Of a stretch of 64,000 bases of DNA, positions 1 through 64,000 are shown one piece after another; position 1 is the first letter of the stretch, and every line of letters starts with the position of its first letter. The DNA comes from Hyaloraphidium curvatum SAG 235-1. Lineage: Eukaryota; Fungi; Monoblepharomycota. Position numbers and translations under genes: made by a program. The notes beneath the pieces were generated by a model that worked only from the letters and a program-made list of their open reading frames with translations, did no database searches and was not told where the DNA came from. The DNA lies in contig JAIVFI010000025.1 in NCBI GenBank assembly GCA_025558095.1, forward strand, positions 310,001 to 374,000, read 5' to 3'.

Positions 1-1830
1 ATCCGGAAGCAGAAGCGCGAGGAGTCGCTGGCCAAGCGGCGGAATCTGCAGCCCTTTGCTGACTCGGCGTCGGACGCGGAGGATGACGGCTCGGGCTCGC
101 TGATGTCGGGCGGCCAGCTGTCGGACCAGTTGCCGCAGATGGTGTCGGACGTGTTTTCGGAGGACCCGGAACTGCAGCTCCAGGCGACGGCCAAGTTCCG
201 GAAGCTGCTGTCGAAGGAACGGAACCCGCCCATCGAGGAGGTCATCAACTGCGGCGTCATTCCCCGCTTCGTCGAGTTTCTTCGCAGCCCGCATTCTCAA
301 GTTCAGGTGCGCGGCGGCTCCGGACCCGCTTCGAACAGTCTGACCATGGCATTCCAGTTCGAGGCGGCTTGGGCCCTGACCAACATCGCTTCCGGATCTT
401 CGCAACAGACTCAGACCGTGATTGAGCACGGTGCGGTGCCGATCTTTGTTGAACTGCTCCGCTCTCCCGTGCCGGATGTTCGCGAGCAGGTGGGCTGTGC
501 ACTCCGAAACAGCGGCACGTGCTTGACCGGTCATTGGGCAGGCCGTCTGGGCGCTCGGCAACATTGCTGGCGACCACCCTCGCTGCCGCGACTTTGTCCT
601 GGTCGCCGGAGCCCTGAAGCCGCTGCTGGACATCCTGAACGAGCCGACCAACAAGCTATCGATGCTGCGGAACGCGACTTGGACCCTGTCCAACCTCTGC
701 CGCGGCAAGTCCCCGCAGCCGGATTGGAACCAGGTGGGCGTGTGCGGTGCTTTCCCTCGCGTGCACGCATCCTTACGTTGGGCCGCGTCAGATCTCCCCC
801 GCGCTGCCCGTGCTGGCGAAGCTCATTTACGCGAACGACGAGGAGGTCCTCACGGACGCGTGCTGGGCAATCTCCTACCTGTCGGACGGCTCGAACGAAA
901 AGATCCAGGCCGTGATCGAAAGCGGCGTGTGCAGGCGGCTTGTGGAACTTCTCATGTGAGGCGGCCGGCCGATGGGTGCGCGGCGTTCTCATTCTTTCTT
1001 CAGGCACCCGTCGTACACTGTCCAGACCCCGGCGCTCAGGTCGGTCGGAAACATCGTGACCGGAGACGACGTGCAGACCCAGGTGGTGGTCAACTGCGGG
1101 GCCCTGCAAGCGTTGCTCGCGCTGCTGGCTAGCCCTAAGGACGGCATCAGGAAGGAGGCCTGCTGGACCATCTCCAACATCACCGCGGGCAACCCGAACC
1201 AGATCCAGGTACTGCACTGTTGTCTCGACTGGCTTACAGCTCCTCACTCCTTGTCCTGCAGGCCGTCATCGATGCCAACCTGATACCGCCACTGATCGAC
1301 ATCCTCCAGCATGGGGACTTCAAAACAAAGAAGGAAGCCTGCTGGGCGATTTCCAACGCGACTTCGGGGGGTCTGGCGCGGCCGGAGCAGATCCGGTATC
1401 TCGTCAGCCAGGGTTGCATCAAGCCGCTGTGCGACCTACTCGTGTCCGGCGACAACAAGATCATCCAGGTCGCGCTCGATGGGCTGGAGAACATCCTCAA
1501 GGTCGGCGAGATCGACAAGCCGCAGACAGAGGGCGTGAACCGGATGGCGCTCTACATCGAGGAGTGCGGAGGCATGGAGAAGATTCACCAGCTGCAGATC
1601 CACGACAACGTGGAGATCTACAAAAAGGCTTACGGGATCATCGACAAGTACTTCAACGACGAGGACGAGGACACTGGCCTGGCCCCGGACGTGGACCAGT
1701 CGACCGGCCAGTTTGCCTTCCCCTCGGACGGGATGATGAACATTCCGCAGGTGCGTCTGCGGTGCGGATTGCAGGGATGTCCCTCACGGTTTCGCTCCCC
1801 ATCCAGGGCGGCTTCCAATTCAACCAATGA
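1..1830 (+). CDS. SRP1: Importin subunit alpha (karyopherin alpha), 5'-truncated by window, multi-exon
   Basis: IBB tail ([14 protein letters not shown]), ARM repeats ([56 protein letters not shown]), C-terminal GGFQF; several ~50-nt GT-AG introns; TGA at 1828-1830. Confidence 0.95.
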
Positions 1831-2182
1831 GCGATGCCAGGCGTGCCGGCAGAGCGCAGCCGGCGCGCGGCGGAATCTTGGTCTGCTGCATGGACATGCT
1901 GTCGCCTCTCGGGTCCCCAACCCCCCACTCCTCCCCCCCTCCCTCCCCTCCCCTTGGGATAGAACCTGGTATATGGCTGTACAATTCAAAAGAAGCATTT
2001 CGCGCCACAAACCTTCGTTCCCGGTGGCCGTCGTGTGAAGGTAGCCCGGACCGCCCGGACCCCCGCACAAGAATCAGCCAGGCTGGCCATCGCGCAATCA
2101 GTTTTCTCCGGCAATCATCGGCCCGGCGGCAAACCCGGGGTCTTTGTTCCTACAACCCCATCGCCAGAGAAAAGCGGCCGAA

Positions 2183-5100
2183 ATGCCGCCTCAGCGGGTT
2201 TCCGGCGGCGCATCGCTGCTGGTTGCCTACAACCTCGCGGGCAAGTCGGTGCTCGTCGTCGGCGGCTCGGCGACCGCGGCATCGCGGGTGTTCGCAGCCC
2301 TCGAGGCCGATGCCGGCCACGTCACGGTCGTCGCCCCCGCGGACGAGCTGTGCGCGGAGCTCGCAGCGCGCGCCCGTGCCAAGGAGGTCACGCACATTCC
2401 CCGCGACTTTGACGAGGCCAAGGACCTCGCCGCAGCCGACGACATCAAGGGCGTGGTCTTTGTCGCCCTCGAGGACTCGGTCCGCTCCAAGCAAGTCGCG
2501 ATGGCCTGCCGCAAGCGCAAGATTCCCGTGCACTGCTCCGGCTTCCCGGAGTACTCGGACTTCTTCTTGACAGCGACGTTCCGGGATCATTCTCTTCAGA
2601 TTTCCGTGAGCTCGGGAGGCAACGGGCCCACGCTGGCCAACCGGGTGCGCAACCACATCGCTGCGACTCTGCCCCCCTCGGTCGGCAAGGCGATGCAGCG
2701 ACTGAGCGTCCTGCGCCAGAAGTGGGAGACGAGACGCTGTGGTTCATGATCCCGACTCACCTCCGGGCTTGGCAGATTGCGCGAGGCCGACCATCTCACG
2801 GGCGCCGAACGCAGTGCCCTGCTGCGCCATGTCTCGGAGGAATGGCCGTTCGACCAGATCGCCCAGCTCTCTGACCTCCAGATCGCGGACCTCGTGGAGG
2901 GGGTCGACAAGCGCCTCTCTTCGGTGCTTCGCGCGAAGGGCCGGGTGCAGATCGTCGAGGCCACCACGGACAACATCGAGAATCTGACTTTGGGAGCCTA
3001 CCGCGCCCTTGCGAGTGGGTTGCGTTTGTCTCTCCGGAACGTTGGCGATCTTGACTTATCATGGCCCGTCAGACCCCGACTCGCTTGTGCTGGCCGCTCC
3101 TGGCACATCGGATGATATTCTTGCGGCTGTGTCCGGAGATCTCGTTGTGGTCAAGGACGGTCCGGCCGAAGCCGAACCCAAGATCGCGGCTGCGCTCGAG
3201 GCTGGCCGCAACGCCGTTTGGCTTGCCAAGGGCGCCTCCAAAAGTGTGGAGCTGCAGAAGTGGCTCGAGTCCAAAGGTTTCGAGCACACGGTGGGCCACG
3301 CTCTTTGGACTTATGCCAGTCAGGGAACTGATCCCAATCCGGCAGGCATTTGCGGCTCCGGAGGCCGTGCCTCGTTCGGTCCCCGCAAGCTCAAAAGCGG
3401 TCGTGGACACTTTGGAAGCTGCAGCACTGGCTCGCACCGGTCCGGTGGAGATCATGTCGGGGAACGCGGCCGTGGAGGCTGCGGTTGCGGCACTGAACGA
3501 CCAGATCTTCATTCACCCGCTGTCTCCCGCGGACTATCTCGGGGAAGGAATCACGGCGGCTGTCCAGAATGTCTTTGGCCGGTCGGTGAGGCCCGTCGTG
3601 AGGTCGACGAAGCTTGGTGCTGGGAACGGTTTCTTTGGCGCCCTGATGGCTGGATCCAAGGCGGCTTGCCTCACTTCTGGACAGGTCCTGCCTATGATGC
3701 TGCCGGTTAGTCTGGGTCTCCGTGGATTTCCGCGTATCGAAGCTTACGCCGGCTTCTGTGCAGGCCCTGTACGACATCGCCCTTCAGTGTCACCACGGCG
3801 CGGTGATCCACGCCACCGCCGACGTGATCGGAGAGGACCTCATCCGCCGTTCGGACTACTCGGACGTCCTCGGGGCCGCAGCGTCCGGCTTTGCGCTCCT
3901 CACGTCCCACTCTGTGCAGGAGGCCTATGACATGGCCATCGCTGCGCAGCTTGCGGCGGCAAGGTCGGGGGGCTCGGTGTTGCACGTCGTGGACGGCGGC
4001 CGCATTGCCCAGCAGCACTCGCAAGTGGTCAAACTTCCGCGCGAGGCCCTCGTCAGCGAGCTCGACAAGGCTGCCAAGGACGGCAAGGCACCGTTTGGAA
4101 AGGCGCTCGATGCCGTCTTCGCGGACCTGGAGAGCCACTTCGGCAAGAGGTACAGGGCGATCGAATACGCCGGTAACAAGAACCCCAAGGTGGTTGTGCT
4201 TCATGATGGAAGATCTGCGCTGACGTTTCTGCGCAGCTGGTCTACGTCGCGCTCGGAAGCGACGCCGCAGTTTTCGAGGACGCGGTCGTCAAGTCGTCGG
4301 TCCCCGCCGGCATCGTCAAGATCCGCCTTTACCGGCCCTTAGACGCCGCGGCCCTCCTCGCTGCGATCCCCGGCTCGGCGGAGAAGATTGTGGTCTGGGA
4401 CTCGGTGCTGGACGGCAACGCTTATCTCTACAAGGATGTGGCTGCTACGCTCGCGCGCCAGAGGTCAAATTTAGGCCTCATCCGGTTGAGCAACGCCAGC
4501 GGCAAGGCCCTGACGCCGTCGGCGATCATCGGCGCCACGAAGGTCCTTCTCCGCGGCTCGAAAACGGTCTTGGCCGCCGACCTGGCCGACTTTGCCGAGG
4601 AGGAGGTCGTGCCGGAGGGCGGCGAGTACCTCTTCTGGGGCACATCGGACATCAACATCGATCGAGTTACCGGTCAGATCGCGGCGCAGACGGCCCCTGA
4701 TGTCAGCACCCGCTTCCTTTCGCACGACGCCCTTTTGCCGACCGTTGTTTCTCGCGCCGAGCTCCGCATTGGCGGGCCCGAGGTCGCCGCCCCCGCCGCC
4801 TACCCCGTCTCCGCCGCGGACATTACTTTCGTGCTTGCGGACTCTGTTTGGGCTGGTTACGACGTTGTTGCCGACGCCAAAGACGGCGGTATCGTTGTCT
4901 TCAACACCGCGCTCAGCGACGAGGACCTGGACCAGGCCTTGCCTCTCGCCACCAAGAAAGCCATTGCAGCAAGGAGGCTCAAGGTGCTCGCCGTGGACGC
5001 CACCCAGATAGCGAAGAACTACACGATCTTCGTCGGCAAGCCCGAGGCGTATCTCGAGTTGATCCTCCGCGGGCTGTTCTCCCACTTGCGTTCGGACAAG

Positions 5101-6703
5101 GACGGTGCCCAGTTCATGCAGCGCATCCGCGAGGAGCTCTTGGCTGTCGAGACGAACTTCACCGTCTTGAGGACCAAGATCTCCGCCGTGGCGAGGGCCG
5201 TACGCGAGCTTCGGACCGTGAAGGCTTTCACCGTGGAGCAGGATGCAGAGGGCCAGCAACCGCTGAAGCGCAACGTGGACGGCACCATTCGGCTCGACGG
5301 TCCGCAGATCAACTTCGGCGACGACGAGGACGAGTCGGGCAAGTTTGCGGCGCACAAGTCGCACGTCGCCGCCTGGAACATCATTTTCCGCGAGTCGCTG
5401 AGGATGGACGATACCGTGGGTTGCGAATCGAGCTTCTTGGTCCGCTGCGCCTCCTGAACCGTGCCAACGTAGTCGATGCGCCCCGATGTGGCCGAGGCCC
5501 AGGTTGCCACCGTCACCACCAACGTCCGCGTCACCCCCGAGTCGTACGATCGCAACATCTTCCACATGGAGATCGACATTTCCAAGACCAACCTCAAGTA
5601 CCAGATGGGCGACGCCCTTGCGGTGCACGGTCTCAACGACGAGAAGGAGGTGGCCGAGTTCCTTTCCGACTACGGCGTCCGCCCCGACGACGTGGTCGTC
5701 ATGCGCCGGAGAAACGCGGCGGGCAAGGAAGTCAGCGACACGGTCACTGCCCGCCAGCTCTTCACCATGTACCTGGACGTCTTCGGCAAGCCGGCCAAAA
5801 AGTTCTACCAGGATCTCTCGGCGTTCGCCAAGGATCCCGACGAGAAGCGCACGCTTCGGTGGCTCGGATCTTCGGACGGAGAGGCCGAGTTCAAGCGCCG
5901 CGCCGACTTGTTGTACAGCTACGCGGATGTCTTGCTGGAGTTCAAGTCGGCCAGGGTCCCGCTCGGCGACCTCGCGCGGATCATTCCCTTCACGAAGCCG
6001 CGGGCGTACTCCATCTCTTCCTCGGCTTCGATGCATCCCACGAGCGTCCATCTGCTGGTCGTGCTGGTCGACTGGCCTGGCAAGGACGGCAAGATGCGCC
6101 ACGGGCAGTGCAGCCACTACCTCGCCAACATCCGGCCCGGTCAGCCGATCATTGTTTCGCTGACGCCGTCGGTCATGAAGCTTCCGGCGGACCCCAGCAC
6201 GCCCGTCATCATGGCCGGCCTCGGTACGGGGATGGCTCCCTTCCGCGCCTTTGTGCAGGAGCGCGAGTACATGCGCAACGAAGGGGCCAATGTCGGGGAC
6301 ATGTCCCTCTACTTTGGATCGCGCCACCGCGCCATGGAGTGGCTGTACGGCGAGGAACTGGAGGTGTACCATTCGGACGGTCTCCTCACGGACCTCAGGC
6401 TGGCCTTTTCGAGGGATCAGGCGAGGAAGGTATACATCCAGCACAAGATTTCGGAGGACGGCGATCGCCTCTTTGATCTGCTCACCCGGCAGAAGGGACA
6501 CTTCTACTTGTGCGGACCGGTGGGTTGCTGTTGCTTCGGTCCGTGTCTTCGTAACCTGACCGCTTTCGTAGACCTGGCCCGTCCCGGACATAAAGGCTGC
6601 GCTGATCAAGGCGTTTGTCAAGAACGGCTACACCGCGGAGTCGGCCGAGGAGTACCTCGACGAGCTGAAGGAAAGGGGTGCTTACGTGCTGGAAGTGTAC
6701 TAG
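2183..6703 (+). CDS. MET10: Fusion of siroheme synthase-like N-terminus (Met8/CysG dehydrogenase-ferrochelatase plus degenerate methyltransferase remnant) with sulfite reductase flavoprotein alpha subunit (Met10-like)
   Basis: N-terminal SLLVAYNLAGKSVLVVGG...LQISVSSGGNGPTLANRVR (Met8-like); POR-like GFALLTSHSVQEAYDMA and KIRLYRPL; FAD/NAD-binding RAYSISSS, MAGLGTGMAPFRAF, LYFGSRH, FYLCGP, C-terminal YVLEVY*; exons join in frame across GT-AG introns. Confidence 0.85.
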
Positions 6704-7053
6704 ACGCTGTGGGTTCGACTAGACCCGTAGCTATTGACCAGTTGAGAGATCGGAGATTGCCGGACGTCCTTTTTCAAGCTCCCGCTTGACGTCATGTTTC
6801 GACTTCCCCTTGTTGGTCCTGAGGCACCATGCCAGATCGATCGCAACCGCAAGGAATGTGAACAGCCCGCGGCGCTGCCAAGGAGATGGAGCCAGTCTTC
6901 AAATACATAGTTCTGGCAAAGCGACAGAAATCGGGGTTTGATGGCCGAAACCATTTAGTGAAGTCATCGATCGATCGGGCGCTTAGTCTCGTGCTTCGCG
7001 CACCGTCGCCGCGAACCGCCAACGAGCCGAAGCGGGGCCTCGCGTCCGGCAAA

Positions 7054-10000
7054 ATGTTCTACAACGCGGATATTCTCACAAGGAAGAAGGGCACCGGCGC
7101 GTTCGGTGAGGGCGGTGCTGCGAAGTCGCGGCGCATTTAAACCGACTTCTCTGTGCTCCTCGCGCTCCCCGCGAGCTCAGGCGTCATTTGGTAGGCAGAA
7201 CCGACACTGTTTCGTTATTTGCACGAGCTTAGGCACGGGAACCGCCGAATCAGGCTCGCGGCGACGCTGGGACCCCGGTCCTCCTACAAGAAGCTCTCGA
7301 AGCGCGAAGTGAACGCGGTCGATGTCCCGGGAGCATGCGCATACCTTCAAGCGCCTCCGGAGCCGATGGCCCTGAGGCTCACTTCGTCGCTCATGGTCGG
7401 CCTCAGCCGCGTTTTGCAGCAGCAGGTGGGCAAGATTTGGAGGCGCCGATCTTGTCCGTGACTGATGCAGCCGCGACTCCGCTAGTACACGTTCTACTAC
7501 AACGGTGCCCCTCTTTCCGTGGAAGAGAGGCGCTCGAGTTGCTAATCTCCGTGGGGTGCAGATGTCCAAGGAACCTACCACAAACTCAAGCGCTCGTTTC
7601 TGTCCCTCAGCGAGGAGGAGATAAACATGCAGATGGTCGAGGCCAAGTACGATGCAATCACTCTCGAGCTGGAAGACGAGCTTCGCTTGGACATGGAGTA
7701 TCGGCCCCCCAAAACGCTGGCTGCAGGCAAGAAGCCGCAACCAGGGCTTCAGGTTCGCGCCGCTATGTGGAGGCCTCACGTGATGCTCACTCCCACACTC
7801 GGACAGTTGGAGCTCGTCGACTACGATATGCTGATGAATCCGGAACTCAACAGCCTGTCCCAGGATTCGTCGCGTGAGCACCTGTGGCGTACCTTTTACA
7901 TCAGAGCTAACTGTGTACATAACTCGCTTCCAGTGGCCGCCGCAAAGAAGCGCCACACTCTTCCCGGGGTTGACGTATTCTCGGCTACTCGCTCCAGTTT
8001 CCGCGGAGGTGCTCTCGGCGATGGGCTCGACAACTCGACGAACATGGATGCGCTGTCCGCGGCGCTCGATCTGCGCGAGGGATCTGCACGCAAGTCCGGA
8101 TTGGGCGGAAGAGCAGGCTCGAAGGAACGCTCCCTCATGCAAAACGACTACTTCGTCATGGAAGATCCCCTGATGAACGATGCAGGTTTCGATCTCTTCG
8201 GACCGGATCTGGGCGACGTCGACTTTGCTGCCATGGTTGCCGAGGACCACGCCGACGCGCGCCAGAACGCAAAGAAACGCCGCCGCGATTGGAAAACGGG
8301 CGCAGAGGAAGAGGTCAGTCGCCCGGCCCATCCGATTCCGTGGCTGATTGGCCGATCGCCAGGACGAGGATGAGGACAAGGAGAATCGCAACAACGGGCA
8401 AGAACCTGGCATGCTCGACGACAGCGTCATGCAACACGTCGATTCCAACGGCTTCTTCGACACCCAGGAAAGACAGAGGCCTCTGTCGGACATCCCGGCC
8501 GGGAGCTTGCCCGATGAGAAAGATGCATCCTCCGCGCAGGAAAACGTCAACAAAAGGGCGCGCAAGAAGAAGAAGCTCAGCCTCACGATCCGGGCAGACG
8601 AGGTGGGATGCACAGCGGCGGCGGCCCTCATGCATTCGTGGTTTGAACTAGAGCGGCAGAAAACGGACCTGACGAACATCGAGCTGCTCGGCCACATCAA
8701 GAAGTATGGCGGTGATCTTGCCCGCTTCCTCTTCGACGAGACGGCTTTCCAGGTCATGATCAAGGTTCGACAACTTGCCTGTCAATCTTTCGGGCACCCG
8801 AAGATGTTGATCGTCCCTTGGCCACAGGAACGGAAGGAGCAACAGACGCTTGAGCTGAAGAAGCTCCTTTCCGACGTGCCGGCGAAAGGTGAAGATTGCG
8901 GGCCTCGCAGAGCTCAATCCGCCTGACCGCTCCTTTTGCAGTGCCGCAGGAGATCCGCGAGATGTGGAACGAAGTCGTCATTGGGGAGAACAGGTCCAGG
9001 GGTAGGTGCGACGAACGCTTTGAACCCCCGTATCCTGACAACCCTTGGGCCCGTAAGAGTACCAGGCCATGCTGCTTGCGCCCAAGACAAAGAAGAAGAG
9101 GAACGCCAAGCGAGCTGCAGCGGGGGAGGAAGGTCCTGGAAACGCCAAGAGAGCGAAGGGTAGGTGCCTGATTCAAAAGGATTGGTTTTGAATTTCCTGA
9201 CCGCAATCAACTGCAGCGGATCACCGTGATGGAGCGCTGGATGTCGATTTCGCCCCGCAGCCCTTTGACGAGCTGCCAGTGGGTACAGCCATCTGCAAAG
9301 CATCAGGCAGCTCATGCATGGCCACCGCCATCGCAGCTCGACATCGAAATCGAAGCCGGCAGGGCCGAGGACCGCCCTTCCCTGCACTCGAGCGTCCGCG
9401 ACACCCCGCTTGCCCGCCTCGCGCCTTGGGAACGCTCGGCCGACTCCACCAACCGCGCCGGGTTCCCGTCGGTTTCGTCCAAGGACCGCTCCAGCTTCCT
9501 CGCCGGAGGGCTGGACCTCTTTGGCGCCGGCGATGCGTGGAGCGCATCCAAGGGCAGCTCGGGCAGGCCGTCGGCTTTCGGGCCGGGCTTCGACTTTGAG
9601 TCTGCCGACAGGTTCTCCATCAACCAGGACATCGGGAGGCCCGAGGGCATCGGGATCGGTCGGTTCCCGATGCATGTGCCGTTCCTCCGAAGCACCTCTG
9701 ATGGATGCATGTCCCGCAGAAGGCGATCTGTTTGACGAGGACCAGATCAAGAAGGCGCAGATGTCCACGGTGGAGAAAGAACAGCAAGGCCTCCTCACGT
9801 GGGCACCGCATGCACGCATCCGCTCCCGTCGGCTGATCGCACCGCCCAAAAGCTACATGAAAGACGTCGCCCGCGCCGCCGGCACCAGCTACGTGTACTT
9901 TGCCGACATCGTGCCCAAGAAGTTCGCCACCGCTCAGACGGCAGCGAACGCGTTCTTTTACGTGCTCGCGATGACGACGAGGGACATCCTCGACGTGTGG

Positions 10001-10097
10001 GTGGTCGCGGGCCATGTGTTGCTGGCGCTCACGCGTCTCCCACAGGACCCAAGAAGAGCCTTACGGCGACATACGAATCGAGATTCGCGCCGAGTGA
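7054..10097 (+). CDS. Rad21/Rec8 family kleisin cohesin subunit (Rec8-like), multi-exon
   Basis: N-terminal MFYNADILTRK..G VIW LAATLG...PMALRLTSSLMVGLSRV; C-terminal winged helix AANAFFYVLAM...QEEPYGDIRI*. Confidence 0.8.
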
Positions 10098-10427
10098 CGA
10101 TACCATCGCAAAGCTTATTCATCGGATACCATAATGGATGCCTGTTTCTCTGCTATGATGTTCGGATTGGGATGCAACGCTCTGCGTCGAAGTGTTCACT
10201 AGATGTTGAACGAAACAAGGGCAGACGACTAGACGAGCGGCTGCGCTGTCCGCATCGGACTTGCCGAGGTGAATGCAAAAGAAAGCGCGTGTGAGACTGG
10301 CGGCGGCGGCGGCCGGTGGCGGCTTGGGTGGGGCGCGGCGCGGCGAGCGGGTTGGCGTACATCGTACATCGTCCGATCGCGGGCCCGACGAACGTCTACC
10401 GCCCATCAAGCAGCAAATACACGTCCC

Positions 10428-11802
10428 CTACCGCTTCGCGGCCTCCTGCCCCACGGTGTACCCGCCGAGCTTGGTCCACTCGATCTTGGACTTTGTCACG
10501 GGCAGCGCTCTGCGCAGGGCCTTGAAGGTGGTGTCGGAGAGCTGCGCGCACGTGTCGTTGAGCGAGGCCTGGAACTCGGCCTCGGAGGAGGAGACGAGCT
10601 TGACGAGGGATTTCCAGGACTGGGCGGGGTCCTTGATGGGCGAGACGAGGGTTGGGGCAACGCGGCGGCGAAAAGGAGGGTCCAGGGAGGGCACGACCAA
10701 GTCAGCACCCATGAACAGCCAAAGCGAGCAGAGCCACGCACGGAGGAGGGGGAGAAATCGACCTCGACGTCGCGCGAGGTCTCCAGCTGCACGTTGCCGT
10801 CCTCGTAGTAGTGCACCTGCACCTGCACCTTGCCCCGCAGCTTGCCCGCGCCTTCCTTGGGCACCTTCCAGACCGACCGCCACCGCCCGTTCCTGTCCCG
10901 ATCGCTCAGCGTGTGGTTCGCACGCGGCGGTTTGGCAAGAAGCCCACCAGTAGTTCCCCGGGTTGTACTTGTTGTCCACGATGGCGATCACGAGCTCCGA
11001 GCCCGCCGCAAAGACCGCCGAGACGCCGTTGGGGTAGTGATCTTGGACATAGGCCGTCACTGCGGCCTCCAGGCCCGACCTCGCGCTGCGGGTGCCCGTC
11101 CTTGAGGCACTGCGGAGGCAGGGGGACACGATCGGACCCACCTGTCGTCGGCATCGTCTGCGTCGCCTTCTGCCGGGGGTTCCACGTCGCTCGTGGTCTG
11201 CGGTGCCGGGGGTCAGCGCGAAGCAATCGATCGGACGGGTAAGGGACGCGCACGTGGAGCAGGTGGTCAAAGGCGAAGGTCGTCCGCGTCTTGGGGTCCA
11301 CGAAGCGGACCTCGTCCAGCTCGTTGTACTCCGACACGATGACCTGCGACGCGTCAGCGAATGCCGGGGCACGACCGCGCCCACCGACCTGGTGGTCCAG
11401 GCCGTCGACCGCCGCCACGACCAGCTGCTCCTTGTTGTATGTCGCGACGGCGTCGAGCACCTCCGCATCGAGGTCGTCGTCCTCGCCGAGCAGCACGCGC
11501 ACGTCTGGGGGGCGTTGGCGGGGTCGGGGAGGAGCGGCGGCGCGCGCACCGTTGTACACGTCGTTGAACTCGCCGGGCGGCGCGGCGCGCAGGAAGTCGG
11601 CGGCGACGCCGGCGCGTTTCAGCGCGGACGCCGAGCGCGGCGGGGCGGGCTCGGGCGCGGGCTGCTCGTCGGCCTCCGCCGGACTCTCCGGCGCGTCTTC
11701 CTGCGCGTCCGCCCCGGCGTCCTCGACCGTCTCATCCTCCACGGGTTCAGCCTCGTCCATTTCCGCGTCCTCGGCCTGCTCGGGCCGGTCCTCGTCGTCC
11801 AT
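10428..11802 (-). CDS. CAP1: F-actin capping protein subunit alpha
   Basis: FLRAAPPGEFNDVYN, DNKYNPGNYW, VQVHYYEDGNVQL, TFKALRRALPVTKSKIEW motifs across exons. Confidence 0.93.
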
Positions 11803-12330
11803 CTCGCGTCGGGTGTAATCAGCGAGCTGGAGGTGTCAGGCTGCGACCTCCGAGGCGTCCAAGTCACTGACGCTGGCATGCATTGCCCCAAAGCGCTGGA
11901 ACTGATCATCCACGCCATAAGGAGCTTGCTGATGGTGTCGATGCATTCGAAGCTTGCCGTTTCAACGGGTGACCAGCTGCGCCCGGCCGTCGCCTACTGG
12001 CGCCGCCGTCACGTATCCTTGAAGAGAGCAAGGAAACCAACCAGCTTTAGGTTCGTACGTCCGTGATCGGCATACCGAGACTTGAAGCAGCGCCTATTCT
12101 TGCGTGTTCAGGTACCACCCACTCGTAGAGATCGATCTGTGCTGGGCAACCGCGAGGCCGGATAGAATGCCCCCTGGGAGGAGCAGCTCCGTGGCCAAAC
12201 ATGCCAGGATCGTTCCCGTGGGCATACCGAGGGCATGGCCTCGGGCAGCTCGGTCCGCATCTGCACATATCGGATATCGTTGCATCACAGCCCAAACCTC
12301 TCTCCCGCTCTCCCACCCCGTGACCGAAAA

Positions 12331-13391
12331 ATGTCGAGTCCACGTCGACGCATAGAAGTCCGTTGGGTTGCCGTTGCTTCCCTGGACTGCCCTGACTGAC
12401 CCGGCTCCGCCCTTCGGACCCCCAGACGGACGTCATGAAGCTGTGGGTGCCGCTCGCGTCCCTCCGCCCTCCACCCCTAACTCCCCCCCCAGCCTGATGA
12501 GCGATTACGAGGTGACGCTCGTCAACGACAACATGCAGGAGTTCTACGTGCGGTGCGGGTCCCGGAGCAACCTCCGGCCCGGCCAGCTCACCCCCGCGCT
12601 CCCGACCCGACCCGCTCCCCGCACCCCACACGCCCCTCTTCCAGCTTTCACGGGCCGAAAGACAGTGCGTGTCACCCGTAACTCCCTCGGATAGCCGCCC
12701 CGCCCTCCCTGACGCGTCCCGCCCCGCCCCGCCCCCCGCCAGCGCCCTTCTCCGGCGGCGTCTGGAAGGTATGCATTCGCTCCCCGCTGCGCCCCGCGGA
12801 CCCCCGGAGCCGACCGCCTCGCGCTGCCGCCAGATCCACGTGGAGCTGCCGGACCAGTACCCCTACAAATCGCCGTCGATAGGGTTCATGAACAAGATCT
12901 ACCACCCCAACATCGACGAGCTGTGCGTTCGGTCCCCCCCTGCGCGCGGTGGACGGCCGCTGACCATCTTCGTTGGCTCTACAGGAGCGGATCCGTGTGC
13001 CTGGACGTGATCAACCAGACCTGGAGCCCGATGTTTGGTTTGCATCCTCCCAGCCCGCGTGCTGCTTCTCCCACTGACACCGCGCCCCCAGACATGATCA
13101 ACATCTTCGAGGTCTTCCTACCGCAGCTCCTCCGGTACCCGAATCCGAACGACCCGCTGAACGGCGAGGCGGCGGCGCTGCTGATGCGGGAACCCTCGGC
13201 GTACGACACCAAAGTCCGAGGTGGGCCCCTTCCCGCCCCTTCTTCGGGGAGATCTCACGCGCGCGGCAGACTACGTGACCAAGTACGCCTCCCCCGACGC
13301 CGTGGACGCGACGGCGGGCGAGTCGGACGGGGAGGACTCGAGCATGGAGTCCTTCTCGGACGACGACCAGGCGGCGGACCTGGAGCTGTGA
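12331..13391 (+). CDS. UBC8: Ubiquitin-conjugating enzyme E2 (UBE2H/Ubc8)
   Basis: [73 protein letters not shown]; many micro-exons. Confidence 0.93.
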
Positions 13392-13713
13392 CCGCGGGCT
13401 GCGGTGGCGGAGGACTATACCCACGGGTGCGGTCTCGGGTTCCTTCTTGGTCGGCCGGGGATTGGGAGGGGCGCGGAAGGGGCGGAGGGCTGCAGTGCCG
13501 AAGCGGGCGCGTCCGGTGGCGGAGCGCACGACATCTCGTTCGATTGGTCAATCAGCTATTAGATGAAGCGCTTGGAGAAGTGATCGGGCTGCACATCGGT
13601 CCAGATCGCGGTCCGGGGTGAGCAGATCAGGGGCGAGCGCGGGTGACGGGGACGGGGACGCGTTGCGCAAACCTCCCAAACCTCCGCACCTGCCTCCCCA
13701 CGCCTTGCCAGCC

Positions 13714-15269
13714 ATGGCGGACCTCACCGCGCTAGTGATCAAGGCGACGGACGAGACGAACACGTCCGAGGACTGGGGCACCATCGTCGACATCATGGAC
13801 CGCGCGCGGGGCAGCGACGAGCGGTGAGTTCCGCGCGCGCCTTCCGCGCCCCGCTGACCCGCGAAGGTGCCGCGCCGTCGTGCGCGCGCTCGTCGACCGG
13901 CTGGCGAGCCGCAACGGCAACGTGGGCGGCGCCTCTGCCGCCCCTCACCCCCTGACCCCTGACCCCCCCGACCCGCGCAGGTCGTGATGTACGCCGTCGT
14001 CGTCGCCGACTCGCTCGTCAAGAACTGCGGGCCCGCCGGCCAGAAGGAGGTCGCGTCGCGGTGGGCCGCCCGTCGCTCGGCCTGGCGCCGGGCTGAACCC
14101 CCTGCAGCGCTTTCCTGGACGCGCTGGTGAAGCGCATCGCAGACCGCGACTTGCACGACTCGCTGCGCCAGCGGATCCTGGACAACATCCAGCAGTGGGC
14201 GACCGCCATGAAGGCGGACCCGTCGCTGGGCTACATGGCGGACGTGTACGGCTCCCTCAAGGCCCAGGGTTACCGCTTCCCGGAGGCAGCAGCGGCCCCG
14301 GCGCCGGGGTCGAAGCCGGCTGCCGCCTTCGCGCCGCCAAAGAGCGCGCCAAAGACGACAAAGGAGGAGGAGGACGAGGAGCTGCAGCTGGCGGTGGGAT
14401 CTATTCCAGCCACTGCGGCGCCCTCAAGTACTGACGTTCCTCCGGCGGGCCAGCTGGCTCTTTCGCTGTCCGAGTTCGAGTCTCGGGCGTCCTCGACGAG
14501 CAACGTGGCAAGTCGGGCCCCCGTGCGGGAATCCGCAGCACCAGTAGCGCCCAAGGTGGACCGCCTCTACCACTCCTGCCAACTCCGGCTCTGACCGGCC
14601 CCCGATCCTGCAGCCCTCCTCCCGCGTCCTGTTCCAGGTCCGCGCCCTGTACGATTTCGCCGGCGACGCCTCGCAGGGCGAGCTCTCCCTCACCCGCGGC
14701 GACATTGTCGACGTGACCGACACCACCTTCAAGGACTGGTGGCGGGGCGAGCTCCGCGGCGCGGGTGCCTCGGGCGTGTTCCCGCAAAACTACACGGAAA
14801 AGATCAGGGAGGAGCCCAAGGTGGACCTGAACCTGGAGCGCGAGGTGCTCGAGGGGAGCAGGAACGTGGAGCTGTTCCTCAAGGTCCTCGGGGAGGTGGA
14901 CCCAAGGAACGAGAACCTGAGCGAGAACGAGAAGCTGCAGGAGCGGTACAGGGACATGCTCATCATGCGGCCAAAGGTCATCAAGCTGATCGAGTTCTAC
15001 AGCCGGAGAAAGGGTGGGTTATCTGCCGCGGTCGCGACCGTCCAGCGCTCACGCGGAGGCGTTTAGACGAGCTCCTGGCCCTGAGCGAACAGTTCTCAAA
15101 GGCCCAGCAATCCTACCAGAGCTTGCTCCAGGGAGCTCTCGCGCAGCACCGCTCGGCGTCCTACTACAGCGCCGCACCGGCCGGACCGCCCCCGCCGGGT
15201 CACGAGTATGGGGCGCCACCGCCACAGCAGTATGATTACGGTTACCAACAACAATACCCGAGCTATTGA
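13714..15269 (+). CDS. HSE1: ESCRT-0 subunit Hse1/STAM (VHS-UIM-SH3-coiled coil)
   Basis: VHS KATDETNTSEDWG, LVKNCG; UIM EEEDEELQLALALSL; SH3 VRALYDF...GELSL..GDIV...DWWRG...GVFPQNY. Confidence 0.9.
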
Positions 15270-15323
15270 GCCCTGTAGCGCTCCACCCTCTGTGTCGTTC
15301 AACCATGTGCAATGAATCCTCTA

Positions 15324-17714
15324 CTACCTGACCTGCTGCGGGGCGAACCTGTCGAAAGTGTTCCTCACACCGGTAGCCCGACTCGCCGGCTGCGGTTTGA
15401 GTCCGAGGTCCGGCTTGTCCGCCGGACCGTTGGGAGAGTTGCCCGACGTGGGCGTCCCCGAGAGCGTCTCGGTCTCGACCAAGATATCGTCCGTCTCGAG
15501 GTTGCTCTCGTCCAAGAACCGCTGGCTGCTGCTGTAGACGCGCTTCCGTCCGGATTGCTGGCTCTGCGGGACCACTCCCGACGGGGTGGACGAAGGCTTG
15601 GCAGCACGGATGGCGCTGACGTCAAACGTTGCGCCCGGGGATTTGGAGGAGTAGAAGGATGTGTTGAGGGGCTTGCTGCTAGCTGCGGACGCAGCCGCGG
15701 GCTTGCTGAGGGGAACACTAGGCGACCCGAAAGGATCGCCCAGGGGCGAGAGAATGGCTGCGGCATTGTATGCCGGCTGGCCGCCGCTGGCCTTGAGGAA
15801 TCTGATCACGAATTGATAAGCGGGCGTTCGCCGCAGCCAGCGGGAACACTTACGCCGGGGTTGATGGAAGATCCTTGAGCATCTTGGCCGTCTCCAGCTT
15901 CCTCTTTTCCTCCAGGACCTCCTCCTTCTCACGCTGCAACGAAAGGGTCGTAAACGAAACTCCCGGTCCCGCCGCTGCAGTGCAACCCACTTGCAGCTTG
16001 AGCCTCTCCTGGCCCATGCGAATCGCTGCTTCGGCAAAGCGCTTTCGCTCCTCGTCGAATTGAGAGCGAAGCTTCTCGAGCTCGGCCTGCTCGCGCTTGA
16101 GCTCGCCTGCCAACCTGGCAACTGCGGATCAGCTTTGCATTCGGGCAAAGCCGACAGCGCAGCTCACTCTTCCATGGTGTCCCGCTTGCTGTGCGTTTCA
16201 TTAGAAGTCACTGCGAGGTCGAGGAGTTCTTGCTGCTGCCTCGTGACGACCTTGGCCGCAGCTTTACGTGACAGCTCCGTCAATGCCCGAATGAAAAACT
16301 CCGAACACGGACACCAACCAAGCTGAGCCTCGAGCTCCTTGATTTGGCGAGCGTTTTCAGCGAGCTTCCGGGTGCTCTCCTCGGAGGTGTCGACGCGGTT
16401 CTTTTCCGACTCCATGGCGGTGAAGATGCGATCGTAGCAGGACTCCAGCAGCTCCCGTATCTTGGCTTCCAGAGTCGACTGCACGAGCTCGAGCGCAATT
16501 TGGAAACGACCCTGGTCGGCATCGGCCGCCGGATCGGTGAGGTCCACCGCGTCCAGGTTCCCCTGCTCGTCCATGCTGAAGGTCGTCGAGTCTCTGGGCA
16601 GCTCGAGGCCGACGGCGATCTGCTGGAGATCCGAGTAGATGGAAAACAGCAACCGCCTGAGCGCCAGATTCTCCTGCAGAACCTCCTGTTCCCTCTCCTC
16701 GTAATTCGCAATGACGACCCGGTACATGTCGTCCTCCGGCTGTTTTCTCCGTCAACGTTATTGCGCATGGCAACAACGGCACGCTGACCCACGTCCTGCT
16801 CGTGAAGAGTGGCCGACGAGCTTGCTTTCGGCAGCGCGTTCAAGCATCGGATGGCCGGCCGCTTGACACCTCCTGCGGTGCGGTCGTTCGACGCCTTGTT
16901 TATCCGGTCTTTCAGCTTCTCGTTCTCCCGTTCCTTCTTCCGCAGCTCGTGCTAGGTCCCGTGTTAGTCGTTCCGACGCCGCGTCACCGGGCAGGCCTAC
17001 CTGGCACTGCTGCTTGACGTGCTGGAGATTGTTGCGGGCCACTTTGAGCTCCTCCCTGGTCAAGCTGTGCTTGATATTCGACTCCTGCAGCTGCTTCTGA
17101 GCAAGGCTGGTGGACACGTAAGACGGAGCGTGGCCGAACCGGGTCCCGCGGCTCACCTCAGCTTCGACCCCAGACTCTCCACCTCTCGCTCCAACGACTC
17201 CAGCTTGGACTTTGTGCGATTCTGGCGGCATAATAAGCTGCGCCTTCGCCGTTCTCAGATACCGCCTACGCACGTGGGTCTCCGTGAGCGCGTCGTTGTC
17301 GCTGCTCAGCTTCCGCAGCCGGTCCACCAAGCCTTCCTGCGCCGTGACATCACGCTGAGTGTCCCACATTATCAGAAACAATACAAATGAGACACAGAGA
17401 AGTCGTCCGACCTGGTGTTGTTGCAGCATGGCAAACAGGCAGTCGATGACCTTCCGGTTGTCGTCGTTGTTGCTTTCCTCCCCCTTGTAGAGCTTCAAAG
17501 GCGAAGGAAACCCGGACGCCGCCAGCTCTCGGTTGAGAAAATCGCATGTCGCGCTCAGCGAGTAGGCCGTGGCAGCTTCGTCGTCGCCGGAAGGATCCCT
17601 GGGCCACCGCGTCGGTTCCGCGCTCCCGCGGCGCGCCGGTTCCCCTCACATGCGGTCAAGCTTCGCCGCCGCGGTCATTCGTGGACGTCGCAAATCCAAA
17701 TCGAGCGACGCCAT
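15324..17714 (-). CDS. Afadin/alpha-actinin-binding (ADIP/SSX2IP/Msd1-like) coiled-coil protein
   Basis: FLNRELAASGFPSPL...VIDCLFAMLQQ N-terminus, long heptad coiled coils, QFDEERKRFAEAAIRMGQER motif typical of this family. Confidence 0.65.
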
Positions 17715-18239
17715 TGGGCTCGCTCTTGGGGGTGTGGACTCTCGGAATTCGGCGAGATGAAGCAGACTCTTCATATTCGGCGCCGGCATTCATCAGTCAA
17801 CCCATACATGCTCTCCGGAACCCAAGACCTTGGAGGTGCTTATCCCGATGAAGGAGCAAGAAAGGAAAGCCTCGCCGTGGATCCCTCTCGCGCTTTCACG
17901 GCGGTTCCTAGTCGGTGTCGAGTCCGCGTCTGAGCCGACACTCCTTTGCCCAGTCCGACGCTCTCCCGGCGTGCAGTGACTGGGTATTCAAGCAGGAACC
18001 GCCACAGGCCCATGCAGGAGACCAGAGTCCCGAGGCAGTGGGTTGAACCATCAAGCTATCATGGTGGTGCGTCGCCACCAAGCGAGTTCACGGGACACAA
18101 TCGACCACAATTGGAGCTCAAACCCGGCTTCCAAAAGGCACGCCTCGGGGAAGAACTCGGCCGACTGTCCGGATCGCGTGGCTGCAGACCCAAATGTTCG
18201 ACCTCGGCTGCCGCTGACGACCAGCCGCGGCGACTTCCT

Positions 18240-18770
18240 TCAGGGGGGCGGAGGTGTGTAGGGGAGCTGCTCCTGGATGATCTCCAGCATCCGATTGACT
18301 TCCTCTTCGACGAAACGGCCCTCGCAGTTCTCGATGATGCTGTAGAGATCGATTTGTTCAGTGGGCCGGAAGTTCAGGATCTGCAGCTTCTCCAGCTTCG
18401 TCAGCTTGAACTCCTTCATGTGCTCCAGGAAGGAAAGAATGATCTGCTCGCTCTGCTGCGCACAGGGTCTCTTGGCAAGGTACTTCCGCAGCTTCGGGCA
18501 CGACGTGTGAATAGGCGCGTCGCGGGGAAGTCTCCGGCTCCACGCACTTGGTAGTCAATAGACTGGAGGTCTCCAGAGTCCTCGTCCTTCTTCTCCTTCG
18601 CCTTCTCCCGCTTGTCGCGCCCCTTGCCATCGCGAGACTCCTTGAGCTCCCGGAGGAAATCGAACACTTCGTAGTCCGAAACTGTCGCGGGAGAGCCAAA
18701 TGAGCGGGTGCCGGGGCCGTGGCGGGATCGTGGCCGTACGGAACGCCGCTTGGACGTCGTCAATCTCCAT
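18240..18770 (-). CDS. RPC17: RNA polymerase III subunit C17/Rpc9 (Rpb4/HRDC-like)
   Basis: MEIDDVQAAF/LSDYEVFDFL...LQSIDYQ...FKLTKLEKLQILNFRPTEQIDLYSIIENCEGRF; TGA at 18240-18242. Confidence 0.85.
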
Positions 18771-18905
18771 CGCAGAGGTAACGCAGTAAGTGGCTACACA
18801 CATATGGAATGCTACTTGCCACCAAAAAGGCGGTCCTCTCGGACTCCACCTCGATCAAGCCCACAATCGGGCACAGGCGAGGGCTCGCACCACCCGCCAA
18901 TTTGT
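18771..18905 (-). ncRNA. Candidate Fanzor omegaRNA (scaffold at element 3' end plus flank-derived guide)
   Basis: Stem-loops at 18827-18852 (GAGGUG-GA-GUCC-GAGA-GGAC-CGCCUU, GNRA tetraloop), 18859-18872 and 18877-18888; position matches TnpB/Fanzor guide RNA loci; boundaries are guesses. Confidence 0.45.
18793..18819. repeat. Left imperfect terminal inverted repeat GCTACACACATATGGAATGCTACTTGC
   Basis: Matches the reverse complement of 27416-27442 with two identical 7-mers (CACACAT, TGCTACT) at identical spacing. Confidence 0.6.
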
Positions 18906-21900
18906 AGAGAAGAAAGATAAGAAGACCCACGGCCGGGGCCGTCCAGCCTGACCTTCTTGGCAGAGCCGCGTCCCCGCGCCACCGCACCAGGACGCTTGGG
19001 CACGGTGGGAACGGATCCGGTCTGAAGAGTGGTGCCTGCAACGCCATCAGCTCACACGCTCCAAAGCGAGCAAAATCAGCGTACCAGCGGACTTCGCGGC
19101 CGGCTTCGACGGCTTGCGCCTCCTGGTGTCAGGCTTGAACGGCCAGGGGCGCTCGCCACCGGTAGCGATCGCGAACCAGAACAGGTACCCGATGGACCGA
19201 CAGCTGTTGACGTCCCTCATCCAGTACGTGCGACAGGTCGGGCAGTACTTGGCGCCCCGGATCTCGCCACGGCACCCGGGGTTGGTGATGGGGACAACGT
19301 AGGTCGTCAGGCACCTGCCGAGAGGGCGATCAATGCCGCGAAATCAGGCGCGAAGTACGAGGGAAAACTCACTTTGAACACATCTGGCTCGTCAGGTACT
19401 CGTTGATCAAAACGAGGATTCCAACGGCCGCGAGCGCGGCCCTGAACTGCACAATCCGAGAAGCCGGACCGCCCTTGCTTGCGTGACCAAAGCGGGCGGC
19501 GCCATAGGCGAAGGTGGTCTGGGAATCGAACTTGCCCGAGTACGGGTTGCGACACAGGTCGCGGGCGATCCAGTCGAGCACCTGCCGACGCCTCCGGATG
19601 GTACGGACGCGGTCGCGGCTGCAAAAGAAGGCGTCAGGAAGGCTGCATCCCAATCACGCAGGCTGGCCGTGAACAAACCATATCTCATCATTGCAGTAGA
19701 ACTTGACGACGGAGCAGAGCTCCTTCGTGATGGCATGGGCGTACTTGCGAAACTGCTCGCAGCTCGTCGTCCGCTGCGAAGGCAGTGCCGATTCCCAAGC
19801 CTCGATTGTCAGGCCGGAGGGGAGGGTGTGCGACTTGCGCAGCGACGCCAGTTTCCTAGAAGCGTGCTGGTAACCACACATCCGGCGATCGAGGTCCCCA
19901 GGCACGCCGAGAATGAGCTCCGGAAGCTGGCGGACGCCGGCGCGCCCAAAGCCGGCGATACCACCCCAGAACCTGTCCCCGTCGGCATCGGACCCGCCGT
20001 CGGGGTTGGGGAAAAGCGTCCAGTTCCGTTCGGCCTTCCGCAGCTTCTCGTCGCGGTTCGCATGCCCGCGGTTGGTCGGGCGGTGAGCCGAGAGCTTGGC
20101 GGCGCCGTCCGGGTGGTGTCGGCAGCGGATGTTGCGCGGCGCCGCCTGCGTCGCCCGCGCAACGCGGGCCGTCTCGTCGCAGGAGTGTTCGAGCCGGATG
20201 TCCTTGATGCGGCCCGCAGAGATGCACCCCTTGGGCACGTTGGCGCGCACAAGAATGTATGTCGATGTGGTGCCGTCCGGGTTGGTGACGACGATCTTCT
20301 CCGAAAGCTCGGGTAGGTGGGTGTTGGCGAAGTCGAACCGTCTCCCCGGGCCGGGGTCCAGGCAGCGGGCCACAAACGCGGGTGCAAGTCGTCGACCGCC
20401 CTGCATATAGAACCAGCGATTTGGATCGCAAAAGACAACGCCACCAGAAACGGGAAGGCCCCGTTGGGCGGCATCCCACATCTCCTCTTCCGTTGCCATT
20501 GTTAGGAAGTGCGGCATTAGCTTCTCCGCGTCCGCCTTCCGGCTAAAGTTGTAGCACGGTATAGAGGTCTTCCAGTCAACAGGCGGACGAGGTATCGATG
20601 AGCACGTAGAGCGAGGGTGCGGTGGGAGAGGAGCGGAGGTTGGAGGCTGAGCAGGGGCAGGTGGAGAAGAGGGCGGAAGCGGAGAAGATCCTGCGGCACC
20701 CACAGGCGAGGCCGTCGGGATGGGAAGAGGAGGCGGAGGAGCGAGGGTGGGAGTGAAGGAGGATGGAGACTCGGAAGGTACCGATGTGGAGGAGTTCGGT
20801 GATGTTGCGGGTGGGGGTTCGGGGGGGATGGAGGCGGGAGGCGGGAGCCCGATCCAATCCTGATCCACGTCCATCCACGTGAAAGGAGTCGAGTCGGGAT
20901 CTACCAGCAAGTGCTCGGCATCGTCGGTAATGGCGGGCGGGGGGAAGAAGACGGTCCCGCCAGCATGGAGCCAGCCGTGAGCTTGAAGATGAACACATCA
21001 GCAGCGCTGAGTGCAGCGGCAAGGATGACATACCATCAACGACGGCCATGCCCGGCGGGGGGTCCGGAGCACCGTGCGGAAGGGTGGGCACGAGGACCGC
21101 GGGCATCCCGAACGAATCTTGGGCCGAAAAGTCGTGCCAGTGGGCGTGCTGTTCTGGCTCCGTACACTCCCAACACGGCTCGGGCGATGGCGCGCTGAGG
21201 AAGACTGTTGGGAAGCAGGTTAGGCGCGGAAGCTCCGATGAAAGAACGGGGACCTACAATCCAAGGGCGGCGTCACTTTGGGCTCAGATTCCGTCCACTG
21301 CTGCTGCGGTGCCTTCGGCTTCGAAGCCCTGGGCACGACGGCCATGTGCTCCTCGACAATGGCAAAGGTTGGGCCACGAAGAACCATGCCAGCAATGCAC
21401 GAGCAGTGCAGCGCATCGCCCGACCGGCGAAGGGTCGGCCGTGAGGCGTCCGCGTGCCCTGCCGGGGAGCGCTTCCCCTCCTGATGGAGGCGGAAAAGAC
21501 GCTCGTCCTGAACAATTTTGTTGCCATTGTTGAACAGGTGTCCAAACAGGTAATCGGGGTTGATCTTGGCCACGTCCGGTGCCAAGGGGCCGAGCTTAAC
21601 ACCGAGCATCTTGAAGAGGTCGGGCAGATCGCTCGCGGTTATGTACAGGGCTATGGGGGTGAGGGAAATCCTGGTCAAGAGCGGCCGGATCCCGCCCGCG
21701 GCCCAGGTCCCTCCGGTGGTGCCGCCTTGGGTCCTTGACTGCTGTTGTTCATGAAACGTATCAGAATGACGACCTCACCACGGGAGAGAACGCGTCACCC
21801 ACGCTCTTCTCCCCGCTCCCTCCGGCCGCGCTGGACCATCGGCGAGCCGCCACACGTGACTTCCCCAATCGCTTCTTCACCTTGCCCTCGGGCGACAGCG

Positions 21901-24900
21901 GCGCCCGCTTCTTCCCCGTCGTGACGTAGCCATGGAATCGCTTGGGTGCCCCGTTCTTCGGCCACGGCTTGGGGTCCACTCGGATCGGTCGGCCCTTTTT
22001 CGACTTCTGCTTCCCGCCGCCGATCGTGGGGAAGTCGTCAGCAGCCTCAACATTGCCGTCTTCCGAGTCGGAGCACTCCATGTCCGCGCAAAGCAGGTCC
22101 ACGGCGGCACTTCCGCGGAACAGAGTCGCAGAGGGTCCACCACCCTCCGCCTCGTTCGCAGGGTCAACGTCCATTGCGGCCTCGGTGGTGAAGCTGGCGG
22201 CGACGCGCCGAGCGCTGTCCGCCGCACTCGATGATGAAGGTGTCGGTGTCGAGCTTTGCGGCAAGGCCGTCGGGCTTGGTTCAGATCCGGTCGAGGCAAC
22301 GCTTGACGATCGCCGCATCTTGAGCCTCGCGATCTGCTCCTCCCGCAGCCGCATAGTCTGAAAGAGAGCCTCGGAGCCAAACGCGTCCGCGTCCGCGCAT
22401 TTGCCCGTCTGCGCGAGGCGAAGTTCAGCTGTGCTCAGCTGACGCGCCCTCTGCCTCTCATCGAGCAGCTCCCTCTCGTAGCGCTGCAACAGCGCCTCCT
22501 TGTCCAGGCCCTCCGTCCACTCCGGCCCCCAAAAGCGGCTCTTTGTGGGGTGGATGCCAACCCCCTGCACGGAGGGGATCTCGACGGGGATGCCACGCAA
22601 CTGCAGCTTGTCAGCCACATACGTCTCGACCAGTTCGTGCCGCTCCTCCTCCTGCAGTTGCCTGATCGCTTCAGGCGGCATCCGGCGGAGTTCGGCTTGG
22701 GCCCGGTCGCGCAGATCCAGCAGGTACGCCGCCTTTGCGTCCTCCTCGTCCTGCGACTTGCCGCGCGCCTTCTGCGGCGATATGGCGACGCTGCGGATAC
22801 GCGTCGCCATCGCCGACCGCTTCAGCTCCACGTCCCGCTTCCTCAGCGAAAGCATCACGCGCTGTAGGACAGTCGCTGGCCATTTTGGCCGGTCGCGGGG
22901 CTCCCGCAGGTCCATGATCGTATTCAGCGAGCGTCCGGATAGCGGCAGGAGTAGCCAGGTCAGGCGAAGCCGAGCCTCCGCGTCAAACTCGGGGCTGCAG
23001 CCAAAGGCCGCGAAGCTGGTGCCGAAAAAGTTCGTATCACCCGTCCCGAGCTTGGCCAGCACGCAGCGCAAGATGTGGCCAATCTTTTGCCGCTTCACGG
23101 CGTTGTCCAGCTCCTCCTTCAGGAAGGTGCGGATCAGGTCCGAAAGCTCCTTGCGCAGCTGGATGGGGACGGTGCGGAGGCGTCCTGCGGCAAGATTCCT
23201 GAAGTAACCGAGCAGCGGGCCGCGCAGCAGGTAGTGGTGCCAGTCGGCAAACTCGGAAGCCAGGTCCGGCCTCAGCTCGTGGTAGGCGTCGGTGACTACC
23301 GCCCGCAGAACCGCAGCCGCCGCGTTATGCTCCTCCACGGAGAGGGTGCCGGGACCGTCAAAAACCTCGCCGTCGTCGGCCATCCCGTCGCCACCGAAGC
23401 CGGCGCCCAGAGCTTCCAGCGCGTGTTCAGGTCCGTCGGCTTCCCCCTCGCCGGCCAGGAAGTCCGCGAACCCGGCGTATTCACCGAAATCTCCGCCCTC
23501 CTCTTCTTCTTCCCCATCTTCGGCAGCGGGCTCGTCATCGTCCTCCGCCATTTCCGTGACCGTGCCGAGTCCCGCGCCAGTTGCGGTGATCTCCACGCCC
23601 GGATCCGTGCCGATGTCCCCGCGCGGCTTCTTCCTCCGGCGTGTGCCTGCGTTGGCGTTTAGCGCCCCCTCGTTCAAAACCACCAGCATCGCCATGTTCG
23701 CTACGACGGAAGGTGGGAACTTGCGCAGGATGGCAGGGGGAACGGAGCGGTTGTCCAGCAGACCGTTGTATACTGCCAGCATCGCCGAGGTCCAGACGAG
23801 CTTTGCAAAGGACGCCGCACCGGTTGCGGCGCGGGAAATGAGCAGCCCCACGCTCTTGAGCGGCTCGATCGCCCAGGGGTGGAGGGCCTCCTCGGGCAAG
23901 AACCAGGTTGTCGACATGGCGCGCTCGGTCACGTGCCGCTCGTGCTCCGCATCCCCGACGGCCTTGTACGCATTCTCCGCAGCTTGCCGCAAAGCCGGCC
24001 GGCATCCTCGCCGGTGTCCCCGGGTTGTCGACAGGCAGAGGTGGCACCTGGGCTCCTTTGCCGCGCAACCTTCGTCCTTCGCCCCGTCTACGTCCATCGC
24101 CGTTGCTCCGGCGGCAGCACTCTCCGCTTCCGTTGCTTGAGTGCGGCAGGCGTGCGGCACAATGTAGTTGACCTGGGCGAGCAGCAGTCCGCGCCGTGAT
24201 GTGAAGGCCCGGGGGATGACGAGGCTGGGACAGCGAGGATGAGTAATGACCCCGTGTGGATCTCTTGCGGAGACCTACTGGAGAGGAGCATCTGCATGCT
24301 GGGTTTCCACGTGTTCCCGGTACTTGGCCTCGAACGCAAACGTGACACGCCTGCCGTCTTTGCGGCAGATCTGGCACGTAAAGTGCTTCCCCGCGACGTG
24401 ATGCCCGAGCCGCACGCCAGCGTCGTACTGGCGCTGATCCGACGACTTGCCGGCCGTAGCGCCGTTCGCGTCCTTTCTCTTCCGCTCCGGGTTCCGAGCC
24501 GGCACCCGGCCCTCGACCGCCACTGTGAAGGGACAATAAAGGCATCCGAGGGAACAGATGTCGACGCGCTTGGCGTCAAAGGCCTTTTCGAGCGCGTCCA
24601 ACTTCAGGTGGAACGCGACGCTCGCGCGACGGGCGGCGTCGCTGACAGGGTTCACGAGCGAATCGAACCCCCAATAGTCCAGCAAATGGTCGCGCATCGG
24701 GTGGCCAGAAAAGATCAACTCAAACAGGACCGAGCGCCCCTCCTCTCCGTGCACAGCAGCCAAAGCCTTGTCGAAGAACGAGCCGAGGTCCGCGTCCGCC
24801 CTTTCGCTCACGCCTCTTAGCCCCTTCGTGGGCTGGAAGATCTCGTAGAAGGTCAGCGGCTGCGAGGAGTGCACCGTCAGCCCAGAATGCTGGAGCTGGA

Positions 24901-27393
24901 AGCCAGAACGTTGCTCACCAGCGCGGGCACCGGACCACGATCCGGTATGCCCAGGAGCGCCTCGTTGGCCTTCATGGGGCCCCAGAGGAAGGTTTCGAAG
25001 AAGATGCGGCGCTGTTCAGCCTGCTGAAAGGCAATGTCCTTGGGCAAGTCCGTGCGGACAACGAGCGCCATGCGCTCTTCCAGAGTCAGGCTGGCGAGCG
25101 CAACCTCGAGCGAACGACTCCTCCGATCCCACAGGGCTTTCCCGGACGCGTTCTTGAGCGCGCCGAGGGCGTCCTCCAGGATCTTGCGCCAGTTCTGCGG
25201 CCGGCGGAGGTGGGTCTGGGCTGGGAGCTCGAAGTCCTCCACGGGTATGAGCCCGGCTTCCGGCTGGCGAACGAAGTGCCGCACTCGAGCAAGGAATACG
25301 GAATGGACGAAATCATCCAAACGAGCCGCATCACTCGCCATCAGCCGCCCACGCAGACGGATCTCGGTCGCTGCCGTCCAGCGGTGGAAGCCTCCTTCAC
25401 GGTCGACCGCCACCAGGCGCGAGACAAAAAGTCGTTCCTTCCTCGTCGCGGAGAGGGACGAGTAACTGCCGTCCGGACGACCCTGGTCCAGGTCGGAAAG
25501 CCCGGCACAGCACGCGTACTTGACAGCCTCACGCAGGTCCTTGGGCACGGTCGGCTCCAGAGCGTAGTCCAGCAGAGCGTCCAGCTGCGCCCCCGGGGCT
25601 CCGACAACGGCTGGAGCGAAAATCGGGTTCGCTAAAACAGTTGGAAAGAGCGGCGGAGGCGGCGAGAGGCCGGAAGGGGTGCCCGCGGTGGCCGGCGATG
25701 GTTCGTCGGCGACGGGCGCGGGGAGCCGACGTCGCTCGACGAAGTTCCGCAGCTTCCGGCAGAGGGCCGCGCGGACCTCCTTGCCTTTGCCTTTCTCGAC
25801 TGCGGAGCATATTCCGCGGAACTGGTCGGGAGGGAGGGAGGTGAGGGTGCCGATGACGTCCTTGGAGGCGGTGGCGCGGGCGTTCTGCAGCTCGTCCAGA
25901 AACGTGTTCCACGCCGATCCGAAAGCACCTCCATTACTGAGTCCTCGTAGTCGGCCATAGAGCTGGTTCACATCGTAGGCCTTGTGGACGTCGACCTCGG
26001 CCACTCCGAGTTCCCGGGCCTGGGAAGTCAAACGGAGGTCGGCACGCGTCAATGACGACGGCGACGAGTTCCCCACCTCCTGCAGCAGGCGGGCCGCTTC
26101 TCGAGCAGCGATGCCGTCGTCCACCGCGTTCCTGGGCGCGGCCCCGGGACCCGGTCCGGTGTCCATGCGGGTCGAGTTTGTGTCTCCCGTGATCTCGCCA
26201 GTTGCCGTTTCCGGTTGTATGCACCCGCTCGTGGAACCAAGGTTGTCGGACCGAAGCATCTCCCGCTGAATGCGCGCCTTCTCTTCCGCGCTGAGCTTGA
26301 TGCAGTGCCGAAAAGTGGGACAGAGATCGCTCTCCCCAACAATTCGTATCGCCCTCTCGACAGCGTCAATCAGATCGGCCACAGTGGAGGGACAGTCTCG
26401 CCGGACAAGGCGCTTCAACCGCCCTATCACGCGCTCACTCGCATTGAACTCGGGAGTACGGGGTCGCAGGTACACGAGGTTGAGGTTGTTGGCTTTCGCC
26501 ACCGCCTGAACCGCGAGGAACGATTTGCCGGAGGTGTTCTCTACAATCGCAGTACCATTTGCGGTCTTCTTTGCCCTCAAAGGGGATCCATGGTAACCAG
26601 CATTGTCAATCACAATGTTCAGCGCGTTCTTGGGGCCCTGTCCGTCTGCCTTAACAGACCTCAAGAAAGCGCAGAATCGCTCCGTGTTCATATTGCCACG
26701 GTAGATCACATACGAGATCACCGTTCCAGCAACTGCTCCCGGACGAGGACTTGGTGACACTGCGAGACACAGAGTCACCTTTGGACCTCTATTCCGCGGG
26801 AGGTAGACAACAGCGCGGCTTCCGCGGTCCGAGTACCCGTGGCTGCCCGGGTCGTTGAGCTCGAAAGCCGTTTCGTCCAGTGCGACCATGCGTTCCATAG
26901 GCACATTCTCGATGCGACTATGAAACAGAAGATGCCTTTCCGGTTGCCGTAAGGCCTCGGAAGACTTGACGGTGAGCCTCTTCCTAGTGACGCCATTTGC
27001 CTTCAGCAGCCGCGAAACGTGCTGCTGGGAGACGCGGATCCCGTACTTTTCTGCCAGAAAAAGAACTAGCTCCTGCTGGGTGACCCTGACCTGGCTTTTT
27101 GCCTCGTGTACGATGTCCTGGACCATCTGGTCCGTGACCTTGCGGCGGCTCCGGACCTTGCGAACTCCCTCTCTCGATGCCGGGGGCAGCGATGCCCACT
27201 TGATCCAACGAAAATAGGTCGTGCGATGTACTCCCAACGACGCAGAAATCTCCGCCGAGCTCAGCTTCCCAGTCTGCTTGAGCCGAGTTGCGATGGCGGG
27301 GCCGTCCACCAACATTGGCGTCCGGGGCACAGGTAGTTGTGAAGAAGCCCGAGGCGCAGAGTTTGCAGATGGAGATGCCAAGGCCACTGGCAT
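18812..27393 (-). CDS. Predicted single spliced gene encoding a DDE transposase-Fanzor1 fusion (~2,650-2,710 aa, 8-9 exons)
   Basis: Predicted exons 27393-24919, 24859-24279, 24224-21803, 21741-21258, 21204-21034, 20981-19679, 19618-19373, 19314-19085, 19035-18812 (or stop at 19047 if the last intron is retained). Introns are 49-61 nt GT..AG with CTRAY-like branch sites, and each restores the frame. Confidence 0.7.
19085..20370 (-). other. Fanzor1/TnpB-like RuvC nuclease and zinc-finger module
   Basis: RuvC-I CLDPG (D at 20356-20358); Fanzor1-type IEAWESALPSQRT..FRKY..VVKFY and RRQVLD..FAYGAARF; RuvC-II INEYLTSQ (E at 19399-19401); CSKC..CPTC zinc ribbon; RuvC-III WMRDVNS (D at 19212-19214) followed by G.RPWPF. 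Confidence 0.88.
26290..27393 (-). other. IS630/Tc1-mariner transposase domain (HTH + DDE)
   Basis: HTH (SAEISASLGVHRTTYFRW; TQQELVLFLAEKYGIRVSQQHVSRLLKANGVTRKR); catalytic ALDETAF (D173), VIDNAGYH (D263), YLRPRTPEFNASE (E320). Confidence 0.9.
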
Positions 27394-27415
27394 TGGGGCG
27401 CTGCCGGCGGAAACA

Positions 27416-27442
27416 GCTAGTAGCAGAGGCGATGTGTGCGAC
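27416..27442. repeat. Right imperfect terminal inverted repeat (reverse complement GTCGCACACATCGCCTCTGCTACTAGC)
   Basis: Partner of 18793-18819; immediately followed by TAAGTG. Confidence 0.6.
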
Positions 27443-27497
27443 TAAGTGAACCGGTGCCGGCTGTGATCGACGCGACGGGAAAACAGCGCGATCAACG

Positions 27498-28501
<1,004 letters not shown>

Positions 28502-28758
28502 ACGGGGACGCCGGCGGTGGCGATTGACGCCCCAGTTCCCCGTCGCGCACATTGGCGCTGCCCGCGTTTCGCTGTCTATGCGGAAGTGAAGGACTTCCGG
28601 AGATGCTCTGGACGGCCATCGATACCCGTTTATACCGTCGTCGCACTTGTTTGGTCCTCGAGATATTGCGTGAAATCAATACCATTGCGCCAACAGCACA
28701 GCATTCTAGGCGCCCTCCGAATGATGAGGGCGGGCAATCCGGCCAACGTCCATGCCAA

Positions 28759-29329
28759 CTAGTGCTCCCCTCCCTCTGCGCTCCGCTCCGGGTACACCAG
28801 GGGGAACCATTGCGCGAGGTAGGTGAAGCAGAAACTGCGCGGGGCCGGTGAGCGTTCTGATTGCGGGGCGGGTCGGCGAGACCCACATAAGGTAGCAGCA
28901 CACGAAGGTCAGGACAAGCGACGTCTTCGTCGTGCCGATGTTGGGGCCGCCGAACGGTGCCGGGTACTGCGAAGGGCGTCAGGGCCATGCGCGACGCCGG
29001 ATCGCGGTGCGCCCACCTTCGGCACGGCGATGACGATTGCGGACAGGGCGACGATGACGATGATGCCGACCCAGACCTGCGTGGAGTTGATGTTGTTGCA
29101 GTTCGCGATGACGCCGTTGCACGGGTTGGTGCCTGTGGGGGCGGCCGGCCGGGGGGGGGGCGGCGGGCGTCAGGGCCGTCCATCGCCTGCGTGCCGCAGT
29201 CCCCGCACCGTATGCGCACGGCTTGCCGGTGTACGAGCACGGCTGCAGCGGCGGCCTGCCCGGGTCGCTCTCGGGGTTCGTCGCGCGCGCCACGAGGTGC
29301 ACAAAGTGCTCGAACGCCGCGAGCGACAT
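28759..29329 (-). CDS. VMA9: V-type ATPase subunit e (Vma9-like) with N-terminal extension
   Basis: TM helix, then GPNIGTTKTSLVLTFVCCYLMW...YLAQWFPLVYP, the subunit e signature. Confidence 0.75.
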
Positions 29330-29442
29330 GGCGAAACACGCGCGGACTATAAAGGCAAAGCCGGGCGCGGGGGGAGGGAGGAGCGATAGGGCGGTGGCGC
29401 TGGAGGGGAAGGGGTTGCACGCATCCACACAGTGATCCTGCG

Positions 29443-29895
29443 ATGGCATCGAAGGGCAAGGCCGCAGCGGCTAAGGCCGTGACGATCAAGCTGGTCGTGC
29501 CGGCCGGCAAGGCGGCCCCGGCGCCGCCCGTCGGCCCCGCGCTGGGCCAGCGCGGCGTCAAGGCAATCGACTTCTGCAAGCAGTTCAATGACCGGACGAA
29601 GCACCTGATCCCGGGCACGCCGACGCCGTGCCGCATCACAGTCAACCCGGATCGGACGTTCTCCTTCGTGACAAAGTCGCCGCCCACGGGATGGCTGCTG
29701 AAGAAGGCCGCGGGCATCGAGAAGGGCGCCGCGCGGCCCGGCGAGGAGGTGGCGGCCACGCTGTCGGTGAAGCACATCTACGAGATCGCAAAGATCAAGC
29801 AGGTGGACAAGCACGGCGGCGGCAAGCCGCTGGAGGTGGCCGCGCGCGCCGTGGCGGGCCAGTGCCGCAGCATCGGCATCAAGGTCGTGCCTTGA
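29443..29895 (+). CDS. MRPL19: Mitochondrial ribosomal protein uL11m
   Basis: IKLVVPAGKAAPAPPVGPALGQRGVKAIDFCKQFNDRT...SVKHIYEIAKIK; single exon, 150 aa. Confidence 0.95.
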   Translation: MASKGKAAAAKAVTIKLVVPAGKAAPAPPVGPALGQRGVKAIDFCKQFNDRTKHLIPGTPTPCRITVNPDRTFSFVTKSPPTGWLLKKAAGIEKGAARPGEEVAATLSVKHIYEIAKIKQVDKHGGGKPLEVAARAVAGQCRSIGIKVVP

Positions 29896-30419
29896 GGAAC
29901 TTGGACGGACGGCTGTGACGTGCGGCAGGTTAGCCGTCAGAGCAAACGGAAAAGGGCGCCACTGGCGTTGTACTGCCTCTGGGTTCTCTTTGGAGGAAGG
30001 CGGCCGCACGGAACTCTTTGAAGAGCGAGGGAAGGGTACAGCCCAGCCTGGCCCGGGGGCGATTGCGATGCAGGCTTTCGAGGAACGGGTCGTGTCCTGT
30101 AAAAGGAGCAGTCGTGCCTCCGCGTGTAGTTCCTCGTTGATCGGAGTTAGCCGATGACGCGGCAATCCCTGGTCGCGCACGTCCCTGGACGAGTTGAAGA
30201 CCAAACAGTCTCCGAATTCCTCCGCCAGAGGACATCCCGGGCGGAACAGCCCGGCGACGGCCGCCCGAGTAGGATTCGGCCGGCCCGGCATCCACCCGGC
30301 CCCGCGGGCCGCGAATCGCGTCCGGCCGCGTCTCCGCGGACCCGGCTTCTGCCCCCCGCCGCGGCCGCCCGGCCGGCCCCGCGGCTGCTCCCCCCGCCAC
30401 CGGGCACACGCCCGCGGAC

Positions 30420-32199
30420 ATGCTCTCCTCGCCGACCGCAATGGCCGGGGCCCCGGGACCGGCGCCCGGGGACCTGCTCGCGGACTTGTTTGCCGCGGAG
30501 AGTCCCGTCACGGCCCTTGCGACCGACCTCAACGCCAACCTCGGGGTCCGGGAGAGGTAGATACGCAGCGCAAATGCGTTTTCCCGGCGACGGAGGCGGA
30601 ATGCTGACCGCGGGGTTCAGTCCGGACGTGCCCCACAGCCCGCTCCAGCTGGCCGGCAGGAGGAAGCTCGAGCTCGCGAGTCCGACGCCGGTCGTTGAGA
30701 AGCCGATGGCGTTCCCGAACCGGACTATGCGCAGGCATTTCACCGCGGACGTCTCTTCCTTGAGAGCACCGCTCGACTTTGGCGCCGTCGCACCTCGGCC
30801 GCTGGCGCCCACGGTCTGCATGTCTCCGCTGGAGGACGAATTCAACCCGCTCGGCCCTGGTGCAAGCACGGCGCCGCGGAAAGAGTCTGCGAGCGGGCTA
30901 TTTCCAAGCGTTTCCTCGTGGGATGCGTCCGCGAAGGCTGCCGTGCCGGGCTAACTGCGAGTGGCATTAGCAGTGGGCCGGACGCAAAACCGCCACCGGC
31001 AGACACCCAGCACAGTTCGGAGGTCGCAAATAAGGCGCGGAATGCACTGTTGGTTGACTACTGCGCTCGCTTTCTGTCGCGACTGCGGGCTCACTGATTC
31101 GCAGGTTTGGGACGAAGGCCGCCAGGAGCTGGCACCGGCAACCTGCAGCCGTCAAGCCACCTCTTACGAGGACATCCAACACTGCGCCGACTGCGCTCCC
31201 CATTCCGCAGGTTTCCGTGCGGCCCACCACCAAACCGCCTCTGCCCGGAAGCCCCATCACATTCCTTCCCTCTCCGACTTCCGACGAGGACGTCGAGCCG
31301 CCGAAAGCACAGGTTGCACCGGACTTTATGGCAATGGATTGGGCGGCCGACAGCCCCGTCCGTCAGTGCTCCGTTCCGGTGCAGGAGAGCGCCAAGCGCC
31401 GCCGGGAAGACGAGCATTCGCCTCCGTCAAAGAACCGACGAACCCACAGCGTTCCGGCCATGGAAACATGCAAGGAACCCGCACCGCTACCCCGGGAAGC
31501 CCCGCCCATCCTCCCCTACATTCCTACCGGCGCCTCGGACGGCATCAGGCGCATCGCCCCCGAAACGGTGCGTTGAGCTCGCCCAACGGGGATTTTACGC
31601 TGACGGTGGTCCTCCGCAGGTAATCGACCTGTTGAATGGGCACTACAGCAACATGTGCGACGACTTTCACATCATCGACTGCCGTTTCGATTACGAGTTC
31701 GAGGGCGGGCACATCCGCGGGGCGAGGAACATCCACCAGGAGGAGCAGATCCTCGAGGTTTTTCTGAGGGGATCCATCGTCCGTCGGCGGACGGTGATCG
31801 TCTTTCACTGCGAGTTTTCCAGCCACCGTGCCCCACGAATGTTGGCTCGCTGCCCGTCGCGCTGTCGTTGCCGCTGCCTCCTAACCACGTGCAAATCCAG
31901 GGCCAAGGTGCTCCGCAACGAAGACCGCATGCTCAATCTCAAGAACTACCCGGAACTGCATTACCCCGATGTTTACGTTCTTGAGGGTGGATACAAGGGC
32001 TTCTTCGAGAAGTACAAGGTGAGACAGATCGCCTGGGAAGTACTTCGGTATCATTCATGGCCCGATTCAGGAGCACTGCGACCCGCAAGCTTACGTGCAA
32101 ATGGCAAACGAAGCGCATCTTGAGCAGTGCAGACAAGCGAGGCGCGAATTCAAGAAGGTGCGATCGTATAGAGATGCGCAGAAGCGTGATCGCCTCTAG
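30420..32199 (+). CDS. MIH1: Cdc25/Mih1 M-phase inducer phosphatase
   Basis: N-terminal SPVTALATDL; rhodanese domain IIDCRFDYEFEGGHIRGA, FHCEFSSHRAP (HCx5R), EDRMLN..YPELHYPDVYVLEGGY; ends approximate. Confidence 0.9.
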
Positions 32200-32394
32200 A
32201 AGCTAGATCGAAAGGACCTCACTAGTAAGACTAATTAATGAACTTCTTGGGAAGAGGCTACCAAACGAACAATTCATTTGGTCCCAGATTACATGGAGCT
32301 GCCGCCAAAGTCTACACGTCCTGATCGTTGCAGTTTCCGAATCTACTCACGGGAAATTGTTTTTCGGTCCCCATCGAGAAGGGAGCGTGTCCGA

Positions 32395-33945
32395 TTACGC
32401 CTTCGTCAGCGAAGGGAAGGCGTTGGGGTCCTCAAGGGTGACGCTGCCGCTGGCGCCGGCGCCCTCGCGACCGCGGCCACGCACGCCACCGCCGCGCCCG
32501 CCCCTGGATTCCCCACCCCGGCCGCGGGTCGACGGCCGGCGAGTCGTCTCGTCGGAGAAGCGCATGTCCAGCTCGATGGTTTCCTTGACCTTCTTGGGCT
32601 TCTCCTTCGTCGGCTTAGCGGTGCCCTAAACGAAAAGGCGTCGATCACTCGGCCAACAAAGAACGCCCAGCTTCCCAACCTTCCCGGCAAAGTAGACCTC
32701 GTCATCCTCCTTGCGCTCAAACTTCTTGGTTTTCCACTGCGACTCGTCAACGCCCTCGTTGGCCTTGCGGGCCGGGGCAGCGGCCGCAGCGGCAGTGCGC
32801 TTGGCGGCCTGGGCAGCCTGGTACTGCTCCAGAGTCATGAGCTTCGCGTCCTCCTCCTCCTGGCGCCGCCTCTCCTCTTCGGCCGCCTTGCGTTCGAGCT
32901 CCTCAGGCGTGGGCTCGGCGGGGGTCTCCTCCTTGGCCTCGCCCTCCACCTCGACTTTCTCGCTGTGGGAAACGCCACCTTTTAGTTGCAGTTAGGTAAA
33001 CGGAAGCGCAGGTGCATACCCGGTGGCCTCGGTTTCAGCGGCAATGCCGCCCCAGTTGCCCTTGCCAGCCACCTCCTTCTTGTCCGACTCGCTGCGGATC
33101 AGAACCGACATCAGTACGTACGAAGATCCACAAGGGCAACAAGTTGCTCACGGGTGCTCGATGTTGCTGTGGCGGTCGTACTCATGCCGCGGGGGACGGC
33201 CACCGAAACCGCCGCGGGCCCCACCGACGCCCCTGCCACGGCCGCGGTATTCTCCGCGCGAACGCTCGCTGCGGTCACGACGGGCCGCCCTCTCCTCCTT
33301 GGCCTCGGTCACATCCGGAGCGCCTTCCCCACCCTCACCGCCCTGACGGGCGAGGCGCGGCGGAACATTGCGGTCCTTCGCGACGGGACCTGGAAGACAT
33401 GAGCCAGGGCCGCCCAGCAGACCAAAGCGACAGACGCACCGTTACCGCTGCCTTCACCGGCAGCCCTGGCACCGCGGTTCGAAGCGGCACCTCCACGTCC
33501 GGGGTAGCCCGTCCTGATTTTGTTCTGCTCCGGGCGAGCACTGGTAGAGGGGACCAGTAAGCGCTGAACGCAACAATGCCTCTCCAAGTCCGCCGAAGGG
33601 GAGCCAAGAAGATAGCATGCTGCGTGGGCGCGATGATCGGGCCCACGGCGCACGCCAGTTTGGGGATGGGAAGCACCTTCCAGGTGGGAAGAAAACGCGG
33701 TTGCGACCGCAATCGCATCCAACCGTCACCGACGCCGGCATTTCTGTGATGCCCAGGCTATCCCTAGTCACAGATACCAACCGAGTGTCGTCCTTCTTTG
33801 CGGGGGCGGCCGCAGGCGCGGCCTCCTCCTTTTTCTTCTTGGCGTCCTTCGCGCCTGCCGCCGTCGCGGTCTGCGCCTTCGGCTCCTGGTTCTCCTCGTC
33901 CAGGAGGTCGAACAGGTTCCGCGAGTAAACACCCGCGTCCGCCAT
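32395..33945 (-). CDS. STM1: Stm1/SERBP1 (HABP4) family ribosome/RNA-binding protein
   Basis: SRNLFDLL N-terminus, RGG-rich middle with YDRHS, KGNWG, MTLEQY..RKANEG, C-terminal AFPSL. Confidence 0.8.
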
Positions 33946-34047
33946 CGCGGCTGTCCGACCGGCCGAAGCGATGGACGAGGGGTGGGAACGACGAGCTGCA
34001 GCGCTTAGACAGTTCGAAGCAAACAAAAAGACGAACACAGAAAAACG

Positions 34048-37000
34048 CTAAGGCTCCAAGCTGAGCGAACTATCCGCTGCTCGAACGGTCGTCACCGATC
34101 GCCCGCCTGTCCCAAGGATTGTGGCCCTCAGGACATTCTCCACCTTGGAGAAGCTCAGGCGAACGGGATCGCGGAGGCGAGTCTGCTCAAGGCTGCGCTC
34201 AAAGACACGCAAGCGATCCCAAAGGAGAGCAACACGATCGAGCGTCTGGGAACCGCGGTGTCAGCGCCGGCGGGCTTGCAGGGTGCCTCTTGTACTCACG
34301 ACCGGCAGCATCTCGATCGTGCAGGAAGTGGCGATTGCTCGCACGTTCTGGGCGAAGAACTCCTGAAGCTCCTTCATGTCCGATCTGCGGCCGCGATCCG
34401 CAAAGCAAGGTGTTTTGCGATTCAGGCGCGCGCGAGCCTGATAGATAATCGTCAGCTTCGAGCGGCGCGACATTATGGCCGGCTCACCTCATCCAATCGA
34501 ACGGCCACCTGGCCACTCAGCGACCCGTTTGAGTCCGGCACAAAGTTAACAGTCACGACGTCGTCAAAAGTGAACGAAAGGGGCTTGTGGCCGGAGGCTT
34601 TCCACGAGTGAACGGCGGAGAACAGATTAATCGAGTCTGTGGAACGGAGTTAGAACGGTTGCAAGCGCATGTTCTTGACGCCCACCGCTCCAGTGCTTGA
34701 CCTCTTGCTTGCTCAGAAGCTTCAGGCTGTCGCGCGTTTTGGTCGCAGATTCAATGTCCTGGAAACGGTTTCAGTTTCATGAGACTGAGCAACCTCGAGC
34801 GCGTACCTGTGCAATAGTCCTCTTTTCTCGCAGCATGGACTCGTTCTTGACTTCTAGCGCAGCGAACCGTTCTTTGAGTGCAAGAAGCTCGCTGGGCAGC
34901 GATGCCAGCTCGGTCCTGAAGCATAGCGGAGTTAGTGCAATCAAAAGTCGCCCCACAAACGCCGTACCTCTTGGCCACGACGCTGGCATTCAATTCGTCC
35001 AGAGACCTCATTGCCTGCAAGTCGTAAGACGTTTTTCTGCGACGCGATCCTCTCAGTTCTCGAATTGAGAATGGTCCAGTGCTACCCACTCCTGGATCCG
35101 CTCTTCCTTAGCCGCTTCCAGCTTCTTCAGGTGCAGACGTGCTTCGGGGAGGAACACGTTGAGCTGCTCCAGGAACTGATCGATGAAATTCGCATCCTGC
35201 ATTTCCGACCATAAGCGGCGAGCGAGACACCCCAGCTACGATCTGTGCAACACGCACCTTCTCGAGCTGATCGCGGGTGTCGATCAGAGACCCAGAGAAC
35301 CCATCGATGAGCCTTTCCTTCCAGGTGTACCATCCTTCTCGCGCCACGAGACGAGAAAACGCATGCGTAGCAGTCAAGTCATTCTGCGTGGCGCGTTGCG
35401 ACATTAGGCTGCGATGTCTCGTGGACTGTGCCTGCACGCACCATGATGGTTCCGCGCTCATGATCGTCAGCTTCCTGGAACTCCAAGAACAGCAAAGGGT
35501 TGTCCTCCGAAGCACTGGTATCCATCTTTGCGATGTTGGCCTTGGCTTGCGAGATGTACTGGGCCAGCTCCTTGCAACCCTACACAGGAGTTGGCCAACA
35601 ATCAAAGGCACATTAGGGCAAAACTCACAAACTCGAGCATTTCGAGCTCGGGCATATCGAGTCCGTTCGTCTTGACAAAAGCAGCAATCTCGGGAGCATC
35701 TGCTAACGAAGTTTAGCCTTGCAGCGGGACGTCAAACGGTAGTCGGCCTACCGGTCGGAATAACAAAGGCGCTAGTGTCCCTCCGGAGCTCGACATCATC
35801 TTCGTTGCCATAACTGAAGCCCGTGGCTTGCATGAAGAGCTCCAACGTCATGGGACCCTTCAACGGACCGTCATCCGCCTGTAACCTTCACGTTAGCCAA
35901 AGGTTGCGGAGCCCAATGACTGGAAGTGTACCGAAGCAAAAGACTCGTCCGCCGCATCGAACTCCTCGTTCATGATGTCCACGGGCACCGAATTGGATTC
36001 CATGGTACCGCTCGGGAAACCGCCGTCTTCCTGCGAAGCTTGGATAGCAGAGTCGCCGTCCGAAGTTCCCTTCATCACGAACGACGGGGATTCCGTCGTC
36101 AAGACGAAAGACGGTGCAGACCCGATGCTCGCCTGGGAGAAGGCGGCAGCAGGCGAAGCCGGAGCGGTACGGTTCATCCTTGGGGAGAATGTCCCAGTTG
36201 ACTGCCTGGCCGCCGAAATGGTTGCACGTCGTCGAAGAGGAGATCCCTCGTAGCCCGCAAGGCTCTTCCTGGGCGAAGGACCGACAGATACCTTGGCGCT
36301 CCTCGCTGCCACCGAGATGGCGGGGCTGGCCGGCGCAGCCGGTTCCTCGGCGATCGGCGAGTTTCCCATCTCCGCAATAGTGTCGGCCAGCCGGACGGTG
36401 TAAACAGGTGCCATGGCTTGCAAAGCACTGTTAGTGAAGACGGTAGAGAGGCGATGCGATCCATACCTTGAGCAATGGTCAACTGGAGTTGCTCCGTTGT
36501 TTCGGTCATATCGTCCACCGGGACCGCGGCTCCTGCCTCCGCGACATCGTCTTCATCGTTGGTGTCTGCACGATGCTCAGAGTCTTCGATCGCGGGCTCC
36601 AGGGAATCGGACTTAGGAGCTGCTACCGCAGAGCACGGTTAAGCCTTCCCATCCGGAACAGCATGGGAAAAGAGACTAACCAGAAGATTGGAGCAGTCCT
36701 GAGGATCGTTGAGTCAAGGGGAAAGTGGGGTCTTGTTCCTCTGCAGAAAGGTTGGGGTCGATGAAGAAGGAGAGCCAAGTCAACAAGCAGTAACTCACCA
36801 TCCTCGTCCAGTTCGCTTCCGACCTCGCTGCGCATGATGCCGCCAATGCAACGTGTAACGTCCATTGGAAGCTCACCGCCGAACAAGCTTTGCCGAGTCA
36901 TCGTGGTCCTCCGCGAACGGTCCTCGATCGGGTTCCCATCTTCCTTGTCCTCATGGACACTTTCTGCTTCGCCATCCGGGGCCAAGAAAGATCCGTCCGT

Positions 37001-38438
37001 GCGTGGTCGCTCGAACTCGTATTCTTCCTCGACGACGACGGAAATGCCACCGATGCAGTTGGTCTCGTCCATCAAGGCGGACTGCATCGTGGCATCCACC
37101 AGAGCTTCACCGGCATCACCGTCCGATGAAGGCTCCTGGGGTTTCTGATCGAGCTCCTCCAAGACGGGCCCATCCGCTGCCTCGTGGTTCGCGCTTGCGG
37201 AAGACATGCGGCGAGTCGATTCTGCGCAGCGATCAGAACAAGAAGAGCATGATTGGCCGGCACTGCCCACCTATACCACCGTCGCATTCGACGAGCTCCA
37301 TGGACATCTCCGACAAGTTGTCTCCGTACTCCAAGCCGCTGTTGATCGAATGCGAGGTCATGTCCTCCTGATTGTCCACCTGCGCGAGACTGGAACGCCT
37401 GCGAGAGCTGGAAGAAACCACAGAAAGCCTGCGAGGCGAGCGCCGAGGGGAACTCATGGCGGAATCCAGCTGGGGCTGAATCGGGCTGGGCGGCACACTG
37501 CTGTTCAACCCGCTGCCGGGCGCAATGGTGCTGAAGCTCAGGTCCAGGACGTGGCGCACGCCATCATCATCTCCCGCCAAATGGCCCTTGGCATGCTCTG
37601 GAGAGCCACCTTTGACAGCAATCTCAAAGCTCCGTTGCCTAGAGAAGCGACGGTGAGTGAGGTAGCAGAGCGAAGCCGCGGATCAACGCACGAAGTGTCG
37701 CTGCTTATGCTGGTGTCGGGTCCCACGTGACCCGGGAGCGATAGCCGAAGGTCAAATGCGTCGCTGGAATCGCGCATTAGAAAGCCTTCAACGCGAGTAT
37801 TGCCAAAGTGCCCACCTCGTCCGCCGGACCGAAGAAAGGTCCGGAATCTGGAAGCCCGCGCTCGAACCGGAGAAGTTGAAGTCGGCCCCAACATCCTGTG
37901 TCTTGTTGGCATCCGGAGACTTGAGCCAGTCGTCGTCCTTCTCAAACAGACTGGCGACAGGTGTCAGCGAAGCAGCACGGGGCGGAAGCGCCCGGGACAC
38001 ACCGGATGTGGGCAGTCTGAGCGAAGCTCACGCGACGACCGAGAGATTTGCGGAAAGCCTTGGACTTGCGGTCCGCGGCGGGGCGCTTCTCCGCAGACTT
38101 GGGCTCGAAGGTCACGCCCTTCTCCTTCTTCGCTGAGCCCGGTCCCTCTCCGCTGTTAAGGACCGCCTCCGCATCCGAAAGCGCCGCCCGGGAAGGCGAT
38201 TTGGCACCCCCCGGCGACTTCAGGATGCTCTTGGCCGTCGTGGTTCCCTGCGCGACGGGCCGGTTCGGACCCCGCATGTCCCGTCCACGGCCCCGCCCAC
38301 CATTGTGCTCCTCCGCCGTCGCTTTCCGTCCAGAATCGAGTCCTGCGTGTTGTCCTCATTCTCCGCCGAACCACGCTTGGAAGGGGTTGTGGGCGCCGAG
38401 TTGGCGAACAGCCGCAGGCTCTCGCGCCGCTCGCTCAT
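34048..38438 (-). CDS. SPC105: Kinetochore protein Spc105/Spc7/KNL1
   Basis: SILK and RRVSF PP1-binding motifs, MELT-like MDVT/MDET repeats, C-terminal WYTWK coiled-coil region; 3' end approximate. Confidence 0.8.
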
Positions 38439-38643
38439 TGCGCCGCGGGGGCCGCCAGAGACGGAGCTGGCGGGGAAGGCGGATCCTCCGGCACGCTGCG
38501 GTGCCCGGGGGAAGTTCAACCGAGCCCGGACTGGGATCCTCCGGACCGGCTAATTCGAGCGTGTGTTTTGGTCGGCCGCGCCACGAACCGTTCACTCAAC
38601 CTTGTCAAAGCTGGTCAAGCAGTTACAAGAGAGACCAATAAAT

Positions 38644-40491
38644 TCATTCGTCCAGCTCCACCAGGAAAGGATGCACAAGGGCTTGGGCGGCGGTGATCCG
38701 CTCTCGGGGATCCAACGCAAACGTCTTGGTCAGGAGGTCGTACCCCTCGGGAGGAATGCGCGCCAGGAGGTCGGGGTGGTTCCGTTCGAGGATCTTTGTG
38801 CAGAGCCTGCGGAAGACGTCGTTCGGGTGCACGTCGTCGGGGATCGAAGGAATGTCGGTCTCCCAGGACACGTCTGCAAGGCAACACGGTTGGCCGGCGC
38901 CCACTAGGCTGCAGCCGCACCTACTGAAAAGAGCGGCGCAGTCCGACATGTTGCGATTGCCAAAGAGCTGTGCAATCTCGACTATGGCGTCCATGTCGTC
39001 GTTCGACTGGAAGAAAGGAAACTGCTGGGTGAAGAAGCAGAGCAAGATCACACCGCACGACCAAATGTCAATGGCTTGGATGGCATGTCAAGTGAGCTCG
39101 GCTCCCTGTCAAATCATGGGGCGCTTCACCTGTCGTTTGGTGCTGCACTTTGAAGAGGACCTCAGGAGCTCGGAAACCCCTGGTTCCAGCACGGTTCGCG
39201 CGGCGGCTTGGCCTAATGACGAGACGGATTAGCGAAAGATTGGCATGTCAATGCACCCGGAATGAGGCACACCTGGTGTCCTGCTTCAGCGTCTTGGGCA
39301 CTTTGAATGGCGAGGGCGCCGTCTTTGCCGAGCCGTGATCCCTGTCCCGCGCGCGCCGCAGCTGGGAAAGCAGCGGCTTCGTCTTGCCCGTTGTTTTGTC
39401 TCTGTATGTGTCGTCCGGCAATCGATCCACTTTCTGCATGGAAATGCGAGGTGAGCCGGAAAGTCATTGCGGAACAGGATGCCAGCGTGCCTGAGCGAGC
39501 CCGAAGTCCGTGAGCATGCCTCGTCGCAAGCGAAAATTGTAGAGGAAGTTGCTCGGTTTGATGTCCCTGGCAATGAGCGCTGGAGCAAGGTCGCGGACCT
39601 GAAATGACAAAAGCAAAACGCACCTGTGGAGAATGTTCTTCGCGTGCACGCTCTTGACCGCAACGAAAAGCTCCCTCATGTAAGCCCGAATCTCATCCAT
39701 CTCAAGCTTCATGTAGTATTCCTGCGGAGAGCGGGTTGACACGCATGCCGCGACCGACGCGACCCGACGCACTCGAAACTCCTGGTTGTCGAAGTAAGGC
39801 AGAACCGCCACGACTTGGTCGTTGTAGCGACTCGCAGTGATGATGGGGACAATACCGTCGGAGTACCTGAGAGCATTTCATTCGGTGACGAAGCCAAGCC
39901 GCGGCGGGGCGGAGCCCACCTGAGCTCCTTGAGGAGCTCAAGCTCGTTGTGGATCCTCTGCGCGCTGCTCGTGACGTAGATCCTCTTGAGGGCCACGTGC
40001 ACCACGTCCGGCTTCTCCGCCGAGATCCCCGCTTTGTGGAGCCAGTGGCCGTTCTCGTACCGGTTGAAGTTGAGGTCGATGGCCTTGTATACCGAGCTGA
40101 AGGTTCCTGTCCGCGCACGCTAAGTCTTCGCCGCGGACTTGGCCAAGACATGCGCACCCTCGCCGATCTTCTTCAGGACCTTGTAGTTCAAGGCGACGTC
40201 CGGCCACTGTTCGAGGAACATCTCGATTTCGTCCCTCTGCGCCTTGATCGACGTCACGTCCAAATCGCTGTCCGAGTCATCGTCGCTAGACGCGTCGTCC
40301 TCCATCATGCCGTTCGATTGGAAGAGGTCGGCATCGTCCGCGCCGTCGCCGTCGGCGAAGACGTCGTCCCCGCTCCGTCGCGACCCCACGTTCGTCGCCG
40401 TGTCCGAATGGTTCTCCTTGCCACTCTCCGAGTCCGGCAGCGGGCGTTTGAGAGGCTTCGCCCGCGATGGAGCCGAGGCGCGCCCCTCCAT
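38644..40491 (-). CDS. CDC7: Cdc7 (DDK) serine/threonine kinase
   Basis: KIGEGTFSSVYKAID, VALKRIYVTSS..RIHNEL, RDIKPSNFL, DFGLAQ, ANRAGTRGFRAPEVLFKC, FPFFQSNDD. Confidence 0.93.
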
Positions 40492-40590
40492 GGCTCGTGC
40501 TCGTGAAGAATTCCGGGCAGAGCGCGGGAGGCCTTCCAGCGCGTGCGAAATCACAACCTCGAAAGTCACGGACACAGAAACCATCAAATT

Positions 40591-42132
40591 CTATGAAATA
40601 CATTCAACATGACCATCAGGGAACTCCACTTCTCTCGCGCCGTCGTTGTAAGTGGTCTCGATGCACCCGGAGGCGGCCACATAGAGAACTTGATCACCTG
40701 AGGGAAACATCTGCCAGAGCAACCGTCGTTGACGTTAGAGCAAGCAATGCAACATGTAAAGCAGCATACCGTAATGACATCGCCGTTTGGATGGCTGTAG
40801 GTCGATTCCCCATTGGGCAGCCGGATCACGACGACGCCGTCACCCAGACACTCCATGGAGATGTTCCCGCCATAGGAACGGAGCAGAGTTCCGTCAGCAA
40901 GCATCGATTCCTGTATGGAGGTGGAAGAGTAATGAGAATCAAGTGGTACGTCGCGACGAAGAAGCCCGACTCCACCTGCACAAAGGTACCGGCCTCAACG
41001 ATCGACTGCATCTCGTCCAAACGAGCTCGCTGCGCCCGACAATCAAGCACTGGTGGAGATGGAAGCGGTTGAAAGGTTGATGTCAGCGCGTCACGACCAT
41101 GGGATGCCGTCTTTGGTGCCCGCTTGCTGGTCGGCGGACCGAGAGAGCGTGCTGCGACCGAATGCCCTGGTAGAGCAGTCTCGGGAGAAAGCGAAGTTGC
41201 TCCAAAGGTCAATCGCTCTGCAACAGGCTCTTTGCGAATAGTCGCGTGCCCCGCCGCCTGCGGCCCGATCGAGGAAAGCTTGGCGTCCCGAAGCTCCCGC
41301 TGCAGCTCCCGCATTTGCCGCTGAAGTGCCGAAACCTCCCGCGACGTCGCCAAAATCACGTTCGGAGGCTTGGCAAGAGGTTGGGTGACCCTGAAAAGCA
41401 CCGCATCAGTATTGGAAGCCCGACGCACTGAAAGAGCACCAACTCTGTCGTTCCTCCTGGTGAGCGCCCAAGCTTCGAGCTCCGATGCGTCGGGGTTTCC
41501 ACAGCATGTCGGGGATGAAGCTGGACTGGTTGTTTTCCGGAAGCACGGGGGCCGGGACCACATGCTCGCACTTTGGTCCTCGTAGGAAGGTCCTTTCCGC
41601 GACTCGGCGAAGTGACACGTTGCTTTGGGACAACAAGACCTTCCACTTCGCGCCCAGACATCACTGCAGCGGATGTTTCGCCCCCGTTCGGTGCCGAATC
41701 ATCCCCCCCGCCCTCGTCAGTCAGGAACGAGCAGTCCGCGGCGAGCTTCGGGAACAAGGTCCTCAGGTAGTCCTTGGGTCCCATCGATCTCTTCGGGCTC
41801 CCTTGCTCCGCCTTGTTTTCTTTGTCCGGTGCGATGTGTCGCGTCGGGAAGGCCGCGGTCCCGCCGCCGTGCTCCTTCGCTGACTTCCCCGGGGAACGGG
41901 CGGTGGTGCGCCCCTCCTCCCCGTCCTTCCTCGTCTCCCGCAAGGTTCGTCCGGAATCTGCCGATTTCGGCTTGTTCGGCCTCCGCTCCGCAACGGGTTC
42001 CGGTGCAGATGGCATGGACCGCCTCTCCAGCTCCGCAAAGTCTGCGAGGCACCGTTCCAGCCGTTCCTGCTCGGCCCTCCAGTCCTCGAGCGTGTCTTCC
42101 CATGGGGAGCCCGGCGCATCGGCGTGCGCCAT
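40591..42132 (-). CDS. SAS-4/CENPJ-like centriolar protein (TCP10 C-terminal G-box)
   Basis: N-terminal EQERLERCLADFAELE (PN2-3-like), coiled coil, C-terminal PNG/PSG/PDG beta-hairpin repeats (LPNGE..HPNGDV..FPSGDQVLY..ETTYNDG..VEFPDGHVE). Confidence 0.6.
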
Positions 42133-42328
42133 GGCTTCACGGGCTCTGGCCACGGAAGATTCGAAGCTTTGACACCGATATCAAATGCCCGCACGACCGT
42201 GGTCAAAACTCATCGTCTCGCACCCCCTGCCCAACATTCGAGTCCGCGAGAGAACAAGATGTATTCTTAAAAAGCACGAAAATGGGAATCCAATCTGTAC
42301 ATCCGACATAAGTGAGAGAGTGCTTGAC

Positions 42329-45197
42329 TCACGATTTATGCCTGGCGGTGACGGCGTCAGGAAACCAATCCGGGCATCAGCGAGAACAGAACGAACCTCT
42401 TTGCGTTGTCACGCGACGCCCGGATGAGGGGTGACAAGCTCCTAAGGGGCTCCGCCTTCTGAATGAACGGATGCTGGGGAGGGAACATGGTGAGCCGGGT
42501 CGGAAACAATCCACGTGGACCACCAACCTTGAGGGCCTCGTCGCTCGTCGGCCTCCGGTCGCAGTCAACCTCGAGGCAGCACCTCAAAAAGTCGCGGAAT
42601 ACGAGGCTCAGGCTCTCGGGGTTCTGCAGCTTGGGCGTGCCGTTGGTGGCGATGAGGTACAGGGCGCGCAGGGGGTTCTCGTTCAGGTATGGCGGCTCGC
42701 CCTCGACCATCTCGATGCACATGACGCCCAGGGACCAGATGTCGACCTTGGGCCCGTACTCCTTGCGCGTCACGACCTCAGGCGCCATCCAGTAGGGAGT
42801 GCCGACCATGGTCGTCCGCTTGTTCTGCGTCTCGAAAAGCTGCGCGCAGAAACCGAAATCGGCTGCGGGAAACCCGTCAGCGGGATGCGACGGACGACAG
42901 GGCAGGGGATATGCACTGAGCTTGACGTCACCCGCCATAGAGAGCAGCACGTTGTCCGACTTGATGTCGCGGTGGATCACGCCCCTGGAGTGCAGGTGCG
43001 ACAGCCCCTCGAGCACCTCGCGGCACACGGCGGCAATTTGTCCCTCCGTCATGTAGTTGCTCGTCACCACGTCGGTGAGCGAGCCGCCCTCCATGTACTC
43101 CATGATGACCTGCGGGACCGTCAGCGGAGCGCTGGCCGAACGGGCAGCGAAGGGACGCACCCAGAGGTCCCCCTTCCACAGGCAGCCGTCGATGTAGTTG
43201 ACGATGTTCTTGTGCCTCATCTCCTTCATGACGATGATCTCGTTGATGATGAGGTCCTTCTTGGGCTGCTGCTCCAGGTTCATCTGCTTGATCGCCACCA
43301 GCTGGTTGGTCGAGTTCTGGTACGCCGTGTAGACGCCCCCGGACGCTCTGTAGGTGAAGGGAATTCAGCAACGAGCAGTTGAACCGATCGCGCCGCACGA
43401 CGCACCCCTGGCCAATCTTTGTCAGGTTCCTGTAGGCCTTCGTCGGGTCCGTGTCGCTGACGATGGTCTTGAGCCGCTCCATCACGTCGTCCGTCGTCGT
43501 CACCTTGGGCGCGCGGCGCTGGTTCGGCGCCGGCATGGTCACCTCCTGCACCGCGGGCACGGACCGGTCCGGTTCCCGCGGCCGGCTCGGCTTGGGCGGC
43601 GGGAAGGCGCCGGCCGAGGGCTGAGCCTGCCTCGACGAACTCGAGGGTTGGGAAGAGGAGGAGGAGGAGGAGGGGCCGGGCTGGGTGGGTTTGGGCGGGT
43701 CGACGCGGCGGGGAGGCAGGCGGGGCGAGCTCGATCGGGCGGCGGAGGAGGAAGAAGGGGCGGCCTGCGCCGAGGCCGGCGGCACGACCTGCGTAGGGGC
43801 GGGGAAGGACTGCTGCTGCACCTGCGCAGGGACAGCGGCTGGCGGCGGCGCGCTCGTGAGCTGCTCGAACTGCTGCGTCCTCTGCGCGACAAGCGCCTTG
43901 GCCGCCTTTTCCTCGGCCGAGGTGGGGGCCCCTGCATGGACGTAAGTTAGAAACATTGGCCAAGCGACTGGAAGAAGACGCCTACGGGTCGGTTTCGGCG
44001 GCGGAGCAGCGCTCAAATCCAGGTTCTCCGTGGCCGGTTCGGGCAGCTGGGGCGGGTACGCCGCGACCTGGCCCGACGGCGGCAGCACCGTCGGCTGCGC
44101 GGCCGGCACGGCAGAAGGCTGCTCCACGACCGCCTTGTAGTCCTCGAAGCCCTTGAGCTGCTCCGCCGAGGGGCCGCCCGTCGCAGGCACAAAGGCCGGG
44201 CGGGCAGGCATGGTCGGGGGCTTCGCCGCAGCGGGGGCGGGCACGACGTCCCCGGGCTTTGCCGGCTTGCTCTGCGGCACGTCCCGGCGCGGCAGCGACG
44301 GCGGAGAGGTCAAGGCAGCAGCCGCGGCCACAGCGGCGTCTCCCTTCTGCTTCGACACCATGTACTTCTGGCTCTCGCCCATCTGGCCGCCGGTGTAAAA
44401 GTTCATGACGTCGATGACGGCCTGCGGGTGTGCCTGGACTTCCTGCTTCGTGATGCCGGCCTCCTCGAGCAGCATCTTCCACTCCCTCGGCAGGCCCTGG
44501 GTTGGGGGTAACGGGCACGTCAGGGCGGAGGCCGATACCGGCACACAGTGGGACGCACCGTGAACTCCCCGGTCTCTGCATTGTAGCCCACGTGCGTCAG
44601 ATGCTTCGCGTTGAACGGCAGCGAGATTTCGATCTTCTTCTCCGTCGAGAACATGTCCGTGATCGCGCCGACGAACGACGAGAAGGCCCCCTTCAATTTT
44701 GGCGGGCGCTTCTCCTCCGTGGGCGTCGACGGGAGCGCGGCCGGCAGCGTGGCGGCGTGCACCAGCTGCGGGGCGGGTCCGGGAGCGGGGGCGGCCTGCT
44801 GGGGCGGCACCGCGGCCACCGCGGCCACGTCGATTGGCGGCGGGGCGGTCGCGGCCGCGGGCACCGAGCGCTGCTGCGCCGGCGGCGATTTGCGGCGCGG
44901 CGGCGGCACGTTCCTTGCTGGTGCGCGCGCGGCCTGCGGCGACGGCGGGTCTTGTTTGGGCGGCGGTGGCGGGCCGACCGGGCGCGGCGGCATGGCCGGC
45001 GGGGCGGCGGGGGCGGCAGCGGGACGCGGCGGGGCGGCCGGCGCGCGCCCGGCGGTCCCCGGGCCGGCGGCCGCCTCGGGGGCCGGCTCGGCCGCGTAGC
45101 CCACCGGCGAGCTCCCTGTCATGCCGCCCCCAGCGTCCGGTATTCCGGGGTACAAATTGCCGGTCCCCACAACGTCTTCAGCTGGACTGTACATCAT
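42329..45197 (-). CDS. STE20: PAK/Ste20 family kinase
   Basis: [19 protein letters not shown]; kinase [48 protein letters not shown]; C-terminal SLSPLI. Confidence 0.93.
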
Positions 45198-46000
45198 CGC
45201 AGGGTCAGCGGGGGGATCGGCCGCACATGCGGGGGTGGGCCGGAGTGGTGGGTGTGACGGGCCGGGAGTTGGCCGTCCAAACGCTCCGTAGAGCCGAGTT
45301 CACCCCCTCGCCGTCGCCATGGCTCCCTGACCAGCGTTGTCCGCTGTTGAAGCTAGATATTATTAACATGCACAAGATTCTGGAGCCAGGGAGCTCACAA
45401 GGTCGAACGGACACGGAGGGACCCGGGAGTGTTTCGGCCCTGACAGGCCCCTCGTGTCTTCGATCGGCGGCCTCAAAATTCAGTAGAGCCCATGCATCTT
45501 GTTGGTCTACCTCAATTGCATCGGCGATCGTGGCTTTCGAGGGCACAGGATGTCCAGAGCCTCCGACGTGCGTGAGGACGCGTCCGCAACGCGGACCACG
45601 ACGTGCCCGTCGGCGATCGGCTGTGTTCCCCTGAGCCGAGGCAGTGCCAGCTCATTCAACTGCAAGATCCCGCTATTTTCGCTTCGGATCAGCCTGTTTG
45701 TCCCGACTTTTCCGGGAGGGAGTGTGTGCACCTTCCTTTTTCCCGTGGCGGAAACAATCAAACATTGCTTCTTTCATGCAGGGCGCCCTGCGCGCGACTG
45801 CCTGCATTTCCCGCCGCTTTGCGCTGCTCGGCATCTCGTTCGCTGCCGAGCGAAGCGTTCCCGGGGGGAGCAACGCACTGGCCGGCCCCGGAGGATCTTT
45901 TCTCGCGCTCGTGAAGGCCTTCCCTCTCGGTGAACAGAGAGCATCGTTCCTGCGCCCGCATTCCACGAACCCGGCCGGGAACAGTACGGGCAAGGCCGCG

Positions 46001-47092
46001 ATGTCCGGCACGAAGCGGCCCCGTGCGGCGTCGGACGCCCCCGCTCCGCAGGACGGAACCCCGCGGCCCGCAAAGAAGGCCCGCGCCGACCACCCGAAAC
46101 CCACGGCGCAGAAACCCGCTCCCGCCTCTGCGGGCGCAGCTTTCGTGCGTGAACTGGCCAACAAGCGGGGGCACGACCAGACCTACTCCCATCCGCTCCC
46201 CATCAGCTCCCGCCCCATCCTCTCCGTCCTGTACCCCTCTACGGACCCCCCGAAGGGGATCGCGGTGCACTACACCAGCTCCCCCGAACGCGTGGATGCC
46301 TTTCTGGACTCTTTGCCCCCTCCCCCCTTTGCCCTGGGCTTCGACACCGAGAGCCGCCCCGTATTCCGCAAGGGCCAGCCGGCAAACCCGCCGTGCTGCG
46401 TGCAGCTGGCGACGGAGCGCGAGGCGCTGGTCGTGCACATCCGCCATGAGGGCGGCGGCGGACGGGCAGGGAGCGCGCTGACGCCCAAGCTGAGGGCGCT
46501 GCTCGAGGACCCGCGCGTGTTGAAGGTCGGCGTCGGGGCCGTGGAGGACGGAGAAGGACTCAGGCTCTCCTGGAAGGTGGCCGTCAAGGGATGCATCAAC
46601 GTCAACAGGGCGGCCGAATACTTTACCGGCGAGCGCGTGTTTGGCGAGACCAAGCACGAGCGCCTCGTGCGGTTCGAGCAGGAGCGCCTGATCCGGCGCG
46701 CGCTGTCGGCCCGCGAATCCGAATCCGAGGCCGCATCAGAAGCGGGAAGCACCGTCGCCGCATCGGAAGCGCCGTCGTCCGAGGGCTCGTTTGCCGAATC
46801 GCTGTCCACCCTGGCGGCGTCGGCCGACGAACCCTTCGGCCTGCGCCAGTTCCTCCCGGGCTACGGGCTCAAGAACCTGACCGCATTTTTCCTGGACACG
46901 CAACTCGCCAAGCCCAAGAGCATCAGCAGGTCGAACTGGGAGCGCTTCCCGCTCACGACGGCGCAGCTCGATTATGCCGCGCTGGACGCTTGGATCTCGC
47001 TGATGCTTTTTGTGCGTGTCAAGGACCTCGCCGGGCTGCAGAACATGAGGCTGTGGCACGCGGAGCACTCCAAGCACGGGCATTTCTACTGA
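46001..47092 (+). CDS. WRN/EXD2-like DEDDy 3'-5' exonuclease, intronless
   Basis: LGFDTE (ExoI), KVGVGAVED (ExoII), GLKNL..KSISRSNWE..LT..QLDYAALDAW (ExoIII). Confidence 0.85.
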   Translation: MSGTKRPRAASDAPAPQDGTPRPAKKARADHPKPTAQKPAPASAGAAFVRELANKRGHDQTYSHPLPISSRPILSVLYPSTDPPKGIAVHYTSSPERVDAFLDSLPPPPFALGFDTESRPVFRKGQPANPPCCVQLATEREALVVHIRHEGGGGRAGSALTPKLRALLEDPRVLKVGVGAVEDGEGLRLSWKVAVKGCINVNRAAEYFTGERVFGETKHERLVRFEQERLIRRALSARESESEAASEAGSTVAASEAPSSEGSFAESLSTLAASADEPFGLRQFLPGYGLKNLTAFFLDTQLAKPKSISRSNWERFPLTTAQLDYAALDAWISLMLFVRVKDLAGLQNMRLWHAEHSKHGHFY

Positions 47093-47211
47093 TTCCCTGC
47101 TTTTGGGATGTAGGGATCGGCGATGTAGTGCAGACTCCCGAAATGGACGGTGCGCGAGGCAAAGTCCTGCAATGACCAAGCCGTCCGATTCGTGACATTC
47201 TACACGTCCGC

Positions 47212-47994
47212 CTAGGATTGCGGGTACTCGCGGCCCTGCACCGCCTTGTCTTTGCGGTAGTTTGGCGGGAAGGGCCACCCGAACGTCTCGCCGCGCTCCT
47301 CCAACCGCCGCTCGGCCTCGACGCGCGCCCAGACCGTGGGCCTGTCGGGCAAATGAGTTAGGAAGTCCAAACAAAAACAAGCACGGCCCGGCGAAGGCAC
47401 GACGCGTAGTCCACTCTCCGGCATGGCGGCCGCGCAACGCAGGGCGCAAGTAGGGCGCAATACCGGCAGCCACCCGACGATACGCAGCCACGCCAACCAA
47501 CGCGTGATCCGAACGCGAGCCAACCATTCCCAAATCCCGTCGAGAGACTCACTTGTGGTCAGGCTTCTTGGAGTAGAGGTACGCAAACACGACGACTCCC
47601 CCGACGAAACCCGTGTAAATGGGCGCCTCCCACCACTCCCACTTTCGCTTCTGCCCCGGAGGAAGCGGCTGCCGGTATGGGAAGCGTCAGTCGGCGTTCT
47701 CTTCGTCCTCGATCCGAACCCAGGTCCCGGGCCCGTGTCCGAGTCCTCCGCGGACGGATCGCCTCTTGGCGATGCCATCCGACTGGCCCAAGCCGTCCAC
47801 TCGGATCCGCGATGCGTCCGATCGCTTTCCGTCCGGCTCCGGATGCCCGTTTCGTACCGACGTTGCGGCCCCACCTTCTCGTTGAAGAGGTACCCGCCCG
47901 GCTCGTAGAAGGGCTCGTCCCCGTGGCCGGCCCGCCGCACGGAAGAGGAGTGGAATAGCCGTCGCGGCAGCAGCCGCGCTCGGGCGAGGAGCAT
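47212..47994 (-). CDS. Complex I ESSS subunit (NDUFB11-like)
   Basis: Mitochondrial presequence, EPGGYLFNEK/PLPPGQKRKWEWWE, TM helix, KPD..WARVEAERRL; two ~200-nt introns. Confidence 0.8.
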   Translation of the reverse strand: MLLARARLLPRRLFHSSSVRRAGHGDEPFYEPGGYLFNEKVGPQRRYETGIRSRTESDRTHRGSEWTAWASRMASPRGDPSAEDSDTGPGPGFGSRTKRTPTDASHTGSRFLRGRSESGSGGRRPFTRVSSGESSCLRTSTPRSLTTSESLDGIWEWLARVRITRWLAWLRIVGWLPVLRPTCALRCAAAMPESGLRVVPSPGRACFCLDFLTHLPDRPTVWARVEAERRLEERGETFGWPFPPNYRKDKAVQGREYPQS

Positions 47995-48184
47995 CGCGCG
48001 TTTGGGATGGGTGAGGGGTAGGAGAGGACGGGCCTCTACTTCGCCGCGCCGCACTCCCACCAGTGGTGGCGCCTTCCTCGAACACTGTTGGACAAAACCT
48101 GCCGGAGACCAGAGGCAGGCATCGTTTCTGCTCTATTGGAGCTTTTGAAGCAGTCCCATTGATCTTTCGGCGCCGCCTCACAGG

Positions 48185-48810
48185 ATGGCTCCCCAGATTT
48201 CGGCCAGCGCCTCGCCGGGCGCCCGCGTGTACCCTACGCCGCAACTCAAGACCTTCTTCGGAAGGACATTCTGGCCAGCACCCATATTTAAGTCTGTCTG
48301 GCCTTTCCTGTTCACTTTCACGGGTCTGGTGTTCATGAACCGGGCGTTGGTGACCGCGATGGAGAACGGTGGGCACTTCGCGGCGTCCAAGGGCCGCAAA
48401 ACTCACCCGTGCGTCCCATCCGCCAGACCCGTACGACAAGTGGAACCGGCAGGTGTGCGTATTGGGTGCTGGGCGGGGCCTGGGAGACGGGGAGGTGTTT
48501 CGGAGGGGCTGGAGGCGTTCCGCCCGTTTCGACGACGGGGCTGCGGCAAGGGCCCATCCGCCTTTGCGGTCCCGGGATGTGGGCTGGAACAGCGTCTGCC
48601 GCACTGCCTTGGGTCGGATAATTCGCGGAAGGACCACCGGTCGGGATGGAAACGGGCGAATCTGGGTTTCGCAGGTCGGCAAACAGCATCTCACGAAAAT
48701 TGCCTTGCAGGGCCATCGTCAACGCCGACACCGCGAAGGGCAAGGAGAAGGGCGAGGCCACTGCCTATTACATGGAGCAGCGCAAGAAGGCCGAGGAGAA
48801 GCACCACTAG
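48185..48810 (+). CDS. ATP18: ATP synthase subunit j/i (Atp18-like)
   Basis: FFGRTFWPAPIFKSVWPFL + TM + AMENDPYDKWN resembles fungal subunit j; three exons. Confidence 0.6.
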
Positions 48811-49021
48811 ACGGCTTTTGTACGCGGCCTCTTCAATTCACGGTTGCCCAGATTCCGCCAGATCATCGTTCAATTATCACCGGGGTACCTACTACGAGCC
48901 TCCTGGGTCTACGGATGCCCGTCCGTGCTGGGGATTCTGCGCGCAGGAAGCACTGGACGGCCGGTGTACAACTCAGGCAACTCGAGCAAGAAAGAGTAGT
49001 TGATTGAGATACACGTCGGCA

Positions 49022-52000
49022 TTACTGACCATCGGTAAACACAGTCGAGGTGGTACCCGTCCTCTTTACGGGGCCTTTCGCCATGGGCAGCTTTGTGCCG
49101 CCCTCGGTCCGCGGGACCGACACACCCGGGATCTTGCTCGCGTCCGGCCGCGAGGACTGTGCCGATGCCGGCCTTCTAAGTTCGCCCACAGTTCCAGTCA
49201 CCTGGGTGCCGCTGGCGACGCTGCCCCGGGAGTCCGATCGTTCCAATTGCGGGGCGTCATTCCGCTCCGATGCCCTGCTCTCCGATCTAGACGGAGGCAA
49301 GGGGGCCTCTTCCGCCGCGCGGATGTCCTCATCGTAAATGTCGCTCTGCGAATCGCTCGTTGCGAGCGCATCGTCCGGCGACACCGGCGTGGGAAGAGTG
49401 GCCGCAGCTGCTGCAGCCGACGACCTGAACTCGGCCAGGATGACGTCTACAAAACGATGAGGGTAAGCTATGGGAACTTGTCCGTGGCATTCAGCAGACC
49501 CACCGTGTGGTCGAGTAAGATCCCAGGACTGCGGATACCGGTACTTGCGGCGGGGAGGCGTAGATCCTGTACTCTCGTCCTTCTTGAGGTCCCGGTCCAA
49601 CAAGCTGTTGGTAGACTCCGCAATGGTGGCAATGTGCCAGTCGTGATCCTGCCCCCGTGATGCATCGGCTTTGGCGCTCCGTTGCTTCCAGGAATCGAGG
49701 TCGTCAATACGCTGTCTCGCGCCCTCAAAGCCAGCACCGAGCGTAGCACGAGCGATTTCGAGATTGCGGTCGACCAACAAGCGCGATGCCTCCGCGGCAG
49801 TCTTGTGGCCGTTTGCGAAAGAGGCAACCGTTGCAGTTGCTGTAGAGGAGCAATTTACCAAACCATGTGCAGGGGGCCCTTCGATTCGACCTACCCATGG
49901 AAACGGCACCGCCAAGTTGTCCGCCCATGGCCGTGAACGACGCCAAGTCGGCCGACCTGCGTTCGGACGCTTTGGCACGTCCTTCGACCATCGCCCTCTC
50001 CCAGGCAGCGCGCTGCGCGTTCTCGCGCCCCATCGCATTCTCCTTGGCAGCCTGCAATGCGCGCACAGAGCGGTCAATGCCCGCAGAGAGCTGCCGTTGC
50101 TGCTCTTCCGTGGCAGCTTTGGTTGATGCAAAGGCCCTGCCGACGTCCTGGAAGGCCTTCATGCCGTTCTCGTTGGAGGATGCAAGTCGCCGCGTTAGCT
50201 CCGAATGATCCTTGGCGCGCTGCTCCGACATCGCAAGGAGAAGACTGTTGATGGTTTGCAGCGCTTCAGTCTGCCGCCGCTCCGCTTCTTCGGCCTGCCT
50301 AGCCAGGAGGGATTCGACCTGGGCATACTGGTCCGAAAGAAGAGAGAACTGCAGACAGCATTTCAAGCATCGACCTGTGAACGGCAACGTCCAACGAACC
50401 TGCTGGTTCAGCCTTTCTTCGACTTCGGCAGCACTCTCGTTCAGCTTCCTCTGCAGAGAAGCCGAATGCGTTTCCATCGCGACCCTGATTTCCGAAGCGC
50501 CTTCCTCGATCTGCTCTGCCCATTGCTCGATCTGCGGGGATCAGCAGCGTGACAACTATCCAATGCGAAAGGCCCACCTCGCTATCCCATTGCGATGAGA
50601 AAGCCTCCCACGAGCCCAAAAGCTGCGACCAGCTGGCCTCGTCCGATTTCGCCATGGAGCCGACGGACTGCGACAGTTCCGCGAGCAAGCGTTCCATGTC
50701 GGCCAGCTGGGTCTTCATCGGTTCGGTCAGGGCGGTTTCCGAGTAGGCCAAAAGACCCTGCAGCGCTTCCAAAACGGAGTCCGTCTGTTGCTGCAGCATT
50801 TCGGTGCCCCGGGCGTGCTCGTGTTCGGCTGCCTCGCGCCAGTGAAGCAGTGCTTGCCCGAGTGTCTGCAGCTCCGTAGTGCGGTCCTCGCGGAACTTGT
50901 TCGAAGACGACGAAAGCGAAGCAAGACGGTTCCGGATGCTCTGCCGGAAATCCGAGATGACGGCATCGTTCAGCTCTTCGACCATGATCTTGCGTTCTGT
51001 GCAACATTATGAATGGATTGCCGGTCCTGCACCAAGCCATTGACTTACCTAGCTTGTCATGCACAGCGTCCAAATCGGCAAGGCCACCGGTCGCCACCTT
51101 GTGCAAGGTCTTGGCGACATCGTCCAGCTTGGCCTCCGTGGCCTGGTGCGACTGCGTGAGAACCTGCTGCTCCCGGAGCATCGTGCGCGTTTCCTCGAGA
51201 TGCTGCTCCGTCTTGGCCAGCGCTATACGGACGCGCTCGTACTCGGCCTCAACGAGCGTGAGCTTGCTCCGCTCCTTGACAAGCTCGTTCCGGACCTGCT
51301 GCAGAGCTTCCTCTCGCCGTTTTAAGGTCTCCTCGCGCTCGGTGGAAGCTTTGGTGAGCTCGTCGATGCGGTCCTTGCGTCCTTGCTGGTCCTCCATGAG
51401 CTCGTTGTATCTTTCCAAAGTCAGGTAGACTCCAGCTTTCTCGCGAGCCGCCAGCAGGTCGACCTTGAGCCGCTCGATCTCCGAGACGTACTCGCGGATG
51501 AGCGCCTTCTTGGTCATCCTCTGGTTGACCTCGGGCTTGTTGCGGATGTTCTTCGCCCGATGTGCGTAGTCCAGAGTGGAAAGAGATTCGTCCAGGTTCA
51601 CGCGAGCGGGGCTGATGGTCGCGATGATGCAAGTCTTTGTCCGACCTGTCAAGCGCCGGCGGCGTTAGCTCGGCACCACAAAACAGCGGGACAAACCCAC
51701 CTCCGAGCGAGTCCTGCAGAAGCCTTGTGAGCTTGCTTTCGCGGTAAGGGATGTGCTGCGACTTTTCGACCAGGTTGTTGATGACGCGCCCGAGGGTGAG
51801 CAAGCTCTGGTTGATCATGCCGGCTTCCCTCGCCCTCTTGCTCTCCGCTCCCGACCGTCCAATGTTCTCCGAGCCGGCCAAGTCGACCAGGTTCAGCTTG
51901 CCGACCTGGACGTAATTGATCAGGGGACGCTGGAATCGCAACAACATCGCAGATCCCACTTTGAGCAAGTCTTCGCCCTCTGGAGTAGCTTCCTTGGTGT

Positions 52001-52954
52001 GGACCGTTATCGAAAAGACGCAATGAGAACGACTGCGAGGTCCATGTTAGGTGACCGTCCTCGAAAACCCGAAAAGTCGACTCGCCTTGACTTGTCGTTC
52101 ATCAGAGTTCCGGCAGTCTGCCGACGCTCCGCTCCCTTCCTGAGCACGCCCAAGACGTCCTTGACGTTCTTGACGAGCACCTCCTCGAGCCCCTGGATGA
52201 CCACGCTCCCGCGCCCTTTGGCGTCCTCGAAGAGCCTCAGCTTGGTGTTGAGCCCGTCGACGCCCAGGAGGTCGTTGAGCTCCTCGTTGTAGAGCTCCAG
52301 CATCGAGACCCGGACGGAGTAGTCAGTGGAGGTCGACTCGAGGATGGTGAAGAGCTGGTGCAGCGCGCGCGGAATGATGCCCGCGTGGGTGTTTTCAAAC
52401 ACGGTCCCTTCGAGCGAGCCCTCCATCGTGTAGGTCTTGCCGGTGCCGGTCTGTCCGTAGGCAAAGAGCGTGCAGTTGTACCCCATGAGCACCTCCTCCA
52501 GCATCGGGGCAACGACCTCGTGGTAGACGAGCTCCTGGTCGGCTTTCGGCAGCGGTTGTCAGCTGTCCGAAACGCCCTGCGGGCCCGGGAAGACGCGTAC
52601 CATCGGGACCGAACGCCTTGTCGAACGTGTACGTCTTGCTGCTAAGATCAGACGGCGTGGTCTTGACGTGGATCTCCTTCCCCTTGGTCCCGTTGGTCGT
52701 CACGCATACGCTCGAGTTCTCCCGGATCTCCTTCTGGCTCCTCGGCCTGGCGGGGCACCGTTCAGCCCCACGTTCCGCAGACCCCGCTCCGAACCCGACC
52801 TCAAGCGCACGACGACCTGGATGTTGGCCTCCTTGGACTCGGGCTCCCGCGCCGGCGCGGCCTGCGACGAGGTCGACGCGGCGAACGCGGCGGCCGCCAT
52901 GTGCGCCTCGCTCTTCCCCGGGCTGAACACCACCGCGTGCGGCGCCGAAGACAT
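49022..52954 (-). CDS. Kinesin-5 (BimC/Eg5)
   Basis: [70 protein letters not shown], BimC box [10 protein letters not shown]; start may be 52900. Confidence 0.93.
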
Positions 52955-53502
52955 GCAGCGGCGCGATAGAGCGGATGCGCGGCCGGAGGTGCGGCGTGGT
53001 CCGGCTCAGGACCGGAGGGCGAGGCGGGCACGTCCGGTCCGGAGGCACCCCGCTTCCAGCGAACCGGCGCGCCCGGAGAAAATGCACCAGCCGGTTCTCC
53101 GAGACAAGAGCCTCAGAGTAGTTCGCTCGCCGCGCAGAGCCGCAAACGGCTCGCAGGCGTGTAACGGGCCGAGCGAATTCGGAATGAAGCTGTGTTTCAG
53201 AGTGCCGTGAGTAGCCGCGGCCGGCACGGTTCCCTCCCCGAGGCCGACAACAAGTCCTCCCGCTGTTGCAGAAGCGCATGCTCTGCTGCTTCTCGTTTAG
53301 CTTCTTTTGCTGTCGATCCAGCGACCTTCATTGGGACGGACTGCCACGGGCCCGGACAGCCGCTCCACCCAGACAAGACGTGGACCAGCAAGCAAGGTCA
53401 AGATCCGCCCCTCAATCCGATATCCTCTACCAGCAACTGATACAGGGCCTCCATCCGACTCGACCATCCTCCAAGCAGGGCATCGGCCGTCGGCGAAGGA
53501 GT

Positions 53503-54606
<1,104 letters not shown>

Positions 54607-55008
54607 CGCGGCGCGGCGGGCGGAAGCGGCGATGGGACGGGGCAGGCGCCTTTAAGACTGAGGTGGTGGAGCACGGCGCCGCGGCGTCGGCTCAAACTCG
54701 GCCTCCCCGCGGAACAATCAGCCCCGCGATTGGCAGTCGGAAGAACCCAGACTCCACCGACGAGCTGCGAGAAGAGCTCCGCAGTCTGTCGCACGCGTTT
54801 GTTGCCCCGATTCCTCTCTTCTCCGCCCACGGGCAGACCCTGCCTCCCACCCTGTCCCGTGACACGAAAACATCAATCAAGGCGATCGTGGGCGACGGAA
54901 CTGCCGGGCAATCGCGTTGTACCGCTCAGTCAGTGCGATCGGACCGAGGAAACGTGGTGCTATTGAGGTGTGCGATCATTTCCATCCCGCTGAAGTGCTC
55001 TGGCCGAG

Positions 55009-55416
55009 ATGGAGGCGCCGGCATCCGATCCGCTGCAGCTGGCGAGGCAGTACCTCGACGCGATCGAGCGTGGGACGACGGGAGACGCCCTGGCCGCCTT
55101 CTTCACCGACGACGTGGTGCAGGAGGAGTTTCCGAACCGCCTCGTGCCCGCCGGCGCGCGCCGCGATCTCGCGGACATCCTCGCAGGCGCGGAGCGCGGG
55201 CAGAAGGTGCTCTCGGCGCAGAAGTATGAGATACTGGAGAGCCTCGTGGACGGCGAACGGGTCGCCTTGGAAGTGCTGTGGGTCGGGACCCTGGCGATCC
55301 CTATCGGGTCGATACCCGCGGGAGGAGAGATGCGGGCGCGCTTCGCCGTCTTCCTGACCTTCCGCGGCGGCAAGATCGCGCAGCAGCGCAACTACGACTG
55401 CTTCGAACCGTGGTGA
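55009..55416 (+). CDS. SnoaL-like/NTF2-family protein, bacterial-type, intronless
   Basis: 135 aa; YLDAIERG...FFTDDVVQEEFPNRL...DGERVALEVLW.GT...FAVFLTFRGGKIAQQRNYDCFEPW. Confidence 0.8.
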   Translation: MEAPASDPLQLARQYLDAIERGTTGDALAAFFTDDVVQEEFPNRLVPAGARRDLADILAGAERGQKVLSAQKYEILESLVDGERVALEVLWVGTLAIPIGSIPAGGEMRARFAVFLTFRGGKIAQQRNYDCFEPW

Positions 55417-55661
55417 TGCTCATCGTTCAGCTTGCCGACGGCTTGACAGCTCCATGTGGTGGATCTGCAGAAGTGCAGTCCATTTTTGACGTTGAGCTTT
55501 CGTGCTTTCATGACTGGCTGCTTCGCAATAGAATGCAAGTACAGCTGGCTTCTTCTAGAAGAGAGAGCTGGAAGAGCTAGCTCGGAGGTTGCTGGAGTGC
55601 CGGCGTGGTGTTGACCGCACGATAGAGCCGACGCTGCTCCAAACATCGCCACTCCAAAGAC

Positions 55662-57279
55662 ATGGCGTCCACCGCCGAGCTCGAGGACCTCCGGGCCAAG
55701 GTCGCCTCGCTGGAGCTGCAGCTCAACGTCGAAAAGGCAGCCCGCGCCGTCACGGAGCGCTTGCTGGCCAAGGCCCTCGCGTGGGCGAGTTAGGAACGAG
55801 CGAGGCCCGCACCCCGAGACAACGAAGTCGCCGCCATCGAGAGCGCCGCTCTCCCGCTCGAGCTCATCGTCGAAATCGGAAGGCACCTGGAGCCCGGCTC
55901 GAGGACCCTCGCCAACATGATGCTCGCCTGCCGCGGCTTCCACGAGCTCCGGCTCCCGTTGTCCCTCTCTCGCCTGAGCCTCAAGTGGATGCTCCAGAAG
56001 CCAGAAGTGCACATCAACCGCATGCTCGACGCAAGTCTCGCCGATGGGAGGCTCAGGCACGTGCGCGAGCTCAACATCGTTGGGTTCGGCGGGGGACTGC
56101 GGTTTGCCGTGATGGGCCCTGAACTGAGGAGCCTCAAGTGCTCGTTCAAAGACTCGCAGGAGGCTACAAACTTCTGGATTGTAGTCAAGCGCGGCTGCTT
56201 TTCAGAACTGACCTCCCTGGACATGCATCTTGACACCGCGGCCAGGGACTTCCTTTTCAGGCACGTCGAGGAGCCTGTTGGCGCACGGCAGGTTCCCACT
56301 ACACGAGGCACTCTGCCGAAGCTGAGGCATGCAGTCTTCTCCGGCGATGCCCGAGCGACGAACACCTTACTCATACTGAGCACGGCCGCTCCCGGGCTGG
56401 AGGTCTTCGAATGCCACCTGAGCAACCTCCATGCCCTCGGAGAGTACGTGCACATTGTGCTCCCGCCTTCGCTGATCCCCAAGATCAAGAGCTGGCAGTA
56501 TGAAGACATCGAGGACTTTTTCGCCCTGGTGGAGACTTTCCCCAGCTTCCGGCCCGAGACCCTCGTGCCAGGAATCCACAGAAGAGTCATATCTCTCAAC
56601 GAATGGGAGCAACTTGCGGAGCAGGACTTCCTCTGCCATGTGACCTTCAAACGTGTCGAGTCCTGGGACTTCGGCTTTGGTCTGCCGCGGAACCTGGAAA
56701 CCCTCACGATCCAGCACCTCCATCTGACTGGGACGACCTCAATCGGCCATCAGGAGCTCGAAGCAGCTACCCTCCGGAGCAGATCGTCGTGCAAGGTCCG
56801 GATTCAGGGGTTCGATCACGGAAGTCGATTCTGGTGGGACACGGCTCCCCAGGCGATCCTGCAGGAGATCCGCGTGTGGATAGGCGCCGAGAACATCACC
56901 TTCGGCTGCGACGTTGGCACCGTCCTTACGGACCTGGAGCTCTTGCGGCAGAAAGACATCAAGCCCTGGGAGACCGCCGCCCGCTCCACGATCTCGCCAT
57001 CCCTCGCGCATCATGGGACAGCTTGAGGAACCGAAAATACAACTGCAGAACCAGCTCGAGAGCGTTCTCGGCAGCGACGATGACCAGCCCGAGAGCTTGT
57101 TCGGCAGGGGCCAGCACGAGAGCCTCTTCGGCGAACAGCTCGGCAGCGACGACTACCAGCTCGGCAGCGACGACGGTCAACTCGGCAGCGACGGCTACCA
57201 ATTCGACTTCGGGGGTTCGGCCGAGCCGAGGTCGAGATCGAGGCAAACCATTTTGAATGAAAATGTACAGCGCGCCTAG
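55662..57279 (+). pseudogene. F-box-like/LRR-like lineage-specific gene, apparently disrupted
   Basis: Coiled coil followed by F-box-like LPLELIVEIGRHL...LANMMLACRGF in the same frame but separated by TAG at 55791-55793; probable frame change near 57000. Confidence 0.5.
57136..57201 (+). repeat. Three tandem 21-bp units (CAGCTCGGCAGCGACGACTAC-like; QLGSDDY)
   Basis: Units at 57136, 57157 and 57178, with a degenerate copy near 57067. Confidence 0.85.
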
Positions 57280-57351
57280 TCCTTGACGAGCAGCCCCTTT
57301 TCGGAGACGTAGATCCCGGATGAAGGGCGATTTAATTGATCCGGCTGCGAA

Positions 57352-58968
57352 CTACGAGCTAAGCCCGCTGAGGTGCTTATGCCTCTTGCGCGCCTCGGTC
57401 ACGTCGATGGGCTTGTGGACAAAGGCGCGCTTGCCCGACGCGTAATCGCCCGCGCCCTGCCCCGAGCCGTACACCTTGTACTTGTAAATCACCATGCCCT
57501 CCAGGCCGACCGGGCCGCGAGCATGCGTTTTGTTTGTCGACACCTGTTCCGTGGAGGTGAGCATCGGTTTGAGATTGCTGGCGCCAGCATGCCAGCATGA
57601 TGCTCACCCCGATCTCCGCGCCAAAGCCGTAGCGGAACCCGTCCGCGAACCTCGTGCTCGCGTTCCAGTACACCCCCGCGGAATCCACCTCGGCCATGAA
57701 CCTCTCCGCCGCCTCCTCGGACTCGGCGACGATGGCGTCGGTGTGGTGCGAGCCGTGCGCGTTGATATGCGCGACGGCGTCGGCAAGGGAGGGCACGGAG
57801 CGGACGGCCACGACGAGCTCGAGGAACTCGGTGTCGTAGTCGGCGTCCGAGGCGGCCGAGAGCTTGTCCTTTGGAATTTCGGGGTCGGAAGAGAGGACGG
57901 CGAGGGTAGGGGTGTCGCAGCGCAGCTCGACACCGAGCGAGGCGAGGCGCCGGGCGACCGGGGGGAGGACGCGGTCCACCGCGGCGGCGTGGACGAGGAG
58001 CGTTTCCGCGGCGTTGCAGGCAGCGACGTAGTTGGTCTGGTGCGAATGGCAGGTCAGCTACCGCTGGGGAAACGACCTGGTTCCCGTGATCCCACCTTGG
58101 CGTCGGCCACGACCTCCACGGCCTTGTCGACGTCCGCCGACTCATCTAAGTACACAGTGCAGAGTCCGTCGGCGTGACCAAGAACAGGTATCCGGGTGTT
58201 GTCCTTAATGTAGCGCACAAAGTCGTTGCCGCCGCGCGGGATTGCCAGGTCAATGTACTTGTCCAGCTTGAGCAGCCCCGCGATCTCCTCGCGGGTGGCC
58301 ACCAGCTGGACAGCGTCCTTTGGGATCCCCGACCCTGCCGGCAGGCTTTCCAGCGCGGCCTGCAGGGTTTTGTGGAGCGCGGCGTTGGAGTGGTGCGCCT
58401 CCCTGCCGCCCTTCAGGATCACGGCGTTGCCCGACTTTAGGGCCAGCGTCGAGATCTGCACCACCACCTCCGGCCTGGCCTCAAAGATGATGAGCAGCAC
58501 GCCGACCGGGCAGGTGACGCGGTACAGCTCCAGCCCGTCGTCGAGCTTGGTCGCCAGCGTCACCTGGCCCGTCGGGTCCTCCAGCCGGTCCACGTCCAGC
58601 ACGCCCTGCAGCATCGTGCTGTACTTGGAGTCGTTGGCGCCCGCGAGATCGAGGCGCTTGAAGAGCGCCGACGAGAGCTCCCCGCCCTTGACGCGGGCCT
58701 CCGCTTCCTGGCCGGCCCTTCAGCAATACGGCATGCCCTTTGTCGGGCGACCACGCACCGCCAGGTCCCTCTTGTTGGCCTCCAAAATCGCATCCTTGTC
58801 CGCCTTGAGGCGTTCGTAGATCGCCTTTAGCGCAGCGCTCTTTGCCTCGCCGGAAGCGGCCTGGAGCGCGAAGGACGCCTCCTTTGCCCGGCGGGCGATG
58901 CCGACCAGCGCGGGGTCCGCATCGCCGTTTGCGGCACCGCGATGGCCGTTCTGCTCCGCGGCCGGCAT
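57352..58968 (-). CDS. PRO2: Gamma-glutamyl phosphate reductase
   Basis: CPVGVLLIIFEARP, KSGNAVILKGG, IPRGG, PVLGHADGLC, YVAACNAAET, GSHHTDAI, NASTRFADGFRYGFGAE, HARGPVGLEG. Confidence 0.95.
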
Positions 58969-59127
58969 CGCTGATCGCTCGCGATTGGTCTGTGTCTGTG
59001 GAGCGGTTCAACCAGTCAGTTCGCTCCGTTCCCTTGGGGCGCCCGCGCGGAGCCCTCCGCGGGACCACCGTCACCCGCTCTACATCGCCCTCTCCTCTCT
59101 CCGCGCCCGCTGCCGCCGCCGCCCGCC

Positions 59128-61631
59128 ATGGACCTCTCGACGGGCGCGGTCGCGCTCATGTACAACAGCGCGCTCGAGGCGCGCACGCCGACGCTGCAGG
59201 TGCTCAACATCAAGAAGATTCAGCCGCAGCCCGGCCAGCAACAGACGCAGGAGCGTTACCGGTGACGGCCCCGCCGCCCCCTGTGGCGCCCGCGCTGACC
59301 CCGCCCACACGCAGCCTCATCATCTCGGACGGGCAGCACTACATCCAGGGTGGGCTCGGTGCTTGGTCGCTGCCCCTCCCCGCTCTGACACCTCTTCGCC
59401 CCGCAGCCATGGTCGCCACGCAGCTCAACGAGAAGCTCACGTCGGGGCTGCTCCAGAAGAACGGCATAATTCAGGTCCACAACTGCGTCACGAACCAGGT
59501 TCAGGGGCGCAAGTGCGTGTCACATGATGGTCTCCCTGCGCTCGTTCCTTACCAGATCTCGCATCCTGCCTGCCTCTACAGGATCGTTATCATCCTCGGC
59601 ATGGACGTCCTCACCCCCAACAACGGCACCATGGAGAAAATTGGCGCCCCTGCCAACATCGAGCCCAACGCCGGCAACGAGGCCGGCGGTCCCCAGAACG
59701 CCGCCGCTCCGCAGCACCAGGCGCCCCCGTCGGTCTCGCACGCTCCCCCGATGAACAGCTACGGGGGAGGCCACGCGGCTCTGCCCCCGCAGAACAACTA
59801 CGGCGGGGGCCAGCCCGCGCCTCCCCAGAACCGCCCGCCGCAGTACGGCGCGCAGGGCGGGAGCAGCTACGGCGGCGGCGGCGGCGGCGGGTTCGGCAAC
59901 AACCAATCCAACGTGGCGAGGCCGGGCTCGGATGCGCACGGCGCCATTACTCCCATTGCCTCCCTCAACCCGTACCAGCAGAGGTGGGTCCGAACCCGCC
60001 TTGGGCTCCTATTGCCCAATCTCATGGCCGATTGTCAGGTTCACCATCTGCGCACGGGCCTCCAACAAGTCGGACATCAAGACCTGGAGCAACCAGCGCG
60101 GCGAGGGCAAGCTGTTCAGCGTCACCTTCCTCGACGACTCGGTGTGTATTTCGATTTTCGCGTCGCGGTCATTGGTGCTCATTTGCCATGGCAGGGCGAG
60201 ATCCGCGCGACGGCCTTCAACGATCAGTGCACCCGGTTTTTCGACCTCGTCGAGGACGGCGGCGTCTACTTTGTCAGCAAGGCCGACATCCGCGTTGCCA
60301 AGGGTGGTTTCGGCTCCAACAACCAGTACGAGCTACAGCTTCGGCACGACACCACCATCGAGAAGGTGCGTCTTCCTTGATTTTGTGTCGCTGCTTTCTT
60401 ACGCACTTGCAGTGCAACGACAGCAGCGTCGGCGTCCCCACCATCCGCTACAACTTTGTCCCCATCGCCAGCATCGGAGAGTACGAGAAGGACGCCCAGA
60501 TCGACGTCATCGGCGTGGTCAAGGACTGCGGCGAGGTCCAGCAGATCATCTCCAAGTCCACCCAGCGGGCGGTGCGTTCTTTCGTATCGACGACCAGCGC
60601 CCTTTTGACACGGACTTTCTTTCCAGATCGACAAGCGCGACATCACCATCGTGGACGACAGCAACCAGTCCATCCGCCTGACCCTATGGGGCAAACAGGC
60701 CATGAACTTCCGCGGCGACAACAACCCGGTCATTGCCGTCAAGAGCGCCAAGGTCGGCGACTTTGGCGGTGAGCAACTCTGCCCTCGTGTCTTGATAGTG
60801 CAGCGTTTTGATACTTTTCTTCAGGCCGCTCCCTCTCCCTCTACTCCACGAGCACCCTCACCATGGACCCCGACATTCCCGAGACGCACCGGCTGTCGAG
60901 CTGGTTCAACGGCGGTGGCCGGACCGCCGAGTTCCACAGCTTCGCCGGCACCATGGGCGGCGGTGGCGGCGCCGGCGGCCGCAAGGACGTCTTCAAGACC
61001 GTCGCCCAGGTCAAGGACGAGAACCTCGGCCACGGCGACAAGCCCGACTACTTCAACCTCAACGCCACGATCGTCTTTATCCGCAACGAGAACGTGGCGT
61101 ACCCGGCGTGCCCCACCGAGACGTGCAACAAGAAGCTCAACGAGGAGGGGCCGAACAACTGGCGCTGCGAGAAGTGCCAGAAGTTCTTCGAGGCGCCGAA
61201 TTGGAGGTGCGGTTTGCGCCATGCTGGAACTTGGTGTCTTCGTTGCTCATCTCTTGCCATTCAAGGTACATCATGAGCTGTTCCGTCAGCGACCACACGG
61301 GCCAGATGTGGCTCTCGGCCTTCAACGAGACCGCCCAGGCGATCCTCGGCGGCATGTCCGCGAACGACCTGATCGCCTTGAGGGACTCGGACTCCAACCG
61401 GTACGGCGAGATCTTCACCGATGCGACCTTCAAGCGGTACAACTTCCGCGTGCGGGCCAAGATGGAGAACTTCAACGTGCGTATCGTTTTGCGGGGAAGG
61501 AGGGACGGAAGCTAAAACCTCAATCGGCCTTCCCACAGGAGGAGCAGAAGATCAAGTGCAGCATCATGGCCGCGAGCCCGGTGGATTGGTCCGAGATGTC
61601 GAACCAGTTGATCGAGACGGTTGGTCTTTGA
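59128..61631 (+). CDS. RFA1: Replication protein A 70-kDa subunit
   Basis: RYRLIISDG, PIASLNPYQ, GEGKLFSV, GEIRATAF, IDVIGVV, LTLWG, Zn finger YPACPTETCNKK..WRCEKC. Confidence 0.95.
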
Positions 61632-62073
61632 GCGTTGCCGCATGTTGACTTGACTCATCGTCGTCTTCGGAGCAGATCAACCAGTACGGACAGTAAACTC
61701 CTTCGAAGAGCATACCCAATCTCATGCCATGTAATGCTTTTGTTGACAATTATGATTGCGCTCATGCGTGGCCCTACTTGATGATGGAAGCCCGGGTGGT
61801 TGCGGTCCGATACAGGGTCAGTGACAGGTTGCTTGTTGTTCCGCGACCGTCCCGCGAACCTGCGCAACTTTCGTAGGACGTGCCGCGTAATTCGGCGGCC
61901 CGCCCGACTGCATCTCCGCTCCGGAGATTGAAGAGCGGACTGTTCGATTTAATTGAGGCGGAGGCTGCCGGAACGGATACGGCGGAACCGGCCGGGGAGT
62001 TGTCCGGCGGGCCGGAACCGTCGCGTGCCCTTCGCCTGGACGCACCTCTTGAACACTCGGTCGGGATTCCAAG

Positions 62074-64000
<1,927 letters not shown>

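Follow-up and report, generated by a model that had tools for sequence, protein, structure and literature searches.

A transposon of Hyaloraphidium curvatum joins a DDE transposase and a Fanzor1 protein in one spliced reading frame, with insertions uniformly spaced from a host motif

The window analysed here is a stretch of 64,000 nucleotides of the fungus Hyaloraphidium curvatum SAG 235-1 (assembly GCA_025558095.1, contig JAIVFI010000025.1, positions 310,001 to 374,000). On its minus strand lies a transposon, here called family A, that carries the terminal inverted repeats of the IS630/Tc1/mariner kind and is occupied almost entirely by a single gene (Table 1). Family A is a young, recently active cut-and-paste transposon: besides the window copy, the genome contigs hold four more, 99.8-100% identical and with unrelated flanks. 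A terminal-repeat search of the genome returned no non-autonomous copies sharing these ends and no orphan ends. The window copy interrupts an ~80-bp intergenic interval of two head-to-head genes, 53 and 27 nt from their start codons.

Table 1. Features of the family A element and its insertion site (positions within the window)
Feature	Positions	Strand	Remarks
Whole transposon, family A	18791..27444	minus	8,654 bp; 5 copies in genome
Left terminal inverted repeat	27419..27444	minus	26 bp, imperfect, bipartite
Right terminal inverted repeat	18791..18816	minus	26 bp; contains stop codon 18812-18814
Left copy of 2-bp target duplication	27445..27446	minus	CT here; CC, CG at other family A copies
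Right copy of 2-bp target duplication	18789..18790	minus	
Host target motif GCGYCGATC(A)	27464..27475	minus	conserved end exactly 20 nt before left end
Exon 1	24919..27393	minus	HTH and DDE transposase, then ~450-aa helical region
Conserved start Met27	27315	minus	sister family B begins here; copy C4 lacks Met1
Intron 1	24860..24918	minus	phase 0; fusion junction
Exon 2	24279..24859	minus	pair of C2H2-type zinc fingers; same ligands throughout four families
Intron 2	24225..24278	minus	phase 2; common to families B and C
Exon 3	21803..24224	minus	long region, helical and acidic, with a Cys/His knuckle
Intron 3	21742..21802	minus	missing in family B
Exon 4	21258..21741	minus	
Intron 4	21205..21257	minus	missing in family B
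Exon 5	21034..21204	minus	terminates in VVD|G
Intron 5	20982..21033	minus	
Exon 6	19679..20981	minus	Pro-rich linker, RuvC-I CDPN, ~150-aa Cys/His insertion, helices superposing on SpuFz1 404-470
Intron 6	19619..19678	minus	
Exon 7	19373..19618	minus	bridge helix region and RuvC-II NEY (E2552 at 19401)
Intron 7	19315..19372	minus	interrupts first CxxC of zinc ribbon
Exon 8	19085..19314	minus	zinc ribbon and RuvC-III RDVN (D2595 at 19214)
Intron 8	19036..19084	minus	spliced in RNA
Exon 9	18812..19035	minus	basic tail; overlaps candidate omega-RNA
Candidate omega-RNA scaffold	18791..18905	minus	conserved core, then hairpin

A preliminary description, made from the letters alone, had proposed that the open reading frames of this region join through introns into a giant transposase-Fanzor1 fusion. 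The eight introns it placed proved exact: all have GT-AG borders and measure 49-61 nt, no exon is interrupted by a stop in the frame needed, and RNA-derived contigs of one run (X1) omit precisely the same intervals. X1 depth in the bins that contain introns 1, 2, 6, 7 and 8 also drops by exactly the intron length; X1 therefore represents spliced RNA. With all eight introns removed, the model yields a product of 2,711 aa, frameshift-free as foreseen. Keeping intron 8, which had been called optional, would give 2,649 aa; this intron is spliced in X1 and its retained form was not assembled. No other intron-retained form is found among the X1 contigs either, including one that keeps intron 1, which would bring in an in-frame stop at 24877 and leave a predicted transposase-only protein of 838 aa. 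The start first assigned at 27393 does lie in open frame, the conserved start being instead Met27, from which the product measures 2,685 aa.

RNA support for junctions 24919/24859 and 24279/24224 had been named as a check, and both are spliced in X1. Junction 2 is carried by one contig, and junction 1 has the same depth and a single contig, which links the transposase exon to exons 2 and 3. The link onward to the RuvC exons runs through a chain of abutting contigs, from which we infer the continuity of the 8-kb mRNA as a single molecule. X1 comes from one study and consists of assembled contigs, in which rare forms are dropped and transcript starts and ends are not visible. Two of its alleles match copies C16, C5 and C4 while adjacent sites follow the majority, a mixture indicating that the RNA signal is pooled over copies. 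Depth climbs up to 2.3-fold toward the 3' part, which fits either 3' bias or an additional internal start.

In profile searches, which like the homologue and structure searches were run exon by exon rather than on the joined protein, exon 1 matches DDE_3 above the cut-off (E 3e-12) together with HTH profiles, and the triad D173 (26877), D263 (26607) and E320 (26436) is invariant in four families. The N-terminal HTH and intact triad of the preliminary description are thereby borne out, and they are the combination that marks an IS630/Tc1/mariner transposase; the spacing is D56E owing to a ~22-aa insertion common to all four families. The metal ligands of the two exon 2 fingers are likewise unchanged across the four. 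By profile, the ~1,700 aa between the two enzymes match nothing, and profile and structure searches with exon 3, which is probably an expanded REC part of the Fanzor, gave no match. The predicted fold of exon 1 (pLDDT 36) was too low for use. Searches of single exons against PDB sequences and word-based homologue searches with exons 1 and 6 came back empty or weak, and a scan of JGI metagenomes returned distant IS630 fragments only.

In the C-terminal half, a TnpB-type RuvC-II, a C4 zinc ribbon and an RD motif follow one another in Fanzor1 order. Exon 7 has nine environmental relatives (E to 5e-12), all nine above the PF07282 cut-off, and their alignment extends through exon 8; a failure of the C-terminus against TnpB/Fanzor profiles, named beforehand as counter-evidence to the fusion, did not occur. 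The profile built from the nine relatives has weak hits in the PDB, all of them to TnpB, Cas12 or the two Fanzor1 proteins of solved structure. Among the motifs originally proposed, NEY, the zinc ribbon and RDVN hold, while DPG (20358) falls away as RuvC-I, being Asn in family B and missing in relatives; the true aspartate is D2230 in CDPN (20427), in which DPN is conserved. The catalytic D, E and D are intact, the glutamate standing at the rearranged NEY position, and DPN, NEY and RD are kept in families A, B and C and in the relatives. A low-confidence model of exon 6 has SpuFz1 as its sole high-probability Foldseek row (0.92, E 1.2); the helices can be superposed on residues 404-470 of that protein (Z 4.4, rmsd 2.1, 67 aligned), the region between catalytic D383 and E541. 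The D-X(125,275)-[TS][TS] spacing of Fanzor1 is exceeded, at ~325 residues, because of the ~150-aa insertion after RuvC-I. The WED motif TDG is found in families C and L041 and is degenerate in A and B, where the end of exon 5 appears to correspond in place to the TDG of family C. The Fanzor1 assignment is one of C-terminal motifs and profile rather than of a tree with reference Fanzors. The Fanzor1 part is expanded and its catalytic residues are intact, with RNA-guided cleavage of double-stranded DNA as a predicted activity.

The search for further copies and homologues that the preliminary description suggested yielded, besides the five copies of family A, two families with the same fusion. 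Family B, in the same genome, has ten copies of ~8.63 kb with all exon pieces collinear with A (model 2,653 aa); introns 1, 2, 5, 6, 7 and 8 are common in position and phase, and introns 3 and 4 are missing. Identity between A and B is 35-80%, and 84% in exon 7. Synonymous sites are saturated (pS 0.55-0.70), pN is lower in every segment and lowest in the DDE and RuvC exons, and exons 1-3 are conserved straight through their junctions. Family C, from another organism in ENA metagenomes, measures 10.4 kb and has similar termini; its model of 3,170 aa, with introns that are predicted only, is in frame with both triads in 6 of 9 contigs. By these models the in-frame fusion appears to have been retained in three families. 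With the RNA junctions, the introns common to B and the in-frame family C, we state with high confidence that DDE transposase and Fanzor1 form a single spliced reading frame.

Comparison of insertion sites reveals an unexpected rule. Among the A and B copies, eleven are flanked by 2-bp duplications (CT, CC, CG, TG, TG, CC, AC, AT, CC, GC and CG), none of them TA; the 2-bp length of IS630/Tc1/mariner duplications is retained and their TA sequence is not. A 6-bp or TA duplication was ruled out by this copy comparison. In all three duplicated A copies, the motif GCGYCGATC ends exactly 20 nt from the left end; in the other two the motif lies nearer and the junction is lost, for which deletions of 3 and 15 nt would account. 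Family B has a different motif, AAGGGRYTKC, ending 22 nt from the left end in 8 of 10 copies and in 8 of the 9 left ends that are duplicated or intact. Random sets never equalled the observed alignment (0/20,000 for A and 0/20,000 for B; permutation p<5e-5 each), held-out sites still score well in leave-one-out analysis (p 1e-3 to 1e-7 for most), and neither profile recognises the sites of the other family. At one B copy, C5, the duplication is clean, while the motif is weak and displaced by 4 nt. Insertion is oriented and lies at a constant spacing downstream of a family-specific ~10-bp motif, a behaviour characteristic of CRISPR-associated transposons (CASTs): in A and B, the transposase no longer follows the TA rule and instead inserts in one orientation at a set distance from a motif.

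The signal lies on one side only, since the right flanks of A and B hold no conserved motif. Nor is there an adjacent TAM at the left end, the last 18 nt of A and B left flanks being without conservation; conservation of the distal motif stops abruptly on its insertion-facing side, as in a TAM. In family C the distal motif is missing from four intact left flanks, which give a weak signal next to the left end (p ~0.03); judged by these four flanks, targeting either is not common to all families or works differently in C. The family A 11-mer occurs 282 times in the genome, against 36 for a control that is unmatched and contains CTAG, and in the window the motif is no commoner than dinucleotide shuffles predict. 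An enriched host promoter element was rejected as its identity on the strength of these shuffles. In SpuFz1 the cut lies 16-21 nt beyond the TAM (PMC10432273), so insertion falls approximately where a Fanzor R-loop would end.

Near the right end, a conserved core followed by a hairpin is the likely candidate for an omega-RNA. Its 21-nt core (18840-18860) is identical in 15 of 15 A and B copies, each of which has different flanks, and distant metagenomic relatives have a related layout of core and hairpin; against shuffles, folding is unremarkable (z -0.5 to -1.3). The core is found nowhere else in the genome, and guide-only ghost loci were accordingly discarded. For family A, a guide in the canonical position would come from the right flank. 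Right-flank guides in A, B and C matched left flanks no better than chance and were likewise set aside. The preliminary description had supposed that the tether might couple guide-directed recognition to excision, homing or integration. Coupling of transposase and nuclease gains from the oriented, fixed-distance integration; steering by a guide does not, since neither the element nor any of its right flanks contains a match to the family A motif.

Several known systems share parts of this arrangement. PGv-1 and PUl-1 are Tc1/mariner elements that carry Fanzor1 (Bao and Jurka 2013, PMC3627910) and resemble family A in their TIRs, in a DDE transposase 5' and a Fanzor1 3', and in the order of RuvC-II, zinc ribbon and RD; by contrast, their proteins are separate and all their copies have TA duplications, whereas family A has a single spliced polypeptide, a variable 2-bp duplication, a distal motif and a D-to-TS spacing of ~325 aa instead of 125-275. 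Spu-1 of Spizellomyces punctatus is a ~2.1-kb single-ORF element without a transposase, in which conserved flank bases and a CATA TAM adjoin the left end (Saito et al. 2023, PMC10432273; PDB 8GKH, 9CEZ). Its SpuFz1 shares the DxN, E, RD active-site pattern, the helices matched by exon 6 and a candidate omega-RNA at the right TIR; A and B differ in having no motif adjacent to the left end and a Fanzor part of up to ~1,500 aa. The IS630-linked TnpBs of the DDE-6 branch, mainly prokaryotic or from giant viruses and with a proposed link to Fanzors, likewise pair an IS630 DDE transposase with a TnpB homologue between symmetrical ends, but as associated genes, and neither fusion nor targeting is described there (Altae-Tran et al. 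2023, PMC10691335). TAMs are read by protein and track the transposase target, and they adjoin the left end and include the duplication (PMC13565253). Fanzor and transposase are separate proteins throughout PMC3627910, PMC10691335, PMC10530073 and PMC13565253.

Similar in insertion behaviour are type V-K CASTs, which arose from fixed-guide TnpB, and engineered TniQ-TldR fusions (10.1101/2025.08.27.672191): there too, an effector derived from TnpB is linked to a DDE transposase, and insertion is oriented and evenly spaced from a recognised site. CASTs, by contrast, are Tn7 elements made up of several proteins, their effector is nuclease-dead and their guidance by RNA is proven; the element here is one protein with an intact RuvC and possible RNA guidance, and profile searches of its exons found no Tn7 TnsB, TnsC or TniQ domains. 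A natural Fanzor-DDE fusion was not found in the literature searched, a scope that leaves outside most subscription papers and Repbase. The fusion element is apparently undescribed; it belongs with the DDE transposons that bear a Fanzor, but its rule of target choice is unexpected. Among protein-targeted transposons, Tn7 (through TnsD), Dada and Pokey insert at a defined distance from the sequence that a protein recognises. To our knowledge, none of these is fused to an RNA-guided nuclease.

We favour, with moderate confidence, protein-read targeting of the tethered transposase combined with RNA-guided homing. The DDE domain is free of the TA rule, though its duplications are still 2 bp long; the C-terminal half, through an enlarged TAM reader or the zinc fingers, would contact the family-specific motif by protein, and the tethered DDE domain would then insert the element in the observed orientation and position, 20-22 nt downstream. 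The omega-RNA at the right end, if it acts as TnpB/Fanzor biology suggests, would take its guide from the right flank and serve restorative homing, in which anchor motif plus guide match would license a RuvC cut of the emptied site, to be repaired from the filled copy. Fusion would allow integration and homing to use one target-reading module. That family A and its right flanks contain no match to their own motif counts for protein reading, as do the abrupt edge of motif conservation, the comparable cutting span of SpuFz1 and the fact that known TAMs are read by protein. Damage is concentrated at the left ends of all three families, compatible with repeated attack by a putative motif-anchored protein. 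Against protein-read targeting with homing stand the known TAMs, which are 2-5 nt long and touch the left end; there is no precedent for a ~10-bp motif set back by 20 nt, and homing by way of it is a guess. The motif is also tied to no domain, family C lacks it, and family B carries a match to its own. This match bears on a possible but distinctly less probable reading, RNA-guided integration, in which the Fanzor-omega-RNA would find the site by TAM and short seed pairing and the DDE domain would insert at a fixed distance, the spacing and orientation being typical of CASTs and Cas12k itself descending from fixed-guide TnpB. Before its terminal repeat, family B has 55 extra non-coding nt, missing in A, with a 12-mer that fits the target profile better than any other part of the element (14.4 bits, which falls among the scores of real sites; over the last 190 nt E 0.002, and 0.04 omitting the most similar site); it lies ~40 nt past the conserved hairpin, the distance at which the right flank starts in A, and there is partial complementarity between the RNA core and the A motif (E 0.09). 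However, 2 of the 12 positions of the 12-mer disagree with the site consensus, one of these being well conserved, and the 12-mer itself forms a hairpin; A has neither the segment nor a guide match; the core occurs at no other locus and is the same in A and B although their motifs differ; and RuvC is intact, unlike in Cas12k.

Other readings assign the motif or the fusion a lesser part. A host DNA-binding protein could read the motif and recruit the transposase, as in Ty3/Tf1-like tethering, leaving the Fanzor half for homing only; the position of the window copy between closely spaced start codons and the 282 genomic occurrences of the 11-mer agree with such tethering, but two sister families in one host have unrelated motifs, the motif does not exceed shuffles in the window, and base-exact spacing better suits direct reading, which makes it unlikely. 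We find it more improbable still that integration is untargeted and that the Fanzor, once a copy has been excised, can restore only those with a motif at the correct spacing. Such survival bias would accommodate the shifted motif of B copy C5 and the motif-free family C; sites this good are rare by the held-out scores, though, so that almost all insertions would have had to be lost without trace, and orphan ends were not found. Least probable, to a degree that we would be surprised to see it upheld, is a minor fused mRNA or a cleaved protein, with a transposase made by retention of intron 1 acting separately from the Fanzor. The stop inside intron 1, the rise in depth toward the 3' part and the blindness of contigs to rare forms, starts and ends leave room for separate proteins; the absence of retained intron 1 from the assembled contigs, the conserved position and phase of the junction and the conservation of exons 1-3 across their junctions argue the other way.

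The role of Fanzors in cut-and-paste elements is an open question, and here both enzymes are parts of one predicted protein, expressed as RNA, in young, intact, multi-copy elements. The product may amount to a naturally occurring targeted inserter of DNA that consists of a single protein. Since one genome contains two sister families with unlike motifs, domains and guides could be exchanged between them in direct comparisons. If protein steers integration, this would be a rare sequence-targeted eukaryotic DNA transposon in which a TnpB-family protein has turned targeting module. If RNA steers it, the element would be a single-component eukaryotic counterpart of CASTs, a one-polypeptide RNA-guided transposase that integrates an element of 8-10 kb and whose target could be reprogrammed through RNA. 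From coordinates only, the genome holds at least six further same-strand transposase-Fanzor pairs, 8-23 kb apart.

The copy of the element in the window, a member of family A, interrupts a head-to-head intergenic interval of ~80 bp (window flanks 27445-27497 and 18764-18790). One flanking gene belongs to the RPC17/Rpb4 family (PF03874); the other is a candidate BUD32-like kinase, recognized by eye from an unspliced piece that has no Pfam match.

Across family A, its sister family B and the metagenomic family C, junction deletions and small indels at left ends are concentrated at the end itself or ≤45 nt from it (loci L023, L024, L025, L032, L033, L034, L035, L048, L052 and L054). Right ends in these families are almost always undamaged, the exception being family B copy C35, a copy that also carries a nonsense change. 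Contig 5 of the RNA-derived set X1, at 6,636 nt, is long enough to reach ~2.7 kb past the left end of the element; a copy may therefore have been co-assembled or co-transcribed with its flank.

On the right side, family B has a 55-nt segment containing a 12-mer resembling the target motif (L026 9875-9929) that is missing from family A, and in the metagenomic relative L044 the right end is likewise long, with several hairpins. In a post hoc observation, four of the eight right flanks from family C (L049, L051, L052 and L053) contain GATCA at a depth of 13-21 nt, without a fixed position; the expectation is about 6% per flank.

Within family B, a few variable sites in the alignment disagree with the main grouping of copies and may reflect gene conversion. 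Copy C7b has an in-frame deletion of 171 bp, and a broken remnant of a related transposase adjoins a family B copy (L027 1-1100; C15:543651-545093). Compared with family C, a fourth family (L047 1300-1720) has an exon 1 that appears to be frameshifted after its DDE domain.

The genome holds at least six more same-strand pairs in which matches to related transposases and Fanzors are spaced 8-23 kb apart; these are possibly more and longer fusion families. Seven other Fanzor-like RuvC-II matches, with no match to this element's transposase close by, each lie within an open frame of 670-1,230 aa.

Other transposase and Fanzor matches in the H. curvatum genome (contig:position)
Feature	Location
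Same-strand transposase-Fanzor pair	C2:426463-435555
Same-strand transposase-Fanzor pair	C2:397365-406427
Same-strand transposase-Fanzor pair	C23:297266-315274
Same-strand transposase-Fanzor pair	C13:321446-344221
Same-strand transposase-Fanzor pair	C15:359125-378743
Same-strand transposase-Fanzor pair	C3:874425-890460
Lone Fanzor-like RuvC-II match	C14:724859
Lone Fanzor-like RuvC-II match	C31:259843
Lone Fanzor-like RuvC-II match	C2:359651
Lone Fanzor-like RuvC-II match	C34:485785
Lone Fanzor-like RuvC-II match	C2:417657
Lone Fanzor-like RuvC-II match	C1:1445031
Lone Fanzor-like RuvC-II match	C7:693803
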